Below are positions 1-64,000 of a stretch of 64,000 nt of DNA, piece by piece (within the stretch, counting starts at the first letter, position 1; each line of letters opens with the position of its first letter). The notes under the pieces were generated by a model, which ran no database searches, was not told the DNA's origin, and saw only the letters and a list, made by a program, of their open reading frames with translations. The stretch is taken from the sequence record MT446396.1; one strand, written 5' to 3'. Origin of the DNA: Escherichia virus TH22. The position numbers and the translations under genes were made by a program.

Positions 1-403
1 CACCACCCCATTGACCGTTACCGTCTCCACCTGAGTGGGTCCAACCACCGTGTCCACCACGTCCCCACATATGAACCCCGCCATGAATAGTCAAATTGAC
101 ATATTCATTAGGTGTATCGCCGTTCATAAAGAACAATGGAACGTTACGGTCGTAAGATACTATATCGCCTACAATATTGAACACAATAGGCGCGCTACCA
201 GCTTCAAAGCAGCGGTCTCGGAACCATTGACCATTAAAGTTATGGTTTGCCGTTATAGTGTGAATTACTTCAACAGACCGACCTATCATATTGCCCATCC
301 AAAACGGAGCACCCATTCTCAATCGCTGGGCGGCGCCGCCCATCCAATTTTGTCCAGTATTAACTACTGCAGACCACCCTACCCACGGTCCTTCAACTGC
401 CAT
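1..403 (-). CDS. 38: gp38 receptor-recognising adhesin (T2-type), partial; start codon in window, 3' end lies beyond window start
   Basis: Minus-strand translation from ATG at 403 reads [20 protein letters not shown]... and runs into a glycine-rich stretch ([28 protein letters not shown]), matching recalled T2/T6 gp38 N-terminus; GGAGG RBS; position downstream of gene 37. Confidence 0.7.
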
Positions 404-415
404 ATAAACCTCCAA

Positions 416-429
416 GGGGCCGAAGCCCC
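416..429 (-). other. GC hairpin (GGGGC-CGAA-GCCCC) in the 37-38 intergenic region, likely 5' leader stem-loop of gene 38
   Basis: Perfect 5-bp stem with tetraloop seen in sequence; no T-run on the minus strand. Confidence 0.35.
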
Positions 430-434
430 TCTTA

Positions 435-3400
435 TTATTTTAACAATGATTTAATTAATGCTTTAAGTTCTTCAATCTCTGACTTAAGTTCTGCAATTTC
501 TGCAGTATGCTCATTGATTGCAGCTGTATTTAAACCAATTACACCGTTATAGTTTAAACGAAGTAAAGCTTCACCATCAGGGTCACCTTCAACCAATTCA
601 GGTAAAATAGATTGAACTTCTTGAGCAATTAAACCAGCGTTAGGTTCCCATTTCTGATTACCTTCTTCGTCCAGGCCACGTTTCTGCATATAAGTGTAAC
701 CGTTAATTTTAGAAAGCTTCTGAGAAGCATTTTCAAATTTAACAAGGTCTTTTTTAACACGAATATCAGAACGGACATAAACATCTCGAACATATGTAGA
801 ATAGGCATCACTTTGTTGGACTAAATGACCAAAAGAAATAATAGCTCTTCCTGTTTCAGTCCACAAAGCACCATGAGTATCCCAAAGACCTTCATGGATA
901 TGGTAAGAGCTAGACCAAGATGCAATATGTGCACCATTTGCAACCATATTGATTCGGCCGTCACCACCATGAACTAATCCTGTATCATTATCACCAATAA
1001 CAAGACACGGACCGGTCCATACAGGGTCACCACCACCAGCTGATAATCTTGCTCCAGTTTTAACCATGTTAGGAACATACATAACTCCATTGTGGTGGAA
1101 TTCATATATAGCTTGTGGGTCGGAACCGTTTTCCTGGTTACCTACACGAATAATACCTTGCGCCCACGTTCCCCAGATGCGACGCATACCAAAATCAACA
1201 CCCGATATGTATCCTTCATTAGTAATACCTGATTTTCCTTTGATAATAGGATAATAACTATCATTACCAACATTACCAAAATCTACAAATACTGGGGCTT
1301 CTTGCTTCCATTGGTTTCCCCACTCGCCAGCCTGGTGCGCAGCCCAGACAGAGCCATTAATAAAAAGCCGGTCCCTATTAAAATTAAAAGTGGCTGAACC
1401 TTGTGGGTTTAAAGCAATATCACCACCTGCATTAATATTAACACCTGAATTAGTTTGAAAACTATAAATTGATACAGCATTATCGGCACCGCCGTTACCT
1501 ACATACCAGTTATCAATACCAGCTTTTTGTCCTTTAACATAACCAGATTCGGTTGCAGCACTGTTAATAACAATAGCATCCGAGTTTGCATTAAGAGTTA
1601 AACGGCCTGTCATCGTGTCGCCACCTTTACCAACACGAGTATTCACCGCTGCGTCAAGGTTGGTAGCACCACTATACTTTTTCCAAATAGAACCTGCAAT
1701 ATTACCATCAGTATTCATGAAAGCTGTACCGGCATATAAGCGGTTCTGAGCCATGAAGTTACCTTCTTTGGTAAAGCGCCAGTATTTTAATCCTGTAGCA
1801 TCACCATCACCAAGCAAATCACCTTGAGCAACAATTCGGTATTCGCTCGTAGCGCGGTCCATACCTTGGGTAATAGTTACATTCGAATCGATATTTTTCT
1901 GCTTAGTAATAGGATAAAATGCTTGGGTTGCAGCATCGAGTGCTTGATACAACGGAGCTTTAGTCGTATTCTGGTTGGCATAAGATGCGCCGTTACTATT
2001 AGGGAATTCCAATGCACCATTACCCCTAAAAGAAACCTGGTCTGCTTCTAAGTTAGGGATTTTAACCCGACCCGTGTCTAACATAATACTTAATGGGCGT
2101 AATGGGCCTAATCCGCCACTTTCGCCGGCATTAACATTGGTTGGGATAATATGCAGCTGGTCTTCCGAATTTCGAAAAATAACACCGTACTTATCGTTCC
2201 AAATACGAAGACCACTAGCAGCGCGAACTTTAATTTCATTGGAAACATACAGATTGCGTTTTAAGGATGTATCTTGATTGACAGTCAATCCTTCAATTAC
2301 ATTCATGGTACCATTTAAATAGGATTCGACTTTACCTGCTGTAGTTCGTTGAATATAATGCATCCAGCCAGTAGCATCAGATGTTTCCATTACGTTTTTA
2401 CGAGAACCACCTACCGTATTAAAAGTGTCACCCCAAACTTTGAGCTCTATATTATCAACTGAACTACTTCCTGTTGTATTTCCTTTAAAAAGCACTGTCG
2501 AAGCATTACTGAGACCATCAATATTAACCGAACCACCACGGACTTCAACGTTACCAGGAGTAACCAACAACCCGTCATGAGTGTTAACGTTTGTTACACC
2601 TTTGCCACGAAAATAATGGTGATATTTGCCGCTTTGGTGATAACCTAAAAGAGTTTGACCGTCGCCGAAGCCGTTTTTATCATTAGTGGTATTAACAATA
2701 ACTAATGGATAGTTTTGAGCTGTAGGAAGAATTAAATCAGAACCGTTGGTTGAATAACCTGCAACTAACTGTTTAAGGCTTGTAACTTCAGTTGGAGTTG
2801 TAAGTAAAGTATAAGCTCCATTATTAATTGTATGGAACTGGCCGTCTTGTCTCCATTTCAAACCTGTGTTATTGTCACCAAGTGCGATAGCAGACGGACC
2901 TAATGTTGAGTATCCTGAGCTATCCCCAGGTAGGCCAACGGAAAGAGAATTTGATGTTTTGACATCACCATCTGCATTAAATGACCAAAGATACTTAGCT
3001 GTTCCGGCTGTAGAAATAGAATGCCATGAAATACCATTTACATTATTAAGTTCACGATACCTAATTCCATTGACAGCGTGTCTACTTATTCTAAGATAGT
3101 TAATAGCCGTTGCGCTTGAACTTGCAGGATTATTATTTGCCAATGAAGATATATCATAATCAAGAGCTGATTTATTACCAGTATCAACTGTATTAGTATA
3201 AATTACTGGAGATTTCACCGATGTTCCGCTGGAAATAGACGGAGCATAAAATAAACCGTCGCCGTTGAATGCAAAAATATTAGATGTTGAATTAGTGTAA
3301 TCTTGAACACGAACGTTCAAGATTTGCTTGGTATCCCCAGTACGGTTTTGAGAATAAATTATACCTCTTTCTCGAGCATCAGCCAAATCCTGGAATCGAA

Positions 3401-3764
3401 CATGAGTGGTTCCTGTACCTCGTACAAGAACTTCACCGTTATCTGTCATTAAACGGGCTTTTGCTGTGACATCACCGGTTGCTATTATATTACCAGTAGT
3501 AGTAAAATGTCCAGACGTTTGTGAAATAGCTCCGGCTATAGTATAGGCGCCGGTTTGGGTGTAGTTACCGTTATGAATAACGTTACCATCAATATTACCG
3601 CCTTTAGCAAAGCCAAGGTCGATGATGGCGCCGGTGTCATCTTTAGTAAAAAGTAAGCGGTCTTTCAGGTTAATAGCCAGTTCACCTTCAGCAAGAACTG
3701 TTGGCGCCGGGCGAACGCCGGCAACCTTACTTCTTTTAAATTGTATTTGTTTTAAAGTAGCCAT
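435..3764 (-). CDS. 37: long tail fiber distal subunit gp37 with C-terminal intramolecular-chaperone (S74-like) domain
   Basis: 1109 aa; N-terminus [13 protein letters not shown]... matches recalled T4 gp37; C-terminal SDIRVKKDL...[15 protein letters not shown] resembles autoproteolytic chaperone domains of tail fibers/endosialidases. Confidence 0.9.
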
Positions 3765-3772
3765 AATGCCTC

Positions 3773-4420
3773 TTAATAATATCCAAAATCTTGTACGGAG
3801 TCTTTAAGAACGATTTGGTCAAAACGGGGCACGTGAGCCGGGTCTGATGCAGGGTTCCTAGAGAAGAAATTAGGTGCTGACAAGTTACCTGTCATTGTTT
3901 GCAATGTACTATTATTTAGTTCTACCTGTTGCTGGTTAGTTACATTACCAAGACCAACTTGAGCTTTTGACGGAGTATTTCCTGGAGAAAATACACGCCC
4001 TGTTTCATCATAAATCTGTCGAGCTAACGTATCACCCATAACAATAAGACGTTTTACTCCCGTCGTAGTGTCAGGGTCAAAAATAACGAATGGTGTTCCC
4101 GTTTCAGTCTCAAATCCAAACGGTCCTTTAATACGGAAAGATGCTGTAAATGGTGCACCGCCCGTTCTCGCTCCCAACTTAATCCCGTAACCATTTGAAT
4201 CGTTAAATGTCAGGCCTTGTTCAAAATATACGTTTGCTTTATAATTACCACCAAGAGCTTTAGAAACGAAATCGTTATCGACTGCTTGTGGCTTGTTATA
4301 TTCGGAATAAATTTTATAAGTTTTGAAATATAAGTCATTACTGACTGGTGTTAATGGGAAATTACCCTGGTGCCAGAGGACCGAACCTCCGGCTGTTGAA
4401 CCTAGTTTTAAATCTGCCAT
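3773..4420 (-). CDS. 36: long tail fiber hinge connector gp36
   Basis: 215 aa; MADLKLGSTAGGSVLWHQGNFPL... and C-terminal PRFDQIVLKDSVQDFGYY match recalled T4 gp36; synteny. Confidence 0.9.
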   Translation of the reverse strand: MADLKLGSTAGGSVLWHQGNFPLTPVSNDLYFKTYKIYSEYNKPQAVDNDFVSKALGGNYKANVYFEQGLTFNDSNGYGIKLGARTGGAPFTASFRIKGPFGFETETGTPFVIFDPDTTTGVKRLIVMGDTLARQIYDETGRVFSPGNTPSKAQVGLGNVTNQQQVELNNSTLQTMTGNLSAPNFFSRNPASDPAHVPRFDQIVLKDSVQDFGYY

Positions 4421-4455
4421 TTATAAGTCCTCTTCAACCGGCATATGATATTTTG

Positions 4456-4463
4456 TATTTATA
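4456..4463 (-). promoter_or_regulatory. late promoter (TATAAATA on minus strand) upstream of gene 36
   Basis: tatttata on plus strand = TATAAATA on coding strand, about 35 nt upstream of the gene 36 ATG. Confidence 0.55.
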
Positions 4464-4465
4464 AC

Positions 4466-4489
4466 GAAAAAAGGACTCCGAAGAGTCCT
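4466..4489 (-). terminator. hairpin plus U-run after gene 35 (minus-strand sense)
   Basis: aggactc-cgaa-gagtcct stem-loop followed on the minus strand by a T-run; same stem sequence recurs at 31087. Confidence 0.45.
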
Positions 4490-5618
4490 ATTGTTTTTCT
4501 CGTAGTTCGGCTGCGTATATCTTGCCGGCTCTCGGAGCTTGTGCATCCGGGAATGTTACAATTGTATTACCTGTATTTGTTGCATCGTTTGCATATGACA
4601 TCCTTATGCCGTTGACACCAAATTCAGCTGGTTTGAATGCCGAGTCACCTCTGGTTATCTCACCAATAACAATATTACGTATTGACCCAGTTCCAGTAGC
4701 TACAGTTCTTGATGTTACTACCGTAAAGCCATCAGCTCCTGCTGGAATCTCAACATATCTTTCGAAACTCGCCCATGCACCAGCTGGAACGTTTGCTGCA
4801 ATATCGATGTTTGTATTTGATATTGGAGCAGTGCTAGGGCTTTTAAAGAATCGAACCGAAGTCCTTACAGTCCCGGCGGCTTTCAGTGCAGTGTCAAATG
4901 ACATCTGAAACTTCAAGTAAAGCACATCCAAAGGTAAAAGGTTATAGGTGCTCATAGGAGTCACCAGGTCCTCTGTGGGGAACCTTTTGATTGTGGTTGG
5001 TGTTCCATCGCCTGTTGATGAATACGTGATCTCGTCTTCCGTTATGCGCACAGGATAGCCTGTTGCTCCTATATCACTAAAGGTATCATAAACGACTTCA
5101 AGCGGAGTCGAAACATCCTCAACTAACTTCCCGTCATTATACTTAACATGCTCCGAAACAATTACGTTCCTGCCGGTTATGTAAAAAGCCGAGTACGATG
5201 TATCAACTTTATCAATCAGCCATTTCTCGGGGAATGCTCTTGAACCGCATTTACGAAACCAGTCAATTAATGTCTGTGAAGCATTTAATTTCCCAGAAGA
5301 AATAAAAGCAATCAATCTTCCAGCTGGAACAGATTCCACAAAGGTGATTAATGCCTGACTGATTACATCATGCGTGCTAGTCAATGAATAGTTTTTCGTG
5401 TTAACAATTTTATTCGTAGTTGTATCAATTTCTAGTAGAGTCAGACCATTACCAAAAGTAGTTGGTCCGATTCGTTCATCCTGAAATTTGATATACGATT
5501 TCACCGTGGAAAGAGTACAGCTCCCTGCTATACTCATTTTAAATTTAACGGCATTATTTTCTGATATAACTGGCGTTTGGACATATCCTTGTCCAAACTC
5601 TGCCATAAATTTTTCCAT
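4488..5618 (-). CDS. 35: long tail fiber proximal connector gp35
   Basis: 376 aa; MEKFMAEFGQGYVQTP... matches recalled T4 gp35 start; synteny between 34 and 36. Confidence 0.9.
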   Translation of the reverse strand: MEKFMAEFGQGYVQTPVISENNAVKFKMSIAGSCTLSTVKSYIKFQDERIGPTTFGNGLTLLEIDTTTNKIVNTKNYSLTSTHDVISQALITFVESVPAGRLIAFISSGKLNASQTLIDWFRKCGSRAFPEKWLIDKVDTSYSAFYITGRNVIVSEHVKYNDGKLVEDVSTPLEVVYDTFSDIGATGYPVRITEDEITYSSTGDGTPTTIKRFPTEDLVTPMSTYNLLPLDVLYLKFQMSFDTALKAAGTVRTSVRFFKSPSTAPISNTNIDIAANVPAGAWASFERYVEIPAGADGFTVVTSRTVATGTGSIRNIVIGEITRGDSAFKPAEFGVNGIRMSYANDATNTGNTIVTFPDAQAPRAGKIYAAELREKQ

Positions 5619-5626
5619 ATTACCTC

Positions 5627-8600
5627 TTATTCAATCCATTCAAACTTAACGGATTTAGTGGTCGGGTCTGGGATGATGCGCACGTTACCGATACGTAACC
5701 AATCGAGAACGGTTAAGTTCCCCATCGTTGTGTTGTCGGCCGGTAATGCACCAACATCCTCTGCAGACGGAGGGTTATCCGCGGTGTAAACCATTGCGAA
5801 AGTCGTCCATGCAGATTTATTTTTCTGCCACGTACGAGTATAACGAATAGTACCACCGTTCAATCCAGTTGGATAGCAAACCCAATCTTGATAGCACGAA
5901 TCCAGCGTATTACCAAACTGAGTCAATGTACCAGGATATTTAATTTGTTTATCACGAACCGAATAGTCAAACCAGGTTCCGCGCAGTTTTTGGCCAGAGC
6001 TACCTAATACTTCATCACCGAGTGTACCATCGTCATTACGATAACGAATAGCAGGCGAGGCGAAAGTTCCATTTTCAGTTAACCAACCAGAAGCATTCCA
6101 AACTTCATCAGTTACCCCGGCAGGTTTAGTTTGAACTGTATCAATGTTTACCTGACGTTTTAACTTCATTGTCCAATAACCAGGGAACTGGCTATAAGTC
6201 GGTTCATCATTGATATCGACAGACCAGAAGCCAACAGTATCTGTAGTCGGAGCTTGTGTGATAAGACTTGGTTTCGTACCGAATACACGGACCGGAGCAT
6301 TCACACGGAGCACACCAGACATTGTATCACCGGCTTGGTTAACAAAGTTTCTATCTACAATCTCAACAGCGTTTTTCTCGGTCAGGACTTTAAATGCGCC
6401 GCCACCATTTGCTATGATATTACCAGCATCAAGAGTTTTAAGCACTAAATTCTGCGAGTTATCACCCAGAGCCAGAGTTGCACCAGAAGCTTCACCCGTT
6501 GTGGTTGCGATAGTACGACCATTTAGAACGTAATTATTTTTGGCTTGAACATCATTTCCGGCGCTAAGGTTGTTCAATACAGCAGCATTACCCGAGGCGG
6601 TGTTTAATGTCAATACGTTAGTCGTATCGCCAATAGTCATTGTCGTTCCGGTGGAAGGAGCGGTGATTTTCCACTTGTTAGTTCCGTTAACAACGTTCAC
6701 AGTTCCGAACGTCGAAGTGCCAGCCGTTACATCAGTAAACACTGCAGTGCTCGTCGATACAACCGGAGCAGATATATTTGTCTGTTTGGTAAGAGTTAAC
6801 ACACCTTCAACAGTCTGAGCAATATCACGACGAATAAACTGGGTCGAATCAAGGTTATCCAGTTTTTCAGCATTAACAGCCATCGCATTTATCGGTAAGA
6901 AGTTTTGCAATACGCGGTTTAATTCGTAAGGCGAAACTGCATAACCAGATTTTGAATAGCTAACCAGTTTACTTGGGTCCGGAGTATACACACCATTTGC
7001 ATATGTAAATCCTGCACCAGTCGTTGTAGTTGCGGCCGAAGTAGCTGTACCAGAAGATAAACGAACAAATCCACGTAGGGTTTCAGATGCTTCCCAGGTT
7101 GTTTCCGTTTGGGCAATATATTTCAGCGCCGACGGACTGATGGCCAAGACTTTTGATGTGCCTGCTGTTGCTTCTGTGTTTGTCGCGATGCGAACAATAC
7201 CTTCGGCATTTTCAGTGGCTTTTTTCGACATCAATTTAAGCGGAGTAACGATTGTTTTATCGTCAGTGCCGGTATTGACTTCACCCTGAGTCGCTAATCT
7301 TGCCGTACCACGTTGAGTCTCATTTGCTTCAAGAATATTCAGGCTATAATGGTCCCAGAGCGTCCCTGTTTCTACTAAACCACTTAATGCATTAACAGAA
7401 GTGCGAGCAGTATTATTAAATCTAGTTTTAATTTTTAATGGAGTTGAGATACGAGTATCATCGGTTCCAGTATCAAATTCTGATTGCGTAGCAATCTCGG
7501 CTATGCCGGTTAACGTTTCTGATGCTTTACGGTCATTTAACGTTTTAGGAGTCACAGCTCTGGTATAATCGGTTCCTGCATCCGTTTCTACTTGAGTTGC
7601 AATCTCGATTAAACCGATACGGGAATCAAGAGCAGTTTTGCGATGCAACATTTCTGGAGTAACGACTGCGTTTGCCCAGCCAGATTGAGAAGTACCAGCA
7701 ATTACTTCACTTTCAACCGCAAGAATAACCGCACCTTGTTGAGTGTAAGTAGCTTTGTACTGGTCAAGAGCTTTCGGAGAAACAACCAGATTAACCGTAT
7801 TTTTATTATAAACGTTTGTACCATTTAATTCACGCGAATCAGCAGGAGTTGCACCGGTTGTTGAAACGTAAGTTACAATACCAGATAGCGATTCCGAGCC
7901 CTGGCGCGCTTGCAGTTTCTTCGGAGTGATAATTGTGGTATCATCTACACCTGCATCGGTTTCTTGCTGTGTGGCGAGTTCTGCGAGCCCACGTCTCGTT
8001 TCTGTTGCCGTACGTTCATTGAGTTTTTTCGGAGAAATAATTACATCATCAACAAATGCAAAATCACTGTTCTGATTTACTTGAGCAGTCGTTGCGATTC
8101 TGGCAATACCTCGTTGGTTCTCTTTAGCAACACGGTTAGCCAAAGTCTGAGGAGTAATTGCGAGTTCTTTCTCTGGGTTATTTTCATGGTCAACGTTTGC
8201 CTGAGTCTGGTTTGCCAGAGCAATAACACCAAGACGCGCACGCGTGGAATCATTTAATGAGTCAACTCGTTCAACAGTCGGAACGTTTTGAGCAACAACC
8301 CAATAACTTGTTCCAGACACTTCATCTTCTGCATATGACAATTCAATAACTGGAGTATAACTGATGTTGCCATTAAAGGTCAATGAATCAACCATCACCC
8401 AAGTTGTATCCGGTGGATACTCGGAACGTTTAGGGAATTGCAGCAATTTAATGTCAGATGCAATCTTATCGCCAACAGCAGCTCTTATATTAACAGTCTG
8501 TGATTTACGGAGATAGTTCAATGCAATTTTAACAATGTCGCCTTGCAAAACATCCGTTGGTAAATCGATATTAATCGTTGCTGGAGTTGAGTTATCTTCG

Positions 8601-9583
8601 CCAAATACAATGATGCTTTCGTTTGGTAAAAGTTTAACGCTGTCGCGAATAACACGAAGACGAGTTTTAAAATCACCGTCCCAAACATGCCAGAGTTTTT
8701 CGGCAGCATCATAAACGAAGAAACCATCACCTGTGGTACGGAATTCCATTTGATGCTGGCCAGCTTTCCCAAGACTGGAACTGGTGTCAAAAGTTTCAAC
8801 CATTAGGTGGAACGTTGGTCCCATACCATCGATATCAACAGATTTGACAATATCACCCTGGTTTGCATACTTAGGAAGAATGAAAGTAATCGGTGCACCA
8901 GTTGTATAACGACGCATAATAAAGTCGCCAGCTTGTGCATGGAAACGACCTGTCGATGGTTCTACTCTGATGCCACGTTCTTCGTTGCCAGCTTCCCAAA
9001 ATTGCCATAAGCGGTTTGAAAAGATAAGCATGTTATAAGAGAATGGTTTGGTAATTAAAACTTCCGGATACTGATTACCGAAACGAACAATCTTTTGGTT
9101 ACCTGCCCCTGGTACGTTGCTTGACTGGATTTTAATTTCATTGTAACCGGTATTGCCGCCGATATCTTTAATAACGATGGTATCACCATCAACCGGGTTT
9201 GCAGGCAATGTAAATGTGGTAAAGCTTGCAGCTGAGTCGACTGCGATAAATTCACCCGAGCTAAGCTGACGAGTTGGAGATGCAACAGTTTCCCATTTAG
9301 GGTCAGTACGAGTTGCTAACCAATACTGAGGGGTAAATTCTCCGGCAGGAGCCGCGATATCACGTTGAGCAACCCAAATACGGTTATCGTTAATAACTAC
9401 AAAGTTCTTTTTGTATCCGCGTGTTGCATCATATTGTTGAACTGTGTTTTCTTCTATAAAGAAATCTACGTTAACGCCGTCTGATAAAACTGAGTAATCA
9501 GCTTTTGCGACATTAATGACTTTCTCACCAGCAGCATCGAGACCGGATGTTGCTCTGAATGCTGGTTTTAAAATATCGGCCAT
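5627..9583 (-). CDS. 34: long tail fiber proximal subunit gp34
   Basis: 1318 aa; extensive match to recalled T4 gp34 (MADILKPAFRATSGLDAAGEKVINVA... ending KSVKFEWIE). Confidence 0.95.
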   Translation of the reverse strand: MADILKPAFRATSGLDAAGEKVINVAKADYSVLSDGVNVDFFIEENTVQQYDATRGYKKNFVVINDNRIWVAQRDIAAPAGEFTPQYWLATRTDPKWETVASPTRQLSSGEFIAVDSAASFTTFTLPANPVDGDTIVIKDIGGNTGYNEIKIQSSNVPGAGNQKIVRFGNQYPEVLITKPFSYNMLIFSNRLWQFWEAGNEERGIRVEPSTGRFHAQAGDFIMRRYTTGAPITFILPKYANQGDIVKSVDIDGMGPTFHLMVETFDTSSSLGKAGQHQMEFRTTGDGFFVYDAAEKLWHVWDGDFKTRLRVIRDSVKLLPNESIIVFGEDNSTPATINIDLPTDVLQGDIVKIALNYLRKSQTVNIRAAVGDKIASDIKLLQFPKRSEYPPDTTWVMVDSLTFNGNISYTPVIELSYAEDEVSGTSYWVVAQNVPTVERVDSLNDSTRARLGVIALANQTQANVDHENNPEKELAITPQTLANRVAKENQRGIARIATTAQVNQNSDFAFVDDVIISPKKLNERTATETRRGLAELATQQETDAGVDDTTIITPKKLQARQGSESLSGIVTYVSTTGATPADSRELNGTNVYNKNTVNLVVSPKALDQYKATYTQQGAVILAVESEVIAGTSQSGWANAVVTPEMLHRKTALDSRIGLIEIATQVETDAGTDYTRAVTPKTLNDRKASETLTGIAEIATQSEFDTGTDDTRISTPLKIKTRFNNTARTSVNALSGLVETGTLWDHYSLNILEANETQRGTARLATQGEVNTGTDDKTIVTPLKLMSKKATENAEGIVRIATNTEATAGTSKVLAISPSALKYIAQTETTWEASETLRGFVRLSSGTATSAATTTTGAGFTYANGVYTPDPSKLVSYSKSGYAVSPYELNRVLQNFLPINAMAVNAEKLDNLDSTQFIRRDIAQTVEGVLTLTKQTNISAPVVSTSTAVFTDVTAGTSTFGTVNVVNGTNKWKITAPSTGTTMTIGDTTNVLTLNTASGNAAVLNNLSAGNDVQAKNNYVLNGRTIATTTGEASGATLALGDNSQNLVLKTLDAGNIIANGGGAFKVLTEKNAVEIVDRNFVNQAGDTMSGVLRVNAPVRVFGTKPSLITQAPTTDTVGFWSVDINDEPTYSQFPGYWTMKLKRQVNIDTVQTKPAGVTDEVWNASGWLTENGTFASPAIRYRNDDGTLGDEVLGSSGQKLRGTWFDYSVRDKQIKYPGTLTQFGNTLDSCYQDWVCYPTGLNGGTIRYTRTWQKNKSAWTTFAMVYTADNPPSAEDVGALPADNTTMGNLTVLDWLRIGNVRIIPDPTTKSVKFEWIE

Positions 9584-9613
9584 GTGCTTTATCCTTATTG
9601 ATTGGTATACGTG

Positions 9614-9621
9614 TATTTATA
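9614..9621 (-). promoter_or_regulatory. late promoter (TATAAATA) for gene 34
   Basis: tatttata on plus strand about 30 nt upstream of gene 34 start. Confidence 0.55.
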
Positions 9622-9622
9622 T

Positions 9623-9650
9623 TGCTTTAAAAATTTTATGCTAATATAAT
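9623..9650 (+). promoter_or_regulatory. possible middle promoter (MotA-box-like TGCTTTA ... TATAAT) for rnh
   Basis: ttgctttaa then tataat about 14 nt downstream; spacing slightly long. Confidence 0.35.
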
Positions 9651-9678
9651 CGAGTCAACTAATTGAACAGAGGTTCAT

Positions 9679-10623
9679 ATGAATTTAGATTTTTTACTCC
9701 CTGAAGAAGACCGCCAAAAAGATGGTTTTCAGTTACTCGATTTTAGTCAGCTCATCATGGCTGCAGCCTTCCAGGAATTCGGCAAAGACGCAGGCTTTCC
9801 GAAGGTAACAACTGCAATGACCAGGCACCTGGTTCTGAACTCTATCCGAAAAAATATCGTGCAGTTCAAGAAGCTCGGTTATAAGATTCCGATTATTTGT
9901 GTTGATAACTCGAAGAATGGCTATTGGCGGCGGACTAAATCTTATTATTATAAGAAAAACCGTGCGAAAGCTCGTGAAGAGTCCCAATTCGATTGGGAAG
10001 GTCTGCATGCTGCCATGCACATCATCATCGATGAAATGGAAAAACATATGCCTTACATCGTGATGAATATGGATAAAGTCGAGGCTGATGACCATATTGC
10101 AGTATTAACGAAGTTGCTCACTGGTCTCGGACATCCGGTTATGATTGTTTCTTCGGATGGTGACTTTACCCAGTTGCATAAATTCCCTGGGGTGAAACAA
10201 TGGTCCCCGATGCAGAAAAAATATGTCAAAACTAAATCAGGCGATGCCCTTATGGATTGCGTGACAAAGGTTGTTAAAGGTGACAAAAAAGATAACGTGT
10301 CAAGCATCAAGGTTCGTGGTGATTTTTATTACACTCACGAAGAAGGTGAACGCACTCCACCGACACGTGCAGCCGAGCTTGAACAAATTGCGCTCAACTA
10401 TTACGACCATGACGTGCTGAAAACGCTTTTAACAGAAGAGCAATATAATAGATTCTGTGAAAACCAATTGTTGATTGATATGGACTTTATCCCAACGGAA
10501 ATATCCGCTTCAATCTTAGAACGATATAATAACTACGTTATCCCAGCCAAAAGTAAAGTTTATCCTTACTTTGTTAAGTCTGGTCTGTCTAAACTAACTG
10601 CAAACATTGCTGAATTTTATTAA
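9679..10623 (+). CDS. rnh: RNase H (5'-3' exonuclease)
   Basis: 314 aa; strong match to recalled T4 RNase H (LLDFSQL..., YYYKKNRAKAREES, SSDGDFTQLHK, YFVKSGLSKLT). Confidence 0.95.
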   Translation: MNLDFLLPEEDRQKDGFQLLDFSQLIMAAAFQEFGKDAGFPKVTTAMTRHLVLNSIRKNIVQFKKLGYKIPIICVDNSKNGYWRRTKSYYYKKNRAKAREESQFDWEGLHAAMHIIIDEMEKHMPYIVMNMDKVEADDHIAVLTKLLTGLGHPVMIVSSDGDFTQLHKFPGVKQWSPMQKKYVKTKSGDALMDCVTKVVKGDKKDNVSSIKVRGDFYYTHEEGERTPPTRAAELEQIALNYYDHDVLKTLLTEEQYNRFCENQLLIDMDFIPTEISASILERYNNYVIPAKSKVYPYFVKSGLSKLTANIAEFY

Positions 10624-10631
10624 GGTATATT

Positions 10632-10901
10632 ATGAAAGAGAAAAAAGTGAAAGTTGAATTTTGTCCTGATACTCATGGTGCTGAACTGGCCAAGCTGATT
10701 AAAGCTGCTTCCGATACCAAATTAAAAATGGAAGCATATGCAGACGAAATTAAAGACCTTAAAGACAAGGCAAAAACTGAATTAGGCGTTGACGGTAAGA
10801 TGTTCAATACACAGCTCGGCCTGTATCATAAAGGCACTCGTGAACGTTTTGAAGATGAAAAAACCGAAGCTGTGGAGCTCTATGATGTCCTCTTTAGTTA
10901 A
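10632..10901 (+). CDS. dsbA: double-stranded DNA-binding protein DsbA
   Basis: 89 aa, same size and position as T4 dsbA (between rnh and 33). Confidence 0.8.
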   Translation: MKEKKVKVEFCPDTHGAELAKLIKAASDTKLKMEAYADEIKDLKDKAKTELGVDGKMFNTQLGLYHKGTRERFEDEKTEAVELYDVLFS

Positions 10902-11175
10902 TTTTGATACACAGAAAACTGAATCGCCTTCCGGGGCGATTAGTAAGCAGCAAAACGGGCTTGATATTGAAGCCATGGTTGAGTCAACTGAAATGTCTTA
11001 TCTGGAAGCTACGACTGCCTGGTTGGAAGAACGTGGAATTCCTGAAGGTAATTTTGCTCGATATATCCCTGCGGGAATCGTCGATAAGATTATGAATGAA
11101 GCATATGATGATAACCTGCTTCGCCCGAGTATGTCTCGTACACAGAAAACTAATACGCTGGACTTTTTGTTATGA
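10882..11175 (+). CDS. 33: late transcription accessory protein gp33
   Basis: Start taken at internal ATG overlapping dsbA end; C-terminus LLRPSMSRTQKTNTLDFLL matches recalled T4 gp33 C-terminus. Confidence 0.85.
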   Translation: MMSSLVNFDTQKTESPSGAISKQQNGLDIEAMVESTEMSYLEATTAWLEERGIPEGNFARYIPAGIVDKIMNEAYDDNLLRPSMSRTQKTNTLDFLL

Positions 11176-11825
11176 TTACGATTCGCATGCCTCCAAATAA
11201 CAACCGATATATAAATGGTAAATCAGTATACCAACTGTACTTATCCATCAAACAGCATTTTTCGGGTCGTTATGATATTATCAAATATAACTGGACCATG
11301 CGAATCTCCGATAGTGCTTATCAAAAACGTCGCGATAAGTATTTTTTCGAAAAGCTTAGCGATAAGTACACTCTTAAAGAATTAACGTTAATATTCATGT
11401 CAAACCTGGTTGCAAACCAGGATGCATGGATAGGTGATATAAGTGATGCCGATGCTCTGATATTTTATAGAGAATATATTGGTAGACTTAAAAGAATTAG
11501 ACAAGTATACGAAGATGATATAAAGAACATCTATTACTTCAGTAAGAAAGTCGAAGTCAAATCACTCCAAGAGATTTTCGAGTATAATACTAAAGTGAAT
11601 ACAAGTTATATTTTCAAACTTCTCCAATCGAATGTTATTTCATTTGAAACGTTTTGTTTGCTTGATTCATTTTTAGGTATAATAGACCAACATGATGAAC
11701 AGACTAACGACTTGGTTTGGGAAAAGTATTCAACTAAACTAAATGCTTATAAGAAAATCTTAAATATCGATTCTCTTGAAGCCCGTAAATTGTTCATCGA
11801 GACTGTTAAAGGGTGTAAGTTTTGA
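11172..11825 (+). CDS. 59: helicase loader gp59
   Basis: 217 aa; close match to recalled T4 gp59 (YIDGKSVY.LYL.IKQH, VANQDAWIGDISDADAL, YIFKLLQSN). Confidence 0.95.
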   Translation: MITIRMPPNNNRYINGKSVYQLYLSIKQHFSGRYDIIKYNWTMRISDSAYQKRRDKYFFEKLSDKYTLKELTLIFMSNLVANQDAWIGDISDADALIFYREYIGRLKRIRQVYEDDIKNIYYFSKKVEVKSLQEIFEYNTKVNTSYIFKLLQSNVISFETFCLLDSFLGIIDQHDEQTNDLVWEKYSTKLNAYKKILNIDSLEARKLFIETVKGCKF

Positions 11826-12460
11826 ATGTTGTATATTGGTTTACATTTGAAACTCGTCTGAAAAATAAAACGCCTCCTTATTTTTACATTGGGTCAAAGC
11901 ATAATTGTGCTTTTGAAAATGGTGTTATAATTGATTCGCATAATAAAGAATACTGGTCTTCATGCAAACAATCTCGTTTTATTGAGGCATTGTCTGAAAA
12001 ACCAACCGTTAAAATTCTGCATGTGTGTGACGATGTGTTGTCAGAAGAAGAGTTTTACCATCAACACTATAATGTGGTTAAATCGCCATTGTTTTTCAAT
12101 AAGGCGAGTGCTCGTGGAACCTTTAAGTCTTCATTAAAAGGTAAACCAAAATCAGAATCACATAAAATAAATATGAAATTAAATTCTCATCTTAAAGGTT
12201 TATTGCCTTGGGAACATCCTAATACAATAGCTAAAGGTGCTCATTTAGTTTGGTTAAATGCTGGAATATATTATGACTGGTATATAGGACCGCATAGAAC
12301 TTCCAGACTTGGTCCAGTTATTATGGCAAGAGAAACTGGTTTACCGTGTACACACACGACCGGTATTTCCATTATAAATAAATTCAAATTAGGATGGAAT
12401 CCCCATCTTGATTCTGAATTTCAAAAGTTTATCGCTTCAATCACTTTGAAGTATAATTAA
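11822..12460 (+). CDS. putative GIY-YIG homing-endonuclease-like protein (segG-like position); no in-frame ATG before residue ~118, possible TTG start or decayed gene
   Basis: 212 aa ORF; N-terminal VVYWFTF...PPYFYIGSK resembles GIY-(N10-18)-YIG; located between genes 59 and 32 where T4 carries segG. Confidence 0.4.
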   Translation: MNVVYWFTFETRLKNKTPPYFYIGSKHNCAFENGVIIDSHNKEYWSSCKQSRFIEALSEKPTVKILHVCDDVLSEEEFYHQHYNVVKSPLFFNKASARGTFKSSLKGKPKSESHKINMKLNSHLKGLLPWEHPNTIAKGAHLVWLNAGIYYDWYIGPHRTSRLGPVIMARETGLPCTHTTGISIINKFKLGWNPHLDSEFQKFIASITLKYN

Positions 12461-12508
12461 TATGTAATCAAAACAACTGCTAAAAATCAAATAATCTAAG
12501 GAAATCAT

Positions 12509-13420
12509 ATGTCTATGTTTAAACGTAAAAACCCTGCTGACCTGGCTGCTTCCCTTAACGCTCTGAAAGGTGGCTCTGGTTTCTCTTCTGACGATAAAAA
12601 AGAATGGAAACTGAAAGATACTGATGGCGTCGGCTCTGCGGTTATTCGTTTCCTGCCTTCCAAAAATGAAGAAAATCCATCTCCGTTCATCAAGCTCGTT
12701 AACCACGGCTTTAAAAATGGCGGTCAATGGTATATTGAAAACTGTACTTCTACTCACGGCGACTATGAAAACTGTCCTGTGTGTGCGTACATGAATAAGA
12801 ATGACCTGTACAATACAAACGAATCCGAATATCGTAAACTGAAGCGTAATACTTCTTACTGGGCTAACATCCTGGTCATTAAAGACCCTGCTGTTCCGTC
12901 TAACGAAGGTCAAGTATTCAAATATCGCTTCGGCAAGAAAATCATGGACAAAATTAACCAGATGGTTGAAGTCGATGTTGACATGGGCGAAACAGCTATT
13001 GATGTAACTTGTCCTTTTGAAGGTGCAAACTTTGTACTGAAATCTAAACTGGTTTCCGGTTATAAAAACTACGATGATTCCAAATTCATGAACCAGTCTG
13101 AAATCGCTGGTATCAATGATGAAGCATTCCAGAAAAAACTTTGGGACGAAATGTCTGACCTGAATGAATTGCTGGTGTTTAAATCCCTTGAAGAGAATCA
13201 GAAGAAATTCTCTAAAGTAATGGGTACGGCCGCTCTCGGTGGCGCTGCTTCTAAAGCCGCCGCACAAGCTGATAAACTGGGCGCTGACCTGGACGATTTC
13301 GATAAAGATATGGAAGACTTCACTTCCAGCAAACCTGCTAAGTCTGAACGCACTGCGACTGCTCCAAGCGCTCCAGAGCCTTCCGATGATGGTCTTGACG
13401 ACCTTCTGGCTGGCCTTTAA
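12509..13420 (+). CDS. 32: single-stranded DNA-binding protein gp32
   Basis: 303 aa; strong match to recalled T4 gp32 ([35 protein letters not shown], acidic C-terminus); RBS AAGGA. Confidence 0.95.
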
Positions 13421-13425
13421 TATAA

Positions 13426-13449
13426 GGGGACCTTCGGGTCCCTTTTTTA
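13426..13449 (+). terminator. intrinsic terminator (GGGGACC-TTCG-GGTCCCC + T-run)
   Basis: Perfect GC hairpin followed by TTTTTT immediately after gene 32. Confidence 0.7.
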
Positions 13450-13462
13450 TTTTCAAAAAGTA

Positions 13463-13492
13463 GTGTACAAGTCCTTTGAGCTAAGGCATAAT
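13463..13492 (+). promoter_or_regulatory. early promoter (GTGTAC -35, N18, CATAAT -10) with conserved leader
   Basis: Member of a recurrent promoter cassette family in this window. Confidence 0.55.
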
Positions 13493-13530
13493 GATTCCAT
13501 CAACTACTGATAACAACTGAGGAAATAAAA

Positions 13531-13893
13531 ATGGAAATCGGCAAAAAATATGAGTTCAATCCACATCGTATTAAATCTTTCATTGATATTAGTTCATCGA
13601 ATGCTAGTATGGTCGATATCATCCAAGAAAATGGTGGTTGGTTTGAAGTTAAATCAATATCAAGTGCAGACGGCTATGATTATGTAACCGAAATCATTTG
13701 TGCTAATGGTGCAATCTATAATGATGATGGTATGGGTGATGATTATTTTGAACTTAGTGAAGAAGAGTTTTATTGCTTCCGCGAATACTCTAGTTATGCA
13801 AAAACACCTTCAGGAGCGGTTTCTATTAATTGTGTTGTGGATGCTAATAATGTCGACCAAATCATTGAACTTCTACAAAAAGCTTTCAAATAG
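13531..13893 (+). CDS. hypothetical early protein (120 aa), paralog of ORF 14242
   Basis: RBS GAGGA; own early promoter; shares length and motifs (YFELSEEEF / YFELGEWEF) with 14242..14604. Confidence 0.6.
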   Translation: MEIGKKYEFNPHRIKSFIDISSSNASMVDIIQENGGWFEVKSISSADGYDYVTEIICANGAIYNDDGMGDDYFELSEEEFYCFREYSSYAKTPSGAVSINCVVDANNVDQIIELLQKAFK

Positions 13894-13895
13894 CA

Positions 13896-13925
13896 GTTTA
13901 CAACGGTCTATGGTTGAGATACTAT
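13896..13925 (+). promoter_or_regulatory. early promoter (GTTTAC -35 ... -10 near TACTAT)
   Basis: GTTTAC followed about 18 nt later by an AT-rich -10, upstream of ORF 13954. Confidence 0.4.
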
Positions 13926-13953
13926 AGACTATCAACTACATGAGGAAAATAAA

Positions 13954-14181
13954 ATGGCTAAGGTTAATATTGATATCGTTGATTTTGAATACACTTACGA
14001 AGTTATTCGTAATCGGTATCCTTCTTTGTGTATGACTTACATTAAAGATACTGAAGTCTTTGGTATTCAAATTGAAGTCCAAGGTCCTCTTGAAGATATT
14101 ACCCGCTTTATGCAAAATGAATATTGTGATGGTATGTACCCAGAAGACACTAAATTTTATATGAATTTGATTGAAGCTTAA
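13954..14181 (+). CDS. hypothetical protein (75 aa)
   Basis: RBS GAGGA 7 nt upstream of ATG. Confidence 0.55.
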
Positions 14182-14182
14182 G

Positions 14183-14211
14183 TATACAAACAAACGGGAA
14201 CATGATAATAT
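14183..14211 (+). promoter_or_regulatory. early promoter (GTATAC -35) whose -10 sits in the loop of an 8-bp hairpin (gggaacat/atgttccc)
   Basis: Seen in sequence; the hairpin embeds the gataat element. Confidence 0.4.
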
Positions 14212-14241
14212 GTTCCCTCAATTGAATATGAGGAAATTAAA

Positions 14242-14604
14242 ATGGAAACTGGTAAATTTTACGTATTAGACCCCGCTGCCAAAAAACAATTCATCGCTGG
14301 TAGTCCTGATGACAATTCGTGCATGGTCAAGTTGATGGAACAACATGGTAATTCCTTCAAAGTCCTGGATATGTGTTATATTGAAGGTGATTATTTTGTT
14401 GAAAAAGTTGAAATGAAAGATGGCACCATCCTGAATAGTATGGGTGATTCTGATGAGTACTTTGAACTCGGTGAATGGGAATTCTGCCACTTCCTGGAAG
14501 TTGATGGCGATGCACCTGTTGATACCCAAACCATTCATGTGCAGGTAAATCATAAAAATGCCGCGGAAGTTATTGCCTTGATTAAAGCAACTTTTGAGGT
14601 CTAA
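14242..14604 (+). CDS. hypothetical early protein (120 aa), paralog of ORF 13531
   Basis: RBS GAGGA; N-terminal GKFYVLDPAAKKQFIAG motif shared with ORF 27480. Confidence 0.6.
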   Translation: METGKFYVLDPAAKKQFIAGSPDDNSCMVKLMEQHGNSFKVLDMCYIEGDYFVEKVEMKDGTILNSMGDSDEYFELGEWEFCHFLEVDGDAPVDTQTIHVQVNHKNAAEVIALIKATFEV

Positions 14605-14605
14605 C

Positions 14606-14860
14606 ATGACTAAAGATGATTTCCTGGATGCAGTAGAAAAAGCAAGCGAACAATTTGAAGTAATGGGTGTACGAGTTCATAAAGACAGAAATTATGGTCT
14701 GGATGTTCAAACATACTCATTATGGCTTGTTGGTGAACACAGTCTTGCAACCAATCTTGTTATGGGGGTTGATACTCATCCTTTATTAGTTAAGTTTAGA
14801 AGTATTGAAAAAGCCACCAAGGAAATGATTAAACTTGGCAAATGGCTTGATAAAATTTAA
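14606..14860 (+). CDS. hypothetical protein (84 aa)
   Basis: ATG with GAGG RBS overlapping upstream stop; track ORF begins at an upstream TTG. Confidence 0.5.
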   Translation: MTKDDFLDAVEKASEQFEVMGVRVHKDRNYGLDVQTYSLWLVGEHSLATNLVMGVDTHPLLVKFRSIEKATKEMIKLGKWLDKI

Positions 14861-14867
14861 AAAAGTA

Positions 14868-14897
14868 GTGTACAACCAAATGGGGCTATGACATAAT
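14868..14897 (+). promoter_or_regulatory. early promoter (GTGTAC, N18, CATAAT) with conserved leader ccatactgagttaacaa...ctggagaataaaATG
   Basis: Near-identical leader recurs at 31150 and 54686. Confidence 0.55.
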
Positions 14898-14938
14898 GGT
14901 CCCATACTGAGTTAACAACTAAAACCCTGGAGAATAAA

Positions 14939-15178
14939 ATGAAATTACAACGTGAGAGCATCAAAGATTCAGAAGTTAAAGGCAAATGGTACTTCACAAT
15001 CCAAGGTAACAATCCAGAAGCTCTGGAAAAAGCTGAAGAAACTTTATGCGCGATGGGTTGGAAAGATGAGTGCGATGGTTGTCCTCTTTATGAAGATGGC
15101 AGCTCATCTGGTTTCTGGATTCATCACTCTGACGTTGACCAATTTAAAGCCGACTGGAAAGTTGCTAAGAAAGCGTGA
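14939..15178 (+). CDS. hypothetical protein (79 aa)
   Basis: RBS GGAG; own early promoter. Confidence 0.55.
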   Translation: MKLQRESIKDSEVKGKWYFTIQGNNPEALEKAEETLCAMGWKDECDGCPLYEDGSSSGFWIHHSDVDQFKADWKVAKKA

Positions 15179-15188
15179 GGAAAATATA

Positions 15189-15433
15189 ATGCAAATTACT
15201 ATCAATTTAAAAGAGTTTACTGGTACTGAAGCAGAATTGGATAGACTTTATAATAATACAGCATATGACGAAACCTTTTGGGTCAGGGACCGTTATGAAA
15301 ACCTCCATAAGGTGTCTTTGACATGGGAGCAAGGTCGCGGTAATAATTATCGTTTTGTTAAGGGTGATATTTTCTATTATAACTCTCATGACATCATTTG
15401 GCCAAACGATATTACACATGTGGAGGTGCTATA

Positions 15434-15434
<1 letters not shown>
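15189..15434 (+). CDS. hypothetical protein (81 aa)
   Basis: ATG preceded by GAGGA; track ORF 14952 begins upstream in the same frame. Confidence 0.5.
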
Positions 15435-17209
<1,775 letters not shown>

Positions 17210-17210
<1 letters not shown>

Positions 17211-17407
17211 TGAATATTCGTATAGTAAACAATAGATACGGCACCAATGAGGTGCTGTTTGAAAAAATGAATATAAGTCTCGATGAACTGCCTAAAGAGA
17301 AAACAACTATTTTTGTTCAGGGCAAAGAACTTTATGTTATGCGTGTGATTAAATCATATGAATATGATGATTTCAATCGGTCTATCTGGTTTATTGTCGA
17401 GGTCTAA
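17210..17407 (+). CDS. hypothetical protein (65 aa)
   Basis: ORF overlapping td stop (TAATG). Confidence 0.45.
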
Positions 17408-17468
17408 TGAAAATTCAAATTGCTGGCCTTTTATTCCTGGCTGTAATGGTCGGGCTTAACTTCCTGCT

Positions 17469-17768
17469 ATGAAAGCCTGTCGGGTTGTTAACAAATATCA
17501 ATCCGACTTTGATGTGAATATTCAACGGGGTACCATGTGGGGAAACCCATACAAAGATGGTACCCGAGAAGAAAATATAAAGAACTTTAAAGAATATTTC
17601 ATATCAAAGATTAAATCGGGTGAAATCAAAAGAGAACATCTAGAAACCCTTCGCGGAATGCGATTAGCATGTACATGTAAACCGAAAGCATGTCATGGCG
17701 ATGTTATCGCTCTGGTCGTTAACAAACTTTTCAAAGACACCTTTTCGCTCGAGGATTTGGGCGCATAA
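17469..17768 (+). CDS. DUF4326-like protein (99 aa)
   Basis: Motifs WGNPY, GTREE, LACTCKPKACHGDVI match the recalled DUF4326 signature (WGNP ... C.C.P..CHGDV). Confidence 0.6.
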   Translation: MKACRVVNKYQSDFDVNIQRGTMWGNPYKDGTREENIKNFKEYFISKIKSGEIKREHLETLRGMRLACTCKPKACHGDVIALVVNKLFKDTFSLEDLGA

Positions 17769-17777
17769 ATACGATTC

Positions 17778-17801
17778 CGCTTTAGGGCACCGTGATATAA
17801 T
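17778..17801 (+). promoter_or_regulatory. middle promoter (MotA-box-like CGCTTTA, N11, TATAAT) upstream of ORF 17828
   Basis: Seen in sequence. Confidence 0.4.
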
Positions 17802-17827
17802 TATTTAAAATTTAATGAGAGGAAATT

Positions 17828-18073
17828 ATGAATTTACGATTTAAACGCCAGTCAGGCGAAGTCATTTTTGAAATGCCACAATTTACCGAACAGGATTTAC
17901 CTGCACCAAATTCTTATATCACTATTGACGGAATCAAATTTCTGGCCAAACGACATGAACGTGTCTACTGTCATGATTCAGCCGGTGACGTCCAGTCATA
18001 TTTTGACATCACTGTCCAGTCAGAAGAAGAATATAACGATGAAATGACTTCGGAACTACCAGTGACAATTTAA
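17828..18073 (+). CDS. hypothetical protein (81 aa)
   Basis: RBS GAGAGGA. Confidence 0.55.
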   Translation: MNLRFKRQSGEVIFEMPQFTEQDLPAPNSYITIDGIKFLAKRHERVYCHDSAGDVQSYFDITVQSEEEYNDEMTSELPVTI

Positions 18074-18106
18074 GGTTCCCAACCCTTTTGAACTATAGAG
18101 GAAAAC

Positions 18107-20362
18107 ATGCAAGTACAAAAAAGTAGTGGTGTATCTCAAGATTTTGATGGCCAGAAAATTATTAAAGTTCTTTCCTGGTCATGTGAAGGAACCAATATCG
18201 ACCCGTATGAATTATACGAAACAATCAAACCACATCTGCGCGATGGTATGACTACTCGCGATATTCAGACGGTTATCATCAAAGTATCCGCTGGGCTTAT
18301 TTCGGTTGAAGAACCAGATTACCAATATGTTGCAGCGAAGGCTACGATGTTTGCTCTGCGTAAAGATGTTTATGGGCAATTTGAGCCACGTTCTTTTATT
18401 GACCAGATTTCTTATTGTGTCAATGAAGGCAAATATGACCCGGAGCTGTTATCAAGCTACTCGGCTGAAGAGATTACTTACCTGGAATCTCGTATTAAGC
18501 ACGAACGCGATTTTGACCTGACTTATGCAGGCGCGATGCAGCTTAAAGAGAAATACCTGGTTAAAGATAAAACCACTGGGAAAATCTATGAGACTCCACA
18601 ATTTGCTATCATGGCCATTGGCATGGCACTGCACCAGGATGAACCAACGGACCGCCTGAAGCACGTTTGCCGTTTTTATGATGCAGTATCCACGCGGCAG
18701 GTTTCGTTGCCCACACCTATCATGGCGGGCGCCAGAACACCTACCAGGCAGTTCAGTTCCTGCGTGGTTATCGAAGCTGCTGACTCCCTGAAGTCAATCA
18801 ATAAGACTGCTAACTCAATCATCGAATATATCAGTAAGCGTGCAGGTATCGGTATCAACGTTGGTATGATTCGTGCCGAAGGTTCGAAAATCGGTATGGG
18901 TGAAGTCAAGCATACTGGTGTTATTCCGTTCTGGAAACATTTCCAAACGGCTGTTAAATCATGTTCACAAGGTGGAATCCGTGGCGGCGCTGCTACTGCT
19001 TATTATCCTATTTGGCATTTGGAAGTTGAAAATTTACTCGTTCTGAAGAACAACAAGGGCGTTGAAGAAAACCGCATCAGACATATGGACTATGGTGTCC
19101 AGCTGAATAACCTGATGATGGAACGACTGGCTAAGAATGATTACATCACATTGTTTAGTCCGCACGAAGCTGGCGGTGAATTATATTATTCATATTTTGA
19201 TAACCCGGATAAATTCCGTGAGTTATATGAAGCCTTGGAAAAAGACCCGACGGTTCGTAAGAAGCGCATCAAAGCAAAAGATGTATTTGAATTATTCATG
19301 ACCGAACGTTCCGGGACAGCCAGGGTTTATCCACAGTTCGTTGATAACGTGAATGACTACACCCCGTTCATCCGTGATAAGGCTCCAATTCGTCAATCAA
19401 ACCTTTGCTGCGAAATTGCAATCCCGACCGCTGATGTAAACAGCGAAGATGCTGAAATCGGATTGTGCACATTGTCTGCATTTGTTCTGGATAGTTTTGA
19501 CTGGCAGGACCAAGATAAAATTAACGAGCTGGCCGAAGTACAAGTTCGTGCTCTTGATAATCTGTTGGACTACCAGGGTTATCCGGTTAAAGAAGCTCTG
19601 AAAGCCAAAAAACGGCGCAACCTGGGTGTTGGGGTTACTAACTATGCTGCATGGCTGGCAAGTAATTTCGCTTCATACGCTGATGCAAATGATTTAACAC
19701 ACGAACTATTTGAGAGATTACAATATGGCCTTATCCGTGCATCAATCAAGCTCGCCAAAGAAAAAGGACCTTGCGAATATTATTCAGACACTCGTTGGGC
19801 TCGAGGCGAATTACCTATCGACTGGTACAATAAAAAGATTGACCAAATCGCAGCTCCAAACTACGTTTGTGACTGGTCGTCGTTGCGGGAAGACCTGGTT
19901 GCACACGGCATCCGTAATAGCACCTTATCTGCGCTCATGCCTTGCGAGTCAAGCAGCCAAGTTTCCAACTCTACAAACGGTATCGAACCTCCGCGCGGTC
20001 CAGTAAGTATCAAGGAAAGTAAAGAAGGTTCTTTTAACCAGGTTGTTCCAAATATCGAGCACAATAAAGGATTGTACGATTACGCATGGGTATTAGCTAA
20101 GCAAGGTAACAAACCTTATCTGACCCAAGTCGCGATTATGTTGAAATGGATTTGCCAGTCAGCATCAGCCAATACCTATTACGACCCGCAGAATTATCCG
20201 AAAGGAAAAGTTCCGATGTCAGTTATGCTTGACGACTTGATGTACTTCTGGTATTTTGGTGGAAAAAACCTTTATTATCATAACACTAGAGATGGTTCTG
20301 GTACAGACGATTACGAAATCGAAGCTCCTAAAGCAGAAGACTGCTCTGCCTGTAAACTTTGA
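18107..20362 (+). CDS. nrdA: aerobic ribonucleotide reductase large subunit
   Basis: 751 aa; class Ia RNR alpha motifs; synteny. Confidence 0.95.
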   Translation: MQVQKSSGVSQDFDGQKIIKVLSWSCEGTNIDPYELYETIKPHLRDGMTTRDIQTVIIKVSAGLISVEEPDYQYVAAKATMFALRKDVYGQFEPRSFIDQISYCVNEGKYDPELLSSYSAEEITYLESRIKHERDFDLTYAGAMQLKEKYLVKDKTTGKIYETPQFAIMAIGMALHQDEPTDRLKHVCRFYDAVSTRQVSLPTPIMAGARTPTRQFSSCVVIEAADSLKSINKTANSIIEYISKRAGIGINVGMIRAEGSKIGMGEVKHTGVIPFWKHFQTAVKSCSQGGIRGGAATAYYPIWHLEVENLLVLKNNKGVEENRIRHMDYGVQLNNLMMERLAKNDYITLFSPHEAGGELYYSYFDNPDKFRELYEALEKDPTVRKKRIKAKDVFELFMTERSGTARVYPQFVDNVNDYTPFIRDKAPIRQSNLCCEIAIPTADVNSEDAEIGLCTLSAFVLDSFDWQDQDKINELAEVQVRALDNLLDYQGYPVKEALKAKKRRNLGVGVTNYAAWLASNFASYADANDLTHELFERLQYGLIRASIKLAKEKGPCEYYSDTRWARGELPIDWYNKKIDQIAAPNYVCDWSSLREDLVAHGIRNSTLSALMPCESSSQVSNSTNGIEPPRGPVSIKESKEGSFNQVVPNIEHNKGLYDYAWVLAKQGNKPYLTQVAIMLKWICQSASANTYYDPQNYPKGKVPMSVMLDDLMYFWYFGGKNLYYHNTRDGSGTDDYEIEAPKAEDCSACKL

Positions 20363-20400
20363 TATAATTATGCTCATGGATGAGCTATTGAGGAAATAAA

Positions 20401-21579
20401 ATGAGTACAGTTTTTAATACCACTCCGGTGGATGTTTTAGCCGAGCCAATGTTCTTCGGTTCAGGATTGGGGATTGCCCGTTATGATATCCAGCGTCATA
20501 AAGTTTTCGAAGAATTAACAGAAAAGCAATTATCATTCTTCTGGCGTCCAGAGGAAGTAAACCTGATGATGGACGGAGCCCAATTTAATAAGCTTCCTGA
20601 ACATCAACAAAATATTTTTACCAACAACCTGAAATACCAGTCGCTTCTGGATAGTATCCAGGGTCGTGCTCCTGCAGCAGCATTAGCCGCATTAGTTTCT
20701 GACCCGAGTCTTGATACCTGGATTCAGACTTGGACATTCAGCGAGACAATTCACTCTCGTTCTTATACGCACATAATGCGAAATCTCTATACGGACCCGG
20801 CGAAGGTATTCGACGAAATCCTGTTAGATGATGCAATCATGAAGCGCGCAGAATCCATCGGTCATTACTATGATGATGTTCTGAATAAAACTCGTCAATG
20901 GCAAAACCAGATTGCTTTTGTTGAACTGGCCAAAGAAACTCCGGAAGCAGATGAACGTTTGGAACGGGCTATCAAACAAGAAGCTATTGCCAAACGAGCA
21001 TTGATGAAGTCTCTTTATCTCTGCCTGCATGTCATTAATGCCCTGGAAGCCATTCGTTTTTATGTATCTTTTGCCTGTACTTTCAACTTCCATAAGAACA
21101 TGGAAATCATGGAAGGTAATGCGAAGATAATGAAGTTCATCGCCCGTGATGAACAGCTCCACCTTAAGGGGACCCAATATATTCTTCGTCAGCTGCAGAC
21201 TGGTGTTGACGGTGGCGAATGGGTTAAAATCGCTCACGAATGTGAAGCAGAAGCCGCAGACATTTTCATGGAAGTTAATCGCCAGGAAAAAGAATGGGCC
21301 GTGCATCTGTTTAAAGATGGTGGACTCCCTGGTCTGAGCGTCGAGATTCTTAACCGGTTCATCGATTATCTGACGGTTTCTCGTATGAAGCAATGCGGCC
21401 TCCCTTGTGAAATCGTGTTAGAATCTACTAAGCACCCGATTCCATGGATTCGCGAATATCTTAACTCTGATAACGTGCAATCAGCACCACAAGAAGTTGA
21501 GTTGTCTGCTTACCTGGTAGCCCAGATTGACAATGACGTCGATGAGAACGTTCTTGCTGGTTTCCGTAAATATCTATAA
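20401..21579 (+). CDS. nrdB: aerobic ribonucleotide reductase small subunit (uninterrupted, no intron)
   Basis: 392 aa continuous ORF; R2 iron-ligand and radical-site motifs; synteny. Confidence 0.95.
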   Translation: MSTVFNTTPVDVLAEPMFFGSGLGIARYDIQRHKVFEELTEKQLSFFWRPEEVNLMMDGAQFNKLPEHQQNIFTNNLKYQSLLDSIQGRAPAAALAALVSDPSLDTWIQTWTFSETIHSRSYTHIMRNLYTDPAKVFDEILLDDAIMKRAESIGHYYDDVLNKTRQWQNQIAFVELAKETPEADERLERAIKQEAIAKRALMKSLYLCLHVINALEAIRFYVSFACTFNFHKNMEIMEGNAKIMKFIARDEQLHLKGTQYILRQLQTGVDGGEWVKIAHECEAEAADIFMEVNRQEKEWAVHLFKDGGLPGLSVEILNRFIDYLTVSRMKQCGLPCEIVLESTKHPIPWIREYLNSDNVQSAPQEVELSAYLVAQIDNDVDENVLAGFRKYL

Positions 21580-21583
21580 GGAA

Positions 21584-21602
21584 AGGGCTTCGGCCCTTTT
21601 TG
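21584..21602 (+). terminator. hairpin (GGGC-TTCG-GCCC) plus T-run after nrdB
   Basis: Seen in sequence; overlaps the denA leader. Confidence 0.5.
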
Positions 21603-21605
21603 TCT

Positions 21606-22016
21606 ATGAAACAAATCGCTGACGAATACAGTTTTATAAAATACGCGGAGTTAGAGTTAGTCGATGGTAAAATCCCTATCCTTACTCTCGCAAACAAGAA
21701 AAATGTTATCTATGCTATTTCAGTTGATGATGAACTAGTGTATATTGGTAAGACGAACAACCTTAAGAAGCGTATCAACTATTACCGGACTGCAATTAAC
21801 CGAATCGAACAGACGAGCGATTCAAACAAATCCCGGATGATACATGAAGCTTTACAAGAAGGCAAAAAGGTGGTATTCTATGCACGACAATGTTTCAATC
21901 TGTCAATGACCAATGAACTTGGTACGATGTCAGTCGAAACGATGTCTCTGGAAGAGCCGATGTTCATAAAGCTTTTTAATCCCCCGTGGAATTACCAACA
22001 TAAGGTGAAGAAATGA
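21606..22016 (+). CDS. denA: endonuclease II
   Basis: 136 aa from ATG at 21606; close match to recalled T4 DenA (YSFIKY.ELEL, DELVYIGKT.NL.KRINYYRTAINR, FYARQCFNLSMTNELGTM, KLFNPPWN). Confidence 0.9.
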   Translation: MKQIADEYSFIKYAELELVDGKIPILTLANKKNVIYAISVDDELVYIGKTNNLKKRINYYRTAINRIEQTSDSNKSRMIHEALQEGKKVVFYARQCFNLSMTNELGTMSVETMSLEEPMFIKLFNPPWNYQHKVKK

Positions 22017-23149
22017 TTGAATTATATGATAACTTAATGAAGCTTTGCGCCGAATCTGATAAAGGTAAGTTTTTCTATACGGATTTTGTTTCTCCATTTG
22101 AAACTAAGTTCCGCATCTTTAGCTATAACTATGCTTCCTATAGTGATTGGCTCCTTGATGATGCTTTAGAGTGTCGTGGCATTATGTTTGAAATGGATGA
22201 CAATGGTCCAGTTCGCATTGCGGCCCGTCCAATGGAAAAATTCTTTAATCTGGGTGAGAACCCAATGACTATTGGTCTTAACCTTGATGAAGTTGTCCTG
22301 GTTACTGCAAAAGCTGATGGTAGTTTGGTTTCCACTTATATGGACCAGACTAATATCGCGTTTAAATCCAAAGGGTCAATCAAAAGCTCACAAGCTGCTG
22401 AAGCTCTGCAGGTGTTTAAACAACCTCATCGTGAAGCGTTCAGAGCCCGTGTGACTGAAATCACTGAAGCTGGATATACTTGCAATATGGAATATGTTGC
22501 ACCAACAAATCGCATTGTTCTTCCTTACCAGGAACGTGACTTGATTTTGTTGAACGTTCGCCATAATGAAACTGGTGAATATATTCCTTATCAGGAGCTG
22601 TTCAAAGATGCTGCACTCCGTCCATTCCTGGTTGAAGCATATGACCCGACGAGCATTGAGAATGTTCGTGATATGAAAGAGATTGAAGGTTTCGTCTATG
22701 AGCTGGCGAGTGGTCAGAAGTTCAAGATGAAAACAGAATGGTATTGTGCTCTACATCATACCAAAGACTCCATTAATAATAATGAGCGACTGTTTGAAGT
22801 TGTTGTTGCTGGCGGTGCAGATGATGTTATTGCCATGTTTACTGGTGATACTTATGCCCGTGAAAAAGTTACTGCCTTTACTGCAACACATCTGGATTAT
22901 CTGTCCAACACTCTTGGACTGTTGCTTGATGCTCAGAAACAATTGGCAGGAAAAGACCGTCGCGAGTTTGCAATTAAAGGTCAAGAGTTGTGTAAACCAT
23001 ACCCGGGATTGTTCTCCGTATTAATGAACACCTATCAACGCCCACAGGAAACTGAACAAACGATTGCTCAAATCAATAAAGTTTTCCTTAAAAATCATAA
23101 ACTTTACATTCCGTTGGACTACCAGGCGGAAGTAATCCTTCCTGAATAA
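22013..23149 (+). CDS. rnlA: RNA ligase 1
   Basis: 378 aa; match to recalled T4 Rnl1 (FFY.D.VS, YRIFSYNYASYSDWLL.DALECRGIMFEMD, KEDGSLVSTY). Confidence 0.95.
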   Translation: MIELYDNLMKLCAESDKGKFFYTDFVSPFETKFRIFSYNYASYSDWLLDDALECRGIMFEMDDNGPVRIAARPMEKFFNLGENPMTIGLNLDEVVLVTAKADGSLVSTYMDQTNIAFKSKGSIKSSQAAEALQVFKQPHREAFRARVTEITEAGYTCNMEYVAPTNRIVLPYQERDLILLNVRHNETGEYIPYQELFKDAALRPFLVEAYDPTSIENVRDMKEIEGFVYELASGQKFKMKTEWYCALHHTKDSINNNERLFEVVVAGGADDVIAMFTGDTYAREKVTAFTATHLDYLSNTLGLLLDAQKQLAGKDRREFAIKGQELCKPYPGLFSVLMNTYQRPQETEQTIAQINKVFLKNHKLYIPLDYQAEVILPE

Positions 23150-23159
23150 TAAAAAAGGG

Positions 23160-23189
23160 GTGTACAAGCCCCTCCTTTCTATACATAAT
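23160..23189 (+). promoter_or_regulatory. early promoter embedded in a stem-loop (aggggTGTACAAGcccct ... CATAAT)
   Basis: -35 GTGTAC lies in the loop of a GGGG/CCCC hairpin immediately after rnlA. Confidence 0.5.
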
Positions 23190-23220
23190 GGTTCCATCAA
23201 CTACTGATGAGGACCAAAAC

Positions 23221-23454
23221 ATGTTAAACTTAATTACAAATGACAGAGTTACACAGGCATATGGTGACAGAAATGATGGAATCTATGTCTACAAGGGAGA
23301 CCGCCGGATTGGTTTCATTACTGACCTGAAGGCCAAATTGTTAAAAGAATTGAAAGCTCAAACAAGTGATTCTGGGTTTAGAGCAAGAGCCAAAAAGAAA
23401 GATGAACGCCTGGGTGCCAACTCTTTTGGCCCCCGGGGTTATAACCGCTACTAA
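23221..23454 (+). CDS. truncated paralog of the Alc N-terminal region (77 aa)
   Basis: ITNDRVTQAYGDRNDGIYVYKGDRRIGFITDLKAKLLKELKA aligns with residues 5-48 of the downstream alc product; the track ORF start at 23188 lies inside the promoter -10. Confidence 0.5.
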   Translation: MLNLITNDRVTQAYGDRNDGIYVYKGDRRIGFITDLKAKLLKELKAQTSDSGFRARAKKKDERLGANSFGPRGYNRY

Positions 23455-23467
23455 TGAGGAAAATATT

Positions 23468-23971
23468 ATGGATATGCAACTGATTTCAAATGAAATGATT
23501 GTCAATGAATATGGTGACCGTCATGACGGAATTTATGTCTATAAAGGGACCAAGAAAATTGGTCTCATGACTGACCTGCGGAAAAAACTCGCCTCCAATA
23601 AAAAGTTGAAGGCGAAACAAAAAGAATATCGTGATAAAAAATCAGAAGAGCGGAAAGAAGCACTGCATGAATCTGTTCCTGAAATGGTTGACTTCTTAAA
23701 GAACCATTTGGTTAAATATGATGCAGAAGTGTTCATTAACCAGACCCAACCTAATGTACATATCAATGGATGTGTTTGTTATGTTGTGGTTGAACCCCTG
23801 ACACTTCAACACCGCCTGGGAATTAAACACCCAGTGTTAACCCAGGATGATATGGCGGATGAAGTTGGTAATCAGTTCCGCATTTCAGCATCTGACAGTA
23901 CAAATCACATCCTCCTGAATGGCTTATCCCAGGATGATATTGTTGAGGTAATCATCAAGTTATGCAAATAA
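23468..23971 (+). CDS. alc: Alc-like protein (host transcription unfolding/termination on dC-DNA)
   Basis: 167 aa, same size and position as T4 alc (between rnlA and the spanin genes); sequence identity not independently verified. Confidence 0.65.
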   Translation: MDMQLISNEMIVNEYGDRHDGIYVYKGTKKIGLMTDLRKKLASNKKLKAKQKEYRDKKSEERKEALHESVPEMVDFLKNHLVKYDAEVFINQTQPNVHINGCVCYVVVEPLTLQHRLGIKHPVLTQDDMADEVGNQFRISASDSTNHILLNGLSQDDIVEVIIKLCK

Positions 23972-24315
23972 GTAATCTCACTGCAGGGCTTATGCTCGCC
24001 CTGGTAGTAACTGCTGGTAGTGGTTTCTATCTAAAAGCAAAAGTAGATAATCTCAAGACGGCGGTGGCGGAAGTCACCAAAGTTGCAGAAGATAACGCGA
24101 AAAATCTGCAATCAGTAAAAGACCAGATTAATCAAATTAATCTCCTTGACCAGGAGCGTCAGGAATATGTTGAACTTCTGCAAAAGGAAAATGATAAACT
24201 TCGCGCAGATGCAAAACGTACTAAGGTTGTGGCAGCGAAGCCTAAATTAGTTGAAAAACAGATTAATCAGTCTTTTGATAAGTTCGCCCAGGACTTCCAG
24301 GAGCTCACCAAATGA
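23962..24315 (+). CDS. i-spanin (inner-membrane spanin component; T4 pseT.3 position)
   Basis: 117 aa; N-terminal transmembrane helix (LMLALVVTAGSGFYL) followed by coiled-coil-like charged sequence. Confidence 0.65.
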   Translation: MQISNLTAGLMLALVVTAGSGFYLKAKVDNLKTAVAEVTKVAEDNAKNLQSVKDQINQINLLDQERQEYVELLQKENDKLRADAKRTKVVAAKPKLVEKQINQSFDKFAQDFQELTK

Positions 24316-24602
24316 TGAAATCTATCATGGCAGTATGTTTGGCTATTGGACTCGTTTCATGCGCCCAGAAGCCCGTTGTGGAGCCCACAATCCAAGTTCA
24401 TCCCAATTGGCCTGTTGCATTGGCTGATTACAAACAGCAATGGGAAGTTAAGGTAATTGAGGGTCAAGCCTGGGTTGGTATGCCTTTTGAAGCATCGCAA
24501 GAATTCCGGATTTGGATGAATGATGTAAAAAGATATGTACATGACCAAAAAGGTATGTTATGTTATTATCGTTCTGAACTAAAAGAGGAACGTTGCAAAT
24601 GA
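24312..24602 (+). CDS. o-spanin lipoprotein (T4 pseT.2 position)
   Basis: 96 aa; signal peptide with lipobox (GLVSC), C-terminal Cys; overlaps the i-spanin stop. Confidence 0.65.
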   Translation: MMKSIMAVCLAIGLVSCAQKPVVEPTIQVHPNWPVALADYKQQWEVKVIEGQAWVGMPFEASQEFRIWMNDVKRYVHDQKGMLCYYRSELKEERCK

Positions 24603-24705
24603 TAGAGACCTGTAGCCTTGGTTGGGATATTGTTAGATTTGGTGCATTCTGTTTTTGTTTTGGAATTGCGGCCACTTTATGTGTTCAAGGTCTTTTTGGA
24701 AAGTA

Positions 24706-24735
24706 GTGTACAAACTCATGGGAGCAGAGTATAAT
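24706..24735 (+). promoter_or_regulatory. early promoter (GTGTAC, N18, TATAAT)
   Basis: Seen in sequence upstream of ORF 24764. Confidence 0.5.
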
Positions 24736-24763
24736 GCTCCTACGGATTATAAAATTTGAGGAA

Positions 24764-25248
24764 ATGACTATGACTTTACGTGATAACAGTTTTGTGGCTA
24801 ATCCTGAATACATTTCAGGTGTTAAATCCCCTGCATTACAAAAGCTCTTAAAATTAGGGTCCTGTGCAAGTACACCAATTGAAAAGAAGGCAACTTTCGA
24901 TTTTGCTTGGGCTATTGTGGACGGTATTGATGTAGTAAGACAGGTAACTTTTTATGCTCCGGGCGCTATTAAGCCTTCGCAAATTATTAATCTGGATGGA
25001 AGTAATTATATTACTATTCAGCATTGGTATCGTATGATGCGACCTGTTTGGGAATACCCAGAATTTATTGAAGAATACAATGAAAAAGAACGTATTCGTG
25101 AACTAGTAAAAAGTTTTGAATACGCGGCTAAACGCCATGGTCAAATGCAATCTGCTGCTGCACTTGGTGATGTTTCTGAAAGCGCAGCTTATGAAACTGG
25201 TAAAATCCTTAAAACTTGTCGCGAAGAACTTTATAAGGAGCTTGGTGT

Positions 25249-25252
<4 letters not shown>
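24764..25252 (+). CDS. hypothetical protein (162 aa)
   Basis: Start at ATG after GAGGA RBS; the track ORF start at 24734 lies inside the promoter -10. Confidence 0.55.
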
Positions 25253-26470
<1,218 letters not shown>

Positions 26471-26471
<1 letters not shown>

Positions 26472-26671
26472 TGGGCTATTATTGCGATACCTGGGCCATT
26501 GTTAATATTACCAATCAGAAAAAGATTGTAGTTATTGACGGCCGTTTCTATACGTTCAGTAACGAATCAGACGCCTGGGAAGAATGTCTCCGATTGAAAA
26601 AATTGAATCCCGAGGTCGAGCTTACTGTAAAACAAACTCGAATCCAATTACCATGGAAAACTTATGAATAA
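26471..26671 (+). CDS. hypothetical protein (66 aa)
   Basis: ORF only. Confidence 0.45.
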
Positions 26672-26861
26672 CATTGAAAAAATTTTTCGCACAATCGAAG
26701 AGATTGAAAAACGTTACGAATACTTTTTCAGCGTATGGCCTTTAACTGATGGACGTATTGGCCTGGATGTAATGGACTATAAAGATGAAGACAAGGTCGA
26801 TGGCGGTATCTTTAAATCCGCTCCAGAACTCTTGGCCTTCTTGGAAGAACATTATGTATAA
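26664..26861 (+). CDS. hypothetical protein (65 aa)
   Basis: ORF only. Confidence 0.45.
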   Translation: MNNIEKIFRTIEEIEKRYEYFFSVWPLTDGRIGLDVMDYKDEDKVDGGIFKSAPELLAFLEEHYV

Positions 26862-27069
26862 CAAACACCATGAAGTTGAAGAAGAAGCTTATAAAGAGCT
26901 TCAGAAACTGGTAGGTCAGAATATGTCTCCTGCTCTTATCAATAACCTGGCTGCACTGCGTAATGACATCAACGAACGGTACAAGGGCGAATATTATGTT
27001 GAATTCGTTCCGCTGACTGAAGTCATTGACCGATTTATCGTTAATGTCAAGGTGCATACCGTCCATTAA
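26854..27069 (+). CDS. hypothetical protein (71 aa)
   Basis: Internal ATG of track ORF 26785 chosen to avoid long overlap. Confidence 0.45.
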   Translation: MYNKHHEVEEEAYKELQKLVGQNMSPALINNLAALRNDINERYKGEYYVEFVPLTEVIDRFIVNVKVHTVH

Positions 27070-27085
27070 CGCTTTAAAAATTTTA
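27060..27085 (+). promoter_or_regulatory. middle promoter (CGCTTTA box, N12, TATAAT) followed by ggggtctaggtcc element
   Basis: Member of a recurrent middle-promoter cassette. Confidence 0.45.
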
Positions 27086-27140
27086 TGGTATAATGGGGTC
27101 TAGGTCCTTTGGATACCCCAATAACTAAGCGAGAAAAGAA

Positions 27141-27419
27141 ATGTTTCCTACATATTCTGAAATTGTTAAAGTACTTTTTAGTCAGATTGTATCTGATTAT
27201 CTATACGAAAGCGTCGACACGTCGACTGAACTAAAAGTGCACGGTCGTTTGTCTGCTATTCTGGAAATCATGTTCCCGGATGCAGTTGATGCAATCACTG
27301 TTCAACTCACGCCTGGTGCAGCATTTGCAATTGTTCCATTTAAAATTGATAACCATATTTTGACTATTTCATGCAAAATGGACTTTCAGACACAAACGGT
27401 AGTTGTCGAAGCAATTTAA
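27141..27419 (+). CDS. hypothetical protein (92 aa)
   Basis: RBS-like GAGAAAAG upstream. Confidence 0.55.
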   Translation: MFPTYSEIVKVLFSQIVSDYLYESVDTSTELKVHGRLSAILEIMFPDAVDAITVQLTPGAAFAIVPFKIDNHILTISCKMDFQTQTVVVEAI

Positions 27420-27421
27420 GT

Positions 27422-27450
27422 GTTTACTTTCACCATGGATGGTGTATAAT
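27422..27450 (+). promoter_or_regulatory. early promoter (GTTTAC, N17, TATAAT)
   Basis: Leader ...catgaggaaaacaaaATG is shared with the promoter at 37952. Confidence 0.5.
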
Positions 27451-27479
27451 GAATTTCATCAACACATGAGGAAAACAAA

Positions 27480-28022
27480 ATGAGCGATTTCTTTGAAGAA
27501 GGTAAGTTTTACAAATTTGTATCCGAAAATGCCAAAAAACAATTTGTCTCCGGTGGTTGGGCAGCTAATTACCAAATTGCTGGATACATCGGTATGACTC
27601 CGTTTGAAGTTAAGATTTTACCTGATAATGTTAGCGGCGGTAAAAAAGTTTGTGAGATTCGTTTGATTGATGAAAATGATTTTGTGGATTTGGCAAAAAT
27701 ATCTGACACACAGAATAGGCATCGTGGAGCAATGTTTGTTTCCGCTGGTCCATTGTCAGATGAATTCCAATATTTCATTCAGGCTGAAGTTGGCGTTAAG
27801 CCAGAAGTTGAACCTGCGCCAGTAAAACTTGCATCAGTTTGGAAATTGCTCGTAGTTAAAAATGGCAAGATTGAGATTAACTCTCGTCATACGTCAAAAG
27901 AATGTGCGGAAGACGAAGCAGAGCGCCTGTTAAACCGCGGTACTGCAGAAGATTGTTATATTATCAAAGGCGATATCACAAAAGCTTCTATCGTTAAACA
28001 AGTTAAACAGGAGACAATCTGA
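27480..28022 (+). CDS. hypothetical protein (180 aa) with N-terminal domain related to ORFs 13531/14242
   Basis: GKFYKFVSENAKKQFVSG motif shared with 14242 (GKFYVLDPAAKKQFIAG). Confidence 0.6.
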   Translation: MSDFFEEGKFYKFVSENAKKQFVSGGWAANYQIAGYIGMTPFEVKILPDNVSGGKKVCEIRLIDENDFVDLAKISDTQNRHRGAMFVSAGPLSDEFQYFIQAEVGVKPEVEPAPVKLASVWKLLVVKNGKIEINSRHTSKECAEDEAERLLNRGTAEDCYIIKGDITKASIVKQVKQETI

Positions 28023-28267
28023 TGCTTAGCGAAACCCCAATTACTGTTGAAGAGTTTCACGAAAAAGTGAAGGCATTTGCTCAAGAGATGATTAACCGCG
28101 TATCACAGCGATTCCCTGCCGCGACTTTGCAAGTTATTCAGGAATCTGCACGCAGTTTTATGATTGTCATTAATCCTAAAATTACTCTAAAAGGTGGTGA
28201 CCAGTTGACCCAACTGAAATTGGGTTCTGATGGTCTGGTTGAAGCGCAGCGAGTGTATATTCAATGA
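28022..28267 (+). CDS. hypothetical protein (81 aa)
   Basis: ORF only. Confidence 0.5.
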   Translation: MLSETPITVEEFHEKVKAFAQEMINRVSQRFPAATLQVIQESARSFMIVINPKITLKGGDQLTQLKLGSDGLVEAQRVYIQ

Positions 28268-28599
28268 TGAATTTAATGGATATTTTCAAAGAAGCACTTA
28301 AAAATGATTTAGGTGACCATCGCAAGTTGGACCCAGAAACAACTGCATTTATCAAAGTAACGCTTGCGAATGATGCTCTGTTTAAAAGTATTCACCCAAG
28401 TAATTATGACGCGGTTGTTATTACAGAAGCTCCTGTAGAAATTGGTGAGCGAATGTTTGGGGTGATTTTTGACGATAAGAAAAAACGCTTCAGCGACGGT
28501 GATAGTATAATTACAACACATGTTAAGAGCATTACTAAATTGCGACATGAATTATATCGTGTTGAAACTATTAAAACCAATTATCTCGTGGTGATGTAA
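28264..28599 (+). CDS. hypothetical protein (111 aa)
   Basis: ORF only. Confidence 0.5.
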   Translation: MMNLMDIFKEALKNDLGDHRKLDPETTAFIKVTLANDALFKSIHPSNYDAVVITEAPVEIGERMFGVIFDDKKKRFSDGDSIITTHVKSITKLRHELYRVETIKTNYLVVM

Positions 28600-29181
28600 A
28601 TGAAACCAACTACTGTTCTGCAAATCGCATACCTTGTATCTCAAGAATCCAAATGTTGCTCCTGGAAAGTGGGAGCTGTTATTGAAAAGAATGGACGCAT
28701 TATTTCTACAGGGTATAATGGTTCCCCTGCAGGTGGGGTCAACTGTTGCGAGCATGCGGAAGAGCAAGGTTGGTTACTGAATAAACCTAAACCTGTTCTC
28801 GTCCCTGGTCATAAGCCAGAATGTGTGAGATTCAGTAAGGTTGACCGTTTTGTATTGGCGAAAGCCCATCGCGAAGCCCATTCCGCCTGGTCAAAGAACA
28901 ACGAAATCCATGCTGAGCTTAATGCGATTCTGTTCGCAGCAAGGATGGGTTCGTCAATTGAAGGCGCCACTATGTATGTGACGCTTTCTCCTTGTCCTGA
29001 TTGCGCAAAGGCAATCTCCCAATCAGGAATCAAGAAATTGGTTTACTGTGAAACGTATGACAAGAATATTCCTGGTTGGGATGATATCCTGAAGAACGCG
29101 GGAATTGAGGTGTTCAATGTGCCTAAGCGTAGTTTAGACAAATTGAACTGGGAAAACATTAACGAATTTTGTGGTGAATAA
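28600..29181 (+). CDS. cd: dCMP deaminase
   Basis: 193 aa; deaminase zinc motifs HAE ... PCPDCAKAI; same length as T4 Cd. Confidence 0.95.
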   Translation: MKPTTVLQIAYLVSQESKCCSWKVGAVIEKNGRIISTGYNGSPAGGVNCCEHAEEQGWLLNKPKPVLVPGHKPECVRFSKVDRFVLAKAHREAHSAWSKNNEIHAELNAILFAARMGSSIEGATMYVTLSPCPDCAKAISQSGIKKLVYCETYDKNIPGWDDILKNAGIEVFNVPKRSLDKLNWENINEFCGE

Positions 29182-29414
29182 TGAAATTTCGTATGGTTAA
29201 AATAACCAGTCTTAGTCCTCGGGGGACGGGTATAATCGCTTTTTCGGTGGAATACAAAAAGTATTTCTTCTCTCGCTGGAAGTCTTACTATAAATCTGAA
29301 TGGATTGACGAAAGCATCCGGTATAAAACGGACCCGGTTTTTGAAAAATGCAAATCCCTGCTGAGCGCTTTAAAAGAGCGTAATGCAACCACTATTAAAA
29401 CTGTTTTGGAATAA
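29181..29414 (+). CDS. hypothetical protein (77 aa)
   Basis: ORF only. Confidence 0.5.
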   Translation: MKFRMVKITSLSPRGTGIIAFSVEYKKYFFSRWKSYYKSEWIDESIRYKTDPVFEKCKSLLSALKERNATTIKTVLE

Positions 29415-29416
29415 TT

Positions 29417-29716
29417 ATGATTTTAACTGAACAAGAAACAATTCGCCTCCGTGAAAAAGTCAAGACTATTTTGTCTGTCGGCTTTCACGAAGTTCTGTTT
29501 GAAAAAGCAGATGGTAGTGTTCGTCGTATGACTTGTACTCGCGACCTGGACTTGCTTCCATATAAAGAAATCCAGGCCCCTGGGCCAGAAGTCAATAAAG
29601 AACCAGTTAGCTATATCCGGGTATTTGATACCAAGCTTAATGAATGGCGTTCATTCTGTTTCAATAAATTGATTTCCGTGAATGGACTGCAGACCGAGAC
29701 TCTGCTCGTCCTTTAA
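29417..29716 (+). CDS. hypothetical protein (99 aa)
   Basis: ORF only. Confidence 0.5.
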   Translation: MILTEQETIRLREKVKTILSVGFHEVLFEKADGSVRRMTCTRDLDLLPYKEIQAPGPEVNKEPVSYIRVFDTKLNEWRSFCFNKLISVNGLQTETLLVL

Positions 29717-29741
29717 TGCTTCAAACAACGCGTGTTATTAT
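29715..29741 (+). promoter_or_regulatory. possible middle promoter (AATGCTTCA, N12, TATTAT) for gene 31
   Basis: Seen in sequence. Confidence 0.35.
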
Positions 29742-29771
29742 TAATACATGACCAAACAACATGGATTAAAT

Positions 29772-30095
29772 ATGGAATTACCAATTAAAGCAGTAGGTGA
29801 ATATATTATTTTGGTTTCTGAGCCAAAGCAAGCCGGTGATGAAGAAACTACGGCATCAGGTATAGTTATCGGAAAACTCCATCAGGGTGAAATCCCGGAG
29901 ATGTGTGAAGTATTTTCGGTTGGTCCGGATGTTCCTGAAGGATTCTGCGAAGTAGGTGATTTGACTCCTCTTCCGGTTGGCAAGATTGCAAACGTTCCAC
30001 ATCCTCTGGTTGCACTGGGACTTAAGCAGGCTAAAGAAGTTAAGCAGAAATTTGTGACTTGTCATTATAAAGCTGTTCCTTGTCTTTATAAGTAA
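29772..30095 (+). CDS. 31: co-chaperonin gp31 (GroES analogue)
   Basis: Strong match to recalled T4 gp31 ([51 protein letters not shown]); start at second in-frame ATG (alternative 29748). Confidence 0.9.
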
Positions 30096-30104
30096 AATTA
30101 GCGT

Positions 30105-30112
30105 TATAAATA
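30105..30112 (+). promoter_or_regulatory. late promoter (TATAAATA) upstream of the rIII-like gene
   Basis: Exact TATAAATA in the 31 to rIII intergenic region. Confidence 0.5.
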
Positions 30113-30266
30113 ATAATATGGATTGGTTGATGTCATACAGAGCTTTGCTGGTGTATGGGGTTAGCTAATCCTAAACGGTGGACTACAACTGAGAGACTTG
30201 CCGAAAGGAAGTGAAATTCAGAAGAACGTGTCCACCAAATATTCACCTCATATTGAGGCTTCTAAA

Positions 30267-30521
30267 ATGTCTTTAAACAAACAATTACAACACGCTCTCG
30301 AACTGCAACGCACTGCATGGAATAACGGTCACGAAAACTACGGCGCATCTATTGATGTTGAAGCCGAAGCACTGGAAATTCTGCAGTATTTCAAACATCT
30401 TAACCCGGTTCAAACCGACCTTCGCGCCGTGCTCGAAGCAAAAGATGAACTGAAATTTGCTAAGCCGCTGGCATCTGCTGCCCGTAAAGCTGTTCGCCAT
30501 TTTGTCGTAACCCTGAAGTAA
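30267..30521 (+). CDS. small cytoplasmic protein at the T4 rIII position (putative antiholin RIII)
   Basis: 84 aa from ATG with GAGG RBS; position between gene 31 and the 30.x island and size near T4 RIII (82 aa); sequence identity not verified. Confidence 0.5.
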   Translation: MSLNKQLQHALELQRTAWNNGHENYGASIDVEAEALEILQYFKHLNPVQTDLRAVLEAKDELKFAKPLASAARKAVRHFVVTLK

Positions 30522-30919
30522 GCTGTAGGTGATTCGCTACCTTAGTGCGGCTAGAAAATCGAGGAGCCGTCGAACCGTCTGATTAATGATTTGCGAATCA
30601 TTATAGTTTTAAGACCCCGGCAGTTTTACGGTGTACCTCTTGAATGTTATTCTTATAGCGGCAAGTGCATGCTACCCCGAGGTGATGGCCAATCGGGAGT
30701 ACGCCTCAAGGCCTATATATCCATCAGTATATATCTTATCCTCGAGAAATCGAACCCGGAACCTTTAAGCTAACGGTGTGCAACAGATAAGAGCTATAAG
30801 GTATGTTGACGAGGTTTATGGTTATCCTGTCGTTAAATATCCGAAACCTAATGTTCCCTTCGAGGGCTTGCGCAGGCAATGCCAATAAGTCCTGCATTCT
30901 ATTTTAAAGAGAATTTAAT

Positions 30920-31081
30920 ATGGCTAAGAAAGAAGTTAAAGTTGTTGATGGCTCCTCCAAACGCGCTGGTTACAAGCGTGCGTCCAACAAGCGAATCAAT
31001 CAGGTGACTGATAAACTTCAGGCTCGTGCTCGTGCGGTATTGCGTGCCGATGCAGCTTGCTTTGGTAAGCCGAAAGCATAA
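30920..31081 (+). CDS. small highly basic protein (53 aa), below the ORF-track cutoff
   Basis: MAKKEVKVVDGSSKRAGYKRASNKRINQVTDKLQARARAVLRADAACFGKPKA; AAGAGA RBS-like sequence upstream; followed directly by a terminator. Confidence 0.45.
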   Translation: MAKKEVKVVDGSSKRAGYKRASNKRINQVTDKLQARARAVLRADAACFGKPKA

Positions 31082-31086
31082 GTTCA

Positions 31087-31110
31087 GGGACTCTTCGGAG
31101 TCCCTTTTTT
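31087..31110 (+). terminator. intrinsic terminator (GGGACTC-TTCG-GAGTCCC + T-run)
   Basis: Perfect hairpin followed by TTTTTT. Confidence 0.7.
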
Positions 31111-31125
31111 ATTTTCCATAAAGGG

Positions 31126-31155
31126 GTTTACAACAGGGTTGGTCCAGTGCATAAT
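31126..31155 (+). promoter_or_regulatory. early promoter (GTTTAC, N18, CATAAT) with conserved leader
   Basis: Leader nearly identical to those at 14892 and 54686. Confidence 0.55.
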
Positions 31156-31196
31156 GATTCCATACTGAGTTACACAATAAAACACTGGAGAATAAA

Positions 31197-31565
31197 ATGA
31201 AAATCAATCTTAACTCATACATCAAAGGTAAAGACCACGACGGTTACAAAGCCATTGAAACTAAAGAGATGCAATGGCACTTGTATAAAGAACAGTTTGA
31301 ATTTGTTGGTTGCATGACTCCTGAAGGTCCTTCTGATGACTTCTCCTGGAAAATTATGGTAACAAACTTTTTTACTGGTGATACCTACGAACTGAAAACT
31401 TTGATTCTGGGTAAGATTCGTTGTAAGACCTATGAAGATGAAGAAACTGGTTATTCTGAAGATGTTACATGGTATCAAAATGGTCGCACCACTGCAGACC
31501 TTCTGATTGAAAAAATGAAAGCTAATGGTGAATTAAATTTAGATAATTGGATTAAAGTCGCATAA
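31197..31565 (+). CDS. hypothetical protein (122 aa)
   Basis: RBS GGAG; own promoter. Confidence 0.6.
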   Translation: MKINLNSYIKGKDHDGYKAIETKEMQWHLYKEQFEFVGCMTPEGPSDDFSWKIMVTNFFTGDTYELKTLILGKIRCKTYEDEETGYSEDVTWYQNGRTTADLLIEKMKANGELNLDNWIKVA

Positions 31566-31636
31566 AACAGTTTACTTTGGTACAGGTTATGATATTATAA
31601 ACCTGTACCAACAAATGAAAACAACTGGAGAATAAA

Positions 31637-32002
31637 ATGAACTACATCAACTTTGAACGCAAATATGTTTCTAACTGCATCCCAGGTTCTTCTGAAGTTA
31701 TTTGCTTGTGGAAACATCAAAACGGTTCAGTGTGTGAAATTGAACAATATATGACCCCTAACTACGTTTATATGCGATTTGAAAATGGTATCACTCTTTC
31801 AATCACGATGGAAGGTTCGGTATTCAAAATCGCATTAGATGATGATTTCCGTGAGCGTGATTTAGGGACTCATCCTTGCTGGAATGGTGTTAATCGCAAG
31901 CTTCTGGTTAAAACTTGGATTCGTCACATCCTGAGCAACAAAGCAAAACCTGAACACCTGGAAGCAATCTTTGATATAGTTCTTAATGAATTTGATATCT
32001 AA
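31637..32002 (+). CDS. hypothetical protein (121 aa)
   Basis: RBS GGAG with leader ctggagaataaaATG. Confidence 0.6.
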   Translation: MNYINFERKYVSNCIPGSSEVICLWKHQNGSVCEIEQYMTPNYVYMRFENGITLSITMEGSVFKIALDDDFRERDLGTHPCWNGVNRKLLVKTWIRHILSNKAKPEHLEAIFDIVLNEFDI

Positions 32003-32040
32003 TCTTAAATGGGGGCGAAAGCCCCCTTGAGGAAAATACT

Positions 32041-32331
32041 ATGTTTATGACTACTTACTTTGATACACGTAAAAATTTCTGTGAAGTTGTTTTCTCTAAA
32101 AAAGGCCCTAATGTTCCTGCTGGGTGTGAACCAACACGTGATTCCATTAAGAACTATGTTGATGTAGTTTGCCCACTAGAATTCCGGACTGTTAATGGAC
32201 GCGATACTCTGGCAATCACTAAGCTTAGTCGTGACATTAATATTGACCCAACCGTGGCGCGCGAAATTAATTCATCTGATATTAATGGCGGTAATGTTAA
32301 ATCACACGGTTTCCAGATGAGGTTCCAATGA
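32041..32331 (+). CDS. hypothetical protein (96 aa)
   Basis: RBS GAGGA. Confidence 0.55.
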   Translation: MFMTTYFDTRKNFCEVVFSKKGPNVPAGCEPTRDSIKNYVDVVCPLEFRTVNGRDTLAITKLSRDINIDPTVAREINSSDINGGNVKSHGFQMRFQ

Positions 32332-32522
32332 AATTATTCTTATCACAAACTGTTCAGTTAAAAGGTGTGGGTATTCCTGGAATGATTTCAAAGGTCCTGC
32401 CTACGTTTAAATTAGGCAATACCCAAATTAAAGAAGCATATGCAGTCTTGTGGGTTGATGGAACTGAAGACGTTCGCATGGGTGGTGAGTTGTCTGTAAT
32501 CAAATGCTTAAAGCGAGGATAA
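32328..32522 (+). CDS. hypothetical protein (64 aa)
   Basis: ORF only. Confidence 0.45.
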   Translation: MKLFLSQTVQLKGVGIPGMISKVLPTFKLGNTQIKEAYAVLWVDGTEDVRMGGELSVIKCLKRG

Positions 32523-32523
32523 T

Positions 32524-32736
32524 ATGTTTAAGAAACTGATTCAGAAAATTTTGGGAACGGAAATGGTTGAAGTTACTTATCGCGTGACTGACGTAAGTCC
32601 ATGGGCCCGAAATATTGAACCATATACTAAAACAATTAAAATGCTGAAATCTGACGGTGGATTATCTATTAAAGACCGTTTACCTGGTTATGGTCATTGG
32701 GCTGATGTAGAGATTATCAGTGTCAAAAATGTCTGA
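32524..32736 (+). CDS. hypothetical protein (70 aa)
   Basis: ORF only. Confidence 0.45.
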   Translation: MFKKLIQKILGTEMVEVTYRVTDVSPWARNIEPYTKTIKMLKSDGGLSIKDRLPGYGHWADVEIISVKNV

Positions 32737-33187
32737 GTTAGAAATCAGAAGCAATTTCCCATGGCCATCATGTGCATTAAGTAACTTTGCTAAATGGCCT
32801 TTTGTTATGGAGGGTATCCAGTTTGGAGGTCTTGAAGGCTTCCTACAAGGGTGCAAGGTGAGAAATCATGAACAACAAAAACGTATATTTGGGATGTCCG
32901 GATTGGCCGCCCAGCAAAGTGGAAGAGCTTATGCAAGAGCTGCGGACCGTGGGACGCTTTTCTGGCTTGGAATTCCCTTTTCAAGATACTCTGCAGCATG
33001 GAAAGAGCTGTATACAAATGCATATTTTGAAGCAGCGCTCCAGAACCAAGGATTCCGCAATGCGTTACAATCCACAAAAGGCAAAGTTTTAAAGCATTCG
33101 ATGGCGAGCCACCTTACTGTTCATGATACAATATTGACTGAACAAGAATTTATTGACATACTTAACCAATTGAGAGATGCATTATGA
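32729..33187 (+). CDS. NADAR-like (YbiA/DUF1768 family) protein
   Basis: SNFAKWPF and LEGFLQGCKV motifs resemble recalled E. coli YbiA (FSNFAAWPI ... SEHYFQAQKF); start at first ATG (track ORF begins at an upstream GTG). Confidence 0.65.
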   Translation: MSELEIRSNFPWPSCALSNFAKWPFVMEGIQFGGLEGFLQGCKVRNHEQQKRIFGMSGLAAQQSGRAYARAADRGTLFWLGIPFSRYSAAWKELYTNAYFEAALQNQGFRNALQSTKGKVLKHSMASHLTVHDTILTEQEFIDILNQLRDAL

Positions 33188-34008
33188 AACCCGTTATTTT
33201 AACAGATATTGATGGCGTATGTTTGTCATGGCAGTCTGGCTTGCCTTATTTCGCTCAAAAATATAATTTACCCCTGGAACACATCCTTAAGATGATTCAG
33301 GATGAAAAATTTGTGACCCCTGGTAAACTTTTCAATTGTGATGAAGAGTTAGGCGCGCAGTTAATTGAAAAATATAACTGTTCAGACTTTATTCGCTATT
33401 TGTCTCCTTATGCGGATGCATTAAGGGTTATCAATAACCTCAAAGAGCAATATGATTTTGTGGCTGTTACAGCCCTGGGTGATTCTATTGATGCTCGCCT
33501 GAATCGTCAATTCAACCTGAATGCTTTGTTCCCTGGGGCATTTAAAGAAGTGATGATGTGCGGCCATACAGCTTCTAAAGAAGATTTGTTTCAGAAAGCG
33601 AAGACCAAATATAATGTCGTTTGTTATATTGATGACCTTGCCCACCATTGCGACCATGCGAGTGAAATTCTCGAGGTTCCGGTTTATTGGATGGCACGCG
33701 GCGAACGTGATGCTATTCCTAAAACAGCTTCCAAAGTTTTTAATTGGGACGATGTTGCTGGACAGCTTAAACTGAAACACAAAGATGAACCGGTCAAACC
33801 AGAATTCACTCCAGATGAACTCCGTAAACTGGAAGAGCTGTTTCGTGAAACTCGACGCCTTCAACAACAAATGCAGCAAGGCTGGCAGCCTGGTCAACCG
33901 TGGACTCCTGGGTATAATCCAGCATATCCATATCAATATGGTCAGCGTGTAGGTACTGGTATTGAATACTGGTACAATCAACCGACCGGTGGCCAAGGGG
34001 GTAATTGA
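33184..34008 (+). CDS. HAD-superfamily phosphatase-like protein with Q/P/G/Y-rich C-terminal tail
   Basis: N-terminal VILTDIDGV (DxDG[TV] HAD motif I) reminiscent of 5'(3')-deoxyribonucleotidases; low-complexity C-terminus QQGWQPGQPWTPGYNPAYPYQYGQ. Confidence 0.6.
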   Translation: MKPVILTDIDGVCLSWQSGLPYFAQKYNLPLEHILKMIQDEKFVTPGKLFNCDEELGAQLIEKYNCSDFIRYLSPYADALRVINNLKEQYDFVAVTALGDSIDARLNRQFNLNALFPGAFKEVMMCGHTASKEDLFQKAKTKYNVVCYIDDLAHHCDHASEILEVPVYWMARGERDAIPKTASKVFNWDDVAGQLKLKHKDEPVKPEFTPDELRKLEELFRETRRLQQQMQQGWQPGQPWTPGYNPAYPYQYGQRVGTGIEYWYNQPTGGQGGN

Positions 34009-34286
34009 TGTTTGTCGTTCATACTATTTCTGACCGTGGTCCAACTACCACGATGGATTACGGTCATGTTAACCAGTTTATTCGTCATGTGAATTATAAT
34101 TACTCGTTTGATATTAATCCGGCTAAAGATAACCCCGTTTGGCGTGAATGCGTTGAGCAAGGATTTATCTATGTTCACTTCATGACCAAAATGAAACCAG
34201 ATGGGGCAACTAAATTTGTGTTCACTTATCATAAGCGGCTGGATTTGCTTTTGGAAGACGTGGCATATAATAGAGTCAACGACTAA
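34008..34286 (+). CDS. hypothetical protein (92 aa)
   Basis: ATG overlapping upstream stop (TGATG). Confidence 0.5.
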   Translation: MFVVHTISDRGPTTTMDYGHVNQFIRHVNYNYSFDINPAKDNPVWRECVEQGFIYVHFMTKMKPDGATKFVFTYHKRLDLLLEDVAYNRVND

Positions 34287-34296
34287 GAGGTGATTA

Positions 34297-35829
34297 ATGA
34301 TTTTAGATATTTTAAATGAAATTGCTGCAACTGATTCTACGAAAGAGAAACAAGCTATCTTGGAATCGTATTCTGATAATGAAACCCTTAAACGTGTGTA
34401 TCGTTTGACATATTCCAAAGGCATCCAGTTCTATATCAAGAAATGGCCAAACGCTGGGTTAACTACCCAAAGCTTTGGCATGCTGAATATCGATGATATG
34501 CTTGACTTTATCGAATTCACATTAGCCGCGCGCAAATTAACAGGTAATGCTGCAATCGAGGAATTATCTGGCTATATTGCAGATGGTAAAAAAGATGATG
34601 TTGAAGTCTTGCGCCGCGTGATGATGCGTGACCTGGAATGTGGTGTGTCTGTATCAATTGCGAATAAGGTTTGGAAAGGTTTAATTCCTGAACAACCACA
34701 GATGCTCGCTTCTTCTTATGATGAAGCCGGTATTGCTAAGAACATTAAGTTCCCGGCATTTGCACAATTGAAAGCCGATGGTGCTCGGTGTTTTGCAGAA
34801 GTTCGTGGCGATGAGTTGGATGATGTTCGATTGCTATCCCGAGCTGGTAACGAATACCTTAAGCTTGACCTCCTTAAAAAGGAATTGATTGAAGCTACCC
34901 GTGAAGCGCGCGAGAGACATCCTGAGGGCGTTTTAATTGATGGCGAGTTAGTATACCATGAGCAGAAAGTAGCTCCCCAGAATGACGGTTTGGGCTTCCT
35001 TTTTGACGATTCAGATGAGATTGCTCCTGCAAAAGAATTTGCAGAATCAAGAACCTTTTCAAATGGCATGGCAAACAAATCATTAAAAGGAACTATTTCT
35101 GCGGCAGAAGCTTCTTGTATGAAATTCCAGGTTTGGGATTATGTTCCACTGATTGAAGTCTATTCTGATGTTAAGATTCTCAATCCACTGAAATATGATG
35201 TGCGTTTTGCTGTTCTGGAAAAGATGATTGCAGATAATGTGGTATTGCATGGTTTTGACCGCATGATTCTGATTGAAAACCATGTTGTTAACAATCTCGA
35301 TGAAGCGAAAGTTATCTATAAGAAATATGTAGATGAAGGTCTTGAAGGTATTATCCTTAAGAACATGGCATCGATTTGGGAAAACAAGCGCTCAAAGAAC
35401 CTGTATAAGTTCAAAGAAGTAATTGACATTGCAATGGAAATCATTGGATATTACGAGCACGATAAAGACCCGAATAAGATTGGCGGTGTGGTGCTTCGTT
35501 CTTCTTGTGGTAAGATTACAAATAACTGTGGTTCTGGTTTTAAAGACACAACTCAAGTCAAAGATAAGAAAACCAAAAAATGGGTTACTATTCCGATTGA
35601 GGAGCGTCATGAAATGGACCGTGAAGCCTTGATGGTTAAAGCACGTAAAGGTGAATTGGTTGGAATGATTGCCGACTGTGAATGCAATGGTTGGTTGACT
35701 TCCGAGACTCGTAAAGATAATACGGTTGCATTGTTCCTGCCGATTATTAAAGGGTTCCGTTTCGATAAAGACCATGCAGACACATTCGAAGATGTATTTG
35801 GCGACTGGTCAAAGACCGGGTTAAAATAA
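34297..35829 (+). CDS. 30: ATP-dependent DNA ligase gp30
   Basis: 510 aa; long stretches match recalled T4 ligase (MILDILNEIA...STK.KQAILE, KADGARCFAEVRGDELDDVRLLSRAGNEYL, EGVLIDGELVYHEQ). Confidence 0.95.
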   Translation: MILDILNEIAATDSTKEKQAILESYSDNETLKRVYRLTYSKGIQFYIKKWPNAGLTTQSFGMLNIDDMLDFIEFTLAARKLTGNAAIEELSGYIADGKKDDVEVLRRVMMRDLECGVSVSIANKVWKGLIPEQPQMLASSYDEAGIAKNIKFPAFAQLKADGARCFAEVRGDELDDVRLLSRAGNEYLKLDLLKKELIEATREARERHPEGVLIDGELVYHEQKVAPQNDGLGFLFDDSDEIAPAKEFAESRTFSNGMANKSLKGTISAAEASCMKFQVWDYVPLIEVYSDVKILNPLKYDVRFAVLEKMIADNVVLHGFDRMILIENHVVNNLDEAKVIYKKYVDEGLEGIILKNMASIWENKRSKNLYKFKEVIDIAMEIIGYYEHDKDPNKIGGVVLRSSCGKITNNCGSGFKDTTQVKDKKTKKWVTIPIEERHEMDREALMVKARKGELVGMIADCECNGWLTSETRKDNTVALFLPIIKGFRFDKDHADTFEDVFGDWSKTGLK

Positions 35830-35833
35830 CAAA

Positions 35834-35853
35834 AGGGCTTCGGCCCTTTTTTA
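35834..35853 (+). terminator. intrinsic terminator (GGGC-TTCG-GCCC + T-run)
   Basis: Seen in sequence after the ligase. Confidence 0.6.
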
Positions 35854-35887
35854 GTATAAATACATCATATTTTATAAGGAACCTATT

Positions 35888-37948
35888 ATGTCTGAACAAT
35901 TAAATGAACTCTTTGACAAATATATCGAAGCCTTCGGTTATCCTGTCATTAATATGAATCCAAAATACAAGGTCCCACAGGTTTGGCAATTTGGTGTTCC
36001 TGGGACCAATTCTCTTATGGCTCGTTTGATGCAATTCACGGGCAAAGAAACAGTTAAACAATATAAACGCGGCGATGCAATTGCCGAGGTATTCCTGTTA
36101 TCCGGAACTTCACACGGTCATGCTGTTCCTCTGAAGGGTGGTTTAGGTGAAAAACCTCTTGATGCAATTAACTTGATTTTTACTACAGTCTGGGAAAGCA
36201 TTAAACTAGGCAAACCTGATGTAGTCTTGTTCCGTTTCCCATCCAAAAAGATGAAAGGACAAGACCAAGCTATTATTCGTATTATGAATCGACTGATTCA
36301 AATGAAAACCAGCGGACGTTATCATGTTCTTCCGAATGCTTCTGGCCTTGGTAAAAAGAACGCTTATGTAATTATGTACAAAAGGGGTGTTGACCTGCTT
36401 TCAGTCGATGGTATGCCACCAGTCCCTGAGAAATATAAAAAAGTCGAAACTAAAGTTGGTGATGTATTCACCAATAAAGATAATGGTGCACAAGTATCCA
36501 AACAAGAAATTGCAGCCGAGATTCTGATTGACGCAGCAAACAAAAAGACCGATGCTGCTGTTGCCCAGAAAACTAAAATCAGTCGCCGAGCTATTGCACA
36601 AGCCCAGTACGCTCCAAGTGATTCCGTGCCAGAAGGTTGGGACGAAATCGATGCAGAAGCTGCTAAGTTTAGTCGACCGGCTACGGCAGAACTTATCGAT
36701 GATTATGAAGAACTGGAAATTTTTGTTCGACCTTCCGAAACGAATACTATGGCTCGTATGCGCGCAGCAGATACGGCTATGCGAGCAAATGGTGTTTGGA
36801 AAGAAGAAATTCGTGTTGAAGACTCTGACCCAATTTTTAACCGTATGCATCGCGAACTTAAACGTGCTCCAGTTGGTAGTATGAAGCAGATGCAGATTTT
36901 TGCCGAATCATGCGCAGAGATTCTTAACCTTCGCAAAGCCGCATTTATCGAAAGAAAAATGAATGATGCTCCTCCTAATGTGGATGCAGCCACTTATGCA
37001 GCCTCGCTCTGGGAAAAAGAATACACAAGCGCCATTCGTGTTGCAGTTAAAGACTTTGCTGAAGAAGCATCAGAAAATACTCTTAATTTCACAGCAGGGT
37101 ATACTGACAACCGTTTCCATTATGGTCAGCGAGAAGCAATTGCAGATTATTGTGGAGCAAACTATGCCGATATTAATAATTATTTGATGGGCAAATATTA
37201 TGAAGAAGAAGCTGAATTCCTAAATCTAGACAGAGTTGTCGAAACAATTAAGGAATTGGATTCGGCCTTTGAAATTGGACATAAGTTGCCACCTAATACA
37301 ACTCTTTGGCGTGGTCAATATTTAAACGTTCCTACATTTGATAAAATTAAGAAATCTAAATTATTTTATTTCAGGAACTATGTATCAACGTCGTTTAAAC
37401 CGATTATCTTTGGTGGCTGGGTGGCGAACGTTGCTATGGCTGCAGTTCATCAGGACTATCGTGATGGGACATCTTTCCAGGCTGATGACGAAATTGTTTT
37501 ACCAGATATGCCGGAAGCACGCCGCGACCACGTAATGATGCATGTTGGTTGGAAAATTTCTGGGGCGGACTTAATTAACGTAATTGTTCCTGGGGAATTG
37601 TCAGGCAACCCATCCGAGCAGGAAGTTATTCTTCCTCGTGGGACTGTAGTTAAGATTACCAAAATTACTGATGCTTCGTATCAAGGAAACGCGAACGTCA
37701 AAATGCTGGAAGCTGATATCCAGACTACGGACCAACTGGATGAAAATGCAGTTATCTATGATGGTGATGTGTTGATGGAAACTGGTGAGCTTGTCGTTTA
37801 TCAGGGCGAGGAAACAGAAGAGCCAGTAGAATCTGTTGACTTTGCATCGTTTGCATCCTCTGGGGTAACGAAGAAAGTCAATCAAGGTCTTGGTATTCTT
37901 GCTAGTTGTATTAATTTGGAAGCTATTCCTCCTAAATTCCTTTCGTAA
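35888..37948 (+). CDS. alt: Alt ADP-ribosyltransferase (packaged, modifies host RNA polymerase)
   Basis: 686 aa; match to recalled T4 Alt (KISRRAIAQ, FYFRNYVSTS, EVILPRG.VVK..KITDASY, IYDGD.LMETGELV, VDFASF.SS). Confidence 0.9.
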   Translation: MSEQLNELFDKYIEAFGYPVINMNPKYKVPQVWQFGVPGTNSLMARLMQFTGKETVKQYKRGDAIAEVFLLSGTSHGHAVPLKGGLGEKPLDAINLIFTTVWESIKLGKPDVVLFRFPSKKMKGQDQAIIRIMNRLIQMKTSGRYHVLPNASGLGKKNAYVIMYKRGVDLLSVDGMPPVPEKYKKVETKVGDVFTNKDNGAQVSKQEIAAEILIDAANKKTDAAVAQKTKISRRAIAQAQYAPSDSVPEGWDEIDAEAAKFSRPATAELIDDYEELEIFVRPSETNTMARMRAADTAMRANGVWKEEIRVEDSDPIFNRMHRELKRAPVGSMKQMQIFAESCAEILNLRKAAFIERKMNDAPPNVDAATYAASLWEKEYTSAIRVAVKDFAEEASENTLNFTAGYTDNRFHYGQREAIADYCGANYADINNYLMGKYYEEEAEFLNLDRVVETIKELDSAFEIGHKLPPNTTLWRGQYLNVPTFDKIKKSKLFYFRNYVSTSFKPIIFGGWVANVAMAAVHQDYRDGTSFQADDEIVLPDMPEARRDHVMMHVGWKISGADLINVIVPGELSGNPSEQEVILPRGTVVKITKITDASYQGNANVKMLEADIQTTDQLDENAVIYDGDVLMETGELVVYQGEETEEPVESVDFASFASSGVTKKVNQGLGILASCINLEAIPPKFLS

Positions 37949-37951
37949 GGG

Positions 37952-37981
37952 GTTTACAAGCACAAGGAAGTGCGATACAAT
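37952..37981 (+). promoter_or_regulatory. early promoter (GTTTAC, N18, TACAAT)
   Basis: Seen in sequence upstream of ORF 38013. Confidence 0.5.
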
Positions 37982-38012
37982 GTTCATATCAATTGTACAT
38001 GAGGAAAACAAA

Positions 38013-38303
38013 ATGAAATCATCTTTTCGCTTTAACGGTCAGGAACTGGTAGTTGAGAATGTTATCCCGGCTTCAGAAGAGTTTGACAGCGCAGTGGGTA
38101 ATGAATTACGCCGTGTATTTGGTGAAGATAAGAAGTTTGACCTTCGCCCTGTTGAGAACTTTGTAAATTCTGAACAAACAGAAAATATTTTTAATGGTGT
38201 AGTAACTGGTCAGCTTGAATCTGAAGCGCCAATTGCAATTACAGTCTTTGCTAAGAAAGAAGCTGTAATGACTGCAGCAGGTTTCATTTCATTCCGCAAA
38301 TAA
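38013..38303 (+). CDS. hypothetical protein (96 aa)
   Basis: RBS GAGGA; bracketed by its own promoter and a terminator. Confidence 0.55.
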   Translation: MKSSFRFNGQELVVENVIPASEEFDSAVGNELRRVFGEDKKFDLRPVENFVNSEQTENIFNGVVTGQLESEAPIAITVFAKKEAVMTAAGFISFRK

Positions 38304-38332
38304 AAAAGGGACCTTCGGGTCCCTTTCTTTTT
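38302..38332. terminator. bidirectional terminator (A-run, GGGACC-TTCG-GGTCCC, T-run) between convergent genes
   Basis: Perfect hairpin flanked by A-run and T-run. Confidence 0.7.
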
Positions 38333-39290
38333 ATAATATACGTTGACTTCCACCAGAGACTGTTCTCCCAGAACCAGTGAACGTATTGTATAGACTTGTT
38401 AATCCAGATTGGGCACCAGACAAGCGGCTCAATTTGGCAACTTCTGCGTTCAAGTTGTTATCTGAACTAATACCAGATACACCCTTAATAACCTTATCTT
38501 CTAACCATTCCAATGCAGCAGCTCTTCCCACCGCACCAGTTGACATAACGCGATAAGCAAAAGTCACATCAAATGTAGCTATCTGATTATCCCCTTCATA
38601 ACTCAATTCAGGCGCTGATACACTTACAGGAACACAACCAGTTAACATAACAACCGTATGCGGCAATCCATTACGTGAGTGAAGGTTAACCTGAATATCA
38701 GCTTCAACGTCTTCAGGCAAGGCCCTTAGCTGGGTAACCGGGTCTTGCACAGAGTTAACCCAATCGTTAAATGCTCTGTAGTTCCCTGCCTCTGAATCCA
38801 TTCTAAAGCTCAATACCAATGGAGAATATTCTCTTCCTGTTATCTTAATATTTGGTGCGTTATGGTTGAGGTCCATTTCGTAGTTCAACGTGTTATCCGG
38901 AAGCTTAACAGAGTGGACCAATAGACCAGCCGTTGGATATGCCATATTAAAGAAATCAAGCAGGTAAGTACCAACCTCAAATTCCCCCAATAATGATTGC
39001 ACAACACGGTTACTCATTGCCCCGATAAGATATTTGCTTATCCCTGATTTGCGAATAAGCTTTTGTGTCCCAGCAGTAACAAGAGTTGTTATCCCTTGAG
39101 TTAAGTCGCCTTGCGTTAAACCAAACCAATCTGAGTTAACAGGAAGGTTGCTGAATAATGCGCCACCAAACTGGTCCAGAAGATTCTGAGATTTGGAGGA
39201 AGGCGTGGTCGCGAAGACCACACTAAAAAGGTTATTCCTTTGTAAGTCGATATTAATCGCCTGCGTTTGGAATTCTTGTAAAGTAAACAT
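38331..39290 (-). CDS. 54: baseplate tail tube initiator gp54
   Basis: 319 aa; match to recalled T4 gp54 (QAIN.D.QRNN.FS.VFATTPS, DVEADIQVNLHSRNGLPHT). Confidence 0.9.
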   Translation of the reverse strand: MFTLQEFQTQAINIDLQRNNLFSVVFATTPSSKSQNLLDQFGGALFSNLPVNSDWFGLTQGDLTQGITTLVTAGTQKLIRKSGISKYLIGAMSNRVVQSLLGEFEVGTYLLDFFNMAYPTAGLLVHSVKLPDNTLNYEMDLNHNAPNIKITGREYSPLVLSFRMDSEAGNYRAFNDWVNSVQDPVTQLRALPEDVEADIQVNLHSRNGLPHTVVMLTGCVPVSVSAPELSYEGDNQIATFDVTFAYRVMSTGAVGRAAALEWLEDKVIKGVSGISSDNNLNAEVAKLSRLSGAQSGLTSLYNTFTGSGRTVSGGSQRIL

Positions 39291-40384
39291 TAGAAACCCT
39301 CCGCATATAACGAGCCACGGTTAAGCGTAATGATTTCACGGAAAGTGATTTCAAGTACAAAAGTCGATGGCAGGTTAGGAGCAATAGCTAATCCGCCGAA
39401 ATGACCATCCGGAGATTTATCAAATCTTATGCTCTGAATCTGACATGGCCCAAATAGCTCCCCACGACCATCGTACGAGCTTGTATCACCAAAGTTGCGG
39501 ATATACCAGATAGTAGGGTTAGAGACCACCAGAACGTTCGTTAGGAAGCTTGTTATCTCTTCACCGAGCAACTTGCCGTCAAAGTTATCGATTGCTTCCT
39601 TTTTGAAGGTGGATTTATACCATGTATCGATTTTTTCTTTCAGCTCGGAAGCAAACGAACTTTTACCAGTTTCCCCATATGAGTAATAGTTAAAAATCTC
39701 GTATATCTTCACTATCTGGATTAAGTCCTGGGCCGAACGTGGAGTCATTTCCCATGTGTAAACTTTTGTCCTGTTATCCGGGCCAGCGTACATGCTTCTT
39801 GCCGTTGTGTAAATCTGTTCACCGTGGTCGGCCATTACACCGTTTGTAACTGATTCGAGTGCGCCGAAAACTGCAGTCGATGCGATGTTACTAAGAATAC
39901 CGGTGGCTGAGCCACCCCCTTTCGTAATAAGAGATTCACCAACATCATTGAATCGATGCGACACGGATTCTACATCAGACTTCGAACGAGGCAATAGGAT
40001 ATTTGCAACAGCGTTCGAATCAAAACTTTTACCTGTTGAGCCGGCGCCGGTTAATTTCGATTTAGCAAAAGATGTTAAACTTTTAACCGGGTTAAATGAA
40101 GCACCATTTGAAACGTTCTTTAATGAAGTCAATTGGCTTGACCTATCTGAGCGTAATTCCGGAGATGTTCTTGAACTGAAATTGTATGCCGTGAATAACA
40201 GACCATTTTTATAAAGGTCATTAACTCGCATATCATCTGAAGAATCATTACCGGAAGCTCGTTCTGCTGGATATTGCGCCACAATAGTAGCTTGAGTCGG
40301 GGCAGCTTTTGACTGCCCCGCGGAGGTCTTAGAACCTCCGTTAAACAAACCCGCAATATCAATATCGAGTTCTTTTACTTTCAT
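39290..40384 (-). CDS. 48: baseplate tail tube cap gp48
   Basis: 364 aa as in T4; partial match (KTSAGQS, VTAQYPAERS.GND, RVNDLYKNGLLFTAY). Confidence 0.9.
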   Translation of the reverse strand: MKVKELDIDIAGLFNGGSKTSAGQSKAAPTQATIVAQYPAERASGNDSSDDMRVNDLYKNGLLFTAYNFSSRTSPELRSDRSSQLTSLKNVSNGASFNPVKSLTSFAKSKLTGAGSTGKSFDSNAVANILLPRSKSDVESVSHRFNDVGESLITKGGGSATGILSNIASTAVFGALESVTNGVMADHGEQIYTTARSMYAGPDNRTKVYTWEMTPRSAQDLIQIVKIYEIFNYYSYGETGKSSFASELKEKIDTWYKSTFKKEAIDNFDGKLLGEEITSFLTNVLVVSNPTIWYIRNFGDTSSYDGRGELFGPCQIQSIRFDKSPDGHFGGLAIAPNLPSTFVLEITFREIITLNRGSLYAEGF

Positions 40385-40392
40385 ATTATTCC

Positions 40393-42138
40393 TTAGTTAA
40401 TTCTCGTAGCCTGTCTCATGCCAGGGGCAGGGGTTGAACTTTGGGGAGGCATATTGTATTGCGTCCTGGAAGTCTTCTGAATATTATTGACTGTGTTAAT
40501 TTGGGCCTGAGCCGGTGCATCCTTGTATTTATTTTCTTTGGCCTTCATGCCTTCATCGACCTTCGCAGCTTGTTGTGCATCTGGAGAAGTCTTAATGTCT
40601 GGCGGTTTAACCTTCGGTTCATCTTTGAACTTCTCAAGAGACTTATCAAGTTTTTCCAGGAGAGCACGCATATTCAAGTCTTTCGGAGCTCCACCTTTCG
40701 CCATAGCAGGGTCAGCTAATTGTTTTTCAATGTTAGCTCTCATTTCCAGCGCATTCTTTTTATCGGTCGCATCTGGCTTCATTAGGTTGTCAGCAGTTTG
40801 GGTCAAACGAATAATATCAGCCTGTGCTTTGTCACGCTTCTTGAAATAGTCCAGACGTTCTTCTTCTGGAAGGTCTCTGAAGCTTGTATCAATACCACCC
40901 GCGCGAAGCTGGTCAGCTTGTTCCTTGGTAAGGTTACCATATTTTTCGGCTTGATTAATTAGTTCAGGTTTATCCTTATACTTCTTATTCATCTTCTCTG
41001 CAGCTTCCATTGCTTCGGCCGAACGTTTGTCATGATATTTTGCTATCTTGGTTTGGTCTTCATCATCCAGAGTTGCCCCTGTATTTTGCTGATAAGACAT
41101 CAAAGCCGAGGCCTCCACATTATCTGCTAAATCACCCATCCCAGGGATTTTGCTTAAGATAGCTGAAATCAGTTTCGAAATCCCAAGCATAAGAAGTTGA
41201 GCCATGTTCTTCGTTAAGTTAACCATCCCACGGATAATAGCTTCAGCTAATCCCAACCAGTTCCTTTCACTAAACATCGCTTCAGCATTCTTAGCCCAAG
41301 TCATTAGTCCTTCGAGTAACGGTCCCCATTCTTTGAACTTGTCATTAAATTCGGCCCATCCTTTTTCGAATTGCTTCATGAAATATTGAAAATAAACTCG
41401 TATCGCATCGATACCAAATACCAACAGCAATAATCCACCAATAAGCTTGGCTGCTTCAGCAGCGGCCGTAATTGTGTATTTGAACAGCATCCCGGAGATT
41501 CGGTCAGCAACAGAAATCGATGCCTTAAATCCTTTTTCGGTTATCTTCGAAAGGGTGTCAAGCTTATCGCCAAGTGACCAGGTATTAGTCTCTTTGCCTT
41601 CTGCATCGTTTTTTGGTTGTTCTGGTTCTGGAATGAAGTCTGCGTCTGGCTTTTGTTCTTCTGGCGGTATGAGCTCTGGAACGCTCGCCGTGGGCTTATT
41701 CTCTTCAGGCTCTGGTAATGCATCCTCCACAGGTTTAAGGCTTTCAGAACCAGCCACAGGAGACGTGACGCCTAGTTTACCGCTTATCATTGCACTGAGT
41801 TTGTCGAGTTTATCCGAGAGAATATCCGTGAGGTTTTTAATCCCTTGTTGAGTCTTCTCGGTGGCTTCGGCCGTCAGTTCGACCCCAGCACTGATATCCT
41901 GGAGGACTCCATTATTGGTTTGGATATTCTCGATAATCTGATTACCCTTATCCTCAATAGCTTCCGACACAAGTTCGGTTGCAGCTTGTGTATTTGTAAG
42001 AGTTGTATTCAGATTCGATAGTTCATCATTCTGTTCGGCAGAGAGGGCTTCCGCCCTCCTTTGTGGTGCTAATTCTTCAATAAGCTTTTTATTCGGTCCA
42101 CTGCGTCTGAAGCTCGTTTGTTCGGAGTTCTTATTCAT
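40393..42138 (-). CDS. 29: tail tube length determinant / baseplate hub subunit gp29
   Basis: 581 aa; synteny between 48 and 28; size close to T4 gp29. Confidence 0.8.
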   Translation of the reverse strand: MNKNSEQTSFRRSGPNKKLIEELAPQRRAEALSAEQNDELSNLNTTLTNTQAATELVSEAIEDKGNQIIENIQTNNGVLQDISAGVELTAEATEKTQQGIKNLTDILSDKLDKLSAMISGKLGVTSPVAGSESLKPVEDALPEPEENKPTASVPELIPPEEQKPDADFIPEPEQPKNDAEGKETNTWSLGDKLDTLSKITEKGFKASISVADRISGMLFKYTITAAAEAAKLIGGLLLLVFGIDAIRVYFQYFMKQFEKGWAEFNDKFKEWGPLLEGLMTWAKNAEAMFSERNWLGLAEAIIRGMVNLTKNMAQLLMLGISKLISAILSKIPGMGDLADNVEASALMSYQQNTGATLDDEDQTKIAKYHDKRSAEAMEAAEKMNKKYKDKPELINQAEKYGNLTKEQADQLRAGGIDTSFRDLPEEERLDYFKKRDKAQADIIRLTQTADNLMKPDATDKKNALEMRANIEKQLADPAMAKGGAPKDLNMRALLEKLDKSLEKFKDEPKVKPPDIKTSPDAQQAAKVDEGMKAKENKYKDAPAQAQINTVNNIQKTSRTQYNMPPQSSTPAPGMRQATRIN

Positions 42139-42649
42139 TTAGGAGTTCCATTATTTTCAGTAACCCCTTAACAGGACCATTCGGTCCCGGGATTGCTAAT
42201 GTGCTTGTGATATCGTCTGCCCACTTAGCAACAAAAGCAGGCATATCCAGAAAGTCTGGAACGTCTTCCCCGAGATAAAGAGTCTCCAGAAGATTGTCAA
42301 CTGGTCCGAATTCTTCATACGGTTTATTAGAGCGGAATTTAAATGTTTTTCCTTGATAAGAGAATTCAAGGCGCTGACAGATATAAACATCATCCAGCTT
42401 ATATGTAAACCCATCAATCTCACGTTTGTCTTTTAGCTTACCATTAAATTCCAGAAGATGTAAAGATACAAAGTCGGATTCAGCTGCTGTAAGATTAGGG
42501 AATATCGATTGCATAATCTTTCTTAATGCAGCGTATGGGTTAGGTTCGTTTTTAATCAGATTGTGATGTTTAAGACCCAGCTTAGGAATGTGAATCTCTT
42601 TATCACCCAGCTGTATTTTCTTCGTCGGCAGAATCAGTTTTAAGTTCAT
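42131..42649 (-). CDS. 28: baseplate distal hub subunit gp28
   Basis: Synteny; start set at internal ATG with AAAGG RBS (172 aa); track ORF extends to 42691. Confidence 0.65.
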
Positions 42650-43772
42650 TTTTAACCTTTGGTGGCTCTTCAACTTCAATAGGCTTACCATTGGTAAACA
42701 TATAGAGGTTTGTAATTGATGTATTGTTACTCACTTCATGAATAACTTCGTCTACGTAAAAATCATATTTGAATTGGTTCTTCGGGTCATAGAAATTTAT
42801 CTTATCACCCGGGGTTAATTCAAAGTTCCCGTATGTTTTGCAATGCGCGTAACCATCATATTGAGACATGGTTATTAATCGTTGCGCTTCTTCGAAACCG
42901 TTTCGGTATGTATAATCCGAATAGCCGCCTGAACGAGATACCAGAATGCTGTTTTGTCCTTCCCCAAAAGTTATTCTGGTTGCGTTCTTGTCAAGGAATG
43001 AATGTGCATACACGGTTGCGTTTTCGTATGGTTTTCTTGTGTGTTGGTTCGCCTTTGTTAACCATTCAAAATCGAAGGCCAATGGAGTCTCGAGGTTTTG
43101 TACAAACTGGCCAACCAATCGAGGTTCACCCACCACGAAATTAATTGGCTCTTGTGATGTTAACCATTCATAATCCTGGATACTTATTCCATCAATATCT
43201 TCCCATACAAAAACAAATTTATCAGTTTCTACTGCCAAACCAACTTCCCTTATGAATTCCATATATCGGTTCATCGAATCACACCATGGAACGTTAGGAG
43301 CATAAACGTTTATGCCGTTTATTGGTGGAGAAAGCAACGGTCTATCCTGATAAATTACCCCGGTCATTTCGACTAATGTTTCTTGTACACTCGGGTAAAA
43401 CATACGACTAAATTTCAGGTCTTCAATTTCGTGAATAGGAGCCAGCTGAATTGTAATTATATTATCGCCTTTTGAATCCACAGAAACTGCAAAGTGTTTG
43501 CTTCCATATATTCTGGATTGGGTTCGGTCTGAGTTGGCATTCTTAACGGAGACTTGTATAATTTGTTCACCGTTCATTTTTGTATGTAAGTTCTTTGTGT
43601 CGTAGAATTGCAATAGACCTTCGTTTCTTCCGTAAAGGGAATCACGCATGGTCATGGTTGTAAATGTTGCAGCCAGTTCTACAAAACGGTGTTCGAGCCA
43701 GGCATCATAATCTTCGTAAAGGCGTATGCTGATATTAGGAAAGCCTTCACGCTGCATAGATTTAGCTGTCAT
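42603..43772 (-). CDS. 27: baseplate hub subunit gp27
   Basis: 389 aa; strong match to recalled T4 gp27 ([32 protein letters not shown]). Confidence 0.9.
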
Positions 43773-44521
43773 TTCTTCAAGTCCTTCTCAACTAACGATA
43801 AAGCAATACCTCGTTCGATAGGAATCATGTGCATGATGCTATCCAGTGTATATTGATTCTTTACCAGTAAGTGGTTAATTTGATAAAATACAAAGACTTC
43901 ATCCGGGTTAAGGATAAGCTTAAAGACATCAATCAAGTCTGTATATTCGGTTTTGTGTTTTTCGCAGCAACCATATGTAAATGGAATATAAACTGAATGC
44001 ATTTTCTTAAGGAGCTCTTCGAGACTCTCTATATCAATTGCATCAATAACCTGCATCTTCGTTTCTTCAGGAAGGTCTTCCCAATTGTATTTTTGTTCTG
44101 AGTCTTCGACAGTCTGGATGGTGTTTAGAACAAGCTCTGACTTATCTTTATATTCTACTTCAGGGAACTTAAATTGTATTTTTATCCCCGCGGTTTCCAT
44201 TGTTGGATTTGTCAATGGACCTTGGCTCATATTAAACAAAGTCTGCTTTGTCTTTTTACATTTTTGACATTCGAACGCTACCGGGACTTTTGTCTTACCG
44301 ATAGAGGAAGTGAATACCTTCAAGAATATGTATGGTCTCCATGCTTTCGGATACTCTCCAAAATAATCTTCCAACAGTTCGTCTAATAATTGTTTTTGTT
44401 CTTCGACGGGTTTGTTGTTCATGTCGTTTCGCACAAGCAGTAAATCACGGTAATCAGCGACTGTAAACGGTTTGAAACGATGAACTCCGTCTGGCATTTC
44501 ACATCTTACGATATTGGCCAT
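43769..44521 (-). CDS. 51: baseplate hub assembly protein gp51
   Basis: 250 aa; synteny and size as T4 gp51; contains CxxC / CC Cys motifs. Confidence 0.8.
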
Positions 44522-44549
44522 AGAATCCCCTTTTATCTTTATTGATATT

Positions 44550-44557
44550 TATAAATA
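44550..44557 (+). promoter_or_regulatory. late promoter (TATAAATA) for gene 26
   Basis: Exact TATAAATA 17 nt upstream of the AAAGGAG RBS. Confidence 0.55.
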
Positions 44558-44574
44558 CAGTAAAGGAGCAAATT

Positions 44575-45198
44575 ATGACTTATGAATTTATTGTCCAAAT
44601 TAAAAATAAAACTATAAATTGTAGGGCTTTTACATTGCGCGAATACAAAGATTTGCTTCAGGCAAAATTAGAAAAGCGTATGGAACCTGCAATAATTGAA
44701 CTGCTTAATAAATGCACTGATGCTAAAGGGTTAAACAAACAGGAAGCCGAGCTGCTTCTTATTAATCTCTGGGCAAATAGTCTCGGAGCTGTTAACGTCG
44801 AGCATACGTGGGTATGTGAGTGTGGAAAGGAACAAGATATTCCTGTGACTATAAGTCGTGCAAGCATCGTGGATGAGTCTGAAGTTATTCGTGATTTCGG
44901 GGCATTTAAAATTAAATTCCGTTATCCTGGGTTGTTTGAAGACGGCGATAAAGGTAAAATGATTGCTTGTTGTATCGAATATATTATCACGGAAGGTGGC
45001 GAGCGCATCGTTGTTGATGACTTAAATGAAGCCGAAATCGAGGACCTATACAACGCAATTACCCTCGATGATATAAATGCACTAACCGAAGAACTTCTCA
45101 AGCCACAGGTCCAAATGGCTATTCCTATCTCTTGCGAGTGCGGAGCGCATTCTGTCCATGTAATTAAGGGGCTTAAAGAATTCTTTAAGTTTATGTAA
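44575..45198 (+). CDS. 26: baseplate hub subunit gp26
   Basis: 207 aa from ATG after AAAGGAG RBS; synteny; size as T4 gp26. Confidence 0.8.
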   Translation: MTYEFIVQIKNKTINCRAFTLREYKDLLQAKLEKRMEPAIIELLNKCTDAKGLNKQEAELLLINLWANSLGAVNVEHTWVCECGKEQDIPVTISRASIVDESEVIRDFGAFKIKFRYPGLFEDGDKGKMIACCIEYIITEGGERIVVDDLNEAEIEDLYNAITLDDINALTEELLKPQVQMAIPISCECGAHSVHVIKGLKEFFKFM

Positions 45199-45588
45199 AT
45201 GAATATAAACAAAATGTATAGCGATGTATCTCCCGACTTATCTACAAGTTGGGATAAAGACGTTGCTAAAGTAACTGGTGCAAGGTCTGTTAAGAACAGT
45301 CTTCTGGGAATAATCACCACAAGAAAAGGGTCACGGCCTTTTATGCCTGAATTTGGATGTGATATAAGTAATCAGCTTTTTGAGAATATCACACCGTTAA
45401 TTACAGATACCATTAAACGCAACATCGTCTCCGCGGTGCGGAACTTCGAACCAAGAATAAGCAATCTACAGGTTGCAGTTGTCCCTATGTATGATGATAA
45501 CTCCATTATCGTAACGGTTCAGTTCAGCATTGTTGATGACCCTGATACCCTCGAACAAATTAGGATTCAGTTAAGTCAAAACGGTTAA
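45199..45588 (+). CDS. 25: baseplate wedge subunit gp25
   Basis: 129 aa; strong match to recalled T4 gp25 (NSLLGIITTRKGSRPF.PEFGCD.S.QLFEN.TPL). Confidence 0.95.
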   Translation: MNINKMYSDVSPDLSTSWDKDVAKVTGARSVKNSLLGIITTRKGSRPFMPEFGCDISNQLFENITPLITDTIKRNIVSAVRNFEPRISNLQVAVVPMYDDNSIIVTVQFSIVDDPDTLEQIRIQLSQNG

Positions 45589-45613
45589 TGCTTTAATTTT
45601 ATGGCTGTATAAT
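45587..45613 (+). promoter_or_regulatory. middle promoter (AATGCTTTA MotA box, N12, TATAAT) followed by ggttctagaccc element
   Basis: MotA box overlaps gp25 stop; -10 followed by a near-palindromic GGTTCTAGACCC. Confidence 0.5.
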
Positions 45614-45641
45614 GGTTCTAGACCCTTACATTGGATACATT

Positions 45642-46076
45642 ATGAAAACAGAGATTGAATATAAGTTAGAAGTCTTTCAGGATGAGTTAGATGCGGATTT
45701 AAAAATTGATGGTACGCAACTTCAATATGAAACACAAAACAACGTTTTGTTGCATAGCAAATGGTTGAGATTGTATACCAACTGCAAGAAAGAAATAATG
45801 CGTCTTGAGATTCAGAAGAAAACTGCACTGAAAAAACGACTAGACCATTATACTGGAAGAGGTGACCCAGGGGAAGAGGTATGCATGGATGTATACGAGA
45901 AGTCGGAATTGAAAACAGTCATGGCAGCAGATTCAAACATACTGAAGATTGATACTTCAATTCAGTATTGGGCACTACTCCAGGACTTCTGTAGCGCTGC
46001 ATTAGATGGTGTTAAGTCGCGAAGTTTCGCACTTAAACATATGTTAGAAATAAGACAATTCGAGGCAGGCAAATAA
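45642..46076 (+). CDS. uvsY: recombination mediator UvsY
   Basis: 144 aa from internal ATG; match to recalled T4 UvsY (KLQYE..NNV.L.SKWL, KSRKL... SLQYW..L.DFCS.ALD..KSR.FA.KH, FEAGK). Confidence 0.9.
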   Translation: MKTEIEYKLEVFQDELDADLKIDGTQLQYETQNNVLLHSKWLRLYTNCKKEIMRLEIQKKTALKKRLDHYTGRGDPGEEVCMDVYEKSELKTVMAADSNILKIDTSIQYWALLQDFCSAALDGVKSRSFALKHMLEIRQFEAGK

Positions 46077-46309
46077 TGCGATATTCTATCGACGATGCGT
46101 TTAACCAAGACGAAGAGTTCGAAGAAGAAATTAAGTATATGATGAAGGAATGGAAATTGAATCGTGCAGATATTCGTATCTGCGCTGACCACCCTTGTGG
46201 TGAAGATGTTATCTATGTTAAAGGTAAATTTGCAGGATACATCGATGATGCGTTCTATTCTCACAATATGGGGATAGATACTGGTATGAGATACTTTAAG
46301 GAAAATTAA
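46076..46309 (+). CDS. hypothetical protein (77 aa)
   Basis: ORF overlapping uvsY stop. Confidence 0.5.
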   Translation: MRYSIDDAFNQDEEFEEEIKYMMKEWKLNRADIRICADHPCGEDVIYVKGKFAGYIDDAFYSHNMGIDTGMRYFKEN

Positions 46310-46420
46310 ATGAAAAATATTAGTAAGATTCTCGACGAGATGGTTATCTCTGCAAACCGAATAACTGAAATTGTTAATGAGATGAAAGCTCGTGCTGCTA
46401 TTATGAAGAGCACTAAATAG
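46310..46420 (+). CDS. possible small protein (36 aa)
   Basis: ATG immediately after upstream stop; below ORF-track cutoff; weak evidence. Confidence 0.3.
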   Translation: MKNISKILDEMVISANRITEIVNEMKARAAIMKSTK

Positions 46421-46448
46421 ATATGTAAGTTTAACTGAGGAGACAATC

Positions 46449-46616
46449 ATGTCAGATAAGATTTGTGTTGTCTGTAAAACTCCAATCGATTCTGCATTGG
46501 TTGTGGATACAGACCAAGGTCCGGTGCATCCGGGCGCCTGTTATAATTATGTTCAGAGTTTGCCAGTTACGGAAAATACAGAAGAGCAACTGAACGAGAC
46601 CCAACTTTTAATTTAG
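46449..46616 (+). CDS. possible small Cys-containing protein (55 aa)
   Basis: Strong RBS TGAGGAG 7 nt upstream; CVVCKT ... HPGAC suggests a metal-binding knuckle. Confidence 0.4.
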   Translation: MSDKICVVCKTPIDSALVVDTDQGPVHPGACYNYVQSLPVTENTEEQLNETQLLI

Positions 46617-46639
46617 CTAGTGTTGTTAACCATTTTTGG

Positions 46640-46672
46640 TTTTGCCCCTTCCTTTTGGTTGGGGCCTTTTTA
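46640..46672. terminator. terminator-like hairpin (GCCCC ... GGGGC) with flanking T/A runs between convergent genes
   Basis: Seen in sequence. Confidence 0.45.
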
Positions 46673-46673
46673 T

Positions 46674-46901
46674 TTAGAAATCTTCGTCTTCATCATCGTC
46701 CATATCCTCAAGCTCGGCGCGTTTACCGGCAAGAGCATCACGAACACTGATATCATCGGAATCTTTTAGTTCAGCTTCTTTGCTGCGTTTTTTATAATAG
46801 CTTTCCAACTCCTTCAGACCGTCTATGGTCTGGCAGGAACCAATCTTAGCCATAAAGCCTTCAATTGATGCTTCGTACATAATTTCTTCAAAGGATTTCA
46901 T
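46674..46901 (-). CDS. uvsW.1: UvsW.1-like small acidic protein
   Basis: 75 aa with acidic C-terminus, start overlapping uvsW stop (TAATG), as in T4. Confidence 0.7.
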   Translation of the reverse strand: MKSFEEIMYEASIEGFMAKIGSCQTIDGLKELESYYKKRSKEAELKDSDDISVRDALAGKRAELEDMDDDEDEDF

Positions 46902-48400
46902 TATATTTCCACCTGTTTAATTACATAATTGAATTTTTCGTCTGCATACCGTTGAATACGTTCTAGTGCATGTTTAAGCGCAAAGTTAATATGAACATAT
47001 TTCTTTTTAGCGTTTGCTGATTTGGGTTTGACCCCCATATCATCCACAATGTCCCACACGTTTGCGGTCGATTTAGATTCATGTTTTCGAAGCACACGGC
47101 CAATTGTCTGGAGTACAATTACCTTTGATTTGACCGGGTGAGCGAAAATAATATGATGGAGGTTTTTAACGGAAATACCCGTCGAGAATACACCATATGA
47201 AGCTACAACGATAATTCCCTTTCCATTCTCTGCCATGACCTTCAGAGCATTACGGGTTTCGGTATCAACTTCCCCGGAAACATAATACACTTTCTCATGC
47301 CCAGCTTCCTTAAGCATTTCAAACATCGATTTGCCATGCTCGATATTCTTAAACATCAAAAAGACGTTTTCATCTTTTTTAGCAAGCTTGATAGCAAGAT
47401 TTGTTACCCATTTATTTCGGCGCGTAGCTTTTGTAATTACCTTAATTTCATCCTGATAAGTTTTACCTTTCATTTTAACGGTAAATTCATCAGGGTAACG
47501 AAGGAAAATACTATTTATTTTAAGGTCAGTGACCTGACCATCTTCCATCAATTTAGATGTTGATACTGGTTTAAAGATATCACCAAACAGACCCATATAT
47601 TGCATAAGGTTGGCTTTGCCGTCACGGAGTGAACCGGACAAACCAAATTTAAACATACAATTCGTAAGGCCTTCGATAACCGTCGAAATTGATTTACCTG
47701 TAGCCATATGACATTCGTCATTCATAAACTGACCAAACTGTTCAAACCATTCTTTAGGTTGTTTTACAGCCGTCTGATAAGTCGATACATAAATCATCGC
47801 ATCAGAATCGCGTTTGGTACCAGAACGAATACCCAGACAAGCTTCACGAGGGAACAGACGATAATCAACAAAGTCATTAATCATCTGGTCAACAAGCGCG
47901 GTTGTAGGAACAAGGATAAGTACCTTGCCTTCATAGTTCTCGAGATAATATCGCGCCAGAAGCGCCTGGATGAGACTTTTACCTGCAGACGTAGGTAAGT
48001 TCAGAATCTTTCTTCTGTTGACCAGACCATCATATACGGCGTCAGATTGATACCAATGGGGCGTTATCTTAGTATTGCCTGAATAGATTTCTTTTGACTC
48101 AACCCATTTGTCGAATTCTTCGCGAGAGATTTCTTCTTTCTCGGTGATTTGTGGGTCAATCCAGAATGAATAGCCAAACTGGTCAGCGAACTTTTTAATT
48201 TGATTAACCAAACCGTATGGTAATTTACGATTGTAATCCAGGAGGCGGATTCGTCCGTCCCAAACTCCCTGCTTGAATTTTGGATTGAAGCGATAGTTTT
48301 CAGCTTCGAAGCTGAAGTAATCACGGAGTTCGTAGAAGATTCCATCTTCACATTCAACATGCACGTGACTAAAATTTAGAAAGTTGATTTTAATATCCAT
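46901..48400 (-). CDS. uvsW: UvsW DNA/RNA helicase
   Basis: 499 aa from ATG at 48400 (MDIKINFLNFSHVHVECE...); strong match to recalled T4 UvsW; the track ORF starts at an upstream GTG. Confidence 0.95.
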   Translation of the reverse strand: MDIKINFLNFSHVHVECEDGIFYELRDYFSFEAENYRFNPKFKQGVWDGRIRLLDYNRKLPYGLVNQIKKFADQFGYSFWIDPQITEKEEISREEFDKWVESKEIYSGNTKITPHWYQSDAVYDGLVNRRKILNLPTSAGKSLIQALLARYYLENYEGKVLILVPTTALVDQMINDFVDYRLFPREACLGIRSGTKRDSDAMIYVSTYQTAVKQPKEWFEQFGQFMNDECHMATGKSISTVIEGLTNCMFKFGLSGSLRDGKANLMQYMGLFGDIFKPVSTSKLMEDGQVTDLKINSIFLRYPDEFTVKMKGKTYQDEIKVITKATRRNKWVTNLAIKLAKKDENVFLMFKNIEHGKSMFEMLKEAGHEKVYYVSGEVDTETRNALKVMAENGKGIIVVASYGVFSTGISVKNLHHIIFAHPVKSKVIVLQTIGRVLRKHESKSTANVWDIVDDMGVKPKSANAKKKYVHINFALKHALERIQRYADEKFNYVIKQVEI

Positions 48401-48428
48401 GATGATTCCAAGGTAATAAATATATCTA

Positions 48429-48436
48429 TATTTATA
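48429..48436 (-). promoter_or_regulatory. late promoter (TATAAATA) for uvsW
   Basis: tatttata on plus strand, 28 nt upstream of the uvsW ATG. Confidence 0.5.
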
Positions 48437-48454
48437 CACTAACCGAGGTTCATC

Positions 48455-49123
48455 ATGATTGACAAGAACTACATTGAGGAAATTCGTGTCCTCGAGAAAA
48501 AAGAAGCTAAAGAAAAATTAGCCGAATACGCAGCATCACTTGGCGTTGATGTTAAGAAAACAAAAACCTTTGATAATATGTTGGCTGACCTGGAAGCAGG
48601 ACTTAAAGCATTTGCTGACATGCCTATGCCTGATGATAATGAAGGTCTGAGCATCACTGACCTTATCGATGCCGACGATGAATTATCTGGTGCTAAATTC
48701 GAAGGCGATGAGTCTGCTAAAGAAGAAGCCAAACTATTATTTGATGCTCCGACCGAAGCAAAGGTTGAAGTTGTAGAAATTGAAAAACCTGCAACAGTTT
48801 TGGTTGAAGAAGATGTTCCTTTTATCGAAGAAAAGTTCGAAGCAGCTGTTGCTAAGGTTATCGAATCTGAAAAACCTGTATTTGCTCTACCAAAAAACTT
48901 TAGTCCAAATCTTATGCTTATTGGCAAGAACCCTGGATTCTGTACTGTTCCATGGTGGATTTATCAGTGGATTTCTGAGACTCCGGATTGGAAAGAACGT
49001 CCAACTGCTTTCCCACATCCCACCGCACATCAAACCCTATTCAGTTTGATTTATTACATCAATCGTAATGGGTCTGTTCTAGTACGAGAAACTCGTAACT
49101 CATCTTTTGTCACTTTAAAATAA
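48455..49123 (+). CDS. inh: Inh-like protein (inhibitor of prohead protease)
   Basis: 222 aa; position between uvsW and hoc and size as T4 inh; sequence identity not verified. Confidence 0.65.
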   Translation: MIDKNYIEEIRVLEKKEAKEKLAEYAASLGVDVKKTKTFDNMLADLEAGLKAFADMPMPDDNEGLSITDLIDADDELSGAKFEGDESAKEEAKLLFDAPTEAKVEVVEIEKPATVLVEEDVPFIEEKFEAAVAKVIESEKPVFALPKNFSPNLMLIGKNPGFCTVPWWIYQWISETPDWKERPTAFPHPTAHQTLFSLIYYINRNGSVLVRETRNSSFVTLK

Positions 49124-49132
49124 GGGTTTATT

Positions 49133-50266
49133 ATGGCTTATACCGTAGCTATTGCTCCTTTGGCGGCTACGGCCGTTATTGGAGCAACAACCAATTTCAC
49201 TGCAACCGGCTCTGGTGCTGCAGCTGAAGGTGTTGAATCATTTGTATGGACCGTTGATGGCGTTCCTCAATCTTCTGTGACTGCAGCAATGGCTTATGTC
49301 GCTGTTGGCCCAGCAGGCAGTAAGACTATTAAAGTTGTTGCAACAACTACACCAGCGGACGGCGAACCGGAAACTGCTGAGGCTGAGACGACTTTAACTA
49401 TCCAGAATAAAACAATGCCGGCAATCACGCTGACTTTAGACCCAGCCTCTGTTACTAAAGAAATAGGACAATCTCAAGTTGTTACTGCTAACGTGACAGG
49501 CGCTCCTTCTGGTGCAACAATCGCTTACGTTTGGAAACGTAACACTAGCGTAATCGCAGGTCAAACTGGTAAAACTATTACCGTCACCGAATCAGCAGAA
49601 GCAAATTATACATTGAACTGTGAAGTTACTGTTTCTGCACCCGATTATAATAATGGCACCGCATCTAAAGGAGCTGCGGTAACTTTTGTTAAGAAAACTA
49701 TGTCGGGTGTTTCTGTTACTTTAGCACCGACCTCTATTAATGTTCCTGAAGGAACTCCGGCTTCTTTTAAAGCTACTGTAGCCGGTGCGCCTGCTGGTGC
49801 TACTTTTGCCTATTCTTGGAAGAAAGATGGTTCACCAGTCGCTGGTACCACGGATACTTTAGCAATCGATACAAGCGCCGAAGGTTCCCAGTTAATTGAA
49901 GTTTCTGTTGTTGTATCTGCTACAGATTATAACCCTGTAACCGTTACCAAAACTGGTAATGTAACAGTCACGGCTAAAGTCGCACCAGTTCCAGATGGCG
50001 AATTACCATATATTCACCCATTGCCAGTACGTAATTCAGCTTATATCTGGTGTGGTTGGTGGGTTATGGATGAAATTCAGAAAATGACTCTTGCCGGACA
50101 AGACTGGAAAACTGATGACCCAGATAGCCCGTATTATTTGCACCGATACACACTTCAAAAAATGATTACCGACTATCCAGAGGTTGATGTACAAGAATCT
50201 CGTAATGGTCGAGTTATTCATCGCACCGCTTTAGAAACTGGTATTATATACGATTACGTTTATTAA
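49133..50266 (+). CDS. hoc: highly immunogenic outer capsid protein Hoc
   Basis: 377 aa; strong match to recalled T4 Hoc (NVTVTAKVAP.P.GELPY.HPLP, AYIWCGWWVMDEIQKMT, DWKTDDPDS.YYLHRYTLQKM). Confidence 0.9.
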   Translation: MAYTVAIAPLAATAVIGATTNFTATGSGAAAEGVESFVWTVDGVPQSSVTAAMAYVAVGPAGSKTIKVVATTTPADGEPETAEAETTLTIQNKTMPAITLTLDPASVTKEIGQSQVVTANVTGAPSGATIAYVWKRNTSVIAGQTGKTITVTESAEANYTLNCEVTVSAPDYNNGTASKGAAVTFVKKTMSGVSVTLAPTSINVPEGTPASFKATVAGAPAGATFAYSWKKDGSPVAGTTDTLAIDTSAEGSQLIEVSVVVSATDYNPVTVTKTGNVTVTAKVAPVPDGELPYIHPLPVRNSAYIWCGWWVMDEIQKMTLAGQDWKTDDPDSPYYLHRYTLQKMITDYPEVDVQESRNGRVIHRTALETGIIYDYVY

Positions 50267-50271
50267 TTAAA

Positions 50272-50299
50272 AAGGGACCTTCGGGTCCCTTTATTTTTA
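50272..50299 (+). terminator. intrinsic terminator (GGGACC-TTCG-GGTCCC + T-run)
   Basis: Same hairpin sequence as at 13427 and 38308. Confidence 0.7.
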
Positions 50300-50388
50300 T
50301 GGTACTGAGCAAACGTTGCCTGGCCCCCTTTCTCTAGTGAGTCCTTGTGGTCATACCATAACAATTGTTCATCTGGCATAAAAATCAT

Positions 50389-50418
50389 GTTTACAAGTTA
50401 AAAATTCCATGTTAAGAT
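50389..50418 (+). promoter_or_regulatory. early promoter (GTTTAC, N18, TAAGAT)
   Basis: Seen in sequence upstream of ORF 50448. Confidence 0.45.
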
Positions 50419-50447
50419 AGCTTCACTAACTCAACATGAGAATCATT

Positions 50448-50639
50448 ATGGATAAGGTTAAAGTACATTTTCTGCATGAATCTGGCATGACATTTATTGA
50501 AATCGCCAAGGTATTAGGCGGGACTGCTAAAGAGATGGCAAAGGCCTGGGTTGATGTAGAACAAGCCAAAGCTAAATTTAAAGCGAAAGAAAAGATTGTT
50601 TATCGTAAACGTTTGAATAACAAAAAGGTGAAGAAATGA
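50448..50639 (+). CDS. hypothetical small basic protein, possible helix-turn-helix (63 aa)
   Basis: GMTFIEIAKVLGGTAKEMAKAW resembles an HTH; lysine-rich C-terminus; alternative start 50436. Confidence 0.5.
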   Translation: MDKVKVHFLHESGMTFIEIAKVLGGTAKEMAKAWVDVEQAKAKFKAKEKIVYRKRLNNKKVKK

Positions 50640-50899
50640 CATTCGCAGAAGAACTACGCCAAATAGCCAAAGAGTCACAAGATAAAGTTGCAAATGACTT
50701 TATTTCTATATTTCGCAAAGTGGCTATTGCCGCCGCCGAGAACGGCAAAGATGCTGTTAATATGGCAGTTTCTGAAAAAGAGTATGAAGAAGGAAACCGT
50801 GCAAAGATATCTGAATTTCTGCGAGCAGAAAAATTTACATCTTTTACCTGGAATTATGATTGGCAAGAATCCAAGCCAATGCTGTATGTAAAATTCTGA
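50636..50899 (+). CDS. hypothetical protein (87 aa)
   Basis: ORF overlapping upstream stop. Confidence 0.5.
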   Translation: MTFAEELRQIAKESQDKVANDFISIFRKVAIAAAENGKDAVNMAVSEKEYEEGNRAKISEFLRAEKFTSFTWNYDWQESKPMLYVKF

Positions 50900-50904
50900 C
50901 CCTT

Positions 50905-50932
50905 TTTGCTTCAAATAAAAATGCGGTATAAT
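50905..50932 (+). promoter_or_regulatory. middle promoter (TTTGCTTCA MotA box, N13, TATAAT) followed by ggttctagaccc element; likely rnlB promoter
   Basis: Seen in sequence. Confidence 0.5.
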
Positions 50933-51029
50933 GGTTCTAGACCCTTTGCAACTATTAATTCCTTTCAGAGAAAGAAAGTATAGTGGGTCTAATTTATAAT
51001 GATATTTATAACATCAAAAGTGAGAGATT

Positions 51030-52037
51030 ATGTTTAAGAAATACAACAGCCTTGAAAATCACTATAATAACAAGTTCATTGAAAAGATTCGCCTGCAAGG
51101 CTTCACCAGCGGTGAATGGGTAGCTCGTGAAAAGATTCATGGTACCAACTTTAGTTTAATCATTGAACAAGACAATGTGACATGCGCGAAACGCACTGGA
51201 CCTATTCTACCTGCAGAAGATTTCTATGGTTATGAAATTGTATTAAAGAACTACGCAGATTCTATTAAATCTGTGCAGAAACTTTTACAGGATATTAATT
51301 ACCAGGCTTACCAGATTTATGGCGAGTTTGCTGGTACAGGTATTCAGAAGAATGTGGATTACGGCGATAAAGATTTCTATGTGTTTGATATCCGCGTTAC
51401 TAAGGAAGATGGCTCTGAATCCGTCCTGACTGACACACTTATGGAAGCCTTTTGTATTATTCATAAGTTTAAAGTTGCCCCACGCCTGGCCACAGGTAGC
51501 TTTGAAGACTTGATTAAGCTCCCTAATGACCTGGATTCTGTGGTCCCTGATTACAATTTTACAGTGGATAACGCAGGATTGACTACAGCAAATACCACTG
51601 ATTTTGATGCAAAGGTGGAAGGTAAAGTATTCACTGCTGAAGGATTTGTATTAAAACCTGATGTTCCTGCATGGTTACCTAACGGCGAGCGTGTAGCGAT
51701 TAAATGTAAGAACTCTAAATTCAGCGAAAAGAAAAAGTCTGATAAGCCTATTAAGGCTGCTGTTGTGTTGTCCCAGGAAGACCTGGATGTTTTATGGAAG
51801 TTTACTGATTATGTGACTGTCAACCGTATCAATAATGTTATCAGTAAGATTGGGGAAGTAACACCTAAGGATTTTGGGAAGGTAATGGGTTTGACTGTCC
51901 AGGATATCCTGGAAGAAGCGGGTCGTGAAGGCCTTGAATTGACCCAAACAGAAAATCCTGTTGAAGTTAAAAAGCAACTTATCGCAAATGTAAGAGAAAC
52001 ATTAAGACATGTTTGGATTGCATTAATTAGTGAATAA
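51030..52037 (+). CDS. rnlB: RNA ligase 2
   Basis: 335 aa; strong match to recalled T4 Rnl2 ([52 protein letters not shown]). Confidence 0.95.
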
Positions 52038-52067
52038 AAAAAGGGCCGCAAGGCCCTTATTCTTTTT
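52035..52067. terminator. bidirectional terminator (A-run, AGGGCC-GCAA-GGCCCT, T-run)
   Basis: Seen in sequence between convergent rnlB and the gene 24 paralog. Confidence 0.6.
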
Positions 52068-53340
52068 CCAGCGGTGGAAGTTTAACACCAAGATAAGAAC
52101 TCAATTGACTTTGGTTAGCCATCTTATCCATATCAGCTCCATCAATAAGGCGAGCTTCTTTATCATCTTTAGCAACGGTGTAAGGGTTCGCAGTCAAAGC
52201 ATAACGAGCTAACAGTGCAACCGTAGGCTGTAAGCTTTCAGGGTCAACAATAACCTTGAATTCCCCAACCGAGGTATCACCCTCATCATCAACTTCGCTA
52301 AGCCCTTCCGTATAAGGCGCATAATACAAAGATGCGACCGTCTGACCTTCACCCATATCTGCATTTACACCAACAATAACATAATCACATGGACTATTCA
52401 TATCAGCGTAAAGAGGCAAACCGTTCTTCAGAACACCATAGGCCAATTCATCCTGGTCTTCCTTTTTCTCAACCCAGCCAGAAGCGGCTAAAATAGCTGC
52501 ACAACGGGAAGAAGCAACCGCATATGTACCAGCAAACGAAGTCTGACGTTGAACTGCAGAATTCATTTCACACATATAATAATACAGGGTTCGCGCGCGG
52601 TCCTGCGCGTTATCATATTTCGGGTCAGTAAGATTCAATACACCTTTTTCCGAAACACCTTGCACCTTGAAGCGGGAACTAACAGTAATAAGGGATTGCA
52701 ATACATCCTTATTAATTTCCTCTGCCATTTGAATGCCGAGAATATTATCGATGAAGTCTGTTGCATCAAAACCGTTTGCTTCCAGGTCCTGGGCAAGCTC
52801 GACAGTTAAAGAAGTTTTCAACTTTCTGGATTTAACTTCAGTCTGCCATTTATCGATACGAAAACCAGCTTCAGCAATTTCAGGATGCCCCTTTTCAAAT
52901 TTATCAGTGAAAGCAGCATCTGACATCATTCTTATATGCCCAGCAGCAATGGCTTCAGAAATAACTTCACCTAAATCAGTTTCGAGTGTACCGGCGAATG
53001 GGGATGCTTCCAAAACTTTGAACACAACACTTTCAAACTGGAACATATCGCCGACTGCATAAGCTTCGTCTTTGTTTGTAAATTCTGGAATATTCTTACG
53101 CTCGAACATACCAATCTGACCTGCAAATGTTGCTCCACCGAGATAAGTCATTTTATCATCTGGGTTCAGAACACGAACACCATACAGCGCTGCAACAGGC
53201 TGGGTAGTTTTCTGTTCGGCCACGAGCGCTTTAAAAATTCGTTTATTCGTGGCTTGAGTATAAGAAAGCAAATTAGGACGGGCGACCTGGTTGGCCGCCG
53301 TTAATGTTGATTCGTGAATTAGTGCATTAATCTTTTGCAT
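52057..53340 (-). CDS. second, diverged copy of head vertex protein gp24 (gp23/gp24 fold)
   Basis: 427 aa; colinear similarity to the adjacent gp24 (MQKINALIHESTLT... vs MAKINKLLRESTIT...; shared KSRKLKT..TVELAQDLEANGF, NKDVLQSLITVS, YAPYTEGL, ANPYTVAKDDKEAR). Confidence 0.8.
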   Translation of the reverse strand: MQKINALIHESTLTAANQVARPNLLSYTQATNKRIFKALVAEQKTTQPVAALYGVRVLNPDDKMTYLGGATFAGQIGMFERKNIPEFTNKDEAYAVGDMFQFESVVFKVLEASPFAGTLETDLGEVISEAIAAGHIRMMSDAAFTDKFEKGHPEIAEAGFRIDKWQTEVKSRKLKTSLTVELAQDLEANGFDATDFIDNILGIQMAEEINKDVLQSLITVSSRFKVQGVSEKGVLNLTDPKYDNAQDRARTLYYYMCEMNSAVQRQTSFAGTYAVASSRCAAILAASGWVEKKEDQDELAYGVLKNGLPLYADMNSPCDYVIVGVNADMGEGQTVASLYYAPYTEGLSEVDDEGDTSVGEFKVIVDPESLQPTVALLARYALTANPYTVAKDDKEARLIDGADMDKMANQSQLSSYLGVKLPPLEKE

Positions 53341-54621
53341 TTACGCCTCATAAATGATTGGCGGAAGTTTAACACCGAGCAGATAAGACATATTGCTCTG
53401 ACCGGCCATTAAATCCATATTGGTTGCATCGATAATACGAGCTTCTTTATCGTCTTTAGCAACGGTGTACGGGTTAGCTGAAAGTGCGTAACGAACCATC
53501 AGAGAGATAGATGGCTGCAAGCTGTCTGGGTCCACAATGACCTTAAACGCACCAACGTGCTCTTCATCATCCAAGTCCAGGCCTTCGGTATAAGGAGCAT
53601 AGAAAATTGCGCCTACGACTTCGTTTCCGCCGTAATTTTCTTTAACACCAACAGTTACATAATCCAATGGACTGTTAACATCACAGAATACAGGGAGGCC
53701 ATTAATCAAATAACCGTACGCTGTTTCGGGGAGCCACTGTTCGTCTTCTGGTCTGTGTTTCAACCAACCAGAACCGGCCAACATAGCAGCAACACGGCTA
53801 GAGGCAACAACAAAGGTACCGGAATAAGATGTAGTTTTCTGAATTTCGGAGTTCATTTCGCAAACCAGTTCGTACAGTTTACGTGCACCTTCTGGGGCTG
53901 CATCGTATGTTAAATCGATGGTGCCATTGTCAGAAACGCCAGTTACTTTATAACGCTTGGAAACGGTAATAAGAGACTGAAGAACATCTTTGTTAATTTC
54001 ATCTGCCATAATAGTGGCAAGCAGGTCTTCTAAGAAAGCAGGAGCATTAAAACCATTTGCTTCCATATCCTGGGCAAGTTCAACAGTTAATGCAGTTTTC
54101 AATTTACGTGTTTTAACCGGAGCATTCCATTTGTTAACCTGGAATACAGCATTGCTAATTTCAACATCACCGGCTTCGAATTTTTCAGTGTGTGCGGCAT
54201 CAGGAACAAGGCGAATAGTCGATGCAATAAGACCTTCTTGCAGAACATCAGATAACACTGTTTCTGTGGTCGATGCAAATGGATTATCAACCAGAGCTTT
54301 GTAAACGATATTTTGGTATTTTATATATTCGCCTTTAGCCACAGGCTGAGTGGCTGTAGTTAATTCTGGAATAGTTGTGCGGTCTTTAGAACCGACTTCG
54401 CCTCCATAAGTAGCGCCCGTCTGGAAACTGAATTCATTATCAGGAGTAAGATATTTAACACCATACAGTGCAGCAACAGGTTGGTTAGTACGTTGTTCAG
54501 CGATGATATCGCGGTAAATCAATTTAGTCGTAGCGCGGGTCAAAGCAACAAGATTCGGGCGGCCCAAGGAGTTGCTGGTAGTAATAGTTGACTCGCGCAG
54601 TAATTTGTTAATCTTTGCCAT
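53341..54621 (-). CDS. 24: head vertex protein gp24
   Basis: 426 aa; close match to recalled T4 gp24 (MAKIN.LLREST.T.SNS.GRPNLVALTRATTKLIY.DI.A.QRTNQPVAA). Confidence 0.9.
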   Translation of the reverse strand: MAKINKLLRESTITTSNSLGRPNLVALTRATTKLIYRDIIAEQRTNQPVAALYGVKYLTPDNEFSFQTGATYGGEVGSKDRTTIPELTTATQPVAKGEYIKYQNIVYKALVDNPFASTTETVLSDVLQEGLIASTIRLVPDAAHTEKFEAGDVEISNAVFQVNKWNAPVKTRKLKTALTVELAQDMEANGFNAPAFLEDLLATIMADEINKDVLQSLITVSKRYKVTGVSDNGTIDLTYDAAPEGARKLYELVCEMNSEIQKTTSYSGTFVVASSRVAAMLAGSGWLKHRPEDEQWLPETAYGYLINGLPVFCDVNSPLDYVTVGVKENYGGNEVVGAIFYAPYTEGLDLDDEEHVGAFKVIVDPDSLQPSISLMVRYALSANPYTVAKDDKEARIIDATNMDLMAGQSNMSYLLGVKLPPIIYEA

Positions 54622-54647
54622 TTGCGCTTTCCTTTTGTGATATACTT

Positions 54648-54655
54648 TATTTATA
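54648..54655 (-). promoter_or_regulatory. late promoter (TATAAATA) for gene 24
   Basis: tatttata on plus strand, about 27 nt upstream of the gene 24 ATG. Confidence 0.55.
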
Positions 54656-54661
54656 AAAGTT

Positions 54662-54691
54662 GTTTACAACCAGATTAAGATAAGACATAAT
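54662..54691 (+). promoter_or_regulatory. early promoter (GTTTAC, N18, CATAAT) with conserved leader, divergent from the gene 24 late promoter
   Basis: Seen in sequence. Confidence 0.55.
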
Positions 54692-54733
54692 GATTCCATA
54701 CTGAGTTAACAAACAAAACCTTGGAGTTTAAAA

Positions 54734-55015
54734 ATGAACAAAGCAACTTTCCTTCTGAACACCTTTAAAAAATTGGAAATTGAAGTTATTACATTGGTCA
54801 ACAAATACCCAAATGGTGTTAATGGTAATGCTCTGAACAAACTAGTTAAAAAATATGAAAACTTAGCATATGACACTGATTTCTGGTGGAATGGTAATTA
54901 TTCTACTCACACTAAAGATAAAAATGGTAACTGGTTGAAACTTCAAGAAAACAATGTTAACTTCAGAGACCTCATCAAGCGCCGGGTAGAAGTTCATTTA
55001 AATGGTATGGTATGA
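54734..55015 (+). CDS. hypothetical protein (93 aa), early-promoter moron between genes 24 and 23
   Basis: RBS GGAG; bracketed by early promoter and terminator; opposite strand to flanking late genes. Confidence 0.55.
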   Translation: MNKATFLLNTFKKLEIEVITLVNKYPNGVNGNALNKLVKKYENLAYDTDFWWNGNYSTHTKDKNGNWLKLQENNVNFRDLIKRRVEVHLNGMV

Positions 55016-55023
55016 AAACAAGA

Positions 55024-55049
55024 AAGGGACCTCAAGGGTCCCTTTTTAT
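55024..55049 (+). terminator. intrinsic terminator (GGGACC-TCAAG-GGTCCC + T-run)
   Basis: Seen in sequence. Confidence 0.65.
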
Positions 55050-55065
55050 TTAACTTAATCTAGGA

Positions 55066-56625
55066 TTAAATTCCTTTAACATATACGCGGCGGAAGTAAC
55101 CGTTCAAGCCGAGGCTGTTAACGATGTCTGGCATGCCGTTCTGAATGCGCTTGGTCGGAGCCTGAGCTACCGGGTCAGCGAACGGGTTAATACCGATACC
55201 GTAACGGGTTTTGAAGCCCATAACCGGCTGGAAGTTTTTCGGGTCAGAGCCACGCAGCGGGGTCAGTGCAACATATGGTGCGTAGTAGATACCAGCATCC
55301 ATTTCGTTAGCGCCTTTGTAACCGATGGTGAAATAGTCTGCACGAGCATACTGGTCGATGTATACACGGTATTTGCCACCCAGAACACCAGCGAACACAG
55401 CTTTAGTGGTGTCAACGTTGAAACCTTTACCCAGACCCTGAGCAGCATAAGATACGGAGGTATCAACTGCAGCCAGTACGTTAACTACGTTACGGGAAGC
55501 GATGATGAAGTTACCTGCACCACGGCCAGTCTGACGAGCGATTTCAGCGGCTTCTTTATCAATCTGGAACAGTAAAGCTTTGAAGCTTTCACCAGCCCAA
55601 CGAGCGCCACGGATATCAATCGGGTCCTGGAAGTCAAACACACCAGCTTTAGCGCCAACGGTGTTGGTCATACCAGATTTACCAACCTGTGCGGAGTAGT
55701 TAATCCAATCGATAACTTCGCGGTTGATTTCCAGCATAATTTCGGTAGCCAGAATACCACTCAATTCGGCATCAGCATCCATACCATGAACAGCGCGCAG
55801 GTCCTGTGCCAGTTCGATGGAGTAACTTGCTTTCAGCTGACGGGATTTAGCTTCGATAACTTGTTTATCGATACGGAAGCCCATTTCGTTCCACGGGTTA
55901 TCAGTAGAACCGTTGAAGCCTTCCTGCAATTCGGCGATAGAGGTAGCCATACCTTCAGCGATTTCGGCCAGCTTACCAGCTTCGAGCAGTTTGGTAACTT
56001 CGGCGTCAAGTTTAGCGGCATCAGTAGCAGCAGCATCAACGGTTACAGCTTCAACAGCCTGGAAGTGCGCGGCACCGGTTGCTTCGAAGAAGTGAGAATA
56101 AATTTTACCAACGGTAAGAACTTTGCTTGCAGCCAGAGCTTCGAAAGCCTCAGCAGCGCCCTGACCAGAGAACATAGCATTTGGAGCATACATCGGGTGG
56201 AAAGCTTCTTTAGCACCAGCAGCTACAGGGTCTTTACCGTAAACTGCACGCAGGGCAAATACCTGGCCAGTCGGGTTGTTCAGAGGCTGTACGCCACAAA
56301 TATCAAACGCAATCAGATGTGGGATAGCACGACGAACCATACCCATAACTGCCGGCCCAATCTGAGTTACTGCACCAGAGGTCTGGCCAGCAGCGATATT
56401 GGTAGCATCATAACCATGGTCACCACCGATTTCAGCTTCGGTCAGGAAAGAACCAAATGCTTCGGAGATTTTTTCGTCACGGTATTCAGGAGCGGTCAGA
56501 ATATCTTGTTCCTGGTTTTCAAAGATTTTAGCGATGATAGCTTGTTTAGAAGCACCAACGATTTCCGGAAGAGCTTCGTTTTCCAGCAGAGCGGACCATT
56601 TTTGAACTAATGCATTCTTTTTCAT
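55066..56625 (-). CDS. 23: major capsid protein gp23
   Basis: 519 aa; very high similarity over the whole length to recalled T4 gp23. Confidence 0.95.
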   Translation of the reverse strand: MKKNALVQKWSALLENEALPEIVGASKQAIIAKIFENQEQDILTAPEYRDEKISEAFGSFLTEAEIGGDHGYDATNIAAGQTSGAVTQIGPAVMGMVRRAIPHLIAFDICGVQPLNNPTGQVFALRAVYGKDPVAAGAKEAFHPMYAPNAMFSGQGAAEAFEALAASKVLTVGKIYSHFFEATGAAHFQAVEAVTVDAAATDAAKLDAEVTKLLEAGKLAEIAEGMATSIAELQEGFNGSTDNPWNEMGFRIDKQVIEAKSRQLKASYSIELAQDLRAVHGMDADAELSGILATEIMLEINREVIDWINYSAQVGKSGMTNTVGAKAGVFDFQDPIDIRGARWAGESFKALLFQIDKEAAEIARQTGRGAGNFIIASRNVVNVLAAVDTSVSYAAQGLGKGFNVDTTKAVFAGVLGGKYRVYIDQYARADYFTIGYKGANEMDAGIYYAPYVALTPLRGSDPKNFQPVMGFKTRYGIGINPFADPVAQAPTKRIQNGMPDIVNSLGLNGYFRRVYVKGI

Positions 56626-56646
56626 GTGTTGTATAACCTTATTAAA

Positions 56647-57465
56647 TTAAGAAATTCGTGATGCTGCGAGAGCAGACAAGTCCGCGAAGGACAGGGTAGG
56701 CTTGGCGCCTTTTTCTTCAACTGCTTCTGAAATGTAATTCAGTGCCGCAGCATCGTCTACATTTTTATTTATAGCGGCTTCGGTGATTGGTTTGTCGGTG
56801 GGTTCTACCTGACCTTTAACCATTTCAACGATAGCGCCAATTTTGGTACCGAATGCATCAGAGTATTCCATGCCTTCTACCAGAGAACCAACTTTTTCTT
56901 TTTGAGATTCAGTCAGGTCTTTAGTCGCTTCAGTCAACGCAACTTCACGTTGGACATAATTGATATAAGCATCACGCTTAGCAACTTCTTCGAACAGATT
57001 AGCGGTTTCTTCTTTCTGTTCAGCCAGTTCTTCCTGCATTTCTGCAACAACATCGACAGATTCTTCTGGAACAACAACGTTGTGCTCAACGAACAGTTCT
57101 TTCATGCCGGTGAACATGGATTCGAACAGGTCAGCTTTAATGCCACGGTCGACAGCCAGTTTATTTTCAGCGAGCCATTCTTTAGCAACGTGGTCCAGGA
57201 ATTTAGCTGCAGATTCTTTCAGTTTTTTCTCTGCTTTTTCGTCGGCTTCTTCTTTATTCTTTTCGACTTCTTCTTCAGCTTTTTCAGCGATGGCGTGAAT
57301 GTGAGATTCTGCCAGTTTGATGGCGTGTTGCTTGACGGTAGCTTCGAATACAGTGCCGAAGGTAGCTTTCGCTTCCGGGGACAAATTAACTGATTCGAAA
57401 ATACTATCGAGAGCAACGGAAGCATCGATATTCTGAGCTTCAGAAATGAGTTGTTCTTTAAGCAT
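56647..57465 (-). CDS. 22: prohead core scaffold protein gp22
   Basis: 272 aa, acidic coiled-coil-like; synteny and size as T4 gp22. Confidence 0.85.
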   Translation of the reverse strand: MLKEQLISEAQNIDASVALDSIFESVNLSPEAKATFGTVFEATVKQHAIKLAESHIHAIAEKAEEEVEKNKEEADEKAEKKLKESAAKFLDHVAKEWLAENKLAVDRGIKADLFESMFTGMKELFVEHNVVVPEESVDVVAEMQEELAEQKEETANLFEEVAKRDAYINYVQREVALTEATKDLTESQKEKVGSLVEGMEYSDAFGTKIGAIVEMVKGQVEPTDKPITEAAINKNVDDAAALNYISEAVEEKGAKPTLSFADLSALAASRIS

Positions 57466-57493
57466 TTTGTAGTCCTGTTGTTAAGATATACAT

Positions 57494-57501
57494 TTATTTA
57501 T
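57494..57501 (-). promoter_or_regulatory. late promoter (TATAAATA) upstream of gene 22
   Basis: tatttata on plus strand overlapping the gp21 stop. Confidence 0.5.
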
Positions 57502-58136
57502 AACGTCTTTAAAGCCTCTGCGAGAGCCATAAAGGCGTCATCGGCACTGGTATCGGCAACTGCCGTTTGTGATTCTGTAATCTGCTTTGGTTTGACCCAA
57601 GCGTCCGGAGCACTTGGCCCCCATACTGCATCTACTCCAACCGTCAATTTAAAACCTTCATTAACGATGCTATAACCTTTTGCTGATTTAGTCAAGGAAC
57701 CAAGTCCACGACTAGATACACCTGGAATCCAACCTGCTCTTATATTTGCAGCAAGTTTATCACCTGGGCCATGGTCGCCTTCGATAATGCGCGCGCGACC
57801 ATATACATCATTACCTTTCCACCACATATCTTCAATAATAATAGCGGCTTGCATAGGGTCGACGTTAGCACGGGGCGGATGATTTAATTCTCCTAAAGCT
57901 TGTTTAGTAGCAACCTGTTCTGCCATATAATCAGCAACGGCTTTTTCCAAAATATGTTTAGGATAAAGTCGTTTATTACGGTTAACAACTTCAGCTTGTA
58001 GGAAAATACCTTCAATATAAAGTCCTGGCTTTAAATCGCTGTTGGAACCGTCATGAGATTCCAACATCGGTACACCATCTTTAATTTCGCCCGGTTGACC
58101 CCAGTGTTCGATTAGTAACTCTGGTTTCTGTTCCAT
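57498..58136 (-). CDS. 21: prohead protease gp21
   Basis: 212 aa; match to recalled T4 gp21 (LLIE.WG.PGEI..GVPM.ESHDG, LKPGLYIEGIF). Confidence 0.95.
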   Translation of the reverse strand: MEQKPELLIEHWGQPGEIKDGVPMLESHDGSNSDLKPGLYIEGIFLQAEVVNRNKRLYPKHILEKAVADYMAEQVATKQALGELNHPPRANVDPMQAAIIIEDMWWKGNDVYGRARIIEGDHGPGDKLAANIRAGWIPGVSSRGLGSLTKSAKGYSIVNEGFKLTVGVDAVWGPSAPDAWVKPKQITESQTAVADTSADDAFMALAEALKTL

Positions 58137-58564
58137 TAATCAAGTCCGAATGCTTTACGCTTAGCTCGAGCTTTTTTGCGCTTGCGCTCTGCTCTGATTT
58201 GCGTAGATGGGTTTGCTCTTTTCGTTTTAGTAGCCAGACGGGCAATTTGACGACGTTTAGCTTTAGAAAGACCAGTTGTTTGGAAAGCATTACGCTTACG
58301 AGTAGCTAGGTCTTTTGTGCGGGTTAACTCACCGCGAGACGATACATGTTTAACGATAAATTCGTTAAGCTGAACACCTTCATTCAGCGCGCCGATAACC
58401 GTTGCTTTTTCATATTCACCGGCTGCAAACATGTTTTCTACAATAATATTTATATCGTCTTTTTCTAAGGCTTCAGATAATGAATCAAATTGTCCCTGAG
58501 CTTCTTCGGAAACACTTTCAATGTTTTCAAGAGTTAATTCGTAATCATCAGGGATAATAAACAT
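58136..58564 (-). CDS. 68: prohead core protein gp68
   Basis: 142 aa with basic C-terminus; synteny and size as T4 gp68. Confidence 0.7.
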
Positions 58565-58818
58565 TATTCATCGTCCTCATCATCATCTTCGTCATCGTCG
58601 CCTTCGTCGGCGTCATCAGATTCTTTTTTGTCTTTCTTTTCTGCTTTACCGTCTTCATCATCTTCTTTAGGCTCTTCGCCTTCAATCATGATGGAACGTG
58701 CAATTTCAATCTTACGTTCTTCAATCAAACTACCGCATACTGGGCCAATGTTTTCAGCAAAATATTTGCGAACGGCTACGAGGTCGTTTGATTTAATGGC
58801 TTCAAATAAATCATCCAT
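58564..58818 (-). CDS. 67: prohead core protein gp67
   Basis: 84 aa with poly-acidic C-terminus; motif [14 protein letters not shown] as recalled for T4 gp67. Confidence 0.75.
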
Positions 58819-60392
58819 TAGAAATCCTCTTCTTCTTCTTCAGGGTTTTGGAAACGAGCCTCTTTGGACTCCAATTCAATTTGCTTAGCTTCTTGATTAA
58901 TTTCTTCATCAGACATCTGGAGGAAGTCCTTCATAGCCGTTTGATGCGAAATATATTTACCGATAAACGGTTCAGCCATCGTTAGCATATTGATTCTGCG
59001 TTCCATGATTTCTGCGTCTTTCATTTCGGTGAAATAGCTATCACGGTTGAACGTAACTTTAATATTATTTAGTTCCTTTTCCCATTCCTCTTCTGAAATA
59101 ATTTTTTTCAGGATAAGGTTGGTTTTAAGCGGGTCGAGGAAAACTTCTTCAAATTTATTCTGTAGCTGCCTAATCCATTTAGAGAAATTCAATTCATCGC
59201 GAGTAATTGTCGCGCCCGCATCAAACATAACGCCGCTGTTTTGGTCATTAGGGATACGAGATAATGGAATTCGGAGAGCCTGATATAGGTTGTTCTTAAA
59301 CCAGCGAACATCGTCCATATCCGACATGCCTTGTGCACCCGGGAGTGTATCAACTTCGGTGACTGCTTTACCATCACGACGTTGCAACCAATAGTCTTCT
59401 GTCATTGACATGTTGTGCTGTTGGTTTTTGATTTTACCCGTGGTTGCATCATATACGACACGGTTTTTCATCGTATTCATAATATGTTGCATGTGTGCTG
59501 CTGCTTTACGAGACGGCATATTCCCAGTATCGATATAAAAGACTCGGCGGTCTGGGGCACGAGTTATACGATAAATGACTAAAGCATCTTCTAATAGTTT
59601 TAATTGGTTTGCAGGTTTAATTGCTCGTTGTAAGTATCCGATGATATTCTTGCCACAGCAATCGAGTAATCCAGAATGCGCATATACAATCGCCGCACGA
59701 GGAATTTTTATTTTAGTACCTGCTTCATATATACGACCATCGGCACAATAACTTTCGTGGCCAGTATCGTATACAAAATATTCTCTGTAACCGTCGACAA
59801 TTTTTGTGCCATTTTCCATGCGTGTAACGATTTCACGGATGAACTGGATTTGTCTTGGGTCAAGGCGACGAAGTTCTTGAACTCCATCTTTAAGTTTTGA
59901 AGGGTTGATAATTTTGTGGAAGAAAATTCGAGAATCCACATACCAACGTTTAAAGTGGTCAGAACCTTTACGCTCGAAATTAAGGAGGTTATTAACTTCC
60001 GCGAATTCTTCGAGGATTCGGTCTTTAATTTTCTGACTAAATTCGGTAGCATCAAGATTAAGAGCTACAACATCTTTACCGTCTTCAAAAACGATAGCAT
60101 CAGACACAATTTCTTGCACCGCGTTATCAACTTCATAATTATTTAGTAAGTTGCGGTAGGTGTCAATTAATTCCCTGGTATTTTTTACTTCAGGTTCATT
60201 ACTCCCGAACATCTGTTGCATCAATGCATTATACGGGACGTTTTGTTCTTGTGACTCAATTTCGCGAGCCCCATCGTCAAACTTCGGCCCGGTCATTGAC
60301 TCTAAATTATTTTTTTCTTGTTGCTTATATTCTTGTTCATCTTCTTTAGCCCAAGGCTTAAGAAAATTTAGTATTGTGTTAAAACCTGCCAT
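58818..60392 (-). CDS. 20: portal vertex protein gp20
   Basis: 524 aa; strong match to recalled T4 gp20 ([48 protein letters not shown]). Confidence 0.95.
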
Positions 60393-60440
60393 TAGAGTCT
60401 CCGAAGTTTGGGAAATGAGGCCGAAGCCTCATAATAACTT

Positions 60441-60448
60441 TATTTATA
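60441..60448 (-). promoter_or_regulatory. late promoter (TATAAATA) for gene 20, followed by a leader hairpin (gaggc-cgaa-gcctc)
   Basis: Seen in sequence between genes 19 and 20. Confidence 0.5.
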
Positions 60449-60449
60449 C

Positions 60450-60941
60450 TTATTCCCACCAGTCAATTGCGAACGTTGCTTCGAACGTTTCAATTTCGTT
60501 GTTACTGTCCCAATCCATCTGGACTTCCCCAACGTTGGTTGGCCACATGCCGGTAATAACAACTTCTTTCGTAACGGTCTTACCATCACGATGGAACTGA
60601 CGAACAGTAGCGGTTTTCTTATAATCAGCAGGAGCTGCACCGGTGATTTCGTTAGTCATACCGTGACACAGGTTTTGCCAATCAACAATTGCTTGACGAA
60701 CTTTATGAGCATCGTCGTTATAAATCGTAATAGTCCAGTCATCAAATGTACGGTCGCCCGCAACGTTGATTTTACGGTTCATGTAACCGACAGGAACTTT
60801 TTCTACAATGCCTGCTGGCATCGGGGCTGCTTTACAATGGAAAGCAAAGTTTTTACCCAGGAATGGGATTTCGACTTCGAACAGGTTAGGGCGAGCAAAG
60901 TCGCCGGATTCGAAAGCGCGTGTGATATCGGTCAACTCCAT
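60450..60941 (-). CDS. 19: tail tube protein gp19
   Basis: 163 aa from internal ATG with AGAGG RBS; strong match to recalled T4 gp19 (DVTRAFESGDFARPNLF.VEI, WPTNVGE.Q.DWDSNNEI.TFE). Confidence 0.9.
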   Translation of the reverse strand: MELTDITRAFESGDFARPNLFEVEIPFLGKNFAFHCKAAPMPAGIVEKVPVGYMNRKINVAGDRTFDDWTITIYNDDAHKVRQAIVDWQNLCHGMTNEITGAAPADYKKTATVRQFHRDGKTVTKEVVITGMWPTNVGEVQMDWDSNNEIETFEATFAIDWWE

Positions 60942-60993
60942 TAAGGAATCCTCTTTATAGACACAGGTCGCGCGAACGCGTCCCTGATGCATG

Positions 60994-61001
60994 TATTTAT
61001 A
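60994..61001 (-). promoter_or_regulatory. late promoter (TATAAATA) for gene 19, proximal copy
   Basis: tatttata on plus strand, 52 nt upstream of the gene 19 ATG. Confidence 0.5.
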
Positions 61002-61072
61002 CTAGGTAATATGATTCATCATCTCAAGATAATGGCTTCCCAGAATCAACCACAGGAGCCCGTAGAACCGAT

Positions 61073-61100
61073 TATGCTTTTATTTATATCACTGTATAAT
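61073..61100 (+). promoter_or_regulatory. middle-promoter-like cassette (ATGCTTTT box ... TATAAT-ggttctacgg) oriented antisense to gene 18, flanked by a perfect 10-bp inverted repeat
   Basis: Near-identical to the promoters at 45587 and 50905 but no plus-strand gene downstream. Confidence 0.4.
61081..61088 (-). promoter_or_regulatory. late promoter (TATAAATA) for gene 19, distal copy
   Basis: tatttata on plus strand. Confidence 0.45.
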
Positions 61101-61145
61101 GGTTCTACGGTTTCTAACTGATTAATTCATTCTAAGCGATGATAA

Positions 61146-63125
61146 TTATTGTGGCCCAATCAGCTCATCAAAATCAGCACCAGTGCTAGTGGCTACGAAG
61201 TTAAGAGTGATGTAGTTGATGCTGCGCGCAGGTTTAAAATAAATGCTAGCAACAAACTCATTTCGGTCTATGACCGACGGGGTGTTGTTAGTAGTATCAC
61301 AAACTACACGACCTTCATAAATGCCACCAAGTGCACGAATACCATCCAAGTATTGAGAAGTTTCCATACGGAATGATGCACGAGTGAAGTTATCGTTAAG
61401 CTCAAACAGTTTATATTTGGATGCATCACCGATATTTTTCTTCAGCATATTCGTAAGACGACGAACGTTAATATGGTCCATCGGAGATGGAACTTTAGTT
61501 GCAGTCTTATCACCATACAGAACAAAACCATCACCACCTGCGAAACCAACAACCGGGTTGATAGCTTCTTGATACATGCGGTCACGTTGGGTCTGACGTG
61601 GTTCAACAGCCAATTTCAGAACGTTCAGAATCTGACCGCGGTTATAACCAGCCGGAGACATCCAAGGCTGAGAAACATCATCAGTACGAGCACACAGACC
61701 AGCCATATCAGCTGCCAGAGGAACCCAACGGTTAACGTCATTATATTTATCATACTGATATTTATAGTTGCCATCAATCGCTGCATAAGTCGTGCTGATA
61801 TTCATGTTATCAGTATCAAATGCGCCAGCACCTGTACGCCAGTCAATCAGGTTATCCACTGCACGGGTCAGAGGAACGTTAACCAACAGACCTTTCGGCG
61901 GGGAAATAAATGCCAGACAATCCTGACGTTCGTCAGCAATAGAAACCACGTGTTTCTGAACAGTGGAAGCGGTTGCATCACCTTCACCAGCTACTGCACC
62001 AGCGATAAGCAGGTTAATATGCAGTGCTTCACGGTCAGCAAACAGGTCCCAACCTTGCATCAAATCACCAGCGGTAATCTTATCGTTTGCAGAAATACCA
62101 CCTGACAGATTGATGATACCACTGAAGCCTGCAGGCCAGTTGCGAGATGTTGCATAGATGTAGTTGGAAGTACCTTTTGCAAAGTAGTCATCCAAGTAAA
62201 TGTTATTACCGTAAACATCTTTTTCGCCCTGCTTGGTAGACAAAACAACGTTTTCGACGATTGCACCATCGCGGCGAACGATAATTGCATATTGGTTTTC
62301 AGACTGTGGGCCATAGTTAAACACGGCACGAGCCACAGAAGCACGCGTTCCGCCGCCCGGGAAAATATTCAGATTTGCAGCTGCGCCTTTTTCAAATTCA
62401 GCTTTAGATACGATTTCAACTTCCAGAGTCGAACCGATTTCACCTGGATAAAGAGCAACAACACCTGGCATTGCATATTTTGCTAATGATGCCTGGAATT
62501 CCAGAGAAGTAATTGCTTCTTCACTATTTTCTGCTTCAGTCAACAGAATGCCAGAATCGGTAACAATTTTCCCAACGGTGATGGTACCAGATACGCCAGA
62601 AGAAGTGGTTGTAACTTCTGCAGTCCATGCACTACCTAAATTAGGATACTGGTTAATAGTTTTGGCAAATGCAATAATCTTATCGGTAGGAATAAAGATT
62701 GCCTGAATTTTACCATCAACGTCGACCTTGGTCACACGGCCAGCCGGTTCAACAACAGTCTGGTTGTGTTTAACCTGAATAACATCACCGACAGCATAGT
62801 TTGTACCAGCAGTTACGATGGTAGTTTCAATATTGCCAGCAATAGGGGATGCGTTTTTAGCTTCGTCACGGTTAACAACACGTACAGTACGGAGGTCGTT
62901 ACCATATTGCAGGAAGTTCATCCCACTCATAAAGTAATCTGCTGTTTCATTATTCGGACCACCAAACAAATCAACAAGTTCAACTTCGTTTGTAATTTGA
63001 GTTACCTGGAAAGCTGGGCCCCACTGGAATTTACCAACCAGCGCCGCACGACCCGTCGCGTTACGAACAACAGTGCTTTGTACCGTTGTTTCTTTGAGCT
63101 CAATGCCCGGGGATAATAAAGCCAT
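61146..63125 (-). CDS. 18: tail sheath protein gp18
   Basis: 659 aa as in T4; very high similarity to recalled T4 gp18 (LLSPGIELKETTVQSTVV ...). Confidence 0.95.
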   Translation of the reverse strand: MALLSPGIELKETTVQSTVVRNATGRAALVGKFQWGPAFQVTQITNEVELVDLFGGPNNETADYFMSGMNFLQYGNDLRTVRVVNRDEAKNASPIAGNIETTIVTAGTNYAVGDVIQVKHNQTVVEPAGRVTKVDVDGKIQAIFIPTDKIIAFAKTINQYPNLGSAWTAEVTTTSSGVSGTITVGKIVTDSGILLTEAENSEEAITSLEFQASLAKYAMPGVVALYPGEIGSTLEVEIVSKAEFEKGAAANLNIFPGGGTRASVARAVFNYGPQSENQYAIIVRRDGAIVENVVLSTKQGEKDVYGNNIYLDDYFAKGTSNYIYATSRNWPAGFSGIINLSGGISANDKITAGDLMQGWDLFADREALHINLLIAGAVAGEGDATASTVQKHVVSIADERQDCLAFISPPKGLLVNVPLTRAVDNLIDWRTGAGAFDTDNMNISTTYAAIDGNYKYQYDKYNDVNRWVPLAADMAGLCARTDDVSQPWMSPAGYNRGQILNVLKLAVEPRQTQRDRMYQEAINPVVGFAGGDGFVLYGDKTATKVPSPMDHINVRRLTNMLKKNIGDASKYKLFELNDNFTRASFRMETSQYLDGIRALGGIYEGRVVCDTTNNTPSVIDRNEFVASIYFKPARSINYITLNFVATSTGADFDELIGPQ

Positions 63126-63154
63126 TTTGAGTCCTCTAATAGTTTGCTTTACTT

Positions 63155-64000
<846 letters not shown>

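What the first reader, a model, noticed from the sequence alone, without database searches (positions are those of the whole stretch)
52057..54621. Tandem, diverged duplication of head vertex gene 24
Two adjacent same-strand genes of 426 and 427 aa are both full-length gp24 homologues. The upstream one (53341-54621) is close to T4 gp24. The downstream one (52057-53340) is colinear but clearly diverged, with roughly half the residues identical by eye, and begins at the first copy's stop with no intergenic gap. A single late promoter (54648-54655) would drive both. I recall T4 having only one gene 24, which is itself an ancient gp23 paralog, so a second vertex paralog suggests either two kinds of pentameric vertex or a specialised or decoration role.
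Basis: partly seen in the sequence, partly recalled or inferred. Interest (0 to 1): 0.45.

Follow-up and report, generated by a model that had tools for sequence, protein, structure and literature searches.

The report
Known two-gene head-vertex module
This T4-like coliphage carries two intact, adjacent genes for the capsid corner (vertex) protein gp24; the pair is real and clearly functional, but it is already annotated in about a hundred related phage genomes, and the second gene is an ancient conserved paralogue, not a fresh duplication.

Summary
Two intact minus-strand ORFs, 24(1) at 53341-54621 (426 aa) and 24(2) at 52057-53340 (427 aa), abut as TAA|ATG. They are 55% identical, and both are full-length gp24 homologues.

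The window is 100% identical to Escherichia phage UPEC07 (Gaprivervirus), whose GenBank record annotates both genes as "capsid vertex protein". JS98 (the 2007 genome), VR7 ("24(1)/24(2)"), S16, CGG4-1 ("head vertex protein I/II") and Erwinia phage Cronus have the same pair. About 93 phage records carry a 24(2) orthologue.

New points from this work:
- 24(2) is not a recent duplicate. It forms a 100%-supported deep clade outside the clade that unites 24(1) with T4 gp24.
- It lay directly behind a 24(1)-type gene in all 14 lineages examined.
- It is under purifying selection as strong as 24(1) (dN/dS about 0.03-0.07).
- It keeps the prohead-protease cleavage motif in 26 of 26 clade members.
- Its diagnostic substitutions cluster in the N-arm and I-domain linker 1, elements that make contacts inside a pentamer.
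- The pair is swapped as a cassette against a single gp24 in a Jiaodavirus-like contig.

The most likely role is a second, co-expressed structural vertex protein. This is untested, and I found no functional study.

The parts
54648..54655 (-). T4-type late promoter motif TATAAATA upstream of 24(1)
   Evidence: Exact match. It is the only one on the minus strand between 51003 and 56766. The window holds 19 matches against 4.2 expected.
54630..54634 (-). Shine-Dalgarno-like AAGGA upstream of the 24(1) start
   Evidence: Read from the sequence...CACAAAAGGAAAGCGCAA|ATG.
53341..54621 (-). Gene 24(1), capsid vertex protein of 426 aa, orthologous to T4 gp24 (69% identity)
   Evidence: It lies inside the 90%-supported clade with T4, Mosigvirus and Karamvirus gp24. 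dN/dS is 0.048 against VR7.
54592..54621 (-). Predicted 10-residue propeptide of 24(1) (MAKINKLLRE|S)
   Evidence: It has the same motif as T4 gp24. T4 gp24 loses 10 N-terminal residues to the gp21 protease (PMC9958956; PMC9546572).
53346..53349 (-). GAGG Shine-Dalgarno for 24(2), inside the 3' end of 24(1) and 5 nt before the ATG
   Evidence: Junction TATGAGGCGTAAATG. GAGG is conserved in VR7, VR5, Bp7 and SEA1.
52057..53340 (-). Gene 24(2), second capsid vertex paralogue of 427 aa (55% identity to 24(1) and to T4 gp24)
   Evidence: It belongs to a 100%-supported clade of 26 proteins. dN/dS is 0.028 against VR7.
53311..53340 (-). Predicted 10-residue propeptide of 24(2) (MQKINALIHE|S)
   Evidence: The motif L-[IL]-x-E|S at residues 7-11 is kept in 26 of 26 members of the 24(2) clade.
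52041..52058 (.). GC-rich hairpin terminator (AAGGGCC-TTGC-GGCCCTT) followed by a T run, shared by the convergent genes 24(2) and rnlB
   Evidence: Scored on both strands. It starts 1 nt after the 24(2) stop codon.

Best explanation
The locus is the conserved two-gene vertex module 24(1)-24(2) of a T4-like phage, Escherichia phage UPEC07 (Gaprivervirus).

Shown:
- Both genes are intact.
- They sit between one late-promoter motif and one terminator, and the stop of 24(1) abuts the start of 24(2), so they are co-transcribed and positioned for translational coupling.
- Both evolve under equally strong purifying selection.
- 24(2) belongs to an old, monophyletic paralogue lineage. It lay immediately downstream of a 24(1)-type gene in four ICTV genera and many uncultured relatives.
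- The pair is inherited, and occasionally exchanged, as a unit.

Inferred:
- 24(2) is a second structural shell protein. It enters the prohead and loses its 10-residue propeptide to the gp21 protease, as gp24 does.
- Five-fold symmetry does not suit a fixed two-protein mixture. The clade-specific substitutions also concentrate in the N-arm and I-domain linker 1, elements that take part in contacts between neighbouring subunits inside a pentamer.
- So 24(2) most likely forms its own homopentamers, which occupy a subset of the 11 non-portal vertices of the prolate head. 24(1) pentamers would occupy the rest.
- Which vertices each protein occupies is unknown.
For: - Integrity and homology. Copy 2 aligns to T4 gp24 (PDB 1YUE) over residues 1-424 at E=4e-148.
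- Single transcription unit: one TATAAATA at 54648-54655 with none inside 24(1), and a terminator after 24(2).
- Coupling: stop and start abut or overlap in all seven genomes aligned and in L015-L025.
- Selection: dN/dS is 0.048 for 24(1) and 0.028 for 24(2) for UPEC07 versus VR7 at dS about 0.4. Other unsaturated pairs give 0.04-0.075. Both copies are about 84% identical between UPEC07 and SEA1.
- No gene conversion: within-genome identity is 52-57% in 14 genomes. Synonymous difference between the copies is pS=0.66. The longest identical DNA run is 17 nt.
- Cleavage motif: kept in 26 of 26 clade members.
- Interface signal: 7 of the 14 sites fixed differently between the 24(2) clade and all other gp24 lie in residues 26-68 (Fisher p=0.003). 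In T4 gp24, residues 26-29 pair with an I-domain linker of the adjacent subunit, and linker 1 (about residues 60-81) is stabilised by intracapsomer contacts (PMC9546572).
- Module behaviour: pairwise identities of 24(1) and of 24(2) across two-copy genomes correlate at r=0.81.
- Cassette swap: contig L018 has a Jiaodavirus backbone (gp23 97%, gp22 94%, RnlB 91% identical to Kp122). It carries 24(1)+24(2) between sharp breakpoints where Kp122 has one gp24.
Against: - There are no protein-level data. I found no virion proteomics, genetics or cryo-EM for any two-copy phage in the searchable literature.
- In T4 all 55 gp24* subunits are structurally alike, and one protein serves all 11 vertices (PMC9546572). 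So there is no known structural need for two kinds.
- The L018/Kp122 swap shows that a nearly identical gp23 lattice works with a single gp24.
- The interface enrichment rests on only 14 sites. It was not checked against atomic coordinates.
- The AlphaFold2 model of 24(2) was too poor to use (mean pLDDT 45.6).
- Cleavage is inferred from a short motif only.
Confidence: 0.55

Rival explanations
1. The two are interchangeable or alternative vertex proteins. Either paralogue can fill any vertex, as mixed or stochastic pentamers. The pair would be kept for robustness, for example different temperature, host or pH optima, or escape from host defences that sense the vertex protein.
For: - Both copies keep the whole gp24 architecture and the cleavage motif.
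- A single gp24 suffices on a 97%-identical gp23 lattice.
- gp24 improves capsid stability at low pH (PMC10580926).
- A gp24 point mutation (A380V in T6) escapes type IV Thoeris (PMC13243611).
Against: - True redundancy rarely sustains dN/dS of about 0.03-0.07 in both copies across at least four genera.
- 24(2) was not found alone in any of 14 lineages, which argues that it cannot replace 24(1).
- The Thoeris-escape position is Ala in both copies and in at least 96% of each clade.
- Translational coupling gives no means of expressing the two differentially.
Confidence: 0.22
2. 24(2) has a role outside the shell. It might be an assembly factor that nucleates vertices or triggers activation of the gp21 protease, an internal protein, or a decoy. 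It would be absent from, or sub-stoichiometric in, mature capsids.
For: - In T4, attachment of gp24 to prohead vertices is thought to trigger protease activation (PMC9958956). A paralogue could specialise in that step.
- Ten of the 14 diagnostic sites are derived in 24(2).
Against: - Of the T4 gp24 positions, 150 are conserved and identical in both clades, spread over the whole length.
- There is no domain loss or gain (427 against 426 aa).
- Conservation is as high as for 24(1).
Confidence: 0.1
3. This is a recent, lineage-specific tandem duplication that is drifting or decaying. That is the simplest reading of the first reader's title.
For: The two genes are adjacent, colinear and on the same strand.
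Against: - 24(1) clusters with T4 gp24 and excludes 24(2), at 99% bootstrap in the 19-taxon tree and 90% in the 138-taxon tree.
- The 24(2) clade is 100% supported and spans Gaprivervirus, Dhakavirus, Gelderlandvirus, Roskildevirus and metagenomic contigs.
- At four diagnostic sites 24(2) shares the state of distant outgroups, against all other gp24.
- Synonymous sites are saturated.
- Purifying selection is strong.
Confidence: 0.02

Closest known systems
Gene pair annotated '24' and '24' in Escherichia phage JS98 (NC_010105, gp174/gp175), '24(1)/24(2)' in vB_EcoM-VR7 (HM563683), and 'capsid vertex protein I/II' in VR5, VR20, VR25 and VR26
   Same: They share the gene order 23 - (small ORF) - 24(1) - 24(2) - rnlB and the abutting stop and start. 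Identity to the window proteins is 88-96% for 24(1) and 90-98% for 24(2).
   Different: Nothing of substance. The window is 100% identical in DNA to UPEC07 and TH55.
Tandem vertex genes of Gelderlandvirus (Salmonella phages S16, STML-198, STP4-a, Melville, SEA1, CGG4-1 'head vertex protein I/II') and Roskildevirus (Erwinia phage Cronus; also IT22 and FBB1)
   Same: These are the same two paralogue lineages in the same order with overlapping stop and start.
   Different: They are more diverged: 84% identity for SEA1 24(2) and about 70% for FBB1 24(2). The Erwinia-phage loci carry a collagen-repeat ORF and a Hoc-C-terminal-like ORF directly after 24(2), both absent here.
T4 gp24 head vertex protein (PDB 1YUE, 5VF3, 7VS5)
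   Same: There is full-length homology: 69% for 24(1) and 55% for 24(2). The genes share the position after gene 23, late expression and the 10-residue propeptide motif.
   Different: T4 has one gene, which supplies all 11 vertices. 24(2) carries 14 clade-specific fixed substitutions, half of them in the N-arm and I-domain linker 1.
The gp23/gp24 paralogy of T4-like phages (major capsid protein versus specialised vertex protein)
   Same: It is the same evolutionary logic. A duplicated HK97-fold shell protein is retained for a specialised position in the lattice (PMC9958956).
   Different: gp23 and gp24 are about 20-28% identical with different lengths and known distinct positions. The two gp24 copies are 55% identical and equal in length, and any positional difference is unknown.

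Membership tests
T4 gp24 capsid vertex protein (Pfam PF07068; PDB 1YUE) | Full-length sequence homology to T4 gp24, closer than to gp23 | tested here: met
   24(1) is 69% and 24(2) 55% identical to T4 gp24 over about 425 aa, against about 28% over about 250 aa to gp23. phmmer of 24(2) against 1YUE gives E=4e-148 with residues 1-424 aligned to 1-423. Both match PF07068 at E about 1e-97.
T4 gp24 capsid vertex protein (Pfam PF07068; PDB 1YUE) | Located in the head-gene cluster downstream of gene 23 and expressed from a late promoter | tested here: met
   The order is 21-22-23-(ORF)-24(1)-24(2) on the minus strand. TATAAATA lies at 54648-54655. Promoter activity itself was not tested.
T4 gp24 capsid vertex protein (Pfam PF07068; PDB 1YUE) | N-terminal 10-residue propeptide removed by the gp21 prohead protease after an (L/I)-x-E motif | tested here: met
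   The motif is present in both copies: LLRE|S in 24(1) and LIHE|S in 24(2). It is kept in 26 of 26 members of the 24(2) clade. Actual cleavage cannot be tested here.
T4 gp24 capsid vertex protein (Pfam PF07068; PDB 1YUE) | HK97 fold with an inserted I domain | tested here: inconclusive
   The fold is implied by 55% identity to 1YUE over the full length. The AlphaFold2 model from a 30-sequence alignment was poor (mean pLDDT 45.6, pTM 0.31), so I ran no fold search.
T4 gp24 capsid vertex protein (Pfam PF07068; PDB 1YUE) | Forms pentamers at the 11 non-portal vertices and is present in virions | not testable with these tools
   I found no proteomic or structural study of a two-copy phage.
24(2) paralogue lineage (JS98 gp175, VR7 24(2), CGG4-1 'head vertex protein II') | Falls in the monophyletic 24(2) clade | tested here: met
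   The clade holds 26 sequences with 100% bootstrap and a stem of 0.173 substitutions per site. The window protein is identical to cluster P0001.
24(2) paralogue lineage (JS98 gp175, VR7 24(2), CGG4-1 'head vertex protein II') | Lies immediately downstream of a 24(1)-type gene, with abutting or overlapping stop and start | tested here: met
   The window has TAA|ATG. The same holds in VR7, VR5, Bp7, SEA1, JS98, Cronus and contigs L015-L019 and L021-L025.
24(2) paralogue lineage (JS98 gp175, VR7 24(2), CGG4-1 'head vertex protein II') | Clade-diagnostic residues S26, N32, R34, F36, R56, V57, G68, I204, V261, F267, V288, N328, Q335, Y415 (T4 numbering) | tested here: met
   Each state is held by at least 85% of the 24(2) clade, against a different state in at least 85% of 107 other gp24. 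In the window protein, S26, N32, R34, F36, R56, V57 and G68 can be read directly from the sequence.

The most novel reading that the evidence does not exclude
T4-like phages with the 24(1)-24(2) module build prolate heads with two chemically distinct classes of pentameric vertex. For example, one paralogue might fill the five portal-proximal vertices and the other the six distal ones, or one might fill only the apical vertex. That would be an unrecognised level of positional specialisation in an HK97-fold capsid. The module would be portable between phages as a cassette.
Probability: 0.25. Interest if true: 0.6.

Novelty: already known. Interest (0 to 1): 0.28.

Why it matters
As a genome feature it is not new. 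The window is identical to a deposited phage in which both genes are annotated, and the pair has been in GenBank records since the JS98 genome.

The open question is biological. T4 is the textbook example of a capsid with one specialised vertex protein. Yet a large group of its relatives, spanning four ICTV genera and including therapeutic-candidate coliphages and Salmonella phage S16, has maintained two under strong selection for a very long time, and I found no study of why.

The analysis here sharpens that question. It shows an ancient origin, obligate pairing with 24(1), a retained protease motif, substitutions at pentamer-contact elements, and cassette exchange against a single gp24 on a 97%-identical gp23 background. 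It also points to simple decisive experiments on phages that are already in culture.

Tried and rejected
1. Horizontal acquisition of 24(2) from Jiaodavirus. tblastn showed Klebsiella-phage gp24 at about 64% as the closest single-copy relative. However, Jiaodavirus gp24 is equally close to 24(1) (63%). It simply has a short branch (root-to-tip 0.18 against about 0.32), and it does not group with the 24(2) clade.

2. 24(2) as a decoy for gp24-sensing defence. The T6 escape site for type IV Thoeris (A380V, PMC13243611) is Ala in both copies and in at least 96% of each clade. There is no signal.

3. Gene conversion or recent homogenisation between the copies. DNA identity is 43-80% in 60-nt windows and the longest identical run is 17 nt. 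Within-genome protein identity is a constant 52-57%.

4. A separate promoter for 24(2). There is no TATAAATA inside 24(1) and no minus-strand sigma-70-like hit there.

5. Foreign composition of 24(2). GC, GC3 and effective number of codons match 24(1) (ENC 45.6 against 44.5).

6. Structure prediction of 24(2). The confidence was too low to use, so I ran no fold search.

7. Literature. Nine full-text searches found no paper that discusses two gene-24 copies. The JS98 genome paper (PMC2168658) and the gp24 crystal-structure paper (PMC1129118) are not held. From memory only, I believe the JS98 paper mentions the gene 24 duplication, but I could not verify this.

8. 'More sites conserved in 24(2) than in other gp24' (16 against 1). 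I discarded this as an artefact of the much shallower 24(2) sample.
Full report
**1. The observation**

The minus strand of the window carries two intact ORFs. One is 53341-54621 (426 aa, here called 24(1)) and the other is 52057-53340 (427 aa, 24(2)). BLASTP between them gives 55% identity and 75% positives over the full length, E=3e-173. Both match Pfam PF07068 (Gp23 family) end to end.

The TAA stop of 24(1) is followed directly by the ATG of 24(2). A GAGG lies five bases upstream of that ATG. The late-promoter motif TATAAATA is at 54648-54655. It is the only one on that strand between 51003 and 56766. A GC-rich hairpin with a T run starts one base after the 24(2) stop.

One correction applies: 24(1) is 69% identical to T4 gp24, which is closer than 24(2) (55%) but not close.

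**2. What the window is, and whether the pair is known**

The region is 100% identical to Escherichia phage UPEC07 and TH55, and 94-99% identical to about twenty other phages. UPEC07 belongs to the genus Gaprivervirus, and its GenBank record annotates both ORFs as "capsid vertex protein".

Relatives name the pair explicitly:
- VR7 uses "24(1)" and "24(2)".
- VR5, VR20, VR25, VR26 and CJ20 use "capsid vertex protein I/II".
- Bp7 and WG01 have "head vertex protein" twice.
- JS98 (NC_010105) has two adjacent CDS that are both called gene 24.
- Salmonella phage CGG4-1 uses "head vertex protein I/II". S16, STML-198, STP4-a and Melville each show two vertex-protein features under the match.
- Erwinia phage Cronus (Roskildevirus) has two "capsid vertex protein" CDS.

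In the phage collection, 93 records hold a match at least 80% identical to 24(2), whereas single-copy phages reach at most about 64%. T4, a Mosigvirus, a Karamvirus, a Jiaodavirus, an Acinetobacter phage and four more distant phages have one gene 24.

Nine full-text searches found no paper that discusses the two copies or reports virion proteomics for them. The JS98 genome paper is not held.

**3. Age and origin of the second copy**

I built neighbour-joining trees on Kimura protein distances, one with 19 sequences and 200 bootstraps and one with 138 sequences and 100 bootstraps.
- They place 24(1) inside a clade with T4, Mosigvirus and Karamvirus gp24 that excludes 24(2). Support is 99% and 90%.
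- 24(2) forms its own clade of 26 sequences with 100% support on a stem of 0.173 substitutions per site.
- Its root-to-tip length is 0.35 against 0.31 for the rest, so there is no general rate acceleration.

Both copies have diverged equally between genera. UPEC07 against SEA1 is 84.3% for 24(1) and 84.0% for 24(2).

Fourteen sites are fixed differently between the 24(2) clade and all 107 other gp24. At ten of them 24(2) is derived. At four (N32, R56, F267, V288) it shares the state of distant outgroups, while every other lineage, including the Acinetobacter-phage clade, shares a different state. Quartet site counts favour (24(1),T4)|(24(2),outgroup) by 4-5 to 1.

The 24(1) partners of two-copy genomes occur in four separate places in the main clade and are interleaved with single-copy phages. 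The deepest 24(2) branch (Erwinia phage FBB1 type) pairs with the deepest 24(1) partner.

Together these results mean that 24(2) predates the radiation that separated T4 from this phage. T4 either lost it or never received it. A burst of change on the 24(2) stem after a somewhat later duplication cannot be excluded with distance methods. The apparent closeness of 24(2) to Jiaodavirus gp24 (64%) comes from that lineage's short branch, because Jiaodavirus gp24 is equally close to 24(1).

**4. The pair behaves as a module**

I examined 14 lineages directly: the window, VR7, VR5, Bp7, SEA1, JS98, Cronus and the contig groups L015, L016/L017, L018/L019, L021, L022, L023 and L024/L025. In every one, 24(2) lies immediately downstream of a 24(1)-type gene. 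The stop and start abut, lie 1 nt apart, or overlap. 24(2) was never found alone.

Pairwise identities of 24(1) and of 24(2) across 14 two-copy genomes correlate at r=0.81. Nine of those pairs were assigned from matching contig lengths, and three of the nine were later confirmed directly (L015, L018, L021). Within-genome identity between the two copies is a constant 52-57%. Synonymous sites between the copies are saturated (pS=0.66), and the longest identical DNA run is 17 nt. So there is no gene conversion.

One contig gives a natural experiment. L018 is Jiaodavirus-like: gp22 is 94%, gp23 97% and RnlB 91% identical to Klebsiella phage JIPh_Kp122. Between sharp DNA breakpoints it carries a 24(1) (69% identical to Kp122 gp24), a 24(2) and an extra 239-aa ORF, where Kp122 has a single gp24. 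Identity is at least 90% up to about codon 38 of gene 24 and again from L018 position 6047. One-gene and two-gene vertex modules are therefore exchanged as cassettes on an almost identical gp23 lattice.

**5. Evidence on function**

Selection is strong on both genes. Nei-Gojobori dN/dS for UPEC07 against VR7 is 0.048 for 24(1) and 0.028 for 24(2), at dS about 0.4. Other unsaturated pairs give 0.04-0.075. Codon usage is alike (ENC 44.5 and 45.6).

In T4, gp24 loses its first ten residues to the gp21 prohead protease, and attachment of gp24 to the vertices is thought to trigger protease activation (PMC9958956; PMC9546572). The motif L-[IL]-x-E|S at residues 7-11 is kept in all 26 members of the 24(2) clade, while the x position varies. 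That pattern is expected if cleavage matters, which implies that the protein sits inside the prohead.

Of the T4 gp24 positions, 150 are conserved and identical in both clades. Seven of the 14 clade-diagnostic sites fall in residues 26-68 (Fisher p=0.003 among conserved positions). In T4, residues 26-29 form a parallel beta interaction with an I-domain linker of the adjacent subunit in the same pentamer. Linker 1 (about residues 60-81) is stabilised by intracapsomer contacts, and residues 11-20 reach onto the neighbouring hexamer (PMC9546572).

The signature of 24(2) is thus concentrated in elements that take part in subunit contacts inside a pentamer. This is what one would expect if 24(2) assembles with itself and not with 24(1). 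That step is an inference from 14 sites and published descriptions, and I did not check it on atomic coordinates.

**6. Most likely mechanism and its rivals**

The best-supported reading (confidence about 0.55) is as follows. 24(2) is a second structural vertex protein that is co-transcribed and translationally coupled with 24(1) and processed by gp21. It forms its own pentamers on a subset of the 11 non-portal vertices.

The arguments for a subset are indirect. A five-fold pentamer does not suit a fixed two-protein mixture. Also, the vertices of a prolate head do not all have the same surroundings: the vertex-adjacent capsomers differ in skew and local curvature (PMC9546572).

Against this, all 55 gp24* subunits in T4 look alike, and a single gp24 works on a 97%-identical gp23 lattice.

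The rivals are:
- Interchangeable or condition-specific alternatives (0.22). This is weakened because 24(2) never occurs alone and both copies are tightly constrained.
- A non-shell role in assembly or as a decoy (0.10). This is weakened by full-length conservation. The known type IV Thoeris escape site A380 (PMC13243611) is identical in both copies.
- A recent decaying duplicate (0.02). This is contradicted by the phylogeny and the selection data.

**7. What failed**

An AlphaFold2 model of 24(2) from a 30-sequence alignment had mean pLDDT 45.6, so I did not use it. The fold assignment rests on 55% identity to PDB 1YUE over residues 1-424.

**8. Verdict**

This is a real feature, correctly read, but already annotated in the identical GenBank genome and in about a hundred relatives across four genera. 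The word "duplication" overstates how recent the event was. The second gene is an ancient, obligately paired, strongly conserved paralogue.

Its function is unstudied as far as I could find. It could be settled by virion mass spectrometry and C5 cryo-EM on phages that are already in culture. My scores are novelty "already known" and interest 0.28.

Noticed in passing
L018:2724-6046 compared with L004 (Klebsiella phage JIPh_Kp122): A Jiaodavirus-like metagenomic contig (gp23 97%, gp22 94%, RnlB 91% identical to Kp122) carries 24(1)+24(2) plus an unannotated 239-aa ORF in place of the single Kp122 gp24. The DNA breakpoints are sharp, at about codon 38 of gene 24 and at L018 position 6047. This shows cassette exchange between one-gene and two-gene vertex modules.
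   Followed up: yes
L016:4890-6427, L015:2676-4506, L024:3826-5341, L025:2634-4140, L026 (Erwinia phage Cronus):4327-5842: In the deep-branching Erwinia-phage-type loci, 24(2) is followed on the same strand by two ORFs. One is a collagen-repeat protein (Pfam Collagen; PHROG 'tail fiber'). The other is a short protein that matches only the capsid-binding C-terminal end of Hoc. They may form a fibrous head decoration encoded in the same late operon. Both are absent from the window.
   Followed up: partly
window:54734-55015 (+): A 93-aa ORF lies on the opposite strand between genes 23 and 24(1). It is conserved as VR7ORF190c, JS98 orf173 and an unnamed CDS in Bp7 and VR5. T4 has homing-endonuclease CDS at the same position. 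Its function is unknown.
   Followed up: no
window:51030-52037 (+), rnlB: The flanking RNA ligase 2 has a different history from the vertex genes. UPEC07 RnlB is 69% identical to T4 RnlB but only 55% to SEA1 RnlB, whereas both gp24 copies are 84% identical to those of SEA1. This suggests a recombination boundary at or near the shared terminator at 52041-52058.
   Followed up: no
window:49133-50266 (+) compared with L002:1-779 (VR7): UPEC07 encodes a 377-aa Hoc with Ig-like repeats. At the corresponding position, VR7 (same genus) has an opposite-strand ORF annotated as a collagen triple-helix repeat protein (VR7_gp196). So the head-decoration gene differs within the genus.
   Followed up: no
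whole window: The late-promoter motif TATAAATA occurs 19 times against 4.2 expected from shuffles, and 15 of the 19 are on the minus strand. This fits a late structural-gene region.
   Followed up: no

Follow-up and report, generated by a model that had tools for sequence, protein, structure and literature searches.

What would a promoter of the middle type be doing inside a late gene block, on the strand opposite to the late genes and apparently pointing at no gene of its own? The question is raised by the intergenic region between gene 18 (tail sheath) and gene 19 (tail tube) in a stretch of 64,000 nucleotides of Escherichia virus TH22 (record MT446396.1), referred to here as the window. Late promoters on one strand, middle-promoter elements on the other, and an inverted repeat are crowded together in this region. 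The original prediction, which drew attention to the arrangement, offered two explanations for it: an antisense RNA directed against the late transcript, or a footprint of cassette insertion. By examining the elements themselves, their distribution among T4-like phages, and the genes that have been inserted beside them in relatives, we arrive at a different emphasis. From the observed elements, their statistics, their conservation and the missing downstream gene, we infer an active orphan start of the MotA type, together with particular start sites, a role for the hairpin and a function for the RNA; we assign a probability of about 0.55 to the reading that such a start makes a non-coding transcript before the late genes are expressed.

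Genomic setting and the late strand

Sequence comparison and taxonomy place the window in a T4-like phage of the genus Gaprivervirus (the VR7/SP18 group). Over positions 60400-61500, identity is 100% with Escherichia phages TH55 and UPEC07 and 92-99% with SP18, VR20, VR25 and VR7. In the list of open reading frames, gene 18 (659 aa; 61146-63125, with its stop codon at 61146-61148), gene 19 (60450-60941, with its ATG at 60941-60939) and gene 20 (58818-60392) follow one another on the minus strand, genes 18 and 19 being separated by a gap of 204 bp. The Shine-Dalgarno sequence of gene 19, GAGGA (60949-60953, minus strand), is invariant in 10 relatives.

Some features of the wider late block and of its relatives are recorded here for their own sake. 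A plus-strand ORF of 93 aa (54734-55015) lies between the gene 24-like and gene 23-like late genes, the position that the antisense homing-endonuclease gene segD holds in T4. Two adjacent minus-strand ORFs of 427 and 426 aa (52057-53340 and 53341-54621) stand where T4 has a single gene 24; the pair looks like a duplication of the vertex protein, and the annotation of Marfa likewise lists two tandem capsid vertex proteins. The record of phage DCP80 (PQ671644), a genome of only 141 kb, has a run of N at positions 466-500 of the extracted locus (L005) and unrelated plus-strand ORFs at the expected place of gene 19; it probably reflects a mis-assembly or a deletion, and is unfit as evidence of gene order.

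The late strand of the gap is well furnished with signals. Two late promoters of the form TATAAATA had been assigned to gene 19, and both are exact: a proximal one at 60994-61001 and a distal one at 61081-61088, each on the minus strand, such that the plus strand reads TATTTATA. This motif occurs 19 times in the window against 4.2 expected, with 15 of the 19 copies on the late (minus) strand, and the two copies in the gap lie where members of the class should, on the coding strand upstream of a late gene. Of 76 tabulated T4-like loci, 43 have an equivalent of the proximal promoter; most of the distant relatives in the table with very short 18-19 gaps are without one. The T4 gap also contains two late promoters, including the proximal one, and a pair of predicted late promoters at this place is normal for T4-like phages. 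Near the proximal promoter, the leader of gene 19 folds into a stem-loop with a C(UUCG)G tetraloop (60961-60990, minus strand; loop 60973-60976), located at or near the predicted start of the proximal transcript; TH54 and TH57 have UACG in place of UUCG, and thus keep a UNCG loop, and the stem-loop may act as a stabiliser of the mRNA.

Only Gaprivervirus has the distal late promoter; Dhakavirus reads TATAAAGA at that place, and Marfa has no late promoter there. In VR26 the distal promoter is kept, and it stands upstream of an inserted 227-aa gene. It is also the point at which the two strands become entangled, since it lies both in the loop of the hairpin and in the spacer of the plus-strand promoter described below, overlapping the MotA box by 2 nt. 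T4 late-promoter geometry places its predicted start at about 61075, so that its transcripts would be without the 5' arm of the hairpin.

A predicted MotA-type promoter on the opposite strand

Middle promoters of T4 combine a MotA box, (a/t)(a/t)(a/t)TGCTT(t/c)A, with its centre at about -30, and an excellent sigma-70 -10 element (TAtaaT) at a distance of 12 +/- 1 bp (Hinton 2010, PMC2988021). In such promoters the MotA box takes the place of a functional -35 hexamer. Elements of this kind are indeed present on the plus strand of the 18-19 gap, as first described, and point antisense into the 3' end of gene 18: a MotA-box-like element, ATGCTTTTA (61074-61082; consensus from PMC2988021), and a -10 hexamer, TATAAT (61095-61100), with a 13-nt spacer. 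The longer string TTATGCTTTTA at 61072-61082 fits the MotA-box consensus with a sole deviation at the last position (T, not A), and both the 13-nt spacing and the perfect TATAAT are as in a T4-type middle promoter. The G of the GCT within the box stands 19 nt before the -10 hexamer, a spacing identical to that of the T4 promoter PuvsY. A scan for sigma-70 -35/-10 pairs called none here on the plus strand, which fits a promoter of the MotA type rather than of the early type.

The pattern TGCTTY-N12-14-TATAAT is found six times in the window, against 0.09 expected, and all six matches are on the plus strand. The remaining five lie upstream of plus-strand genes, and three of these five are, by comparison with T4, homologues of its mapped promoters PuvsY (the oriF homologue, 45589-45613), PrnlB (50907) and P34i (the oriG homologue, 7325-7350, within the gene for the long tail fibre), all on the plus strand. 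From the homologues at 45589-45613 and 7325-7350, both R-loop origins of T4 appear to be conserved in this phage. A MotA-like match at 46773-46798 (plus strand) lies antisense within a small minus-strand ORF.

The position of the start can be predicted with the help of T4. The mapped start of PuvsY in the T4 record (115371) has the context TATAAT-GAATCT-A, and the 18-19 element has in common with the window's PuvsY and PrnlB homologues the context TATAAT-GGTTCT-A. Homology with the mapped T4 start places the predicted +1 at A61107. With a start there, the right arm of the inverted repeat would become the discriminator and start site of the promoter. The predicted plus-strand RNA excludes the hairpin, and its 5' region shows no structure (z = 0.2). 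Since the plus-strand promoter and the distal late promoter stand back to back, their predicted starts are separated by about 32 bp.

These elements support a credible promoter of the MotA type directed antisense into the 3' end of gene 18, and we put the odds of its being real slightly above even. In one respect the original prediction overstated the case: the plus-strand sequence was called a near-exact copy of the middle-promoter cassette, but the 18-19 element has only the consensus elements and GTATAATGGTTCTA in common with the matches at 45589 and 50907.

Conservation among T4-like phages

One check proposed for the locus was its presence in relatives. An island of about 60 bp (61054-61113), defined by alignment, is found across ten Gapriverviruses, once per genome, and its variation in these ten is limited to three loop positions and one GA indel. 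By contrast with the island, its flanks (61030-61053 and 61114-61130) are strongly diverged between the window-type and VR7-type genomes, and the 40 nt downstream of the predicted start are variable in close relatives. VR26 retains ATGCTTTTATTTATA...GTATAATGG. A pattern scan of IMG/VR with the island core found VR20, VR25 and VR26 only.

A survey of 79 T4-like loci from IMG/VR extends the comparison beyond the genus. Antisense promoters shortly beyond the gene 18 stop are confined to lineages with long gaps (183-204 bp), namely Gaprivervirus, JS98-type Dhakavirus, and Klebsiella phage Marfa/F48 (Marfavirus), while gaps of the T4 type (105-125 bp) have a plain GC hairpin at that place instead. 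In T4 itself, the one relative that is well mapped, no middle promoter has been placed in the stretch from 75.4 to 109.8 kb (the late block), and none is seen in the sequence of its 18-19 gap. All three promoter-bearing lineages have GCT exactly 19 nt before a perfect TATAAT, and the spacers between these elements have diverged. Furthermore, the GCTG box variant of Dhakavirus, CGCTGTAA, which the 18-19 element of AnYang has, is the variant present in the PuvsY of AnYang, ATTGCTGTT, and the -10/discriminator pattern TATAATGG-N3-TA recurs at both PuvsY and PrnlB of AnYang. The PuvsY of Marfa has a slightly shorter -10/discriminator form, TATAATGGTTTAGG. Scans with 16-mers of the Dhakavirus and Marfavirus -10/discriminator gave one match per T4-like genome plus unrelated contigs; such a pattern is too strict to test the sharing of a promoter family, and the PuvsY and PrnlB regions were therefore read directly.

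The geometry common to three genera, together with the lineage-matched box and discriminator, points to selection acting on the promoter itself, beyond the overlapping late-strand signals, even if overlapping late-strand elements could account for part of the conservation of the island. This bears directly on the possibility that the plus strand has no function at all, the island being kept for its late-strand roles and the likeness to a promoter being tolerated as a by-product or left over from a plus-strand gene since lost. It is true that the promoter elements are overlapped by the distal late promoter and by both arms of the hairpin; genomes of the T4 type manage with a plain hairpin and a late promoter; and T4 has segD antisense between late genes 23 and 24, so that such genes come and go. 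Nevertheless, this explanation is hard to square with a promoter geometry conserved in three genera, where the perfect TATAAT and the GCT at 19 nt persist although the spacer, the arms and the presence of a late promoter differ. It does not readily cover bases that are not required by the late-strand hairpin, nor a Dhakavirus box that is the variant of that lineage's own PuvsY, and we consider it rather improbable.

The inverted repeat and its hairpin

A perfect 10-bp inverted repeat flanks the plus-strand promoter, exactly where it had been described: the left arm, CCGTAGAACC (61060-61069), and the right arm, GGTTCTACGG (61101-61110), are exact reverse complements. The stem is extendable to 15 bp with one bulge, reaching 61075 on the left side. 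On late-strand RNA the right arm is the 5' arm and the left arm the 3' arm, and the fold that had been suggested as a check does produce a hairpin (-20.1 kcal/mol, z = -3.9). On plus-strand RNA the hairpin has a value of -25.9 kcal/mol, G-U pairs lengthening the stem. Perfect inverted repeats of at least 10 bp with a loop of at most 60 nt amount to 3 cases (5 seeds) in the 64 kb, against a mean of 5.8 seeds in Markov simulations; the repeat by itself is thus not rarer than chance, and its meaning rests on its position and on comparison.

Neither termination nor the masking of a ribosome-binding site agrees with the sequence. An intrinsic terminator on the late strand would have a U-tract, but the sequence after the stem is GCUCCUGUGG, the loop measures 21-31 nt, and the terminator scan made no call; past the stem on the plus strand there is a weak UUUCU only. 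No ribosome-binding site is masked by the hairpin, the 3' arm of which lies about 105 nt upstream of the gene 19 Shine-Dalgarno sequence and adjoins no ORF start. A search of Rfam gave no family match at E <= 1. There is no covariation, as both arms are invariant in the ten Gapriverviruses and the repeats of the three lineages are in different registers, and VR26 has lost both arms while retaining the promoter core. With the weak Dhakavirus version added to the missing covariation and to the state of VR26, the hairpin is moderately supported.

An inverted repeat surrounds the antisense -10 element in all three lineages, with arms that differ in sequence and in register. The Dhakavirus arms are GCTGTAA/TTACAGC within outer CCCAGGC/GCCTGGG, and make a weak hairpin in JS98-type phages (z = -0.9 when the inner stem is taken, -2.4 with the whole gap), while the Marfa arms, ACCTGAAG/CTTCAGGT, make a tight 14-bp stem (-23 kcal/mol, z = -5.8). 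In the record of PhiKpNIH-6, a terminator feature is annotated inside the matched region. In the late-strand folds of all three, the first hairpin past gene 18 has the -10 at its apex. Arms that are specific to each lineage, combined with this position at the apex, fit a structural hairpin of the late mRNA, the counterpart of GGCCTG...CAGGCC in T4, rather than the termini of a mobile element.

Gene 19.1 insertions and the mobile-cassette explanation

DNA has nevertheless been inserted next to the island, and more than once. In some relatives the 18-19 gap contains an additional gene, 19.1, on the late strand, and there are two types of insertion. The 201-218-aa type lies directly after the gene 18 stop in VR7, RZ, DCP80 and TH57, as well as in T6, QL01 and S16; BLAST breakpoints, annotations and alignment place the 201-aa insertion of VR7, RZ, DCP80 and TH57 at 61131-61146, between the gene 18 stop and the island. 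The 227-aa type is inserted at about 60942-61050, between the island and gene 19, in VR26 and some Dhakavirus-like genomes. Neither T4, AnYang nor the window has 19.1. Examples are found at positions 1238-1843 of the VR7 locus (L001), 1046-1729 of VR26 (L002), 1201-1806 of T6 (L012) and 1201-1821 of QL01 (L014).

All of these genes belong to phrog_5104, which has weak-to-moderate PHROG links to endonuclease VII (5e-7), HNH endonuclease (3e-6) and homing endonuclease (7e-5). Sequence and profile searches of Pfam, NCBIfam and PDB yielded nothing significant for 19.1, with sub-threshold matches only (for example, DUF4379). The invariant residues are CxxC...C and DH...N...NL...W..N, and by tblastn the family is present in 236 records of phages that infect many host genera; wherever the genomic context was checked, the gene lies between genes 18 and 19. 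From these sequence features, 19.1 probably represents an uncharacterised family of free-standing homing endonucleases, HNH or endonuclease VII-like. The VR7 gene has its own TATAAATA within a GC hairpin, GCGCGTA-TTTATAT-CATACGCGC, right before a Shine-Dalgarno sequence and a GTG start (L001 1855-1878); QL01 has a similar hairpin (L014, about 1165-1190) in which the exact late promoter is missing. As judged from the alignments, the island is a pivot that both types of insertion leave intact, and is not itself inserted DNA. It marks a junction at which HNH-like homing-endonuclease genes have been inserted repeatedly, on either side, without disturbing it.

These observations also bear on the suggested footprint of cassette insertion, in the form of a mobile regulatory cassette, whether PeSL-like or a miniature element with terminal inverted repeats. 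Some features speak for it: the promoter is bracketed by an inverted repeat, lineages with the element have a gap about 80 bp longer, the 19.1 indels abut the island on either side, and PeSLs are known as promoter-plus-stem-loop modules that mediate indels (PMC2839356, PMC4122927). However, the repeat arms occur once in the window and the island once in each relative's genome, the flanks (GGAGC and TTTCT) are not duplicated and no target-site duplication is visible at the island, and no empty site was found within the genus. The multiple copies, target duplication and empty sites of a miniature transposable element are all missing: neither further copies elsewhere or in unrelated phages nor clean empty sites in close relatives were found. 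The repeat arms vary by lineage, those of Dhakavirus and Marfavirus being their own. As for a PeSL, there is no UP-type early promoter and no -35 element was called, a MotA box being present there; the stem encloses the promoter instead of preceding it and is without G/C tracts; there is one copy, where PeSLs have many that flank ORFans; and the location is the conserved late core rather than a hyperplastic region. We therefore regard a mobile cassette as very improbable.

What the plus-strand transcript could be

The locus is best described, in our view, as the compact intercistronic control region of a T4-type late operon with an additional, orphan promoter on the opposite strand. On the late strand, transcripts reading through from gene 18 would fold into the 15-bp hairpin (61110-61060), which is likelier to be a protective or processing structure for 3' ends than a terminator, given that there is no U-tract. 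Gene 19 would then be re-initiated at two late promoters of the gp55 type, one within the hairpin loop (61081-61088) and one at 60994-61001, the transcript from the latter beginning with the UUCG-tetraloop hairpin. In the plus-strand direction, this island of 60 bp would be a MotA/AsiA-dependent middle promoter, starting at A61107 a few minutes post infection and transcribing antisense into the 3' end of gene 18. Because this promoter and the distal late promoter overlap completely, use at different times is expected.

The predicted orphan promoter points at no gene. No plus-strand gene lies downstream of it in the window, and no conserved ORF follows the predicted start, which makes a non-coding transcript, made before late transcription and thus of the 'anti-late' kind, the expected product; any benefit must then lie in the transcript or in the act of transcribing. 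Two candidate genes were rejected. A plus-strand ORF of 44 aa (60987-61121) is very likely not a gene, as its frame is broken by the 2-nt GA indel of VR7-type genomes. Past the predicted start there is only a 16-codon ATG ORF, which has no Shine-Dalgarno sequence and is not conserved. The records of some relatives annotate a hypothetical protein under 60987-61121.

One possible use of such a transcript is regulatory. Early 'anti-late' RNA is a classical phenomenon in T4, and a transcript made at middle times could pair with the gene 18 message at its 3' end or, in genomes that have 19.1, with the message of that gene, to delay or damp expression or to trigger processing. Its orientation and predicted start would give it full complementarity to the gene 18-side sequence, and promoters opposite neighbouring genes can create antisense transcripts, according to a review of T4 mobile elements (PMC2988022). 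The target, however, varies by genome (the end of gene 18 or an endonuclease gene) whereas the promoter is conserved, and the 40 nt after the start differ among close relatives. Nor is such an RNA obviously needed, since no sense-strand early or middle promoter was found in the block for it to silence; moreover, RNAs of the middle class do not last long, and the promoter is expected to fall silent at the onset of late transcription (PMC3016281). Literature searches on 'anti-late' RNA, antisense start sites in T4 and promoter predictions for VR7 found nothing usable. Regulation by antisense RNA seems to us an unlikely purpose for the locus.

Another possible use, which would make the promoter valuable independently of any gene product, is the priming of DNA replication. 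Most early DNA synthesis of T4 begins in regions of late genes, and the origins oriF and oriG consist of a middle promoter and an A+T-rich unwinding element, with little sequence homology to each other (PMC3016281). According to the T4 record, oriF is at PuvsY, while oriG lies inside late gene 34, its primer RNA running opposite to that gene. By analogy, the primer transcript of the orphan promoter would persist as an R-loop within the A+T-rich stretch of 40 bp that lies before gene 18, leading-strand synthesis would begin inside the late block, and gp45 would incidentally be loaded for late transcription. At the motif level, the locus has the MotA-dependent middle promoter that is part of a minimal origin of about 100 bp. 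An orphan promoter requires a function of just this kind, one independent of a gene product; homologues of both T4 origins are among the six motif matches in the window; only three plus-strand matches lie within late blocks, the oriG homologue among them; and the first 40 bp past 61107 are 70% A+T, at the 89th percentile of the window and equal to the first 40 bp of T4 oriF. Over 60-80 bp, though, A+T content falls to the 62nd-75th percentile, against the 93rd-98th at oriF-type sites, the region downstream of the Marfa promoter is 62% A+T and not A+T-rich, and the site is not at a strand-switch. We consider an origin of this type a doubtful but reasonable alternative. A little less probable still is its full form, in which the island is a previously unrecognised R-loop origin of the oriF/oriG class in the middle of the late block, common to Gaprivervirus, JS98-type Dhakavirus and Marfavirus and absent from T4, with the interleaved late promoter providing a switch from DNA priming to expression of the tail tube.

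If the plus-strand start is real, the late structural operon of these phages contains a defined pre-late promoter that serves no gene and has been conserved across genera. The locus would then offer a tractable site at which to ask what antisense transcription at middle times is for, be it antisense control, replication priming or help in late activation, and would illustrate how an RNA hairpin can share 60 bp with two promoters that exclude each other in time. Without a real start, what remains is an ordinary T-even intercistronic region.

Comparison with known systems

All elements of the locus are of known kinds, and what appears to be new, as read from the sequences, is an unannotated and unusual layout of nested, back-to-back promoters that is conserved in three genera and absent from T4. 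The counterpart by position is the 18-19 gap of T4, which likewise combines two TATAAATA late promoters with a hairpin immediately beyond the stop codon of gene 18, and in T6 gene 19.1 is inserted at the same point as in VR7. The T4 gap, however, is 116 bp long; its short GC stem, GGCCTG...CAGGCC, adjoins a late promoter rather than surrounding it; and its other strand has neither a MotA box nor a -10 element, and no mapped middle promoter.

A late promoter nested in a hairpin is familiar from I-TevI, I-TevII, I-TevIII, segB and mobE of Aeh1, where late transcripts lack the 5' arm and read-through transcripts form the structure (PMC2988022). The 18-19 element resembles these genes in its nesting, and the classic form is displayed by 19.1 of VR7. 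Unlike in the I-TevI type, the 3' arm of the hairpin at 61060-61110 is about 105 nt from the gene 19 Shine-Dalgarno sequence, is not followed by an ORF, and sequesters no ribosome-binding site. PeSLs, which are multi-copy early sigma-70 promoters placed after a terminator stem-loop in hyperplastic regions (Arbiol 2010; Comeau 2014; PMC2839356, PMC4122927), are similar in being small composites of promoter and stem-loop beside gene-sized indels; the 18-19 element differs from them in being single-copy, of the MotA type, inside its stem-loop, and in the late core.

There are likenesses, too, with the two T4 promoters that double as origins. PuvsY (oriF) has the same architecture, with 19 nt from GCT to TATAAT, a TATAAT-N6-A start and a first 40 bp that is comparably A+T-rich, but it drives uvsY and has a longer A+T-rich unwinding element, and its true homologue in the window is the promoter at 45589, not the 18-19 element. 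P34i (oriG, or ori34) is located within a coding sequence and has a transcript that in the end extends to the rnh gene on the same strand, whereas the 18-19 element is intergenic, has no same-strand gene downstream, overlaps a late promoter and sits within a hairpin. Like the 18-19 element, P34i is of the MotA type and antisense in a late structural block, with a transcript that runs opposite to a late gene.
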